Shown here one piece after another: positions 1 to 24,054 of a stretch of DNA of 24,054 bases. Made by a program: the position numbers and the translations under genes. The notes under the pieces are model-generated. The model saw nothing but the letters and a program-made list of their open reading frames with translations, was not told the DNA's origin and ran no database searches. The stretch is from Oligoflexus sp. (GTDB lineage: Bacteria; Bdellovibrionota_B; Oligoflexia; Oligoflexales; Oligoflexaceae). Numbering within the stretch: the first letter of the stretch is position 1; each line of letters begins with the position of its first letter. The DNA lies in NCBI GenBank assembly GCA_041736305.1, contig JBGSTX010000357.1, positions 1 through 24,054 of the forward strand. Direction: 5' to 3'.

Positions 1-2
1 TT

Positions 3-479
3 GGCCTTACAAATAAGTTACAAGCCAACGAAAAGGTCAGGCTCGGTCCCCTTTATCTCGTCTGGGATAATATTAAAGAGCCACAACTCAAGGCAGAAGG
101 GGCATCTCAATGGCCCTATCAAATCGTATCGATCGACCTGGTTAGATTCCAGGATCGTTTTGCCGGTATGGCACCGGCTCGCGATGCTTCCAAAGAAGTT
201 GTGGACGGATTCCTCCTCTATCGGAAATCCTGCTCCAACTGTCACAGATTGAATGGGGTAGGTGGCGAGAAGGCTCCAGAACTCAACTACCCTGTGAGCG
301 TCACCGAATATTACCGTCCGGGCTTTCTTAAGCGCTGGATAGACTCCCCTCAAAATCTCCGCTGGCAGTCCCCCATGCCTCCGTTTAATCCCGAGCACCC
401 GAATAGAAAGCAGGCTATCGCTGCAATCGTCAGTTATCTCGAACACATGGCGCGGAACAAGAAGGAGCCAAAGCCCTGA
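3..479 (+). CDS. c-type cytochrome domain protein (5' partial, runs in from the window edge)
   Basis: Frame 3 is open from nt 3 (GLTNKLQ...GPLYLVWD...WPYQIV...) into the listed 168..479 ORF. It has a CxxCH heme motif (CSNCH) and a candidate distal Met ligand (SPMPPF). Confidence 0.8.
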   Translation, partial: GLTNKLQANEKVRLGPLYLVWDNIKEPQLKAEGASQWPYQIVSIDLVRFQDRFAGMAPARDASKEVVDGFLLYRKSCSNCHRLNGVGGEKAPELNYPVSVTEYYRPGFLKRWIDSPQNLRWQSPMPPFNPEHPNRKQAIAAIVSYLEHMARNKKEPKP

Positions 480-600
480 ATTTTTCCGGCCACTAGAGCG
501 AGCAGCTGAGTTTTGAGTGTAATTTACCTTTTGATCAAGTTTATAAGCATTTGTTTTTTTTGAACAAAAAATGATTCCTAAAATTCTTTAGCAATTTTTG

Positions 601-627
601 TAAAAATCTTCGAGAAGGCGCCGATAG
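601..627 (+). promoter_or_regulatory. sigma28 (FliA)-type promoter
   Basis: TAAA(601-604)-N15-GCCGATAG(620-627), 40 nt upstream of the PilZ gene ATG, with an AT-rich upstream tract. Confidence 0.7.
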
Positions 628-667
628 GAAAGATAGGAGACTGATTCGAAGCTTTCAAGGGGTTGAT

Positions 668-1411
668 ATGGCTCTTACTGCCAAGAAAAATGTAGACGAA
701 AACTTAGTGACCCAGAGCGTTGGCTTCGGCATGATGATCGTTGAAGGCTGGGAAAATAGTGTAAATTATGCCCTTTATGAAGTCTCGAATCAAAACATCG
801 GGATCATATCGAGCGATCCCCTCGAACTTGGTATGCGCGTCATCATCGAATTCCGCGAGAATATGCAAATTCCTATGGTCGTGCATCAGAACATTCCAAG
901 TTACAATCTGCCTGAGGGATTCAAACGCTACCGACTCATCTCCCTCGAGTCGACTGTGAATTTCGAGAACCTGCTGCCTGAGTCTAATCACAGGAAGTTT
1001 TCACTTTCTACCCGGCATCACTATCATGTGCGTTTTGTGCGCTTCTCTACAGAGATTCCAACTCTCATCGATGCCAAGACCTTTGGTGCTGGTCAGATCT
1101 ATACTCTGAAAACCATTAATATTTCTAAATCAGGTTTTCTGCTCGCGAGCCCTCCCGGATTCGGTGTTCCCTTCAACGAGGCCACACTTCTCGAGCTGAA
1201 TATTAAGCTCGCGCAGGGACAACAGGTCAAATGTCTTGGAAAAGTCGTTCGCTGTGAATACGATTTCGAACACAAGTACAAACGCTATGGTATAAATATC
1301 AGCGATTTTCACGATGATAGCCGAGAACTTTATTACTCTTACATCGATGATATCGAACACAGTAAAAATCGGCAGATTTTTCGCTTGCTGAAAATTTCTT
1401 CTCCCTACTGA
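668..1411 (+). CDS. PilZ domain-containing protein (putative c-di-GMP receptor)
   Basis: C-terminal half has an Arg-rich linker (RHHYHVRFVRF), an NxSxxG motif (NISKSG) and a PilZ-like ending (CLGKVVR...YGINI). AGGGG RBS upstream. Confidence 0.7.
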   Translation: MALTAKKNVDENLVTQSVGFGMMIVEGWENSVNYALYEVSNQNIGIISSDPLELGMRVIIEFRENMQIPMVVHQNIPSYNLPEGFKRYRLISLESTVNFENLLPESNHRKFSLSTRHHYHVRFVRFSTEIPTLIDAKTFGAGQIYTLKTINISKSGFLLASPPGFGVPFNEATLLELNIKLAQGQQVKCLGKVVRCEYDFEHKYKRYGINISDFHDDSRELYYSYIDDIEHSKNRQIFRLLKISSPY

Positions 1412-2229
1412 GGGACGCTAGCTTGTAGAAATCCCTTTTGGATCCACTGCCGTCGGCATTCAAATGCTGCCATCCCCAAGCTCACGGCAACGTTGAGCGA
1501 ATTCTTCCGCCCCCAGCAGGGAATCTCGATCGTTCCTGCGCAAAGGCTCAGCCTATTGCTTTCAAGCCCGTACCTTTCATTGCCCACAAGAATTCCGAGC
1601 TGCTGCTGCGGAAACTTAAAGTCTTCGAGAGCAATCGCCTGCTCGCTGGTCTCTAACGCGTAAACACTCAGCCTATTGTCCGCTAGTTCTTGAAGCAGCT
1701 CTCGGCAGTGTGGCCGCCACTCCCAGGCTAGATGTTTTTCTGTGCCCAGGGCGGCTTTACTAACCTTATCTTGGTCGGGCCTCGGTGTGTAGCCGCAGAG
1801 ATAAATCTTTTCAATGGCCATGCATTCAGCCGTGCGCAAGATGGAGCCTACATTGAAGGCCGATCGAATATTATCGAGAATAAGGATAAGCGGAAAAACT
1901 GCATTCTTTTGAACTTCTTCATGATCGCCTGTCCGCACGAGAAAATCAGCATCGCTAACGAGTCGGCCATGTTCTCGTTCGATAGGAACGAAAAGGCTCA
2001 AGAACTGTTGGTAGCTCGGATCAGGGGGGATTCTCTTCCGTAGCTCGCCAAGCTTCTGCACGAGTGGACTCTTATGATAAAGAGCCCAATCGAGCATTTC
2101 AAGAACCTTGCGCAGTTCTAGTTTTCTCGAGTCGGTGTCATCCCAAAGCTGTTCAAGTTTAAGAACCTGATCAAGCAGAGCGCGGACAGCCATGGCTTCG
2201 TTCAGTTCAAGAAAAGGTCGAAGCTGCAT
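1405..2229 (-). CDS. TrmH/SpoU-family RNA 2'-O-methyltransferase with N-terminal helical extension
   Basis: SPOUT motifs LDNIRSAFNVGSILRTAE, VGNERYG and KNSLNVAVS. Start moved to ATG 2229 (GAGGGA RBS, 10 nt after the metG stop) because the longer ORF overlaps metG. Confidence 0.9.
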   Translation of the reverse strand: MQLRPFLELNEAMAVRALLDQVLKLEQLWDDTDSRKLELRKVLEMLDWALYHKSPLVQKLGELRKRIPPDPSYQQFLSLFVPIEREHGRLVSDADFLVRTGDHEEVQKNAVFPLILILDNIRSAFNVGSILRTAECMAIEKIYLCGYTPRPDQDKVSKAALGTEKHLAWEWRPHCRELLQELADNRLSVYALETSEQAIALEDFKFPQQQLGILVGNERYGLESNRLSLCAGTIEIPCWGRKNSLNVAVSLGMAAFECRRQWIQKGFLQASVPQ

Positions 2230-2239
2230 GGCTGGTCCC

Positions 2240-4273
2240 TCAAGTAATTCTTTGACCCGGCAGGCCTTTGACATCGGGATAGAGGAGTGCAAGTTCTGTC
2301 CCATCACCAGCCGCCAAGACCATACCTTCACTGACCCCAAACTTCATCTTGCGGGGAGCTAGGTTAGCGACCATGACTGTCAGCTTACCAATGAGATCAG
2401 CCGGCTTATAGGCCGATTTGATGCCTGAAAAGACTTGCCGCGTTTCGCCTTCACCTAATTCAAGAGTGAGCTGGAGAAGCTTGGCGGCTCCCTCAACTTC
2501 ACGTGCATCGATAATTTTAACTATCCGCAGATCAATTTTCTGAAAATCTTCGATCGAGATCGTCGGCGCGATCGAGACGGCGGGAGCTACCTTACTCTCC
2601 TTTTGAGTCGGCTCACTGCTCTTTTCGGCTGCCGCAGCGACAAGTTTTTTGGTCTCTTCCAAGACCTTTTCTATCTGAACCATCTCGACTCTCTTCAGCA
2701 AATGTTCAAAAGGAGCGAGCTCGTGAAATTCCAGAATTTGCTGAGCGCTCGACCACACGTAAGGGCCTTCTTGAAACAATGCCTCGACCTTGAGAGCATA
2801 GCTCGGCAGCACAGGCTTGAGATAGACCGCCATGATCCGGAAGAGGTTGAGTATCGTTGTCAGTATCCCGAGGGTCGCCTCAGTGTCAGTCTTGATCAGT
2901 TTCCAGGGCTCGTAGCGATCGAAATACTTGTTAGCCTCGTCCGCTATCGAACGAACGAGTAGCATCGCTTTGGAAAAATCGCGGGCTTCGTAGAATTGGG
3001 CTATTTCGGTGCTGAGGCCTTGAGCCGCCTTGACCAGTTCTTGCCCCTCTTCCGGAAGCTGTCCCATTTTACCGCCGAGCTTTTGCAGCATCTGTGCTCC
3101 GCGCGACGCCACGTTGGTGATTTTGCCAATCAAGTCGGCATTCACACGCGAAACGAAATCGTCGAAATTAAGATCGATGTCATCGATCGACGAGCTCAGC
3201 TTGCAAGCTAAATAATAGCGAAGATAGCTAGGGTCAACGAATTCCTTGAAGGTAGACGCGAGCACAAAAGTCCCGCGGGACTTGCTCATCTTCGCGCCGT
3301 TGACCTGCAGCATACCGTGCACCAAAATACCTTGCGGGGTCTTGAGCCCTGCAGCCTTGAGCATGGCTGGCCAGAAGAGTGCGTGGTGATAGACTATGTC
3401 TTTGCCGATGCAGTGATAAATTTCGGCTTTGGGATCATTCCACAAACTGTCAAAACTCTTCCCTGCTTTGGCCCCCCACTCACCCAAGGATGCTAGATAA
3501 CCGATAGGAGCATCGAACCACACATAGAAAAACTTCTGCGGGTGCCCAGGAATCTCGAAACCGAAGTAGGGTGCATCGCGCGAAATACACCAAGACTGCA
3601 GATCACCGTCGAGCCATTCACCGAGCTTTTTGCTGATTTCAGGAGCGGTGTGCTCGCCGACCCATTCTTTGAGAAAGTCTCTAAAGTCGTTGAGCTTCAC
3701 GAACAAATGCTCGCTATCTCGCGTCGCGGGGGTGGCTCCACAGATGACGCATCGAGGCGACTTCAGTTCCTGAGCCGCGTAGACCGCACTGCAGTTTTCA
3801 CAACCGTCACCGTACTGGTCGGGAGTTCCGCAACGGGGACAGGTCCCCTTTACGAAGCGATCCGGCAAAAACATTTTATCGTGCTCGCAGTAAGCCTGCT
3901 TCAAAAGCTTGGACTCCAGATGTCCTTTGGACTCCAGAGCCTTGAAAATGCGATTGGAAATTTCCCGATTGCTCGGACTATTTGTCGAGCCGTAGTTATC
4001 GTACTCGATCTCATAGTCTTTAAAGACTTGCAGATGCTCGATCTTCGATGCCTCGATCAAGGCCTCAGGCGTCACGCCCTGCTTCTTGGCATTGATCATT
4101 ATGGGCGTGCCGTGGGTATCGTCGGCACAGATCGCCACACACTGATGACCGCGCATTCTTTGGAAACGCACCCAAAAGTTCACCATGCAATGCTCGACCA
4201 AATGGCCGAGGTGAATGGGCCCATTGGCGTAAGGGAGAGCGGGCGTAATGTATATTTGTCGCTGACCCGACAT
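2240..4273 (-). CDS. metG: methionine--tRNA ligase
   Basis: [13 protein letters not shown] (HIGH), KMSKS, Zn-knuckle Cys pairs (CPRC, CENC, CVIC) and a C-terminal tRNA-binding OB domain ([13 protein letters not shown]). AGGAAGG RBS. Confidence 0.98.
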
Positions 4274-4333
4274 GCGCTGTCCTTCCTATAAAAATATGCC
4301 GCAACGGCGACTCTACGTCACCGATAGGCCGCT

Positions 4334-4362
4334 ACTATACGCGAAAGAGCTGCTTCCGGAAA
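4334..4362 (-). promoter_or_regulatory. putative sigma70 promoter of metG
   Basis: Minus strand TTTCCG-N17-TATAGT, about 60 nt upstream of the metG ATG. Confidence 0.4.
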
Positions 4363-4370
4363 GCTTCGCC

Positions 4371-6887
4371 TCAGCTTCGCGGTTTTAAACCCGCAGATGG
4401 CACGTAGTTTAGGGGATCATCTGGCCAGGCATGCTTGGGGTAACGCCTTTTCAATTCCTTTTTTACCTCCTGGTAGCTCCCCTGCCAAAAACCTCGTAGA
4501 TCCTGTGTGATCTGGGCTGGCCTTCGACTCGGAGCCAAGAGTTTGATGAGCAGCGGCTGGCGCCCGCGGCATATCCTGGGGGTATCGATCTGACCAAAAA
4601 ACTCTTGGATTCGCGCCTCGATCCAGGGCTCACCTTCGTCTTCATAATGGATTTTCAGTTGTCGTCCGTTTTGCAGGAGGACAGTGTCGGGGCACAATTC
4701 ACGGAGGTGGACCAGATCGCTATAGTCGAGCTGATCTTCTATGGCTTGACGCAGATCTTTCGCATGCACTTCACTCAGAGAATGAGCTCCTTCACAGAGG
4801 TGAAGGATAAGCAGTTCGAGATAATCCCCTGCAAACTGTGGCATATTGTGCTCGACCTTGTTCCGGTCGAGTATCGCCAGCTTGTGGTGATAGGCTCGTA
4901 GTTCGGATACATTCTGGATAGAATCTGGCCAACGTTCGCTCACAACTGCCGCCAGATGCGCGCTCAATTCTCCGCCATCCGCTTGCTCGACGCTTTCACT
5001 GATGAGCAGCTTCCCGTAGAGCTCCTGTTTAATTTTTCTAACGCGTCCCGATTTTTCATCAAAACTAATTTCAAGGGTTTGCCGACGCAGTTCGAAAGGA
5101 TCAAGCTCGAGCCAGCTTGGGTCGATGGCCGTTGAAGTTTCGATGCGGGTTCGCTCTTGAGGGTCGGCACTGAGAGTTTCACGCGCATCGACGGCGACCA
5201 ACCACTCACTCTCGCGCACGATCGACCGTTCACCCAGTACGCCGCCGCGTCCCTGGCAAAAGTTGAAGTGCCGTAGACCACGTCCGCCTCTCTCGGCCAT
5301 GGGTCTGAATTTAGCGATACGATCAGCGAAAGCCAGGAAGATAGCTCGCCGCACCATGAGCTCGTCGAAACTTGATCCAAGAGACGACCAGGATGGCAAA
5401 CGCAGGCCCGGTCGCAGCGAATCATAAAGCTGCCGGATCCGCTGCGACTTATTTCGATCGAGGAGCGGGCTGCCTTGCAGAAGGAGTCCTAACTGATAGC
5501 AGACATCGCAAAGACCCTGCTCCCTTCGCCATTCATCTCGCCGCAAGACACCCTCTTCGTTGATGAGCAGCGCAGCCAAGAGACAGATGGCACCTTGTCC
5601 TTCCCTCTTTCCGGCGAGTACGAGTCGCGCCAAGCGAGGGTGCAGGGGTAGGCCGGCCATTTCCTTAGCGTCTGGACACAAGTTTCCACTGGAATCGAAG
5701 GCCTCCAAGTGTTCGAGCAGTTCCCGACTTTGCTTGATATGCAGATCTTCCGGTGACTCAAACCAGGGGAGTTCCTCCCAAGCCCTGGGAACTCCGGAAA
5801 AAATAACCTGGATCTCAAGCAGCATTTGCGAAAGGTCAATCCGTTGAATCTCGGGTTTGGTGAAGAGCGGCCGACTATTAAATTCGCTTTGGCTGTAAAG
5901 TCGATAGCAAACCCCGGGAGCGACGCGGCCAGCGCGCCCCGCTCTCTGAATCGCCGAAGCCTGACTTATGCGTTGACGTTCGAGAGTTGGTAGACCACTC
6001 CAGGGAGCATATCCAGAAATCTTGGCCCAACCCGTATCGATGACACCCTCGACCCTAGGCAAAGTCACCGAAGTCTCGGCGACGTTAGTTGAGAGTATTA
6101 GTTTGCGACGTCCTTCATCCCGAAAAAGTCGATCGTACTGACCCGCTAGCTCAGCCGTGAGGGGAACGATATCGATCGCGCTACTCAGAGTTCGCTCGAG
6201 GCGCTCGCGGCAGCTGTAGATTTCGCTCATGCCGCTCAAAAACACCAGTATGTTGCCTTTGCAGCGAGGGTCTTCCAGCATCTTATGGACAGCAACGGAC
6301 ACTTCGTCTTCTAGCTTCTGGTTCGGGCCACCCGGGTGGTATTCGACCACGATAGGAAAACTGCGACCCGGCACGTCAAAACTCGGCACCTCGCCTAGGT
6401 AGCTCTGGAGAGGTCCGAGTTCGAGGGTCGCCGACATCACCAGAACGCGCAGTTCTTTGCGTTGAAGAGAGATCGCCCGCAAAATCGCTAGCGCGAGATC
6501 GGTCTGCAGATGGCGCTCGTGAAACTCGTCGAGTATGACGAGATCGAATTCTTTGAGTTGTGGGTCCTGGAGCAATTTTCTGGTGAAGACCCCTTCTGTT
6601 ACGAAGAGCAAGCGGGTAGCAGCTGTCAGCTGCTTTTCAAGTCTGATTTGATAACCAACCAGCTGCCCCAAAGGCTCGCCACTCTGCGTGGCAACCCAGG
6701 AGGCAGCCAGGCGAGCCGCCAAGCGACGGGGTTGCACGACCAGAACTTTCTTAAAGTGTGTCAAAAGTGAGAGGGGCGCCCTCGTCGATTTTCCTGCTCC
6801 CGGCTCGGCCTTGAGGAGCACGAAGGGGGAAGCCTTGAGGGCCGCCGCAATCGCATCCAAGTATGGGTCGATGGGATATGTACTCAT
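4371..6887 (-). CDS. hrpB: ATP-dependent RNA helicase HrpB
   Basis: AEPGAGKST, DEFHER, MSAT, TNVAETSVT and QRAGRAGR motifs, plus the HrpB C-terminus (RPAQITQDLRGFW...RRYPKHAWPDDP). ATG 6887 with GAGG RBS preferred over TTG 6893. Confidence 0.95.
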   Translation of the reverse strand: MSTYPIDPYLDAIAAALKASPFVLLKAEPGAGKSTRAPLSLLTHFKKVLVVQPRRLAARLAASWVATQSGEPLGQLVGYQIRLEKQLTAATRLLFVTEGVFTRKLLQDPQLKEFDLVILDEFHERHLQTDLALAILRAISLQRKELRVLVMSATLELGPLQSYLGEVPSFDVPGRSFPIVVEYHPGGPNQKLEDEVSVAVHKMLEDPRCKGNILVFLSGMSEIYSCRERLERTLSSAIDIVPLTAELAGQYDRLFRDEGRRKLILSTNVAETSVTLPRVEGVIDTGWAKISGYAPWSGLPTLERQRISQASAIQRAGRAGRVAPGVCYRLYSQSEFNSRPLFTKPEIQRIDLSQMLLEIQVIFSGVPRAWEELPWFESPEDLHIKQSRELLEHLEAFDSSGNLCPDAKEMAGLPLHPRLARLVLAGKREGQGAICLLAALLINEEGVLRRDEWRREQGLCDVCYQLGLLLQGSPLLDRNKSQRIRQLYDSLRPGLRLPSWSSLGSSFDELMVRRAIFLAFADRIAKFRPMAERGGRGLRHFNFCQGRGGVLGERSIVRESEWLVAVDARETLSADPQERTRIETSTAIDPSWLELDPFELRRQTLEISFDEKSGRVRKIKQELYGKLLISESVEQADGGELSAHLAAVVSERWPDSIQNVSELRAYHHKLAILDRNKVEHNMPQFAGDYLELLILHLCEGAHSLSEVHAKDLRQAIEDQLDYSDLVHLRELCPDTVLLQNGRQLKIHYEDEGEPWIEARIQEFFGQIDTPRICRGRQPLLIKLLAPSRRPAQITQDLRGFWQGSYQEVKKELKRRYPKHAWPDDPLNYVPSAGLKPRS

Positions 6888-6997
6888 CGTCAAACCTCGA
6901 GGAAAAGAAGAAGCCAGCCCAAACGCCGCCGAACTTTCTCTGGTGGAGGGCTGGCCTCGGTGATAGAGAGTCTCTGACTATCAGCTAGGAAAGCCTT

Positions 6998-7948
6998 ATG
7001 GAACGACACAAAATTCAGGTCAGCTATAGACTCAACGGCATGCGTCTCGATCACGCGATTGCTGACTCCATTCCTGGAATGTCAAAAAGGCGCGCAAAAG
7101 CGATCATTGACCTTGGCGGCGCTTACCTAAATACGAAGAGAATTCGTGTCGCCTCGCGGACTGTGGGGAAAGGCGATCACATTGAAATTGAATACAATCC
7201 CAAGCTCTTCGAACCTGAGACTAAAGCTAAGCTAACCCTCGATGCAGCCTCTATACTCTTTCAAGATAAAAATCTCATCGTCATCAATAAACCTGCAGGC
7301 CTTCCTTCTCAATCCACGCGCGATCAGGCTGTACTGCATGTGATTCCTCTCCTGCAAAAGCTCTTAGACGAGATGGGCGAGGCACGTTCGGATCTACAGT
7401 TGGTTCATCGCCTCGACAAAGACACGACGGGTTGCCTCATCGTGGCTAAGAACAGCGAAACGATGACTTTTCTCACCGAACAGTTTCGCGAGAAATCTTT
7501 GCAGAAAACCTATCATGCGCTCTGCTGGGGCTTAACTCCCGAAGCTTTCGAAGAGACCTGCTACCTAAGTTCGATCCAAGGCCATAGCGGACAGGTAAAA
7601 GTCATGAAACGAGCTGGCAAGTTCTCCCAGACCCGTTTTCAGCTCATCCAGAGTTTTCCTTCCTTGCAGGTCTCTTGGGTGAAATGTCAGCCTATCACGG
7701 GACGCAGTCACCAGATTCGCGTTCATCTCGAGAAAAACGGCTTTCCTATCATTGGCGATAAAGTCTACGGGCAAGGTAAACAGCTTTTGCTCAACGAATC
7801 CTTGCAGGGCTTGGTTTCTCATCAGCTTTTGCACGCGGCCAGCATCACCTTTTCGCTGCCTGGCGAAGCCGAGCCTCTTACTGTAGAAGCTCCACATCCA
7901 GCAAGTTTTGCGGATTTCCTCAAAGAAGCGCAGAAGAGCCTCAGTTGA
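6998..7948 (+). CDS. RluA/RluD-family pseudouridine synthase with S4 domain
   Basis: N-terminal S4 (GMRLDHAI), INKPAG, catalytic VHRLDKDTTG, TGRSHQIRVH, PIIGDKVYG and LHA motifs. Confidence 0.95.
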   Translation: MERHKIQVSYRLNGMRLDHAIADSIPGMSKRRAKAIIDLGGAYLNTKRIRVASRTVGKGDHIEIEYNPKLFEPETKAKLTLDAASILFQDKNLIVINKPAGLPSQSTRDQAVLHVIPLLQKLLDEMGEARSDLQLVHRLDKDTTGCLIVAKNSETMTFLTEQFREKSLQKTYHALCWGLTPEAFEETCYLSSIQGHSGQVKVMKRAGKFSQTRFQLIQSFPSLQVSWVKCQPITGRSHQIRVHLEKNGFPIIGDKVYGQGKQLLLNESLQGLVSHQLLHAASITFSLPGEAEPLTVEAPHPASFADFLKEAQKSLS

Positions 7949-8152
7949 GAGCTGATCCTGTCGACTAGTTTCTGTTGCCGTACGTAATTTTGAGATAGCT
8001 TGAATTACTTGGTATCTTTTCAGAACAAACTCATTGAGTCCCTGATTTTCTTAAGAAATCGGAGAGTATCTGCCATTTTTCTTCCCTGCGCGCTATAGTG
8101 CGCTTCTAGAGTGTCGCTCAGAAGCCACCTCAGTTGATAAGGAGCACGGCTC

Positions 8153-9448
8153 ATGCTCATCGATATCCCAGAATTCTCTCTGGTTCTTTTGATTGGTCCT
8201 TCTGGAGCAGGTCAAATGAGCTTTATCGAGCGACATGTGCCTGTATCTGCCCTCATCACTGCAGAAAGCGCTTTGGAGCAAAGTCTCAGTGTGCAGGCCA
8301 AAGTGAAAACTGTCGGCATTGCCAGAGATCATGTACACCATCTCCTCACTCAAACTTCCCAGCGTCTGAAAGCTCGTCTCAAAACTGTAATCGATGCGAG
8401 TGGCTTCGAGGCCGATGCACGAAAGTCATTTGTTGATTTGGCTCGGCGCTATCATGCTCGCCTGGTAGCCATCGCCTTTGATGTGCCTAATGAAGGGATT
8501 GAGAATTCACGCAGTTCTGCGTCATTTTTAAGTCAGAAACGCAATCTGAACCATGAAGGATTTCATGAAATTTATACGCTGCGTTCCGAGCAGGATATTG
8601 CCAACGTTCATTTACGTTGGATCACCCCTCTCCACGACAAGCGTCAATTAACAGGGCCTTTTGACGTTATCGGCGATATCCATGGCTGCGCTGACGAGCT
8701 TGTCGATCTCTTGCATGCTCTCGGATATACCGTCGAAGAAAATGACGAGCAGGGACCTTCAGCTTGGCATCCTGAAGGGCGCATGATGGTGTTCGTCGGC
8801 GATATGGTGGATCGGGGTCCCGCCATCGTTAGAGTGCTTCAGCTGGTGATGAATTCGATAAAACGAGGCACGGCTCTCTGCGTCGTAGGAAATCATGAAA
8901 ACAAACTCGTCCGCTATCTGGCAGGCCGAAAGGTGAAGATCAGTCACGGTCTTGAGAAGACGATAGAACAGCTCGATCGGGCGCCAGCAACTCTCAAAAG
9001 CCAGCTGCCCATGTTTCTCAACAGCCTCAGCGATCACTTAATCCTCGACCAGGAACGTCTCGTCGTCGCTCATGCAGGAATTCGGGAAGATTTTATCGGC
9101 CGCAGCTCGGGAGAAATTCGCTCGTTCTGTCTCTACGGCGAAACCAATGGCGACCTCGATGAATACGGTCTGCCGGTTCGCTTACCCTGGGCTCGCAAGT
9201 ACGGCGGCGAGGCTTTGGTGGTTTATGGCCACACCCCTGTCCCAGAACCCCAGTGGGTCAGCAATACGGTAAATATAGATACAGGTTGTGTCTACGGAGG
9301 CGCCCTCAGCGCGCTTCGCTATCCAGAAAAGACCATTACCTCTGTGACGGCAAAGAAAACCTATTATGAGCCACGCCGTCCTTTTAAGGAGGAAGGCCGT
9401 CAAGGAAAGCGCCTGAATCACTTACGGAGAGAAGAGATTTCTTCCTAG
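8153..9448 (+). CDS. Pnkp-like protein: degenerate polynucleotide kinase domain plus metallophosphoesterase, no ligase domain
   Basis: N-terminus IPEFSLVLLIGPSGAG resembles bacterial Pnkp. Calcineurin-like motifs GDIHG, GDMVDRG, GNHE, HAG, YGHTP and IDTGCVYGG are intact. AAGGAG RBS. Confidence 0.85.
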   Translation: MLIDIPEFSLVLLIGPSGAGQMSFIERHVPVSALITAESALEQSLSVQAKVKTVGIARDHVHHLLTQTSQRLKARLKTVIDASGFEADARKSFVDLARRYHARLVAIAFDVPNEGIENSRSSASFLSQKRNLNHEGFHEIYTLRSEQDIANVHLRWITPLHDKRQLTGPFDVIGDIHGCADELVDLLHALGYTVEENDEQGPSAWHPEGRMMVFVGDMVDRGPAIVRVLQLVMNSIKRGTALCVVGNHENKLVRYLAGRKVKISHGLEKTIEQLDRAPATLKSQLPMFLNSLSDHLILDQERLVVAHAGIREDFIGRSSGEIRSFCLYGETNGDLDEYGLPVRLPWARKYGGEALVVYGHTPVPEPQWVSNTVNIDTGCVYGGALSALRYPEKTITSVTAKKTYYEPRRPFKEEGRQGKRLNHLRREEISS

Positions 9449-9459
9449 AGCCTCCCGGC

Positions 9460-10692
9460 CTAGGAAGGCTTCGCGGCCTTGGGCAGAAACTTTGGATCCA
9501 GAGCTGGTTTAGAAAGAGTCTGGCCACGGAGCAGTTCGTTTACCCCTCCATCGCTGGCCGGCTCTGGCTTCTGCTTACTGAGACCTTCCGGAGTGCAGAG
9601 CAGGTACTCGAATTCTCGGCTGTTCTTCGATCGAGTTTGAGTCAAGGGTCGTCCAACTACGATCGACTCACTACGCGTCGCTTTTTGAGTTTGCAGGGAT
9701 ACCGCAACATCAGGACTCGCAAAAACATAGGCACTGCAACCGATCCTGTGCCGATCGATTTTAAGCATACGATCGACTTCCCGCATGAGCGGCGGACGCT
9801 CCCAGATGAATTCGCTGTAACACCAGTCCCGGGTACGTTCGAGCATGGGGCAGCTGTCTTGATGAGGACAAGGATAAAGCACGCGGTAGCCTCGCTCCAG
9901 CAGCTCGTTGCGAAGGCTTATGGTAGCGCGCGAAAGATCTTGATTCGCTGGTTCAATAAGGGTGATAATCCGCCGCCCTTTGGTGAGACCGGCCTCAAGA
10001 AAACGAAGCAGGAGCTGCATTGTCTTGGGGTTGTGGGCGATTTCATTCCAGACATATCCGAGCTGATACCAAACCCAGCCATCATCACTCGGGCCCGCGC
10101 TCAGTTCACGACTGAGATATTCATCCAACTTCTGTCTTCTGGTGATGACCTGTTGTGCTGGAAGCAATTGCTCGAGCCCATAGACAGCAGCTTCGAGAAA
10201 CGCCTGTGATTTGTCGACAAGTTCGACGCTCAGGCCAAGCTTAGATGACTCTTCCCGCAGTTCATGGACCGTCGAAAGACTGAGAGCTCCGGTTCCACAG
10301 CCCAGATCCAGCAGACGGAGCGCGCCGCTCTGCTTTTTGAGATAAGAGAGGAGACCACTGCGGTTTTCCACTCTCTGGAGGGCACCTTCGACTCTAGCCT
10401 GATTGGAAAGGTGAAATCCGAGCAAGTAGACCATCGCTTCACGCTTAGGATCCATCAAGTACCGAGACACTTCGGAACGTTCTGTCGTGAAAGCTTCCCA
10501 CAGCTGGACGAGGTCGCTGCGATGGTCTTTCAACAAGGCGCCGACGAAATCGAGGGTACTCAACTCATCCCGTTTCTTTTGGAGACCCCGAGGCGTTTTT
10601 GCCAGGTGATCGACGGTTTGCGCCCAAAGATCGTAGGACGCACGGCTAGTATGGACGGAGCCTTTTACAGGCTTTTTTGACTTAACAGGCAT
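9460..10692 (-). CDS. Rsm22/METTL17-family SAM-dependent methyltransferase-like protein
   Basis: SAM motif I LDLGCGTG, WNEI, LIEPA, the family Cys signature PCPHQDSCP...DWC and a distal LLC. Confidence 0.8.
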   Translation of the reverse strand: MPVKSKKPVKGSVHTSRASYDLWAQTVDHLAKTPRGLQKKRDELSTLDFVGALLKDHRSDLVQLWEAFTTERSEVSRYLMDPKREAMVYLLGFHLSNQARVEGALQRVENRSGLLSYLKKQSGALRLLDLGCGTGALSLSTVHELREESSKLGLSVELVDKSQAFLEAAVYGLEQLLPAQQVITRRQKLDEYLSRELSAGPSDDGWVWYQLGYVWNEIAHNPKTMQLLLRFLEAGLTKGRRIITLIEPANQDLSRATISLRNELLERGYRVLYPCPHQDSCPMLERTRDWCYSEFIWERPPLMREVDRMLKIDRHRIGCSAYVFASPDVAVSLQTQKATRSESIVVGRPLTQTRSKNSREFEYLLCTPEGLSKQKPEPASDGGVNELLRGQTLSKPALDPKFLPKAAKPS

Positions 10693-10851
10693 TAGGATTC
10701 CTCGCGACGAGAACGGCGGAAGCCCCGCTATCTAACATAGTCCAGCAGCTCTTGCGACAAGTGTTCGCTCGTATCGTTAGCTAGCCACTTAGAGGCTTCG
10801 ATGCTAAAGTTTGGCGTTTGGATCAGACGAGTCAGCCGAAGGGGAAAGCCC

Positions 10852-11790
10852 GTGAGCCACGAGCCAGAGCAAAGTAATACGAATTCCAAAACTCTTCCTA
10901 GCAAGAAGCCAGATTGGCTTAAAACCAAGATCCCTTCTGGTGATACCTTCTTTGCGATTAAGCGGGACCTCCGCGCCAAAAACCTTTACACAGTCTGCGA
11001 AGAAGCGAAGTGTCCCAATATTACTGAGTGTTGGAGTACTAATACCGCCACCTTTATGATCCTCGGTGATACCTGCACACGAGCTTGCCGCTTTTGTAAC
11101 GTTAAAACCGGCGATCCAGCTGGCTGGCTGGATTCTGAGGAGCCAGCCAAAACAGCTGCAAGTGTTGCGCTCATGCGTCTTCGGTATGCTGTACTGACAA
11201 TGGTTGATCGCGACGATTTGGAAGATGGTGGCGCAAGTCATGTCAAAAAAGTTTTCGAAGCTATACGCCAACAAAGCCCTGAAACCCATCTAGAGTTCTT
11301 GGGTGGCGATTTTCAGGCCAAAGACTCTTCGCTGCAAACAATTCTCGAAGCCAGACCAGAAGTCTTTGCCCATAATTTAGAAACAGTTGAACGGCTGACC
11401 CCCCGCGTCAGGGACGCCAGGGCTTCTTACCGGCAATCCCTCGCCGTTCTGCGGCGTGTTAAAGAATTGGCCACCTACCCTCTTTTTACCAAGAGTGCGT
11501 TAATGTTAGGTCTAGGCGAAACTCCCGAGGAGGTCGTCGCGGCTTTGAAAGACATGCGCGAGGCAGGGGTCGAATTTGTCACTATCGGCCAATATATGCG
11601 TCCCTCAAAGCGGCATCTTTCGATCAAAGAGTTCGCCGATCCCGCAGTCTTTGACGAGCTCGGCGAAGTCGCGCGCGATTTAGGTTTTCTATCGGTGGCA
11701 TCAGGGCCACTCGTCCGCTCGTCTTATCGGGCTGCAGATTTTTATAAGCGTGCGCTCCAGAGCCTCAAAGGCGAGGTCCTCGGGCTTTGA
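10852..11790 (+). CDS. lipA: lipoyl synthase
   Basis: KPDWL, CEEAKCPNITEC (auxiliary cluster), CTRACRFC (radical SAM), HNLETV and VRSSY. GTG 10852 after AAGGGG preferred as the start. Confidence 0.97.
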   Translation: MSHEPEQSNTNSKTLPSKKPDWLKTKIPSGDTFFAIKRDLRAKNLYTVCEEAKCPNITECWSTNTATFMILGDTCTRACRFCNVKTGDPAGWLDSEEPAKTAASVALMRLRYAVLTMVDRDDLEDGGASHVKKVFEAIRQQSPETHLEFLGGDFQAKDSSLQTILEARPEVFAHNLETVERLTPRVRDARASYRQSLAVLRRVKELATYPLFTKSALMLGLGETPEEVVAALKDMREAGVEFVTIGQYMRPSKRHLSIKEFADPAVFDELGEVARDLGFLSVASGPLVRSSYRAADFYKRALQSLKGEVLGL

Positions 11791-12689
11791 AGCTGGCTCA
11801 GCTATGCATTGAGATCTTGCTGCTCGCGCTGCGCCTGCTCCCTTGGAGCTGGCTTGATCCCCTCAGCCGTACCTTGGGAAAAATAGCCCCCAGACTGCTG
11901 AAGCGTGAAAAAAATTTGATAGCCGCCAACGTTGAAGCCGTCTTTGGACTGCGACCCCACAGCGGCTATGCACGGCGATTTCAGGAACAGGTCCTGCGAT
12001 CTCAGTTGATAGTCAGCCTTGAAACTTTCAAATCGGTACTCTGGTCGCAGGGAAATTTGCTAGTCGAAGGCATAGATCTCTTGCAGGAGCAGTTGCGAGA
12101 ACCTTTGGCCGCAGGCCAAGGGGTCATCATAGTTACTGCTCACTGCGGGAGCTGGGAGCTGGTAGCTCGTTCGGTAGCAATTGCGAGTTCACAGCGATTT
12201 TTCGCATTAGCGAAACCCTCGAAGTCGCGGGCATTCACCAGCGTCCTCGCTCGTCTTCGCAGCCACCTGAACACGGAAGTTCTCTGGATCGATAGTAAAA
12301 ATCTTTTGCGCGATATGATAAAGGTTTTGAAATCCGGACAACTTCTCGGCTTTGTTATGGACCAGAAACCCGAGGGGAGGGTCGGACCGCTGGTTAATTT
12401 TTTCGACCGGCCCACGGCCTTCGTTTCCGGTCCGGCAAAGCTTGCCATTCGCCATCAGAGCGCGGTGCTTGCTGTTTTCTGTATGCGGCAAGGTCCCGGC
12501 CGATATAAAATCGACTCGCAGCTCATCGCTCCGGCTCATCACGGGCTCAGCGATGAGCAAGCTTTGACCGAGGCGATGGCGCGGGCAATTGAAGCTTGCA
12601 TCCGGATCTATCCCGAACAATGGATATGGAATTACAAACGGTGGCGATTTCCTTCTCCCAGTCCAAATCCTCGATCGAGCGCTTATTAA
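11787..12689 (+). CDS. LpxL/HtrB-type lipid A biosynthesis (lysophospholipid) acyltransferase
   Basis: HxxxxE (HCGSWE), MDQ, FF and YPEQWIWNYKRW motifs, N-terminal hydrophobic helix. TTGA overlap with the lipA stop. Confidence 0.88.
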   Translation: MKLAQLCIEILLLALRLLPWSWLDPLSRTLGKIAPRLLKREKNLIAANVEAVFGLRPHSGYARRFQEQVLRSQLIVSLETFKSVLWSQGNLLVEGIDLLQEQLREPLAAGQGVIIVTAHCGSWELVARSVAIASSQRFFALAKPSKSRAFTSVLARLRSHLNTEVLWIDSKNLLRDMIKVLKSGQLLGFVMDQKPEGRVGPLVNFFDRPTAFVSGPAKLAIRHQSAVLAVFCMRQGPGRYKIDSQLIAPAHHGLSDEQALTEAMARAIEACIRIYPEQWIWNYKRWRFPSPSPNPRSSAY

Positions 12690-13366
12690 AGCGAAAGAGT
12701 CTTTTGCTGCGCCTGACTCCAAAGCACTTCTTCACCTTAGCGGAAGATCTACTTCTTATACTGGCCATCTCTACGGCTGATCCCGTCCAGAGGAGCCTAT
12801 GGGCGGGGGCGTCGTTTATCGTCGCAGGCTGGCTCTTAATTACGTGGATGCAAGGATTCAATCTCTCCGACCGCTCTTTTTCTATCATCGGCCCTTATCG
12901 CTTCGTACGCAGACCTCAGCGCTTGGCTATAACCTTGCTGGCTCTCGGCTTGAGTATAAGCGCTCGCTCCTTTCCGGCGCTGATTTTCAGTCTGTGTTTG
13001 CTGCCTTATTTCTACTGGGCCGAGCGTTTGGGTTTGAATCGACCGCAGACAGCAGGTGAGCTCGATTTACTTCGCTATCGTCAGCATGTGCCGGCTTTAG
13101 TTCCCACACTTTTCCCCTATATGCACACCCGCTCCCAAAGGGCGAAAATTCCTTTTTCATGGCGGCGTGCCCTCTTCCATTTTGAACCAAGAATAGCGCG
13201 CCTTTTTGTGAGCATACTAGCTGCCTGGCTCCTTTGCCTGCTGCTCGAATGGGTCTGGATCCCTTACTGGGGAGCAGTGGTCGTTTCGCTTTTGCCCCTA
13301 GTCTGGGACCTCGCTGCATTTTGTCGCCAAAGTATCGTCATTCGTAAAGCTCACCTCAGAAGTTGA
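12596..13366 (+). CDS. ICMT/PEMT-like (isoprenylcysteine/phospholipid methyltransferase family) membrane protein; true start possibly 12626 or TTG 12704
   Basis: Several hydrophobic helices, GPYRFVRRP (cf. GPYxxVRHP) and YRQHVPALVP (cf. YxxxVPRxxP). Confidence 0.6.
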   Translation: MHPDLSRTMDMELQTVAISFSQSKSSIERLLKRKSLLLRLTPKHFFTLAEDLLLILAISTADPVQRSLWAGASFIVAGWLLITWMQGFNLSDRSFSIIGPYRFVRRPQRLAITLLALGLSISARSFPALIFSLCLLPYFYWAERLGLNRPQTAGELDLLRYRQHVPALVPTLFPYMHTRSQRAKIPFSWRRALFHFEPRIARLFVSILAAWLLCLLLEWVWIPYWGAVVVSLLPLVWDLAAFCRQSIVIRKAHLRS

Positions 13367-13543
13367 GCTGATTAGCTCCTCAGTATTGCAAGGATATCCG
13401 TTCTTTAAGTAGAGCTAGCGATCACTTCCTTCCGTACACATTATCACGAGTTGGTGACCCTGATTTTTTGCTGCTAAGAGCCGAACATTACTCGCCTAAT
13501 CAAGACAATGCCAACTTTGTAAAGTTTGTATTGACCTCTCCTC

Positions 13544-13571
13544 CTCAGTTTAAGAAAAGCCGAGTCGATAA
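13544..13571 (+). promoter_or_regulatory. sigma28-like promoter (weaker match)
   Basis: CTCAGTTT-N12-GTCGATAA, 29 nt upstream of ATG 13601. Confidence 0.45.
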
Positions 13572-13600
13572 GCTTGGAAACGCTGTAGGAGCGTCCCTCT

Positions 13601-15907
13601 ATGCAAAGTTTACCGAGCTGTCCTCAATTAGATGAAGCGAACAAGTACATTTTCGTGAAGGCTTATGAAAAAGCCGAACGGATGATAGAAGACTTGGTGG
13701 CGAACGAAGCCTTTCGCTCTGATCTGCTTTTGCACCTTCGCAGGGTCGAACTTGCGGTCAAGTTGGGTAAACTCGACCAGCTTCGAAAAATTTATGAAGC
13801 TCAGATCGAGACTGAAGCGGAGAGCCTAGTACCGAGGGTTGCTCTGATCTTTGTCGAACAGCACAAAGAAGCAATAGAAAACAAAGAAGCGCTCCTGCGC
13901 TTTCAGACTCTGATTAGAACCCATGGGCCGCATCCGGCACTCTTCTACGGAATTGGCTTTTGTATGGAACTCGAGAGCAACCTTGAACGAGCCAAATACA
14001 ATTACGAGCAGTGCATCAACCAAGATCCTAATTGGTACCCCGCCTACTTTGGCTTAAGTCAAATCCATTACCATAAAAATGAAGACAAAAAAGGCGACCA
14101 GTACTTCTTTCTCTTCGAAGAAATGGCCCCCTATAACGTCTATGGAAATTTTGAGACCCATCGGCAGCTTTCCTCAGAGTTTATCGACCGCAAGGACTAC
14201 ACCCTAGCAGAGATGGCGATTAAGACTCTCGGTGAATGGTGGCAGGAGAACAAGGGCTTCAGCCCGTCGGAAATTCAACTTTTTGAGCGTCTGGCAACAG
14301 CGCGCATTTCCGAGCTAAAAGGCGATCGAACGACTACCGAGCAAAGAAGATCTGCAGCCCGTCTAGTGACCTCACACATTCTTCAGAGCAAAGATGTAGC
14401 AGAAAGCGTCCTCTATTTTTCCGCGAAGGTCCTAGAGGAATATAACGAGTTTAACCAAGCTATCGAAATGTATCGAAAGATATTGAAATCTGAAACAGCC
14501 AATCCAGAACTGATTCAGAAGATTGGCGGGCAGTTCCTTTCGATGGGGGAGCTGGCTCTAGCTCTTGAGCTTTTCACTGAGGCCTATAAGAATCACCCGG
14601 ATCAGCCAGAAATACGATTTTGCCTCTTGGTGTCCAAGTTAAAAATCGCCAAGGTCAACGTTGAAGACTACCTGATAAGCAAAGAACGTCTGAAAAAGCT
14701 GGTCGATAGCTCTGCCGACAAGGTCGAGCTTCTGAGCCTCCTCCATACTTTGATTGCGAAGTTTCCGGAAGATCCCGATGTTCATACCCAGATGGGCGAA
14801 GCTTACTTGCGCCTTGGCAACAAGGATAAGGCAGCTAAGCACTTTCAGCGCATGTATGATCTTGATAAGTACAGTCGCGTAGCGACCTTGAAGTTTGCTG
14901 GCTTTGCCATGCAGTATGGTAATGCAGAGGAAGCTCAATCGATACTTAATTCTATCGACCATCGCGAACGCCTGAGTGAAGATGAGCTCTGCGAGCTTCT
15001 TTGGCTTCAAGCCAACTATGAATTTAGAAAAAGCCAATTTCAAAACACCCTCGACAAGCTCCACCGCGTGTTGCAAAGCGATCCTTGGAATATTTCCTAC
15101 CTCCTCTTGCAGGCCAGGACCCTCTCCGAGCAGGTCGATCAGTCACAGGGTTTAGAACCAATTGATCCTACTCTCAGGAAGCTCGCTCTCGGTGACGAGA
15201 CAGAGCTGAACTGGGCAGAGTACGAGCAGAAGACCCGTCAGTTGGCGCAGTTTCGCCAGGTAGAGCTCGTGTACGCTCGAGAAAAGCTGCGTTTTCTCTA
15301 TGCTGAAGGTGAAGAGCACATCTTATTGAGACTAGTGCAGTCGGCTCAAATCTTCGATCCCAAACAGGCGATCTACGATCTTGTCAAGCTCCTCAACACA
15401 AATTTTGATAGTCCAGATATTTACTGGTCCCTCGGTGTTCTATTCAAGGAGCTTTGGCAGCTTGAGACGGCCAGTATGTGGTTCGATCAGATGTTGATGA
15501 TTCCCGGCTTGAACGATAAGCAGCGGGCCAAGGCCTATATTGAACAGGCCGATTGCTACATCTGGCGAGGCACTAGTCTCGAAAAGGCTGTTGAGTACGC
15601 GCGCCTCGCCATGGATCTCAACCACCAAAAAGATAAACGGCCTCTTCGGGTCATGGCGCACGGCCTCCTAAAGTTAGGGAAGGTTCGGCAGGCAGAAGTT
15701 TACTTGGAAGATGGCGAGGGTGACAAGGATCCTGAGGTCCTCTATCTACGCGGTCTCGTAAAATACAGAAACGGTGCATTTGAGCAGGCCAATGCCGTTT
15801 GGAAGCCTTTGCTTACACACCGGGCCGAGAGCTTGAGGTTCCATAACATCAAGCAGGAGATTATGCGCTATTACTTCGATCGCGAACCATACCGGGGCGT
15901 TAACTAA
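13601..15907 (+). CDS. tetratricopeptide repeat protein
   Basis: Repeated TPR-like units (ALFYGIGFC...AKYNYEQCINQDPN, AYFGLSQI, VHTQMGEAYLRLG...A...F, IYWSLGVLF, VLYLRGLV). AGGAG RBS. Confidence 0.85.
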   Translation: MQSLPSCPQLDEANKYIFVKAYEKAERMIEDLVANEAFRSDLLLHLRRVELAVKLGKLDQLRKIYEAQIETEAESLVPRVALIFVEQHKEAIENKEALLRFQTLIRTHGPHPALFYGIGFCMELESNLERAKYNYEQCINQDPNWYPAYFGLSQIHYHKNEDKKGDQYFFLFEEMAPYNVYGNFETHRQLSSEFIDRKDYTLAEMAIKTLGEWWQENKGFSPSEIQLFERLATARISELKGDRTTTEQRRSAARLVTSHILQSKDVAESVLYFSAKVLEEYNEFNQAIEMYRKILKSETANPELIQKIGGQFLSMGELALALELFTEAYKNHPDQPEIRFCLLVSKLKIAKVNVEDYLISKERLKKLVDSSADKVELLSLLHTLIAKFPEDPDVHTQMGEAYLRLGNKDKAAKHFQRMYDLDKYSRVATLKFAGFAMQYGNAEEAQSILNSIDHRERLSEDELCELLWLQANYEFRKSQFQNTLDKLHRVLQSDPWNISYLLLQARTLSEQVDQSQGLEPIDPTLRKLALGDETELNWAEYEQKTRQLAQFRQVELVYAREKLRFLYAEGEEHILLRLVQSAQIFDPKQAIYDLVKLLNTNFDSPDIYWSLGVLFKELWQLETASMWFDQMLMIPGLNDKQRAKAYIEQADCYIWRGTSLEKAVEYARLAMDLNHQKDKRPLRVMAHGLLKLGKVRQAEVYLEDGEGDKDPEVLYLRGLVKYRNGAFEQANAVWKPLLTHRAESLRFHNIKQEIMRYYFDREPYRGVN

Positions 15908-16174
15908 GGCTTTATAATAACTTTTTCTTCCCATAGTTTTCGTCCTCTCTTCAATTTCCAAGGGACGTTCGTGTCGATAGAAAACCAACGTTTTTTGTTG
16001 ACACCGAATTGCGAATGTGGAGAATGAAGCACGAGCACTTCAATAGATTAATTTTTTATGACAAAGAACTGAGACAGATCAGGGACTGTTTAACTTTCCA
16101 TTTTCTGTTGGGTTCTGGACTGAATTTTTCGGTCCATGGAAGCACCGCCTGCATTTGTAGAAAAGGGGGAATTT

Positions 16175-16471
16175 GTGAGCAAATCAGTTCGTTTAACCTG
16201 CACCGTTTGTACCGAAGATCGTAAGAGCCGTTATCGCGACTTCAGTCCACACGCCTGGCACGCCCTCGTAACTTGGGGCGAGATCGTTCAACCGATGATT
16301 CGCCAAGCTATGTGCGACGGTTGCTACGTTGAATTCCGGGATATACTGATCGAACGAGCTGAAGAAGTTTCGATACTCGCCAGCAACGATACGCACACGA
16401 ACAAGTTCCCTCATGTTCACGAAATCCCCACTTTCAATTCAGTTTTACCGGATGCTCAAATCGCCAGCTGA
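16175..16471 (+). CDS. small hypothetical protein with two CxxC motifs (putative Zn-binding)
   Basis: CTVC...CDGC. GTG 16175 follows AAGGGGG, with ATG 16136 as the alternative start. A terminator follows. Confidence 0.65.
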   Translation: MSKSVRLTCTVCTEDRKSRYRDFSPHAWHALVTWGEIVQPMIRQAMCDGCYVEFRDILIERAEEVSILASNDTHTNKFPHVHEIPTFNSVLPDAQIAS

Positions 16472-16497
16472 TTTCCCATCAGGTGAGAGTGCACCAT

Positions 16498-16524
16498 TTG
16501 CCCAGCTTTGCTGGGCAATTTTTT
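16498..16524 (+). terminator. intrinsic terminator
   Basis: TTGCCCAGC-TTT-GCTGGGCAA perfect 9-bp stem followed by T6. Confidence 0.85.
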
Positions 16525-16549
16525 ACCCAATAATTTAGCATCTTACCCT

Positions 16550-16576
16550 TAAAGTTTCCAACCAAGCCGCCGATAG
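16550..16576 (+). promoter_or_regulatory. sigma28 (FliA)-type promoter
   Basis: TAAAGTTT-N11-GCCGATAG, one mismatch from the extended consensus TAAAGTTT-N11-GCCGATAA. Confidence 0.85.
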
Positions 16577-16625
16577 CAGGCATAGACTCTACAGCGCCGC
16601 TGTGGATCTTCTTGGGAGGTACTCT

Positions 16626-18032
16626 ATGGCTAAGCATCTAGGAAGCTCAACTCGTACTCAACAGAAGAAGAAGCCTTCTCCTGTCTATCTTCAGGCTCTT
16701 CGCCACTTCTGGCGTGGAGAAAATGAAAGCGCTCTTGCAACTGTTGCCGATGCCTTGGCCGAAGGAAACGAAAACCAGACGGAACTATTTTACCGACTCT
16801 GGATAGAAGTCCTGGCTCAAGAAAACGACGAGGCTAGCCTGAGGATCCTCCAGGAGCACCTCAACCGTGAAATCGATTACAAGCATCCTAGCTGGATATC
16901 TTTCTATGCGCTCATCGGTCTCATACATTACGAGATAGGCGAGCTGGAAGCAGCTCAGATGGTGGTAAAGGCCAGCAGAAAGCACAGCGCTAATGCTTAT
17001 CTTAAAGAATTGCAGATCGTTCTCGATACTGAAGCCGATGACGAGCGCCTTATTCAGCAGAGTCGTGGCCTTGTTCGCCAAACGTCTGATTACTTACACT
17101 ATCGTCGATCCGCGCTTCTGGCCCACCGCGCCCAGAAGAAAACTACTCTTCGCAATCTATTCACTGCTATAGAAGAAACTTTTGGCACCGATCCTCTGGC
17201 CAACGAAATCGGTTTCCACGAGTCTTTTGCCAGCGGCAATTTTCATTTGGCATGGCAAAATGCGCGCAAGCTGCGCGATGATTTCCCTATGCATGCTGAC
17301 TTTCAGTTTTATTATGCGTATGCGTCCTTCAAGACCGAGAGAAATCAGCTTGCTCTCGAACAATTCATGCAACTGAATCGTCGCTTTAAGGCAGAAGACC
17401 CTGACGTCTTGTCGATGATTTGCGCTTCGTTGCTAGCTTCTAGTGCTGAGCATCGCGATAAAAGCCAGAGTATAGAGATTCGTCAGTATCTGAAACGCAC
17501 AGTGCAGCGTCTGTCAGCCATGGGTTTGTCTGCGGCTTATCCCCTTGACATTTTGCAGCGTTTTGAAGGAAGCGACAATACTCAAGCAGGTCGCATGTGG
17601 CTCCTTACATTGAGTGCTCGCCAAAGTGTCGAACTCTACGAGCGTCCTCTAGAACGCATTGATATCCTCCATCGTGCCTTGGGCGAGCATGTGGCAAAGA
17701 ATGACATCTGCTTCTTCATCTCGCAGGGTAGCCAGGATGGAGTCCGATCGCCGGATTCTTATCGTCTCATCGCCATTTATCGGGCTGTTTCTCAACCGCA
17801 GTGGCATCCTCTGCATCGTTGGTTTACGGCTCTCAAGCTGCAGATTCGTATGGAAGTTGGCATTCCTTTTACTTGGCAAGCCAAGCCCCACTCGAGCACC
17901 CATCGCTATGGCCTTCAAGAGCTGGACCATGAAACTCTTGCTTTCATCGAAGACAGCATTCGGAATTTCACTTTAGAAGATCGCGTGTACAGTCATATAG
18001 TTGCCGACCTCAAGACGGCAGGGTCCTTATAA
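16626..18032 (+). CDS. helical/TPR-like protein with possible C-terminal EVE (PUA-like) domain
   Basis: GGGAGGT RBS before ATG 16626. TPR-like segments (FYALIGLIHYEIG, FQFYYAYASF) and a beta-rich C-terminal ~130 aa. Confidence 0.7.
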   Translation: MAKHLGSSTRTQQKKKPSPVYLQALRHFWRGENESALATVADALAEGNENQTELFYRLWIEVLAQENDEASLRILQEHLNREIDYKHPSWISFYALIGLIHYEIGELEAAQMVVKASRKHSANAYLKELQIVLDTEADDERLIQQSRGLVRQTSDYLHYRRSALLAHRAQKKTTLRNLFTAIEETFGTDPLANEIGFHESFASGNFHLAWQNARKLRDDFPMHADFQFYYAYASFKTERNQLALEQFMQLNRRFKAEDPDVLSMICASLLASSAEHRDKSQSIEIRQYLKRTVQRLSAMGLSAAYPLDILQRFEGSDNTQAGRMWLLTLSARQSVELYERPLERIDILHRALGEHVAKNDICFFISQGSQDGVRSPDSYRLIAIYRAVSQPQWHPLHRWFTALKLQIRMEVGIPFTWQAKPHSSTHRYGLQELDHETLAFIEDSIRNFTLEDRVYSHIVADLKTAGSL

Positions 18033-18046
18033 GGGGGGGAATCCTC

Positions 18047-19810
18047 ATGTTTCGCATCGTCATAATTCTTTGCCTTTGGGCTGTAACCCCTTCGTCGCTC
18101 GCGCAGAGTGTGCCGCCTCCGCCACGTCCATCGACCCCAACGCAAGGGCCGGACGGAAGGATAGAAATTCCCGAAACTGGCTTCAGCATGCTGCCGCCAC
18201 CGAATTGGGAAATCCTTCGCAACAGTCACGGGTCGACTCTTCTCTTCCGTGGTCCAAAGGAAGGGGGCGATATCAAGTACCAGTCCACGGTACAGGTGAT
18301 GGTATTCCAGGGCTATCGCTATATCGACGAAGTCACCCAGCAGGAATTTGGCAAGCTGATTGTCGAAAAGTTCGGTGGTGCTTCCAATCAGGTGCAGGAC
18401 TATCGGCTCCGCAGTGCTGAGCAGATTAAGCTTGAAACCGGGGATGAATCGATACTTTTTTACACAGAGTTCACCTTCAACTCGATACCCATTATGCAGA
18501 TGCACATTCTGGTGTCTTCGGCTACTCACCATTTTCTGATGACCTATACTGATCTTGCCAGTTCATTCGAAGAAGACAACAGTAAGGGCTTGATGACGGC
18601 CTATACTTCAATGCATTCGGCGGTTCTAAGCAGCCATCCGCCTTCACGCTATAACTTCATGATTTTAGGCGGCGCCAGTGTCGGAGCCTTGCTCCTCATT
18701 TGGTTTGGTTTTCGTTTTTTCCGAAACTATCAGATGGCTCGACTGGGTGAGCGGATAGAGGAGGAAGAAAATCGCGAAATCCAATCGGATCAGGAAACGG
18801 AATATTACAGCCGTCACACCCCGCTTTCCGAAGCCAATGCTATAGAAGATGATGAGGACGATGTATCGCCGCGTCGCAAGAAGGCCAAAGAAAAGCCTGC
18901 GAAAAAGGTTTCTATGGCTCCGCCGCGCCGGACCGAAGAAGTAGATGACGAAGATCGTGAGCAAGACGGCCGCCAGATGACTGACAGTCATGTCCACTCG
19001 GAGCTCGAACCTTTGAGTGATATGAAGAGCCATATGGCCTCTGAGATAAGCCACATCTTCCCGGAACCAATGGTCTTGACGCCTCACAACGCTGATGCCG
19101 AACGCCGGCAATTGGCGAGTACGGTTCCTCCGATTTTTCCTCCAGAGCATCAATCCTCGTTTGCTCCGCCACCGGTAGTGCCAAATTGGAAGCACGGTGA
19201 GGAGTCGACTCGCGCGACGCAACCGCCCCTCCCACCACCGGGTCCTTCTCTATCGAAGACGGTACCACCCATGGTTGCGGAAGCGACTCGTGTAACAGTG
19301 CCTCCAAGCGTTCCACAGAATCTTCGGAAGACTGTTCCCCCTATGAATCCGCTTGATCTTGAAATTCCAACTCAGCATTCAGAGGTCGCTAAACTCTCAG
19401 ACATTCTTCCGCAGGACGGCACCGAAGACGGTAAAAAGGGCAAGAAGAAGGGATTTTGGAGCAAGAAAAAGGACAGGGACGAAGATGAGTCGGAGCAGAT
19501 GGAAGATGACGAGGTCGCTCCGGTTTCCTCAGTATGGGCAGTAGAAGGCGATAATCAAGCTCCGAGCGAGGACTTTGATGTTCAAGAGCCAAAGCCCAAG
19601 GGCCGGTCCAAAAAGCCAGCTACCCAGGTGGCGAAAGAAGAAGTTGCCGTGAAAGAAAAGGCGAAGGCTAAGGATAAGAAAAAGGCCAAGAAGGAAGAGC
19701 AGCCCGAATCGATTCATGCTGAGGAAGATGCAGGGGAAGCAGACGGCTGGAATTTAGCTGAGGAAGGCCAACCAGCGAAGAATCTAGATGATGATGAGGA
19801 AGTCAGCTAA
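18047..19810 (+). CDS. single-pass membrane protein: signal peptide, exported domain (PsbP/DcrB-like by eye), TM helix, long low-complexity tail
   Basis: Signal MFRIVIILCLWAVTPSSLA, GFSMLPPPNWE, TM FMILGGASVGALLLIWFGF, then ~360 aa of E/D-, K- and P-rich sequence. AAGGGGGG RBS, 14 nt after the upstream stop. Confidence 0.75.
   Translation: MFRIVIILCLWAVTPSSLAQSVPPPPRPSTPTQGPDGRIEIPETGFSMLPPPNWEILRNSHGSTLLFRGPKEGGDIKYQSTVQVMVFQGYRYIDEVTQQEFGKLIVEKFGGASNQVQDYRLRSAEQIKLETGDESILFYTEFTFNSIPIMQMHILVSSATHHFLMTYTDLASSFEEDNSKGLMTAYTSMHSAVLSSHPPSRYNFMILGGASVGALLLIWFGFRFFRNYQMARLGERIEEEENREIQSDQETEYYSRHTPLSEANAIEDDEDDVSPRRKKAKEKPAKKVSMAPPRRTEEVDDEDREQDGRQMTDSHVHSELEPLSDMKSHMASEISHIFPEPMVLTPHNADAERRQLASTVPPIFPPEHQSSFAPPPVVPNWKHGEESTRATQPPLPPPGPSLSKTVPPMVAEATRVTVPPSVPQNLRKTVPPMNPLDLEIPTQHSEVAKLSDILPQDGTEDGKKGKKKGFWSKKKDRDEDESEQMEDDEVAPVSSVWAVEGDNQAPSEDFDVQEPKPKGRSKKPATQVAKEEVAVKEKAKAKDKKKAKKEEQPESIHAEEDAGEADGWNLAEEGQPAKNLDDDEEVS
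19121..19342 (+). repeat. protein-level TVPP repeats
   Basis: TVPP encoded at 19121, 19259, 19295 and 19331 (last three exactly 36 nt apart), TQPP at 19217. Codons differ between copies. Confidence 0.75.
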
Positions 19811-19844
19811 GTTATTTCGAAGACTGCTAGAAAAAGAAAAATTT

Positions 19845-19875
19845 AGGGGCCGCCTCGGGTGAAGAGGCGGCTCTT
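19845..19875. terminator. stem-loop, probable (bidirectional) terminator
   Basis: GGGCCGCCTC-GGGTGAA-GAGGCGGCTC stem with an A-rich tract upstream and T-rich sequence downstream. Confidence 0.65.
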
Positions 19876-19940
19876 GCTATTTGCCAATTTCTTTCCTATT
19901 GTGCCTCCGCCAGAGATGTAGCGCGCGAGGAGTTTGTAAT

Positions 19941-21002
19941 ATGTTCACCGCCATGAATTTCACAGGTGATAGCCTACGCTTGATCGATCAGCGTCGATTG
20001 CCGCACGAGGAAATCTGGATTGAAGGCCAGGACCTCGAAACTGTGGCTCAGGCCATAGAAAATATGACTGTGCGTGGTGCGCCTGCGATTGCAACAGCTG
20101 CTCTTTATGCTTTGGTTTTAGACGCCAAAAATGCCAGTTTCCGCACTTGGGCGGATTACCGGGCTAGATTCTTCCAAGGTTGTCAGCGCCTTCAGGCGAC
20201 CCGCCCCACGGCTGTGAATCTCTTCAATGCTTTAAATGCGGTTCGTCAAGCGGCAGACACCTGGTCATCTGAGCTGCCAAAGGCTGAGCTTTTGCCTCTT
20301 ATCACGGCGGCGGCTCAGGCCTTGGAAAAGAGCGATCTTGAGACCTGTCGAGCCATAGGCGAGCACGGGGCAAGTTTGGCCAGCTCTGCGGGCTCAATGA
20401 GGGTCCTCACGCACTGCAACACCGGCTCTTTGGCGACGGCGGGTTATGGAACAGCTTTGGGGGTGATTCGTTCGCTCTACACGCAGGGTAAGCTCGAGCA
20501 TGTTTATGTCGACGAGACGAGGCCATATCTCCAGGGATCTCGTTTGACTGCCTTTGAGTTGCAGTCGGAGGGTATTCCTTACAGTATCCAGACTGACTCA
20601 GCCGCGGCTTATTTGATGCGTTACGAGCGGGTGGATATGGTTGTGGTGGGGGCGGATCGTATTGCTGCGAATGGTGATACGGCGAATAAGGTGGGGACTT
20701 ATTCTTTGGCGATAGTTGCTCAGTATCACGGTGTGCCTTTTTATGTCGCAGCGCCACGTAGTACCTTTGATCCGTTGATTCCTGATGGTCGTTCGATACC
20801 GATTGAGATGCGTCCTCCTCAGGAGATTACGGAGCATGGTGGTCATCCGATTGCTCCGCGTCAGGCTCAGGCGAAGAATCCTTCTTTCGATGTGACGCCG
20901 GCGTCATTAATAAGCGGTTTAATAACGGAGTATGGAATTATAAGGGCTCCTTTCGGGGAGGGCATTCAGGAGCTTTTGAGAAAGGGATGTCAGAGGAGTT
21001 GA
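19941..21002 (+). CDS. mtnA: S-methyl-5-thioribose-1-phosphate isomerase
   Basis: IDQRRLP, VRGAPAI, RPTAVNL, LTHCNTGSLAT, DETRPYLQGSRLT, GADRIAANGDTANKVGTY and NPSFDVTP motifs. GAGGAG RBS before ATG 19941. Confidence 0.97.
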   Translation: MFTAMNFTGDSLRLIDQRRLPHEEIWIEGQDLETVAQAIENMTVRGAPAIATAALYALVLDAKNASFRTWADYRARFFQGCQRLQATRPTAVNLFNALNAVRQAADTWSSELPKAELLPLITAAAQALEKSDLETCRAIGEHGASLASSAGSMRVLTHCNTGSLATAGYGTALGVIRSLYTQGKLEHVYVDETRPYLQGSRLTAFELQSEGIPYSIQTDSAAAYLMRYERVDMVVVGADRIAANGDTANKVGTYSLAIVAQYHGVPFYVAAPRSTFDPLIPDGRSIPIEMRPPQEITEHGGHPIAPRQAQAKNPSFDVTPASLISGLITEYGIIRAPFGEGIQELLRKGCQRS

Positions 21003-21027
21003 CAGCGCAAATTATTTTTGCGATAAG
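20999..21027 (+). promoter_or_regulatory. putative sigma70 promoter of tRNA-Val
   Basis: Perfect TTGACA overlapping the mtnA stop, N17, then GATAAG preceded by TGn, 12 nt before the tRNA. Confidence 0.55.
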
Positions 21028-21039
21028 CATTGCACTCGT

Positions 21040-21116
21040 GGGGGTTTAGCTCAGTTGGTTAGAGCATTAGCCTTACAAGCTAAGGGTCGCGAGTTCGAAT
21101 CTCTCAACCCCCACCA
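21040..21116 (+). tRNA. tRNA-Val (anticodon TAC)
   Basis: Cloverleaf: GGGGGTT/AACCCCC acceptor, GCTC/GAGC D-stem, TTAGC-CT TAC AA-GCTAA anticodon arm, TTCGAAT T-loop, discriminator A and encoded CCA. Confidence 0.97.
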
Positions 21117-21237
21117 GATTTTTTCCCAAAAAAAATCCCTCCATTATCTCTCAGCTATCAACAAAAGCTTTAAGCCACTAAATGTCGAATACCAAAGTAG
21201 CCCAATTGGAGCGAACTCTCACAAAGTGGAGATGCCA

Positions 21238-21435
21238 GTGCCTTCTGTTTTAACTCAAGCCAAGAGACACGTGCGTATCACGAGAAACCTCAAGCTGAGT
21301 GCAACGCGCAAACTATTCATCATGCTTTCGATAGTAGGTTTGGTTCTCTACACGATGTTTTTCTCCACAATGCCGGCTGTTCATGATTATTTCCACGAGC
21401 TCAGGCACGGTCTCATGATGATACCTTGTCACTAA
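21238..21435 (+). CDS. cbtB: CbtB-like small membrane protein (putative cobalt/metal transporter subunit)
   Basis: One TM helix followed by VHDYFHELRHGLMMIPCH-stop, matching the CbtB H-x3-H-[DE]-x-R-H-x5-P-C-H C-terminus. GGAG lies 6 nt before GTG 21238 (ATG 21232 alternative). The longer ORF overlaps the tRNA. Confidence 0.75.
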   Translation: MPSVLTQAKRHVRITRNLKLSATRKLFIMLSIVGLVLYTMFFSTMPAVHDYFHELRHGLMMIPCH

Positions 21436-21448
21436 AAAGGGACCGCTT

Positions 21449-22495
21449 GTGCGCAGTTTAGCAATATTCCTCATCACGCTCACGAGTCTACTAGGCGCGA
21501 GTATCAGTTTTTCTGCCCCAATTATAAGTTTCCATAGCGAGCAGGACCTAACAAACGTCCGGCCACGTCACGACAAAGTAAGCATCTCGCTTGACCTCCC
21601 CAAAAGCAATAAAGCAGGCATTAAAAGTTTAAGGGTAAAGCTGCTAGCCCCTCCCAGTCAGATTTTCTTTTCCACGGACTTTCCAGCGGTAGAGGGAAGC
21701 ACCCTCTTTGACTCAGTAATTTCTTTCGAAGAGGGATCCTTCAAGTTTTCGTTTGTGCCGCCGATCCGGGGTGAATATCGTCTTGAGGTGATTCCGGTAC
21801 CAGTGAATCAAGGCTCTTTGCAAAAAGAGGAGTGGCGCTTCAAGATACAGGAGGACCCCAGCAGGGTGACGAACCTAGGCTTCTTCCTCCTGATTCTCGG
21901 ACTCGTATGTGGTCTGAGTGCTTACGTGATTGGTGCGGCTGAGGGGAAAAAGGCGAATCTTCTAGCTCAAGCGTCGGTCTTAGTTTTCCTCATATTAGCG
22001 TCACCGCTTATAGCGCATGAGCAACATAGTCCCCACAAGATCTCCAAAGAGAATATGCAAGCAGAAGGCAGCGATGGTCTCAAGCTCGACCTCCGCCTCT
22101 CAAGCGAGCAGCCTCGAGTAGGCGAGACGGCTGAACTGAGGGGTACCCTTCTCGATGCCAACAATCAGCTTATCCCGGCCCGCTTCCATCTGACTTTCAT
22201 GCAGATGGAGCACGACTTAGAGGTGTTCTCGACGGACCTTCTCAGTAGCGAAGGTCAATTCAGCTGGAACGGACAGTTTGTCGATGGTTCTCCCCATCGG
22301 GTTGAGGTAGAAGCCTTCCCGACTAACGAAAAATTAAAGCCTATAAAGGCTTCATTTGAGGTTGGGGTTCAAGCCGTGCCACCTCCACTTGCTGCAACGG
22401 GAAAATCTTTCTCCTCCCTTATGCTTTTTGCGGCATTGGCGATGCTTTCAGGATTTTTTTTAGGTCATTACAAGCAGAGTAGAATCAAAGTTTGA
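21449..22495 (+). CDS. uncharacterised membrane protein with two exported beta-rich domains and His/Met motifs
   Basis: Signal-like N-terminus, two central hydrophobic helices, AHEQHSPH, MQMEHD, DGSPH and a C-terminal TM. AAGGGA RBS, 13 nt after the cbtB-like stop. Confidence 0.75.
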   Translation: MRSLAIFLITLTSLLGASISFSAPIISFHSEQDLTNVRPRHDKVSISLDLPKSNKAGIKSLRVKLLAPPSQIFFSTDFPAVEGSTLFDSVISFEEGSFKFSFVPPIRGEYRLEVIPVPVNQGSLQKEEWRFKIQEDPSRVTNLGFFLLILGLVCGLSAYVIGAAEGKKANLLAQASVLVFLILASPLIAHEQHSPHKISKENMQAEGSDGLKLDLRLSSEQPRVGETAELRGTLLDANNQLIPARFHLTFMQMEHDLEVFSTDLLSSEGQFSWNGQFVDGSPHRVEVEAFPTNEKLKPIKASFEVGVQAVPPPLAATGKSFSSLMLFAALAMLSGFFLGHYKQSRIKV

Positions 22496-23718
22496 GCCAA
22501 GAACCTTTTACAGAATCCCTCACGATTCCTCCAAGTCTTATCGACCAGATTATTGGGCAAGACAAGGCTGTGGGTATCGCTCGCATAGCTGCCCGGCAAC
22601 GCAGATTCATGTTTTTGGTCGGGGAGCCCGGCACAGGCAAGAGTCTCATCGGTCGAGCTTTTGCTGAACTCCTCCCAGCGCCTTCCGAATTCGTTGTGTC
22701 TTCAGTACCAAATCCTCTGAATCCAGTACGTCCTCTCATTCGTTGTGAAAGCAAAGAGGATTTTTGCAAGCGGCAAGAACGTCTTGCACAAAGCCAGAAA
22801 GCCGAGAGCTTATCAAACGCGTACTTGATCTACTTCGCGCTGGTATCAGGAGCGTTTATAGCCCTATGGCTGAGCTTTCGAGATCGAACGCTGGCCTATC
22901 TCCCCTTCTTTCTCTTAGCGGGTCTCTTCCTCTGGCAATGGCGTCGCTATTCGAAAACAAAGAAGATGAACCAAATAGCTCCAAAGATCTTACATATGGT
23001 TGAGGATCAGAGTCCATTTATTGATGCGACCGGATGCAGCGATGGAGCTCTTTTTGGGGACATACGGCATGACCCCTTTCAATCCGGAGGCTCGGAAACG
23101 GCTCCTCACCTCCTCGTTGAAGCGGGAGCTATCCACAAGGCTCATCGAGGGGTACTTTTTATTGACGAAATAGGCCAGCTAAGCCAGCGCTCGCAGAAGC
23201 TTCTTCTGAGTGCGATTCAGGACAAAAGCCTGCCTATAACAGGGCGCCAAAGCGGATCAAGTGGGCGAATGGTTTGCACCGAAGCTGTTCCTTGCGACTT
23301 CGTGCTCATTGCTTCCGGCAACATTGATGACCTATCCAAGCTTTCACCTGCATTGCGTTCTCGATTCATGGGATTCGGTTACGAAGTTCTGATGAAAAGC
23401 GAGATTCCAGATACCGTAGACAATCGAGAGGCTTTACTGCGATTCATAGCACAGGAAGTGCTCAAGGATGGGCGAATTCCCCACTTTTCCAGGTGCGCTG
23501 CAGATGAAGTTATTGCGGAAGCGAGCCGCCGTGCAAAGCGTGAAGGATACCTTACAGCCCGTTTGCGAGAGCTAGGGGGACTTGTAAGGATTGCTGGAGA
23601 TCTAGCTGTGCACGCAGCAAAACCATTAGTAAGCAAGGAATTCGTCCTTGAGGCCTTGCGCTACACCGCTAGTATAGAAGAGCAGCAAAAACAAGAAAAC
23701 CAAAACACAATGTCCTGA
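22492..23718 (+). CDS. archaeal-type LonB AAA+ ATPase with two TM helices, lacking the protease domain
   Basis: IPPSLIDQIIGQ, Walker A GEPGTGKS, PNP, two TM helices, PFIDATG, GDIRHDPFQSGG, EAGAIHKAHRGVLFIDEI (Walker B), VPCDF, ALRSRF, QEVLKDGRIPHF and RLRELGGLVR. Ends shortly after SIEEQ. TTGA overlap with the upstream gene. Confidence 0.88.
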   Translation: MSQEPFTESLTIPPSLIDQIIGQDKAVGIARIAARQRRFMFLVGEPGTGKSLIGRAFAELLPAPSEFVVSSVPNPLNPVRPLIRCESKEDFCKRQERLAQSQKAESLSNAYLIYFALVSGAFIALWLSFRDRTLAYLPFFLLAGLFLWQWRRYSKTKKMNQIAPKILHMVEDQSPFIDATGCSDGALFGDIRHDPFQSGGSETAPHLLVEAGAIHKAHRGVLFIDEIGQLSQRSQKLLLSAIQDKSLPITGRQSGSSGRMVCTEAVPCDFVLIASGNIDDLSKLSPALRSRFMGFGYEVLMKSEIPDTVDNREALLRFIAQEVLKDGRIPHFSRCAADEVIAEASRRAKREGYLTARLRELGGLVRIAGDLAVHAAKPLVSKEFVLEALRYTASIEEQQKQENQNTMS

Positions 23719-23747
23719 ACCTTTTAAAGCAGATCTTTTTAATCAGT

Positions 23748-24053
23748 TTAAGGTTCTCCTAGCACCGGGAGTATCCAACCCGCAGCCGCTGCCTCTCGAA
23801 AGAATGAGGCGCTCTCGCTGCTAGTTAGATCCACATACTGATTGACGATTGCTCCATTGCTTTCAGGGGCCCCGACTGAAGTAATTCCAGCCAGAGTCCC
23901 TGAGCTCAAAAGCAGGGCTCCGCCCGAGTCACCAGGAGCAGCAGCTGCGTCACCAGAATTAGGCGAGTAAAATAGCTGTAGCGTACCGGCGCTTATCTGC
24001 TGAATCTTAGCCCGACCTAGGCGTTTGAGCCCTATACCGGCACCTGGAGTAGT
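23748..24053 (-). CDS. trypsin-like (S1) serine protease, C-terminal part (5' partial, not in the ORF track)
   Basis: Manual minus-strand translation ...GIGLKRLG...AAAPGDSGGALLLSSGTLAGITSVG...YVDLTS...GEP*. GDSGG catalytic Ser motif, TAA at 23750-23748. Confidence 0.8.
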   Translation of the reverse strand, partial: TTPGAGIGLKRLGRAKIQQISAGTLQLFYSPNSGDAAAAPGDSGGALLLSSGTLAGITSVGAPESNGAIVNQYVDLTSSESASFFREAAAAGWILPVLGEP

Positions 24054-24054
24054 C

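Follow-up and report, generated by a model that had tools for sequence, protein, structure and literature searches.

We examined a 24,054-nt stretch of DNA from Oligoflexus sp. (contig JBGSTX010000357.1, assembly GCA_041736305.1; the whole stretch is referred to hereafter as the window), in which three co-oriented genes lie on the plus strand: cbtB (21238–21435), a gene for a protein of an unnamed family (gene 2, 21449–22495) and a gene for a LonB-type AAA+ ATPase (22492–23718). A 13-nt gap (21436–21448) separates cbtB from gene 2; the stop codon of gene 2 (TGA, 22493–22495) runs into the start codon of the ATPase gene (TTG, 22492–22494), such that the two genes overlap by 4 nt (TTGA). This layout, bounded by a tRNA-Val and a convergent gene, had been described in an initial annotation of the window, and we found every feature of it. 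The features of the locus are as follows.

21040–21116, plus strand: tRNA-Val(tac), upstream boundary, outside the module (ARAGORN; Rfam tRNA, 71.7 bits)
21117–21237, plus strand: 121-nt leader, without a cobalamin riboswitch and without significant structure (fold z-score −0.67)
21238–21435, plus strand: cbtB, 65-aa CbtB-family peptide (Pfam PF09489)
21382–21432, plus strand: putative C-terminal His/Cys metal-binding motif of CbtB, aa 49–65 (invariant columns, alignment A5)
21449–22495, plus strand: gene 2, 348 aa, unnamed family without a Pfam or NCBIfam family
21527–21847, plus strand: β-sandwich domain 1 of gene 2, aa 27–133 (AlphaFold2 strands; signatures STDFPxVEG and PPIRGxY)
21857–21997, plus strand: helical hairpin of gene 2, aa 137–163 and 166–183, followed by an AH(G/E)xxH loop (AlphaFold2 helices)
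22052–22363, plus strand: β-sandwich domain 2 of gene 2, aa 202–305, homologous to domain 1
22388–22474, plus strand: C-terminal membrane helix of gene 2, aa 314–342 (AlphaFold2 helix)
22492–23718, plus strand: LonB-type AAA+ ATPase, 408 aa, TTG start, without a protease domain
22621–22644, plus strand: Walker A, GEPGTGKS, aa 44–51 (from the translation; invariant in alignment A4)
22819–22941, plus strand: two hydrophobic helices between Walker A and Walker B, approximately aa 110–150, LonB-type membrane anchor
23059–23091, plus strand: loop GDIRHDPFQSG with aromatic F196, putative substrate-gripping pore loop
23152–23169, plus strand: Walker B, VLFIDE, aa 221–226 (D225 and E226 invariant in A4)
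23748–24053, minus strand: 3′ portion of a convergent gene for a trypsin-like serine protease (Pfam Trypsin PF00089, 31.2 bits)

Apart from the tRNA upstream of the leader, Rfam gave no match at E ≤ 10, and no sigma-70-like site was found in 20900–24054. The trypsin-like gene extends past the end of the window; it forms the downstream boundary and is not conserved with the module, the neighbours at other Oligoflexus loci being different (Hsp90, SCO1). The initial annotation had made its reading depend on the three genes being conserved together elsewhere, and a neighborhood check recovered the trio in identical order in 6 further genomes of the genus and in four other phyla, a recurrence that amounts to more than chance. 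The 4-nt overlap between gene 2 and the ATPase gene is present in at least 4 loci of the same genus.

CbtB and its unnamed partner

The product of cbtB is laid out as a basic N-terminal tail (residues 1–25), one hydrophobic helix (approximately residues 26–42) and a C-terminal HDxxHxxRHx5PCH motif. Translation from the GTG at 21238, which has a GGAG 6 nt upstream, gives an N-terminus (MPSVLTQ…) matching the MPSVYTQ/MPTIYTQ of orthologues; an in-frame ATG at 21232 provides an alternative start. The small ORF had been proposed to be CbtB-like, and it indeed scores 32.1 bits against PF09489 (gathering cut-off 27; residues 32–65 on profile positions 19–51 of 51). It lies below the NCBIfam equivalog cut-off (TIGR02459, 22.1 bits vs 64.4) and is hence a divergent member of the family, no equivalog under NCBI's rule. 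Residues H49, H53, R56, H57, C64, and H65 are invariant in the 26 sequences of alignment A5, and the C-terminal motif is common to 12 canonical Leptospirales CbtBs that adjoin CbtA. At the other end of the peptide, the ATPase systems that lack HEAT repeats (Oligoflexus, Leptospiraceae, and Opitutales) share a conserved tail motif, YTQA(K/R)RHLRITR.

The AlphaFold2 model of gene 2 (pLDDT 81.8) displays two β-sandwich domains, together with four helices long enough to span a membrane. The two halves of the protein align to one another with an hhalign probability of 97% (E 1.2e-10, 110 columns), and the protein is an internal duplication of one unit, a putatively periplasmic β-sandwich plus a membrane anchor. 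Homologues are numerous (395 representative clusters at E ≤ 1e-3); residues T76, D77, F78, P79, E82, P105, R107, G108, and Y110 recur in 77 or more of the 85 sequences compared, E254, D279, and H283 are also conserved, and position 190 is His in 55/85. The label “His-bearing” given to this protein earlier does not describe it well, the best-conserved polar residues being mainly Asp, Glu, Arg, and Tyr.

A fold search with domain 2 returned a generic Ig/macroglobulin-like fold (best Z 8.6). Membrane-tethered periplasmic metal chaperones with Ig-like folds are known (Cox11, CopC), and like the copper protein CrdA (9ll2) gene 2 would hold a β-sandwich at the membrane by a helix, carries acidic and His residues and stands in a metal context. 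The match to CrdA (Z 7.8 over 104 residues) is nevertheless exceeded by complement/macroglobulin domains (Z 8.6), there is no sequence relation to chaperones of this type, and gene 2 differs from them in having two domains per chain and four helices.

The original prediction of CbtAB is reportedly that of Rodionov and co-workers in 2003. A passage of PMC2667541 lists CbtAB (PF09489 CbtB with PF09490 CbtA) as a candidate cobalt transporter. The module described here resembles CbtAB in its CbtB peptide with the HDxxHxxRH…PCH C-terminus, in forming a two-gene unit controlled by a cobalamin riboswitch or located next to cob genes (in relatives; the window has no riboswitch), and in its presence in B12 producers without other cobalt carriers. 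It departs from CbtAB in that the RH-to-PCH spacing of gene-2-linked CbtB is one residue longer, in that a subset adds an AAA+ ATPase (absent within 1.5 kb of canonical CbtAB at 12/12 loci), and above all in the duplicated β-sandwich/anchor partner. Gene 2 had been judged unlike CbtA from its appearance, and a profile check agrees: the hhalign probability against CbtA is 0.13%, none of 85 members matches a Pfam family, and gene 2 as CbtA is ruled out. It is gene 2, then, that occupies the place where CbtA normally stands. Without its signal peptide gene 2 has three membrane helices and CbtB has one, few for a transporter, which counts against reading the pair as a carrier.

The link to cobalamin

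To describe the surroundings of the family we used 51 gene-2 loci gathered via one peptide pattern, which are not an unbiased sample; a CbtB gene adjoins gene 2 in 48 of them. The loci come from Oligoflexia, Cyanobacteria, Leptospirales, Verrucomicrobiota, and Chloroflexota, with further representatives in Bacillota, Binatia, Thermodesulfobacteriota, Planctomycetia, and Legionellales. At 16 of 50 scanned loci, 3 of them from Oligoflexus, a co-directional cobalamin riboswitch (RF00174 or RF01482) immediately precedes the cassette; in 3 more of the same genus it is cut off by the locus edge. Searching the window with Rfam gave no cobalamin riboswitch, whether at the gathering threshold or at E ≤ 10, and its genome holds only two RF00174 matches, both sub-threshold and both away from the locus. 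The earlier remark that no riboswitch is visible thus stands for the window but not for the system: the absence is a peculiarity of this stretch.

Gene neighborhoods point in the same direction. The Leptospiraceae cassette is flanked by CbiA on one side and CbiX-2Fe2S/DUF3209 on the other, and CobN, CobW, CbiM/Fur, and CbiX are neighbors at other gene-2 loci. The genome of the window encodes CbiC and a tandem CbiX; CbtA (PF09490), CbiM, NicO, and CobN were not found in it (92.7% completeness). Among 81 Leptospirales genomes CbtA occurs in 13, and the two carriers of gene 2 are without it. Canonical cbtBA is placed beside the cob operon of Leptospira licerasiae, downstream of a cobalamin riboswitch, in passages of PMC3493377 and PMC4758666, and a passage of PMC13108547 reports that knock-down of cbtB in Methylococcus improves growth in 1 μM CoCl2, indirect support for CbtAB as a cobalt importer. 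Relatives have a cobalamin riboswitch directly upstream or sit in cob operons, which makes cobalt destined for cobalamin the most likely metal; of the three candidates named initially (Co, Ni, and Cu), this context favors the first.

That the module handles a cargo other than Co2+, be it a corrinoid or a different metal (Ni, Zn, or Cu, for example), we regard as quite improbable. B12 riboswitches also regulate corrinoid transporters, and several neighbors would suit such a reading: a TonB-dependent receptor directly upstream in one locus (L016), an OprB porin in another (L020), an ABC exporter-type gene near 9 loci, and SCO1 genes near L016 and L056, to which the fold match to CrdA may be added. 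The CbtB His/Cys motif and the position among cobalt-chelatase genes, however, indicate a metal ion; the CrdA match is no better than those to many unrelated Ig-like domains, and SCO1 lies near 2 loci only, being convergent in L016 and 0.5 kb past the ATPase stop in L056.

The LonB-type ATPase

The third gene product resembles archaeal LonB (47–49% identity; TIGR00764 at E 3e-119; Thermococcus Lon ATPase chain 4zpx at E 4e-109). Like archaeal LonB (TIGR00764; Thermococcus onnurineus 4zpx, 3k1j), it is an AAA+ protein with two membrane helices between Walker A and Walker B, and this hydrophobic insert aligns with the corresponding insertion of 4zpx. The nucleotide-binding motifs and the RHDPFQSGG loop are likewise conserved: R192, H193, D194, P195, Q197, S198, and G199 are invariant in alignment A4 and identical in 4zpx, and the GDIRHDPFQSG loop is a putative pore loop. 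Unlike archaeal LonB, the protein is bacterial and stops after the AAA+ lid, without an S16 protease domain. The match to TIGR00764 covers positions 7–398 of 608 (399.3 bits, below the equivalog cut-off of 516.6), and neither Pfam/NCBIfam nor a purpose-built profile found Lon_C in it, in keeping with the protease-less LonB of the initial annotation. The ATPase is probably active, since the alignment shows no variation in Walker A, Walker B, or the RHDP(F/Y)QSG loop and the protein is 47–49% identical to archaeal LonB.

Loss of the protease extends to the relatives. Eleven of 13 CbtB-linked ATPases have no Lon_C, and in the remaining 2 the column of the catalytic Ser is occupied by Asp or Glu; an intact protease site was seen in none, and proteolysis, as judged from these alignments, is not their conserved function. 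All of them fall outside the canonical LonB clade (FastTree; 64 Lon_C-bearing rows, support 100). Among the best 80 LonB-like metagenome loci the ATPase ORF is readable in 72; 71 full-length ORFs of 601–1155 aa, and one of 512 aa, have CbtB near none of them, in contrast to the ATPases tied to cbtB–gene 2; the single short ORF (438 aa) has both CbtB and gene 2. CbtB occurs at 1 of the 8 loci without a readable ATPase ORF.

The ATPase does not accompany every gene 2. It is present at 13 of the 51 gene-2 loci, from five phyla, and missing within ~5 kb at the other 38, several of which are interrupted by contig ends; in five checked genomes with an ATPase-less gene-2 locus it was found elsewhere in two. 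As only 13/51 loci have it, CbtB and gene 2 form the core and the ATPase is an accessory, no general part of the system, and the carrier would work without it in most lineages. Viewed from the ATPase, the association is tight. ATPase-centred searches of 1,435 genomes gave holders in 7/131, 5/301, 3/401, 1/301, and 1/301, and cbtB with gene 2 lies beside the ATPase in 17/17 holders, a set that includes 4 non-seed genomes and 6 genomes of the same genus recovered through the ATPase. LonB-like ATPases are found in some defence systems, and the adjacency could in principle reflect chance or an unrelated system such as phage defence; with the order conserved in five phyla, all 17 holders tied to the cassette, and PADLOC returning for the three proteins only a 40-residue generic AAA stretch (RtcR models), we give this very little credence.

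The descent from a membrane protease invites the idea that the ATPase is a brake or quality control factor, which extracts or unfolds CbtB or the gene 2 protein to stop influx or clear damaged carrier and hands the unfolded product to FtsH or the genome's own Lon enzymes. Two relatives of the ATPase retain a Lon_C-like domain, at least 3 full Lon_C genes in the genome could complete degradation, and in the Methylococcus experiment (PMC13108547, in the passage cited above) 1 μM cobalt is toxic and cbtB knock-down relieves this. Yet the protease part is lost or without its catalytic Ser in 13/13 linked ATPases, and the ATPase gene overlaps the carrier gene, is co-transcribed with it and, in relatives, falls under the same B12 off-switch; a brake produced only alongside the carrier and at equal dose would be an odd design, and we think this role unlikely.

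The position of some ATPase genes suggests instead a service in cobalt insertion. AAA+ motors are familiar in the insertion of metal cofactors (ChlI/ChlD and CobS/CobT of class I chelatases; MoxR-VWA pairs), and like ChlI/ChlD and CobS/CobT the present ATPase is encoded with metal and tetrapyrrole genes. It could be a membrane-tethered helper that takes cobalt from CbtB and delivers it to the CbiX chelatase. Alternatively, it could remodel either the chelatase itself or a HEAT domain that binds tetrapyrroles, much in the way that ChlI/CobS motors act for class I chelatases. The ATPase directly precedes CbiX-2Fe2S at two Leptospiraceae loci (L018, L058); in one Leptospirales genome it lies in a cob operon and overlaps CbiX, cbtB–gene 2 being 10 kb away, which suits a role at the chelatase step no less well; in Lihuaxuella it is followed by genes for a tetrapyrrole methylase and CbiX, in Opitutales (L020) immediately by a ChlD-like AAA+VWA gene, and in Chloroflexota and Bacillota HEAT-like repeats occur as fusions or neighbors. 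Against this, the Oligoflexus cassette lies on a contig other than that of CbiX, the cassette lacks a VWA partner and the genome yielded no CobN, both unlike class I chelatase systems, and the ATPase tracks cbtB–gene 2 in every genome examined and no single chelatase type. Unlike ChlI and MoxR, it is of Lon lineage and membrane-anchored, its likeness to ChlI being confined to generic P-loop stretches. An insertion role has, in our judgment, a small chance of being correct. As a class I chelatase motor proper the ATPase was rejected (Mg_chelatase match to residues 18–65 only; TIGR02030, 30 bits vs 467).

A proposed role for the module

The genes, their families, their joint conservation and their ties to cob operons and cobalamin riboswitches are established from the sequences, and this genomic association is strong; cobalt as the substrate, import as the direction, the topology, contact among the proteins and the function of the ATPase are inferred. 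We hold with good confidence that the cassette is a CbtB module tied to cobalt/cobalamin, in which a dedicated ATPase acts as an accessory; the narrower proposal, that CbtB, gene 2, and the AAA+ accessory together acquire cobalt for cobalamin synthesis, is the explanation we favor, at somewhat better than an even chance. CbtB would cross the membrane once, the basic tail at its N-terminus being taken as cytoplasmic and its C-terminal HDxxHxxRHx5PCH binding metal, with gene 2 standing in for CbtA as its partner. The conserved Asp, Glu, and His residues of gene 2 would pick up Co2+ on the outer side and deliver it to CbtB, which would receive the ion for the crossing of the inner membrane. The ATPase may form a LonB-derived, membrane-anchored AAA+ ring in which proteolysis was lost and the ATP-binding and putative gripping loops were kept. 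Presumably made together with CbtB and gene 2, as the 4-nt overlap of its gene with gene 2 suggests, it would act on cytoplasmic parts of either protein, most likely the CbtB tail, and would drive, assemble or reset the carrier, tying uptake to ATP. A positive role of this kind, energizing or assembling, is a tentative assignment that falls short of an even chance.

A more specific version, to which we assign a slim chance, casts the ring as a protein-pulling engine that grips the basic, cytoplasmic CbtB tail and uses ATP to haul the metal-loaded C-terminal His/Cys stretch across the membrane or out of it, so that cobalt would reach the cell interior bound to a shuttling peptide and be freed beside the chelatase. 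If true, this would be a principle of primary-active transport distinct from those of ABC, ECF, and P-type systems, derived from a protease that had lost its proteolytic part. At 2 loci without a nearby ATPase, CbtB aligned to that of the window from residue 3 or 7, and the ATPase was found elsewhere in both genomes, the long tail having been read off after the loci were chosen; 3 genomes picked for a CbtB aligning only from residue 21–25 held no ATPase, and the alignment reaches almost as far into the tail for some CbtBs of cyanobacteria that have no ATPase locus. Co-occurrence of tail and ATPase, like the conservation of the tail motif, is a hint for pulling, no test of it.

The initial annotation knew of no characterized system of this composition, and we likewise found no description of CbtB, gene 2, and the ATPase as a system in the literature searched. 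The cobalt supply of most B12-producing bacteria is known only from gene-neighborhood predictions, and CbtAB is to date without structure or mechanism. Our analysis defines a second, widespread CbtB-based module, with loci from about ten phyla and many under B12 riboswitches, whose partner family is without a name or model in Pfam/NCBIfam, together with a bacterial clade of LonB-derived, non-proteolytic ATPases that accompanies the module in every case examined. Oligoflexus tunisiensis is cultured and carries a riboswitch-controlled version, making the idea directly testable. If the link is functional, it would supply a function for proteins whose present annotation reads “ATP-binding protein” or “AAA family ATPase”, would offer a tractable example of a protease turned pure motor, and would improve genome-based prediction of cobalt supply and B12 production.

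Layout of the cassette and its three products

The cassette consists of three genes on the plus strand, with mtnA and a tRNA gene upstream:

19881-21002, mtnA, upstream of tRNA-Val and the cassette
21040-21116, tRNA-Val, upstream of the cassette
21238-21435, plus strand, gene 1, cbtB (65 aa)
21449-22495, plus strand, gene 2
22492-23718, plus strand, gene 3, LonB-type ATPase

The arrangement described in the initial annotation is accurate and its coordinates match: 13 nt separate gene 1 from gene 2, gene 2 overlaps gene 3 by TTGA, and the whole is bounded by tRNA-Val and by a convergent gene 3′ of gene 3, coding for the C-terminal portion of a trypsin-like protease. Elsewhere the window, whose overall G+C is ~50%, carries housekeeping genes (MetRS, HrpB-like helicase, lipoyl synthase, lipid A acyltransferase, a TPR protein and a PilZ protein), along with ORFs of 256 and 476 aa without a Pfam match (12596-13366 and 16602-18032) and a 587-aa protein of no Pfam family (18047-19810), which has a signal peptide and one hydrophobic helix and more than half of which is Pro/Glu/Lys/Asp-rich low-complexity sequence.

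The small ORF had been read as CbtB-like, and its product scores above the Pfam CbtB cut-off (32.1 vs 27 bits) and below that of the NCBIfam CbtB equivalog (22.1 vs 64.4). Starting at the GTG at 21238 makes its N-terminus colinear with those of orthologues. Across 26 aligned relatives, residues H49, H53, R56, H57, C64 and H65 never vary; canonical CbtBs adjoining CbtA in Leptospirales share this C-terminal motif, differing in an RH-to-PCH spacing that is one residue shorter. PDB sequence searches with CbtB and with gene 2 returned no relatives of either.

Gene 2 matches no Pfam or NCBIfam family; its relatives give only sporadic generic Ig-like matches in Pfam (n=85) and nothing in NCBIfam (n=26). 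It had been judged unlike CbtA, and kinship with CbtA is ruled out by an hhalign probability of 0.13%. The two large soluble domains proposed for it appear as two beta-sandwiches in an AlphaFold2 model (10-sequence alignment, pLDDT 81.8, pTM 0.74), which runs from an N-terminal helix through the first sandwich (27-133), helices 137-163 and 166-183 and a low-confidence His-bearing loop to the second sandwich (202-305) and a final helix (314-342). Fold searches with the whole model recovered nothing more specific than common Ig/macroglobulin-like domains, for the most part aligned to domain 2 (Foldseek TM ≤ 0.25; best Z 8.6 in a separate fold search), and these model-based matches support no functional assignment. 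The two halves are homologous to one another (hhalign probability 97%, E 1.2e-10), and in many lineages they are encoded by separate genes. The most conserved polar residues are D77, E82, R107, Y110, E135, E254 and D279, with H283 retained as His in 72/85 sequences and H190 in 55/85. Profile searching against 1.84 billion representatives recovered 395 relatives (E≤1e-3; 156 of them at E≤1e-30), revealing a method limit in a word-indexed protein search that had returned only 5; wherever the source gives a name, it is “hypothetical protein”. Downstream of one much longer relative (572 aa; locus L038, 4764-6482) comes a MerC-like membrane protein (6479-6859), a hint that the module may be used with other metals.

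Gene 3 matches positions 7-398 of the 608-position LonB model (E 3e-119) and then ends, and no Lon_C domain was found in it, bearing out its description as a LonB ATPase without a protease. It aligns over its full length with the Thermococcus Lon ATPase chain 4zpx (E 4e-109), hydrophobic insertion included, and Walker A, Walker B and an RHDP(F/Y)QSG loop are invariant in 30 short ATPase relatives. At least three ordinary Lon_C-bearing genes lie elsewhere in the window's genome. The protease domain is absent from 11 of 13 cassette-linked ATPases; the remaining two carry Lon_C with Asp or Glu at the alignment column that we take to be the catalytic Ser. A quick FastTree phylogeny of 138 AAA+ modules groups the 64 proteins with Lon_C in a single clade (support 100), outside which fall all 19 CbtB-linked ATPases and all short and N-terminally extended forms. 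A PADLOC search found no defense system.

Co-occurrence across phyla

Within the genus, the ATPase is present in 6/13 genomes, each time with cbtB and gene 2 in identical order. A single gene-2 peptide pattern, built from the narrowest of three alignments (the wider two being too diverse for locus finding), fetched 51 loci in many phyla from a genome set with one member per species. By tblastn, 48 of these loci have a CbtB gene adjoining gene 2 and 13 have the ATPase (4 Oligoflexaceae, 2 Leptospiraceae, 1 Opitutales, 2 Chloroflexota, 4 Bacillota), the 38 loci without it including some ended by contig edges. Whole-genome searches of five genomes with ATPase-less loci placed an ATPase elsewhere in two and none in three.

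In the reverse direction, five phylum samples were searched using the ATPase alignment as query (E≤1e-40).

Genomes holding the ATPase in each phylum sample
Bdellovibrionota (own phylum): 7/131
Chloroflexota: 5/301
Bacillota: 3/401
Verrucomicrobiota: 1/301
Spirochaetota: 1/301

All 17 holders, four non-seed genomes among them, have cbtB and gene 2 as neighbors of the ATPase. The three genes are co-conserved across phyla. A metagenome scan with the same alignment yielded mostly long LonB-type ORFs and serves as a negative control, not as a sampling of short forms. Among its best 80 LonB-like loci the ATPase ORF was readable in 72: the 71 of 601-1155 aa and the one of 512 aa had neither CbtB nor gene 2, and the sole short form (438 aa) had both at its locus. 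CbtB was found in one of the eight loci without a readable ATPase ORF.

Two architectures can be distinguished, the first pairing a short ATPase with a CbtB bearing a conserved YTQA(K/R)RHLRITR tail (Oligoflexus, Leptospiraceae, Opitutales), the second having a HEAT-like domain fused or adjacent to the ATPase (Chloroflexota, Bacillota), which exceeds the Pfam cut-off only in the separate protein of locus L053. The idea that the CbtB N-terminal tail marks all ATPase-linked systems is weakened by this, as the Chloroflexota and Bacillota tails differ and HEAT-like extensions are present instead.

Cobalamin links and regulation

Of 50 gene-2 loci scanned (all but L059), 16 carry a same-strand cobalamin riboswitch closely upstream, among them three Oligoflexus and four ATPase-carrying Bacillota loci; in three more same-genus loci the 3′ part of the riboswitch lies at the cut edge. 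In Oligoflexus loci L013, L014 and L015, ~190 nt of riboswitch separate an upstream tRNA-Gly from cbtB; at the window counterpart (21117-21237), tRNA-Val is followed by 121 nt only. Scanning the window found no cobalamin riboswitch, as the initial annotation had stated, and the fold of the 121-nt leader is not significant (21117-21240, z -0.67). We found no sigma-70-like sites across 20900-24054, and terminator-like sites occur no more often than in shuffled sequence. This copy has apparently lost B12 control or is regulated otherwise.

Nine loci (L017, L019, L021, L024, L026, L033, L038, L050, L055; not exclusively cyanobacterial) have a fused ABC_membrane+ABC_tran gene (~580 aa, exporter-type fold) upstream of riboswitch, cbtB and gene 2, ~1-3 kb from cbtB, which could encode an additional cobalt- or corrinoid-related carrier. 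Cyanobacterial L017, L019, L021, L026 and L035 share a convergent DsbD_2+Ferric_reduct fusion (~400 aa) directly 3′ of gene 2, along with a 250-aa protein without family assignment, also 3′ and on the opposite strand.

The Leptospiraceae cassette sits between cobyrinate diamide synthase and CbiX-2Fe2S, DUF3209 and flavin reductase. DUF3209, a further uncharacterised cobalamin-linked gene, directly follows CbiX-2Fe2S in Leptospirales cob operons with the ATPase (L018 8336-8704; L161 9192-9563). Elsewhere the cassette neighbors CobN, CobW, Fur+CbiM, tetrapyrrole methylases or CbiX. In Leptospira licerasiae, canonical cbtBA lies beside the cob operon, 3′ of a cobalamin riboswitch (PMC3493377, PMC4758666).

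In one Leptospirales genome the ATPase lies within the cob operon and overlaps CbiX, with cbtB-gene 2 10 kb away. The window's genome (92.7% completeness) contains CbiC and a tandem CbiX, and searches of it for CbtA, CobN, CbiM and NicO found none; because CobN was not found, substitution of the ATPase for ChlI in a CobN chelatase is rejected for this genome. Its tandem CbiX occupies a 398-aa frame on a separate short contig, in the length class of the CbiX-2Fe2S fusions adjoining the ATPase in Leptospirales. In Opitutales locus L020, the ATPase, whose match has one internal TAA in the genome search, precedes a ChlD-like protein (AAA lid+VWA, 607 aa; 7371-9194) and a tetrapyrrole methylase.

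A putative cobalt carrier and its proposed accessory motor

Judged from sequence, CbtB and gene 2 most likely serve cobalt entry. For the ATPase we tentatively favor a positive role, in which it would drive, assemble or reset the carrier, perhaps acting through the basic CbtB tail, because the motor motifs are kept, proteolysis is lost and co-expression with the carrier is predicted. That it acts as a brake or quality-control device, or on the chelatase side, seems less likely to us.

A 2003 paper reportedly named CbtAB and CbtC-G. In the literature searched we found no account joining CbtB with LonB, and nothing on a cobalamin riboswitch with a Lon-like protein and cobalt, on any four of cobalt, AAA+, LonB-like proteins, HEAT repeats and cobalamin biosynthesis together, or on cobalamin in Oligoflexus.

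Together, CbtB and gene 2 make up a widespread and self-contained alternative to CbtAB; in a subset of these systems the LonB-derived ATPase is added as a dedicated accessory.

Follow-up and report, generated by a model that had tools for sequence, protein, structure and literature searches.

The three-gene cassette of the Oligoflexus contig

The window, by which we mean the whole 24,054-nucleotide stretch of DNA analysed, comes from Oligoflexus sp. (assembly GCA_041736305.1) and corresponds to positions 1-24,054 of the forward strand of contig JBGSTX010000357.1. It carries a cassette of three genes in the order CbtB-like protein, membrane protein with two predicted beta-sandwich domains, and AAA+ ATPase (Table 1). 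The stop codon of the membrane protein gene and the TTG start of the ATPase gene overlap as TTGA, and an NTGA overlap at this position was found in 12 of 15 loci; the conserved cassette of three genes ends with that for the ATPase, which is translationally coupled. A tRNA-Val gene lies upstream, and tRNA genes are likewise found upstream of the cassette in four other loci (L022, L023, L024 and L026). A mechanically listed open reading frame (ORF) at 21055-21435 covers this tRNA and is over-extended. Downstream, the gap between the ATPase stop codon and that of a convergent trypsin-like ORF is only 29 nt (23719-23747), as the original prediction had stated. The contig ends 336 nt after the ATPase gene, whose stop codon lies within it. 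A promoter scan of 20900-24054 gave 0 promoter-like sites and 4 terminator-like sites, the latter all on the minus strand and no more numerous than in shuffled sequences.

Table 1. Genes and sequence features of the cassette and its flanks, in coordinates of the window.
Feature	Coordinates	Strand	Remarks
tRNA-Val (anticodon tac)	21040..21116	+	ARAGORN and Rfam RF00005; syntenic landmark upstream of the cassette
cbtB-like gene, 67 aa	21232..21435	+	ATG start at 21232, GGAG 4 nt upstream of it
Unnamed membrane protein, 348 aa	21449..22495	+	No Pfam or NCBIfam family
Protease-less LonB-type membrane AAA+ ATPase, 408 aa	22492..23718	+	TTG start
ATPase, Walker A GEPGTGKS, residues 44-51	22621..22644	+	Read from sequence
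ATPase, two-helix membrane hairpin, residues about 110-150	22819..22941	+	LonB membrane-anchoring insertion, between Walker A and B
ATPase, DIRHDPFQSGG, residues 190-200	23059..23091	+	Within LonB pore loop-1
ATPase, Walker B LFIDE, residues 222-226	23155..23169	+	L222, D225 and E226 invariant in 25 homologues
ATPase, putative sensor-1 N277 (ASGN) to RSR Arg-finger region (R289, R291)	23320..23364	+	
ATPase, putative sensor-2 arginine R359 in RLRELGG	23566..23568	+	
Convergent trypsin-like ORF	23748-24053	-	Downstream of the ATPase

The CbtB-like protein has a basic N-terminal tail (TQAKRHVRITRNLK), one transmembrane (TM) helix, and a C-terminal HDYFHELRH...PCH motif. The family profiles match the C-terminal motif only (Pfam PF09489, 30.3 bits vs. 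a cut-off of 27; NCBIfam TIGR02459, 20 bits vs. a cut-off of 64.4). It is the sole CbtB match in the genome, and its identity across six Oligoflexus relatives is 66-74%. Residues H51, H55, E56, R58, H59, P65, C66, and H67 are invariant in 17 homologues encoded beside the ATPase. The net charge of the N-terminal tail has a median of +5 (range +2 to +7) in 20 distinct ATPase-linked CbtB proteins, compared with 0 (range -3 to +4) in 34 CbtB proteins from loci lacking an adjacent ATPase; because the latter loci mostly share one synteny and are probably one lineage, this contrast amounts to roughly seven ATPase-linked lineages against essentially one.

The product of the second gene (the membrane partner) is predicted by AlphaFold2 (mean pLDDT 90.7, pTM 0.84) to comprise a signal/anchor helix, a first beta-sandwich (residues 27-133), a TM hairpin (137-163 and 167-183), a second beta-sandwich (203-305), and a C-terminal TM helix (314-347), with a cytoplasmic face consisting almost entirely of short loops. 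Pfam returned no family for the membrane partner or 40 of its relatives, and NCBIfam returned none for the partner. Foldseek retrieved generic tandem Ig/FN3-like beta-sandwiches only (query-normalised TM-score <=0.25) and provided no functional lead. A weak lead to YtkA (14% of one 169-aa cluster, score 0.89) was abandoned when a Pfam scan of 40 members gave a single match (E 0.15). A profile search recovered 459 representative clusters at E <= 0.001, and in the protein atlas the family appears as unnamed 'hypothetical protein' clusters. The gene has a CbtB-like neighbour in 77 of the 80 metagenomic loci.

A LonB-branch ATPase without a protease domain

The third gene had been described as an archaeal-type membrane LonB cut cleanly before its protease domain, and the profile matches bear this out. 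Residues 7-399 align with positions 7-398 of the 608 in the NCBIfam model for archaeal LonB (TIGR00764; E 3.1e-119), and the score of 399.3 bits falls below the cut-off of 516.6 because the protease half is absent. A Pfam scan of the ATPase did not find Lon_C (PF05362), and the stop codon follows 10 residues after an SIEEQ motif. The best match among solved structures is 4zpx (ATPase residues 6-390 vs. chain residues 29-410, E 3.7e-109), the chain being listed as 'ATP-dependent protease Lon' with 413 residues. We take 4zpx and 3k1j to be structures of the Thermococcus onnurineus LonB (TonLonB), and 4zpx to be its isolated AAA+ module; on that reading, the natural ATPase ends almost exactly where the crystallisation construct ends.

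The motifs expected of a working AAA+ ATPase had been read as intact in the 408-aa ORF, from Walker A and B through sensor-1, Arg finger, and sensor-2 to the membrane hairpin, and conservation agrees with this reading. In an alignment of 25 protease-less homologues, six of the eight Walker A residues are invariant (G44, P46, G47, G49, K50, and S51), and no variation was seen at N277, R289, S290, and R291 or at R359, L361, G362, and G363. By homology to LonB, N277 would act as sensor-1, R289 and R291 as the Arg finger, and R359 as sensor-2. In the pore-loop motif, R192, H193, D194, P195, Q197, S198, and G199 are invariant and residue 196 is either F or Y. A study of TonLonB places pore loop-1 at residues 209-232 (PMC9569914), a stretch that aligns with DIRHDPFQSGG in the 4zpx alignment, the match in numbering being approximate. 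That study also gives as a trait of LonB an insertion in the AAA+ module that contains a transmembrane fragment and serves as membrane anchor (PMC9569914). In the window ATPase, hydropathy marks hydrophobic segments at about 110-129 and 134-150, the AlphaFold2 model (mean pLDDT 88.3) has a helical hairpin of residues 88-131 and 136-162, and the 4zpx alignment pairs this region with the hydrophobic insert of TonLonB. The protein is a functional protease-less AAA+ ATPase of the LonB branch, with a two-helix hairpin as its anchor in the inner membrane.

Identity to archaeal LonB is 45-50% along the entire AAA+ module, and the two have in common the membrane hairpin placed between the Walker motifs, the long pore loop-1 with its RHDP(F/Y)QSGG motif, and the lid domain. 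The window protein differs in lacking the C-terminal Ser-Lys protease domain, in being bacterial and outside the archaeal clade, and in its place in an operon with CbtB whose relatives are under cobalamin control. In a scan of contigs anchored on LonB, 74 of the 80 listed loci were archaeal-type (non-bacterial) and five besides that of Oligoflexus were bacterial; among the 74, a LonB-CbtB operon link was found only once (L049).

The truncation is a property of the family, being common to all close homologues. The nearest ATPase homologues (68-46% identity) are 400-455 aa long and end after the same SIEEQ motif, and all 28 nearest database matches (P0002-P0029, 68-48% identity) are 400-477 aa long and lack Lon_C. 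When 130 sequences were classed (120 database matches and 10 proteins encoded at the loci), 47 were short and 65 of protease length, 17 had an N-terminal HEAT-like extension and no protease, and one had both extensions. In two related forms (L038 and P0033) a protease-like remnant persists at the C-terminus, with other residues in place of the catalytic Ser and Lys, which points to decay of proteolysis rather than to a split protease. Database names for the family include 'ATP-binding protein', 'AAA family ATPase', and 'Lon-like ATP-dependent protease', the last of which is misleading for the protease-less forms. Purifying selection is evident between orthologues, with a dN/dS of 0.136 for L022 vs. 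L117 (dS 0.46) and of 0.10-0.20 for eight further pairs (dS 1.3-2.3).

Bacterial protease-less ATPases with a HEAT-like extension (585-651 aa; for example P0032, P0072, P0087, L036, and L106) share the same AAA+ core and likewise end after SIEEQ-like residues; where the neighbourhood could be judged (L106, L121, and L036), they too lie beside CbtB and membrane protein genes or cob genes. They differ in an N-terminal addition of about 180-235 residues, which gives weak HEAT_2 matches and is absent from the window protein, and in branching nearer the archaeal clade.

It had also been proposed that the gene was acquired horizontally. Acquisition from archaea was not shown by two quick trees, for which support values are SH-aLRT only. 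Archaeal protease-bearing LonB proteins formed one supported clade in both (96 and 99), and the bacterial protease-less forms all fell outside it, nested in no archaeal lineage. The window ATPase lies within a clade of 30 sequences, all of them short forms, with a support of 100. Rooting with LonA put the root within the subclade of the window ATPase itself; with an outgroup branch length of 5.0 this root is unreliable, and the placement was read as long-branch attraction, from which no direction of transfer was drawn.

Distribution of the cassette and its cobalamin context

All three cassette genes occur in six of six Oligoflexus relatives, with differing flanking genes. Within the genus, seven of 14 genomes encode the ATPase and the membrane partner, the same seven for both, and this patchy presence, always together, is consistent with the cassette having moved between bacteria. 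The same linkage was seen again in Leptospiraceae (L039), Paenibacillus vietnamensis (L038), an uncultured bacterium (L106), and 11 metagenomic loci. Of the 57 metagenomic loci with a judgeable downstream side, 46 have the CbtB-like and membrane partner genes as a pair with no ATPase next to them. The pair therefore does not depend on the motor for its existence, although an ATPase may be encoded elsewhere in those genomes.

The cassette belongs to the cobalamin regulon in relatives. A cobalamin riboswitch (RF00174) lies directly upstream in L022, L023, L024, L026, and L038 and in eight of nine judgeable ATPase-containing metagenomic loci; overall, 13 of 20 judgeable cassettes have one and seven do not. 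None was found in eight sampled loci of the pair without the ATPase. Three loci (L039, L038, and L036) are situated amid genes for CobQ, CobB, CobO, CbiX, CbiD, CbiJ, and tetrapyrrole methylase, with a CbiX gene directly downstream of the cassette in L039 and close by in L038. The window's own cassette gave no cobalamin riboswitch match even in a permissive E-value mode, and its genome contains only two RF00174 matches, both sub-threshold (29 bits). This genome (92.7% complete) does have cob genes, from which the cassette stands apart; no CbtA (PF09490), CbiM, or NiCoT was found in it.

Cob operons and cobalamin riboswitches are, according to one account, the classical context by which cobalt importers were identified (PMC7689651). 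The cassette resembles the predicted cobalt transporter CbtAB (PF09489 and PF09490) in its small CbtB-like subunit with a C-terminal His/Cys motif and in the presence of related cassettes in cob operons or behind cobalamin riboswitches. It differs from CbtAB in that the partner is not the five-TM CbtA but a protein with two periplasmic beta-sandwiches and three TM helices (predicted), and in that the ATPase-linked CbtB carries an extra basic N-terminal tail. In the literature searched, no AAA+ component was described for CbtAB, and no description was found of a protease-less LonB motor in a CbtB cassette.

A probable function of the ATPase in cobalt uptake

The original prediction regarded the protein as a membrane unfoldase, extractase, or chelatase-like motor. 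The idea of a protease-less motor has held; the generic function has given way to a more specific one, since the gene lies in a cobalamin-regulon cassette with a CbtB-like partner. In relatives, the two membrane proteins encoded next to the ATPase are turned on at low B12, and the ATPase is therefore likely to assist in bringing in cobalt. On balance, we consider it a probable accessory motor, driven by ATP, that serves a B12-regulated cobalt uptake system of the CbtB type and probably works on the tail of CbtB. In this model, the uptake unit would consist of the CbtB-like protein and the membrane partner, and its parts that handle metal (the HD..H..RH...PCH motif and both beta-sandwiches) would face the periplasm. 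The ATPase, presumably hexameric, would sit under the membrane and grip the basic cytoplasmic N-terminal tail of CbtB with its conserved pore loops, and ATP might be spent to drive, gate, or reset the uptake unit. For the tail as the point of grip speak the higher tail charge of the ATPase-linked CbtB proteins and the scarcity of other cytoplasmic parts in the model of the membrane partner. The expected outcome would be more effective cobalt acquisition at low B12. Nothing would be degraded, because there is no protease chamber. A stronger version, in which the cassette is a new primary active metal importer, appears rather improbable: the hexameric ring would pull the CbtB tail repeatedly and so power cobalt entry, moving the periplasmic His/Cys cobalt-binding end of CbtB through or against the membrane partner, and the ATP would be hydrolysed by a protein-translocating motor rather than by an ABC or P-type ATPase. 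A three-chain complex prediction with the membrane partner, CbtB, and the ATPase scored the ATPase at 0.00 against a mark of 0.32, a result obtained without controls that speaks neither for nor against binding.

The same parts could serve shut-off or quality control, the motor pulling CbtB or the whole uptake unit out or apart, either to stop cobalt entry quickly at toxicity or to clear mis-assembled units, perhaps with handover to an FtsH-like protease. Archaeal LonB is a membrane protein-quality-control protease whose pore loops are kept here, and the basic CbtB tail would be equally suited as a degradation-type handle. Cobalt import by CbtAB can also be harmful: in M. capsulatus, CRISPRi knock-down of cbtB improved growth at 1 uM CoCl2 (PMC13108547), a result that also speaks for CbtB as part of an importer. 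Against this, translational coupling and the riboswitch shared with the uptake genes would tie production of the ATPase to that of its supposed target, at just the times when uptake is called for; there is no linked protease gene, and the pairs without an ATPase manage without any such control. We regard an extractase role as possible, if unlikely. Less plausible again is a metallochaperone passing cobalt on to CbiX or another chelatase, or, alternatively, a cassette for the import or salvage of corrinoids. Cobalamin riboswitches also control corrinoid import and salvage, and CbiX genes lie near the cassette in L039 and L038, but the CbtB family is linked to cobalt rather than to corrinoids, and the Oligoflexus cassette is located away from the cob genes. 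The ATPase, moreover, is membrane-anchored and keeps a pore loop of the polypeptide-gripping kind.

For the chelatase-like part of the earlier proposal there are only short matches over the Walker A region. PF01078 (Mg_chelatase) covers ATPase residues 18-65, or profile positions 3-50 of 207, and ChlI structures match about 90 residues at E 1.7e-5 or weaker; chelatase-family matches of about 50 residues thus stand against a LonB match over the whole length. ChlI/ChlD and CobS/CobT are AAA+ motors of other clades that power metal insertion, as are the MoxR-type NorQ and CbbQ; these motors are soluble and have neither a membrane hairpin nor the LonB pore loop. They share with the window protein the tie of an AAA+ ATPase to metal-cofactor handling, but belong to a different clade, and stretches around the Walker region alone match. 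A role as a chelatase subunit was accordingly rejected, together with the readings as a split protease and as a pseudogene or assembly artefact. The clean cut at the domain boundary is the sole prompt for supposing that a separate Lon protease domain docks onto the ATPase and rebuilds LonB. A stand-alone Lon_C had been suggested as a check, and none was found: the five PF05362 proteins of the 92.7% complete genome (three LonA, one LonC-like, and one YifB/ComM) each have their own ATPase module, no cassette examined contains a Lon_C-like ORF, and the remnants in L038 and P0033 are catalytically dead, all of which makes a split protease very improbable. A recent pseudogene or an assembly artefact might be suspected because the gene ends so near the contig end and because the window lineage has no close DNA relative, dS being saturated. 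The stop codon nevertheless lies within the contig with a convergent gene beyond it, the nearest matches are uniformly short with intact motifs, and orthologues are under purifying selection; this explanation is scarcely credible.

The defining trait of Lon proteases is a single chain in which ATPase and protease are fused. The present findings indicate that the protease has been lost from a widespread bacterial branch of LonB-type proteins, with intermediate forms still bearing a dead remnant, and that this lineage has become fixed in a probable metal-uptake operon, where the motor would be re-used for a job other than degradation. As the idea concerns only three genes, which are present in the cultured Oligoflexus tunisiensis Shr3 and Paenibacillus vietnamensis N4, it is directly testable. 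For the biology of B12, the cassette offers a candidate cobalt acquisition system with two previously undescribed parts, a beta-sandwich membrane partner and an AAA+ motor, that is riboswitch-controlled in relatives and occurs here in a genome without a recognisable importer of the CbtA, CbiM, or NiCoT types.

The ATPase gene and its integrity

The ATPase gene begins with a TTG codon that, in the DNA sequence TTGA, runs into the TGA stop of the 348-aa ORF before it, and the ATPase stop codon lies 10 residues past SIEEQ, 29 nt from the stop of a convergent trypsin-like ORF at 23748. The NCBIfam model for archaeal LonB, TIGR00764, matched residues 7-399 at model positions 7-398 of 608 (E 3.1e-119, 399.3 bits), a score that the lack of a protease half keeps below the cut-off of 516.6 bits. 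Pfam detected the LonB lid and AAA-type domains and no Lon_C. The top solved match, 4zpx (query 6-390 against chain 29-410, E 3.7e-109), is a 413-residue chain whose table name is only 'ATP-dependent protease Lon' and which we take to be the AAA+ module of Thermococcus onnurineus LonB on its own; if so, the natural ATPase and that construct have nearly the same end point. The AlphaFold2 model of the ATPase (mean pLDDT 88.3) contains a long helical hairpin between the Walker motifs (88-131 and 136-162), with membrane spans predicted from hydropathy at residues ~110-129 and 134-150. All of the sequence elements listed in the original prediction (ORF, motifs, hairpin, and the end after SIEEQ) were present, and the protein is an intact, protease-free AAA+ motor of the LonB type.

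Features of the cassette and other ORFs of the window
Feature	Position	Strand	Remark
ORF, 256 aa	12596-13366		no Pfam family at E <= 1e-4
ORF, 476 aa	16602-18032		no Pfam family at E <= 1e-4; consecutive with the next
ORF, 587 aa	18047-19810		no Pfam family at E <= 1e-4
tRNA-Val	21040-21116
CbtB-like ORF, 67 aa	21232-21435	+	Pfam CbtB, 30.3 bits (cut-off 27)
Membrane protein ORF, 348 aa	21449-22495	+	no Pfam or NCBIfam family
ATPase gene, 408 aa	22492-23718	+	TTG start

A homologue search, in which the best 120 of at least 8000 scored candidates were examined, bore out the expectation that close homologues share the truncation point. The nearest 28 among the matches listed (database homologues P0002-P0029, 68-48% identity) are 400-477 aa long without Lon_C, the short forms all ending in the alignment a few residues past a SIEEQ-type motif, and full-length archaeal LonBs turn up among the best 120 only at 45-50% identity. 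Homologues carry database names such as 'ATP-binding protein', 'AAA family ATPase' and 'Lon-like ATP-dependent protease'. When 130 sequences (the 120 listed matches and 10 locus-encoded proteins) were sorted by what they carry outside the AAA+ core, 47 were short, 65 were of protease length, 17 had an N-terminal extension of ~180-235 residues with weak HEAT matches and no protease, and one was extended at both termini. A subfamily with this N-terminal domain comprises proteins of loci L036, L038, L106 and L121 and 16 database proteins (protease-less examples being P0032, P0072 and P0087); where judgeable, these too have CbtB or cob context.

In 25 protease-less members Walker A, Walker B, N277, R289/R291 and R359 are invariant, and the RHDP(F/Y)QSGG stretch is invariant at most of its positions. 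This stretch falls within pore loop-1 of TonLonB as defined in PMC9569914 (residues 209-232), the loop by which polypeptide is gripped and pulled. Nei-Gojobori dN/dS between orthologues was well below 1, as had been anticipated: 0.136 for loci L022 and L117, the sole unsaturated pair (dS 0.46), and 0.10-0.20 in eight further pairs with dS of 1.3-2.3; dS was saturated for L021 against L025 and for the window's own pairs, except that with L187 (dS 2.5). A separate Lon_C gene, which might have reconstituted an ordinary protease, was also sought in the window's genome (5.0 Mb, 392 contigs). The five Lon_C matches there were three LonA proteins (two cut by contig ends), an 832-aa LonC-like protein and YifB/ComM, all with their own ATPase module by Pfam, and no stand-alone Lon_C partner was found in this 92.7%-complete genome. 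By these measures the ATPase gene is not broken.

Relationship to protease-bearing LonB

A quick IQ-TREE phylogeny of the AAA+ core (LG+G4, SH-aLRT support only; 106 rows, with the partial record P0116 left out and identical cores merged) placed the window protein in a clade of 30 rows, all of them short forms (SH-aLRT 100), with all 44 protease-bearing archaeal-type rows in a single clade (96). A second tree of 139 rows included two LonA outgroups and 73 protease-length rows from the loci of a LonB-anchored scan, 72 of them in the archaeal-type clade and the other being L038. It again contained a single protease-bearing clade (99; the 72 rows plus L078), and the bacterial protease-less forms all fell outside it, so the bacterial family is old, diverse and not nested in the sampled archaeal lineages. 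The root of this tree is not trusted, because the outgroup branch had a length of 5.0 and the root was placed inside the window's own subclade. The trees therefore neither support nor rule out the proposed horizontal acquisition from archaea. Within the protease-bearing clade, L078 (Candidatus Methanocorpusculum faecipullorum) has an archaeal LonB ORF of just 514 aa, probably a frameshift or assembly break and not a second natural loss.

Two proteins that branch near the archaeal clade, L038 (4422-6746, Paenibacillus vietnamensis) and P0033, retain at the C-terminus ~180 residues alignable with the Lon protease domain. The catalytic Ser and the position that we take to be the catalytic Lys are replaced, by Thr and Ala in L038 and by Pro and Leu in P0033. 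The Ser position was placed by the D547/S550 spacing in PMC9569914. These proteins look like dead-protease intermediates toward full protease loss. In its workings the window protein corresponds to the ATPase half of LonB, but as a whole it differs from the LonB protease family in having no protease domain, in its score below the cut-off and in its position outside the protease-bearing clade.

A conserved cassette and its link to cobalamin

A mechanically listed 126-aa ORF (21055-21435) begins inside the tRNA-Val gene; the true start of the CbtB-like gene is most likely the ATG at 21232, with GGAG 4 nt upstream. The ATPase was present in 6 of 13 other Oligoflexus genomes and in none of 27 genomes from other genera of the same family and order (E <= 1e-30). 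All six relatives bearing it keep the three cassette genes in unchanged order, with identities to the window of 66-74% for the CbtB-like protein, 34-39% for the membrane protein and 51-56% for the ATPase, and conservation does not extend to the mtnA-like and trypsin-like neighbours. A profile search found the membrane protein in the same 7 of 14 genus genomes as the ATPase; the cassette has therefore been gained or lost as a unit within the genus. When the 80 loci from the LonB-anchored genome scan were searched with HMMs for both partners, the partners turned up beside protease-less LonB-like genes in three further lineages: a Leptospiraceae MAG (L039, with the membrane protein in two 180-aa halves), P. 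vietnamensis (L038, likewise in two halves) and an uncultured bacterium (L106). The linkage of the ATPase to the CbtB-like and two-sandwich proteins is fixed and translationally coupled. Among 74 non-bacterial (archaeal-type) loci, the sole LonB/CbtB-like pairing was in a Candidatus Hydrothermarchaeota archaeon (L049), where a 65-aa CbtB-like ORF (2893-3090, minus strand), with a basic N-tail as in ATPase-linked CbtBs, begins right at the stop of a convergent full-length archaeal LonB (974-3090, 640 aa) soon before the contig end.

Pfam searches of neighbouring genes connected the cassette with cobalamin synthesis. In L039 it is preceded by CobQ, CobO and CobB and followed by CbiX-ferredoxin, DUF3209, an FAD oxidoreductase and CbiD; in L038 a tetrapyrrole methylase, CbiX and CbiJ come after it; and in L036, a Planctomycetales locus whose start is cut off, CobQ and CobB come after the ATPase. 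The cobalamin riboswitch RF00174 (Rfam, 104-110 bits) lies directly 5' of the CbtB-like gene in four of the six Oligoflexus relatives (L022, L023, L024 and L026) and upstream of the L038 cassette; it was not found at the window, L021, L025, L039 or L106. The order of tRNA followed by cassette is conserved throughout the genus. The window has only ~115 nt between tRNA and cbtB (21117-21231), and, unlike in those four relatives, no riboswitch or remnant of one was detected in this leader, even in permissive mode. The only two RF00174 matches in the genome were both sub-threshold.

A metagenome scan anchored on the membrane partner, independent of LonB, gave 80 loci. A CbtB-like ORF adjoined the membrane partner in 77 of these, the other three being cut by contig ends, and a LonB-like ATPase was adjacent in 11. 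Forty-six had at least 600 nt downstream with no ATPase there, and 23 were not judgeable. Most ATPase-less loci share a synteny of glyoxalase, aldehyde dehydrogenase and enoyl-CoA hydratase genes and probably represent one soil lineage. The riboswitch was upstream in 8 of the 11 ATPase-containing loci (two were cut at the start and L119 was without it) and in none of 8 sampled from the 46 ATPase-less loci. In all, 13 of 20 judgeable ATPase-containing cassettes have it, kin among them not being independent. Two riboswitches stand back to back in L121 (675-1117), one toward the cassette (934-1117, +) and one pointing away (675-843, -). In relatives, the cassette is a member of the cobalamin regulon. 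The window's genome encodes CobQ, CobO, CobB, CbiD, a tetrapyrrole methylase and CbiX-ferredoxin (tblastn), and the window's CbtB is its single copy; CbtA, CbiM and NiCoT were not detectable there.

Membrane partners and a possible role for the motor

An AlphaFold2 model of the 348-aa protein (40-sequence alignment, mean pLDDT 90.7, pTM 0.84) starts with an N-terminal helix, continues with two beta-sandwiches (27-133 and 203-305) separated by a helical hairpin (137-163 and 167-183), and closes with a long C-terminal helix (314-347). Given its signal-type N-terminus, both sandwiches would be periplasmic, with almost nothing cytoplasmic. Foldseek returned only generic tandem Ig/FN3-like matches, and Pfam gave nothing significant for any of the 40 members of the alignment. 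Searched against 1.84 billion representatives, the family profile matched 459 clusters at E <= 0.001, 229 of them at E <= 1e-30; the family is of modest size and has no name. The protein occurs as two consecutive half-size genes in L039 (3897-5005), L038 (3215-4239) and L174 (417-1351), each half of ~175-183 aa having one sandwich and a TM segment, which suggests duplication and fusion to give the 348-aa form, or fission to give the halves.

All of the CbtB-like proteins share a C-terminal motif, P.VHD..H..RH.....PCH. In the 20 distinct ATPase-linked CbtBs, which come from Oligoflexus, Leptospiraceae, Paenibacillus, uncultured lineages and one archaeon, the segment ahead of the TM helix is basic (median net charge +5, range +2 to +7); the 34 ATPase-less ones start MER...WLG...E and have a median tail charge of 0 (range -3 to +4). 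The positive-inside rule places the basic tail in the cytoplasm and the His/Cys motif in the periplasm. With the pair in this predicted topology, the tail is its only conserved cytoplasmic feature, and also the one feature that differs according to whether the ATPase is present.

Genomic context of just this kind is how cobalt importers are typically identified, according to a review of cobalt (PMC7689651), and knock-down of a classical cbtB eases cobalt stress in M. capsulatus (PMC13108547). The CbtB-like protein and the two-sandwich protein probably form a cobalt uptake unit together. The ATPase, presumably a hexamer, would grip the CbtB tail with its pore loops and hydrolyse ATP in order to drive, gate or reset uptake. 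In the main rival reading the motor uses the same contact with the tail for the opposite purpose, extracting its target to turn uptake off. Co-expression from a single operon with overlapping genes and riboswitch control makes a positive role the more probable of the two.

Pfam assigns the small partner to CbtB, but there is no CbtA. CbtAB was reportedly first proposed by Rodionov and colleagues in their 2003 survey of B12 regulons. No literature joining CbtB with LonB was found, titles and abstract openings on LonB with cobalamin gave nothing on a CbtB/ATPase link (one such paper names LonB solely among its references), and a term search of the main text of PMC7689651 gave no mention of CbtA, CbtB or a Lon-type component. 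Broader searches on the cassette returned nothing relevant, and the 2003 survey or its supplements might mention such genes. If it is true that the motor powers metal entry, the cassette would represent a new class of transporter.
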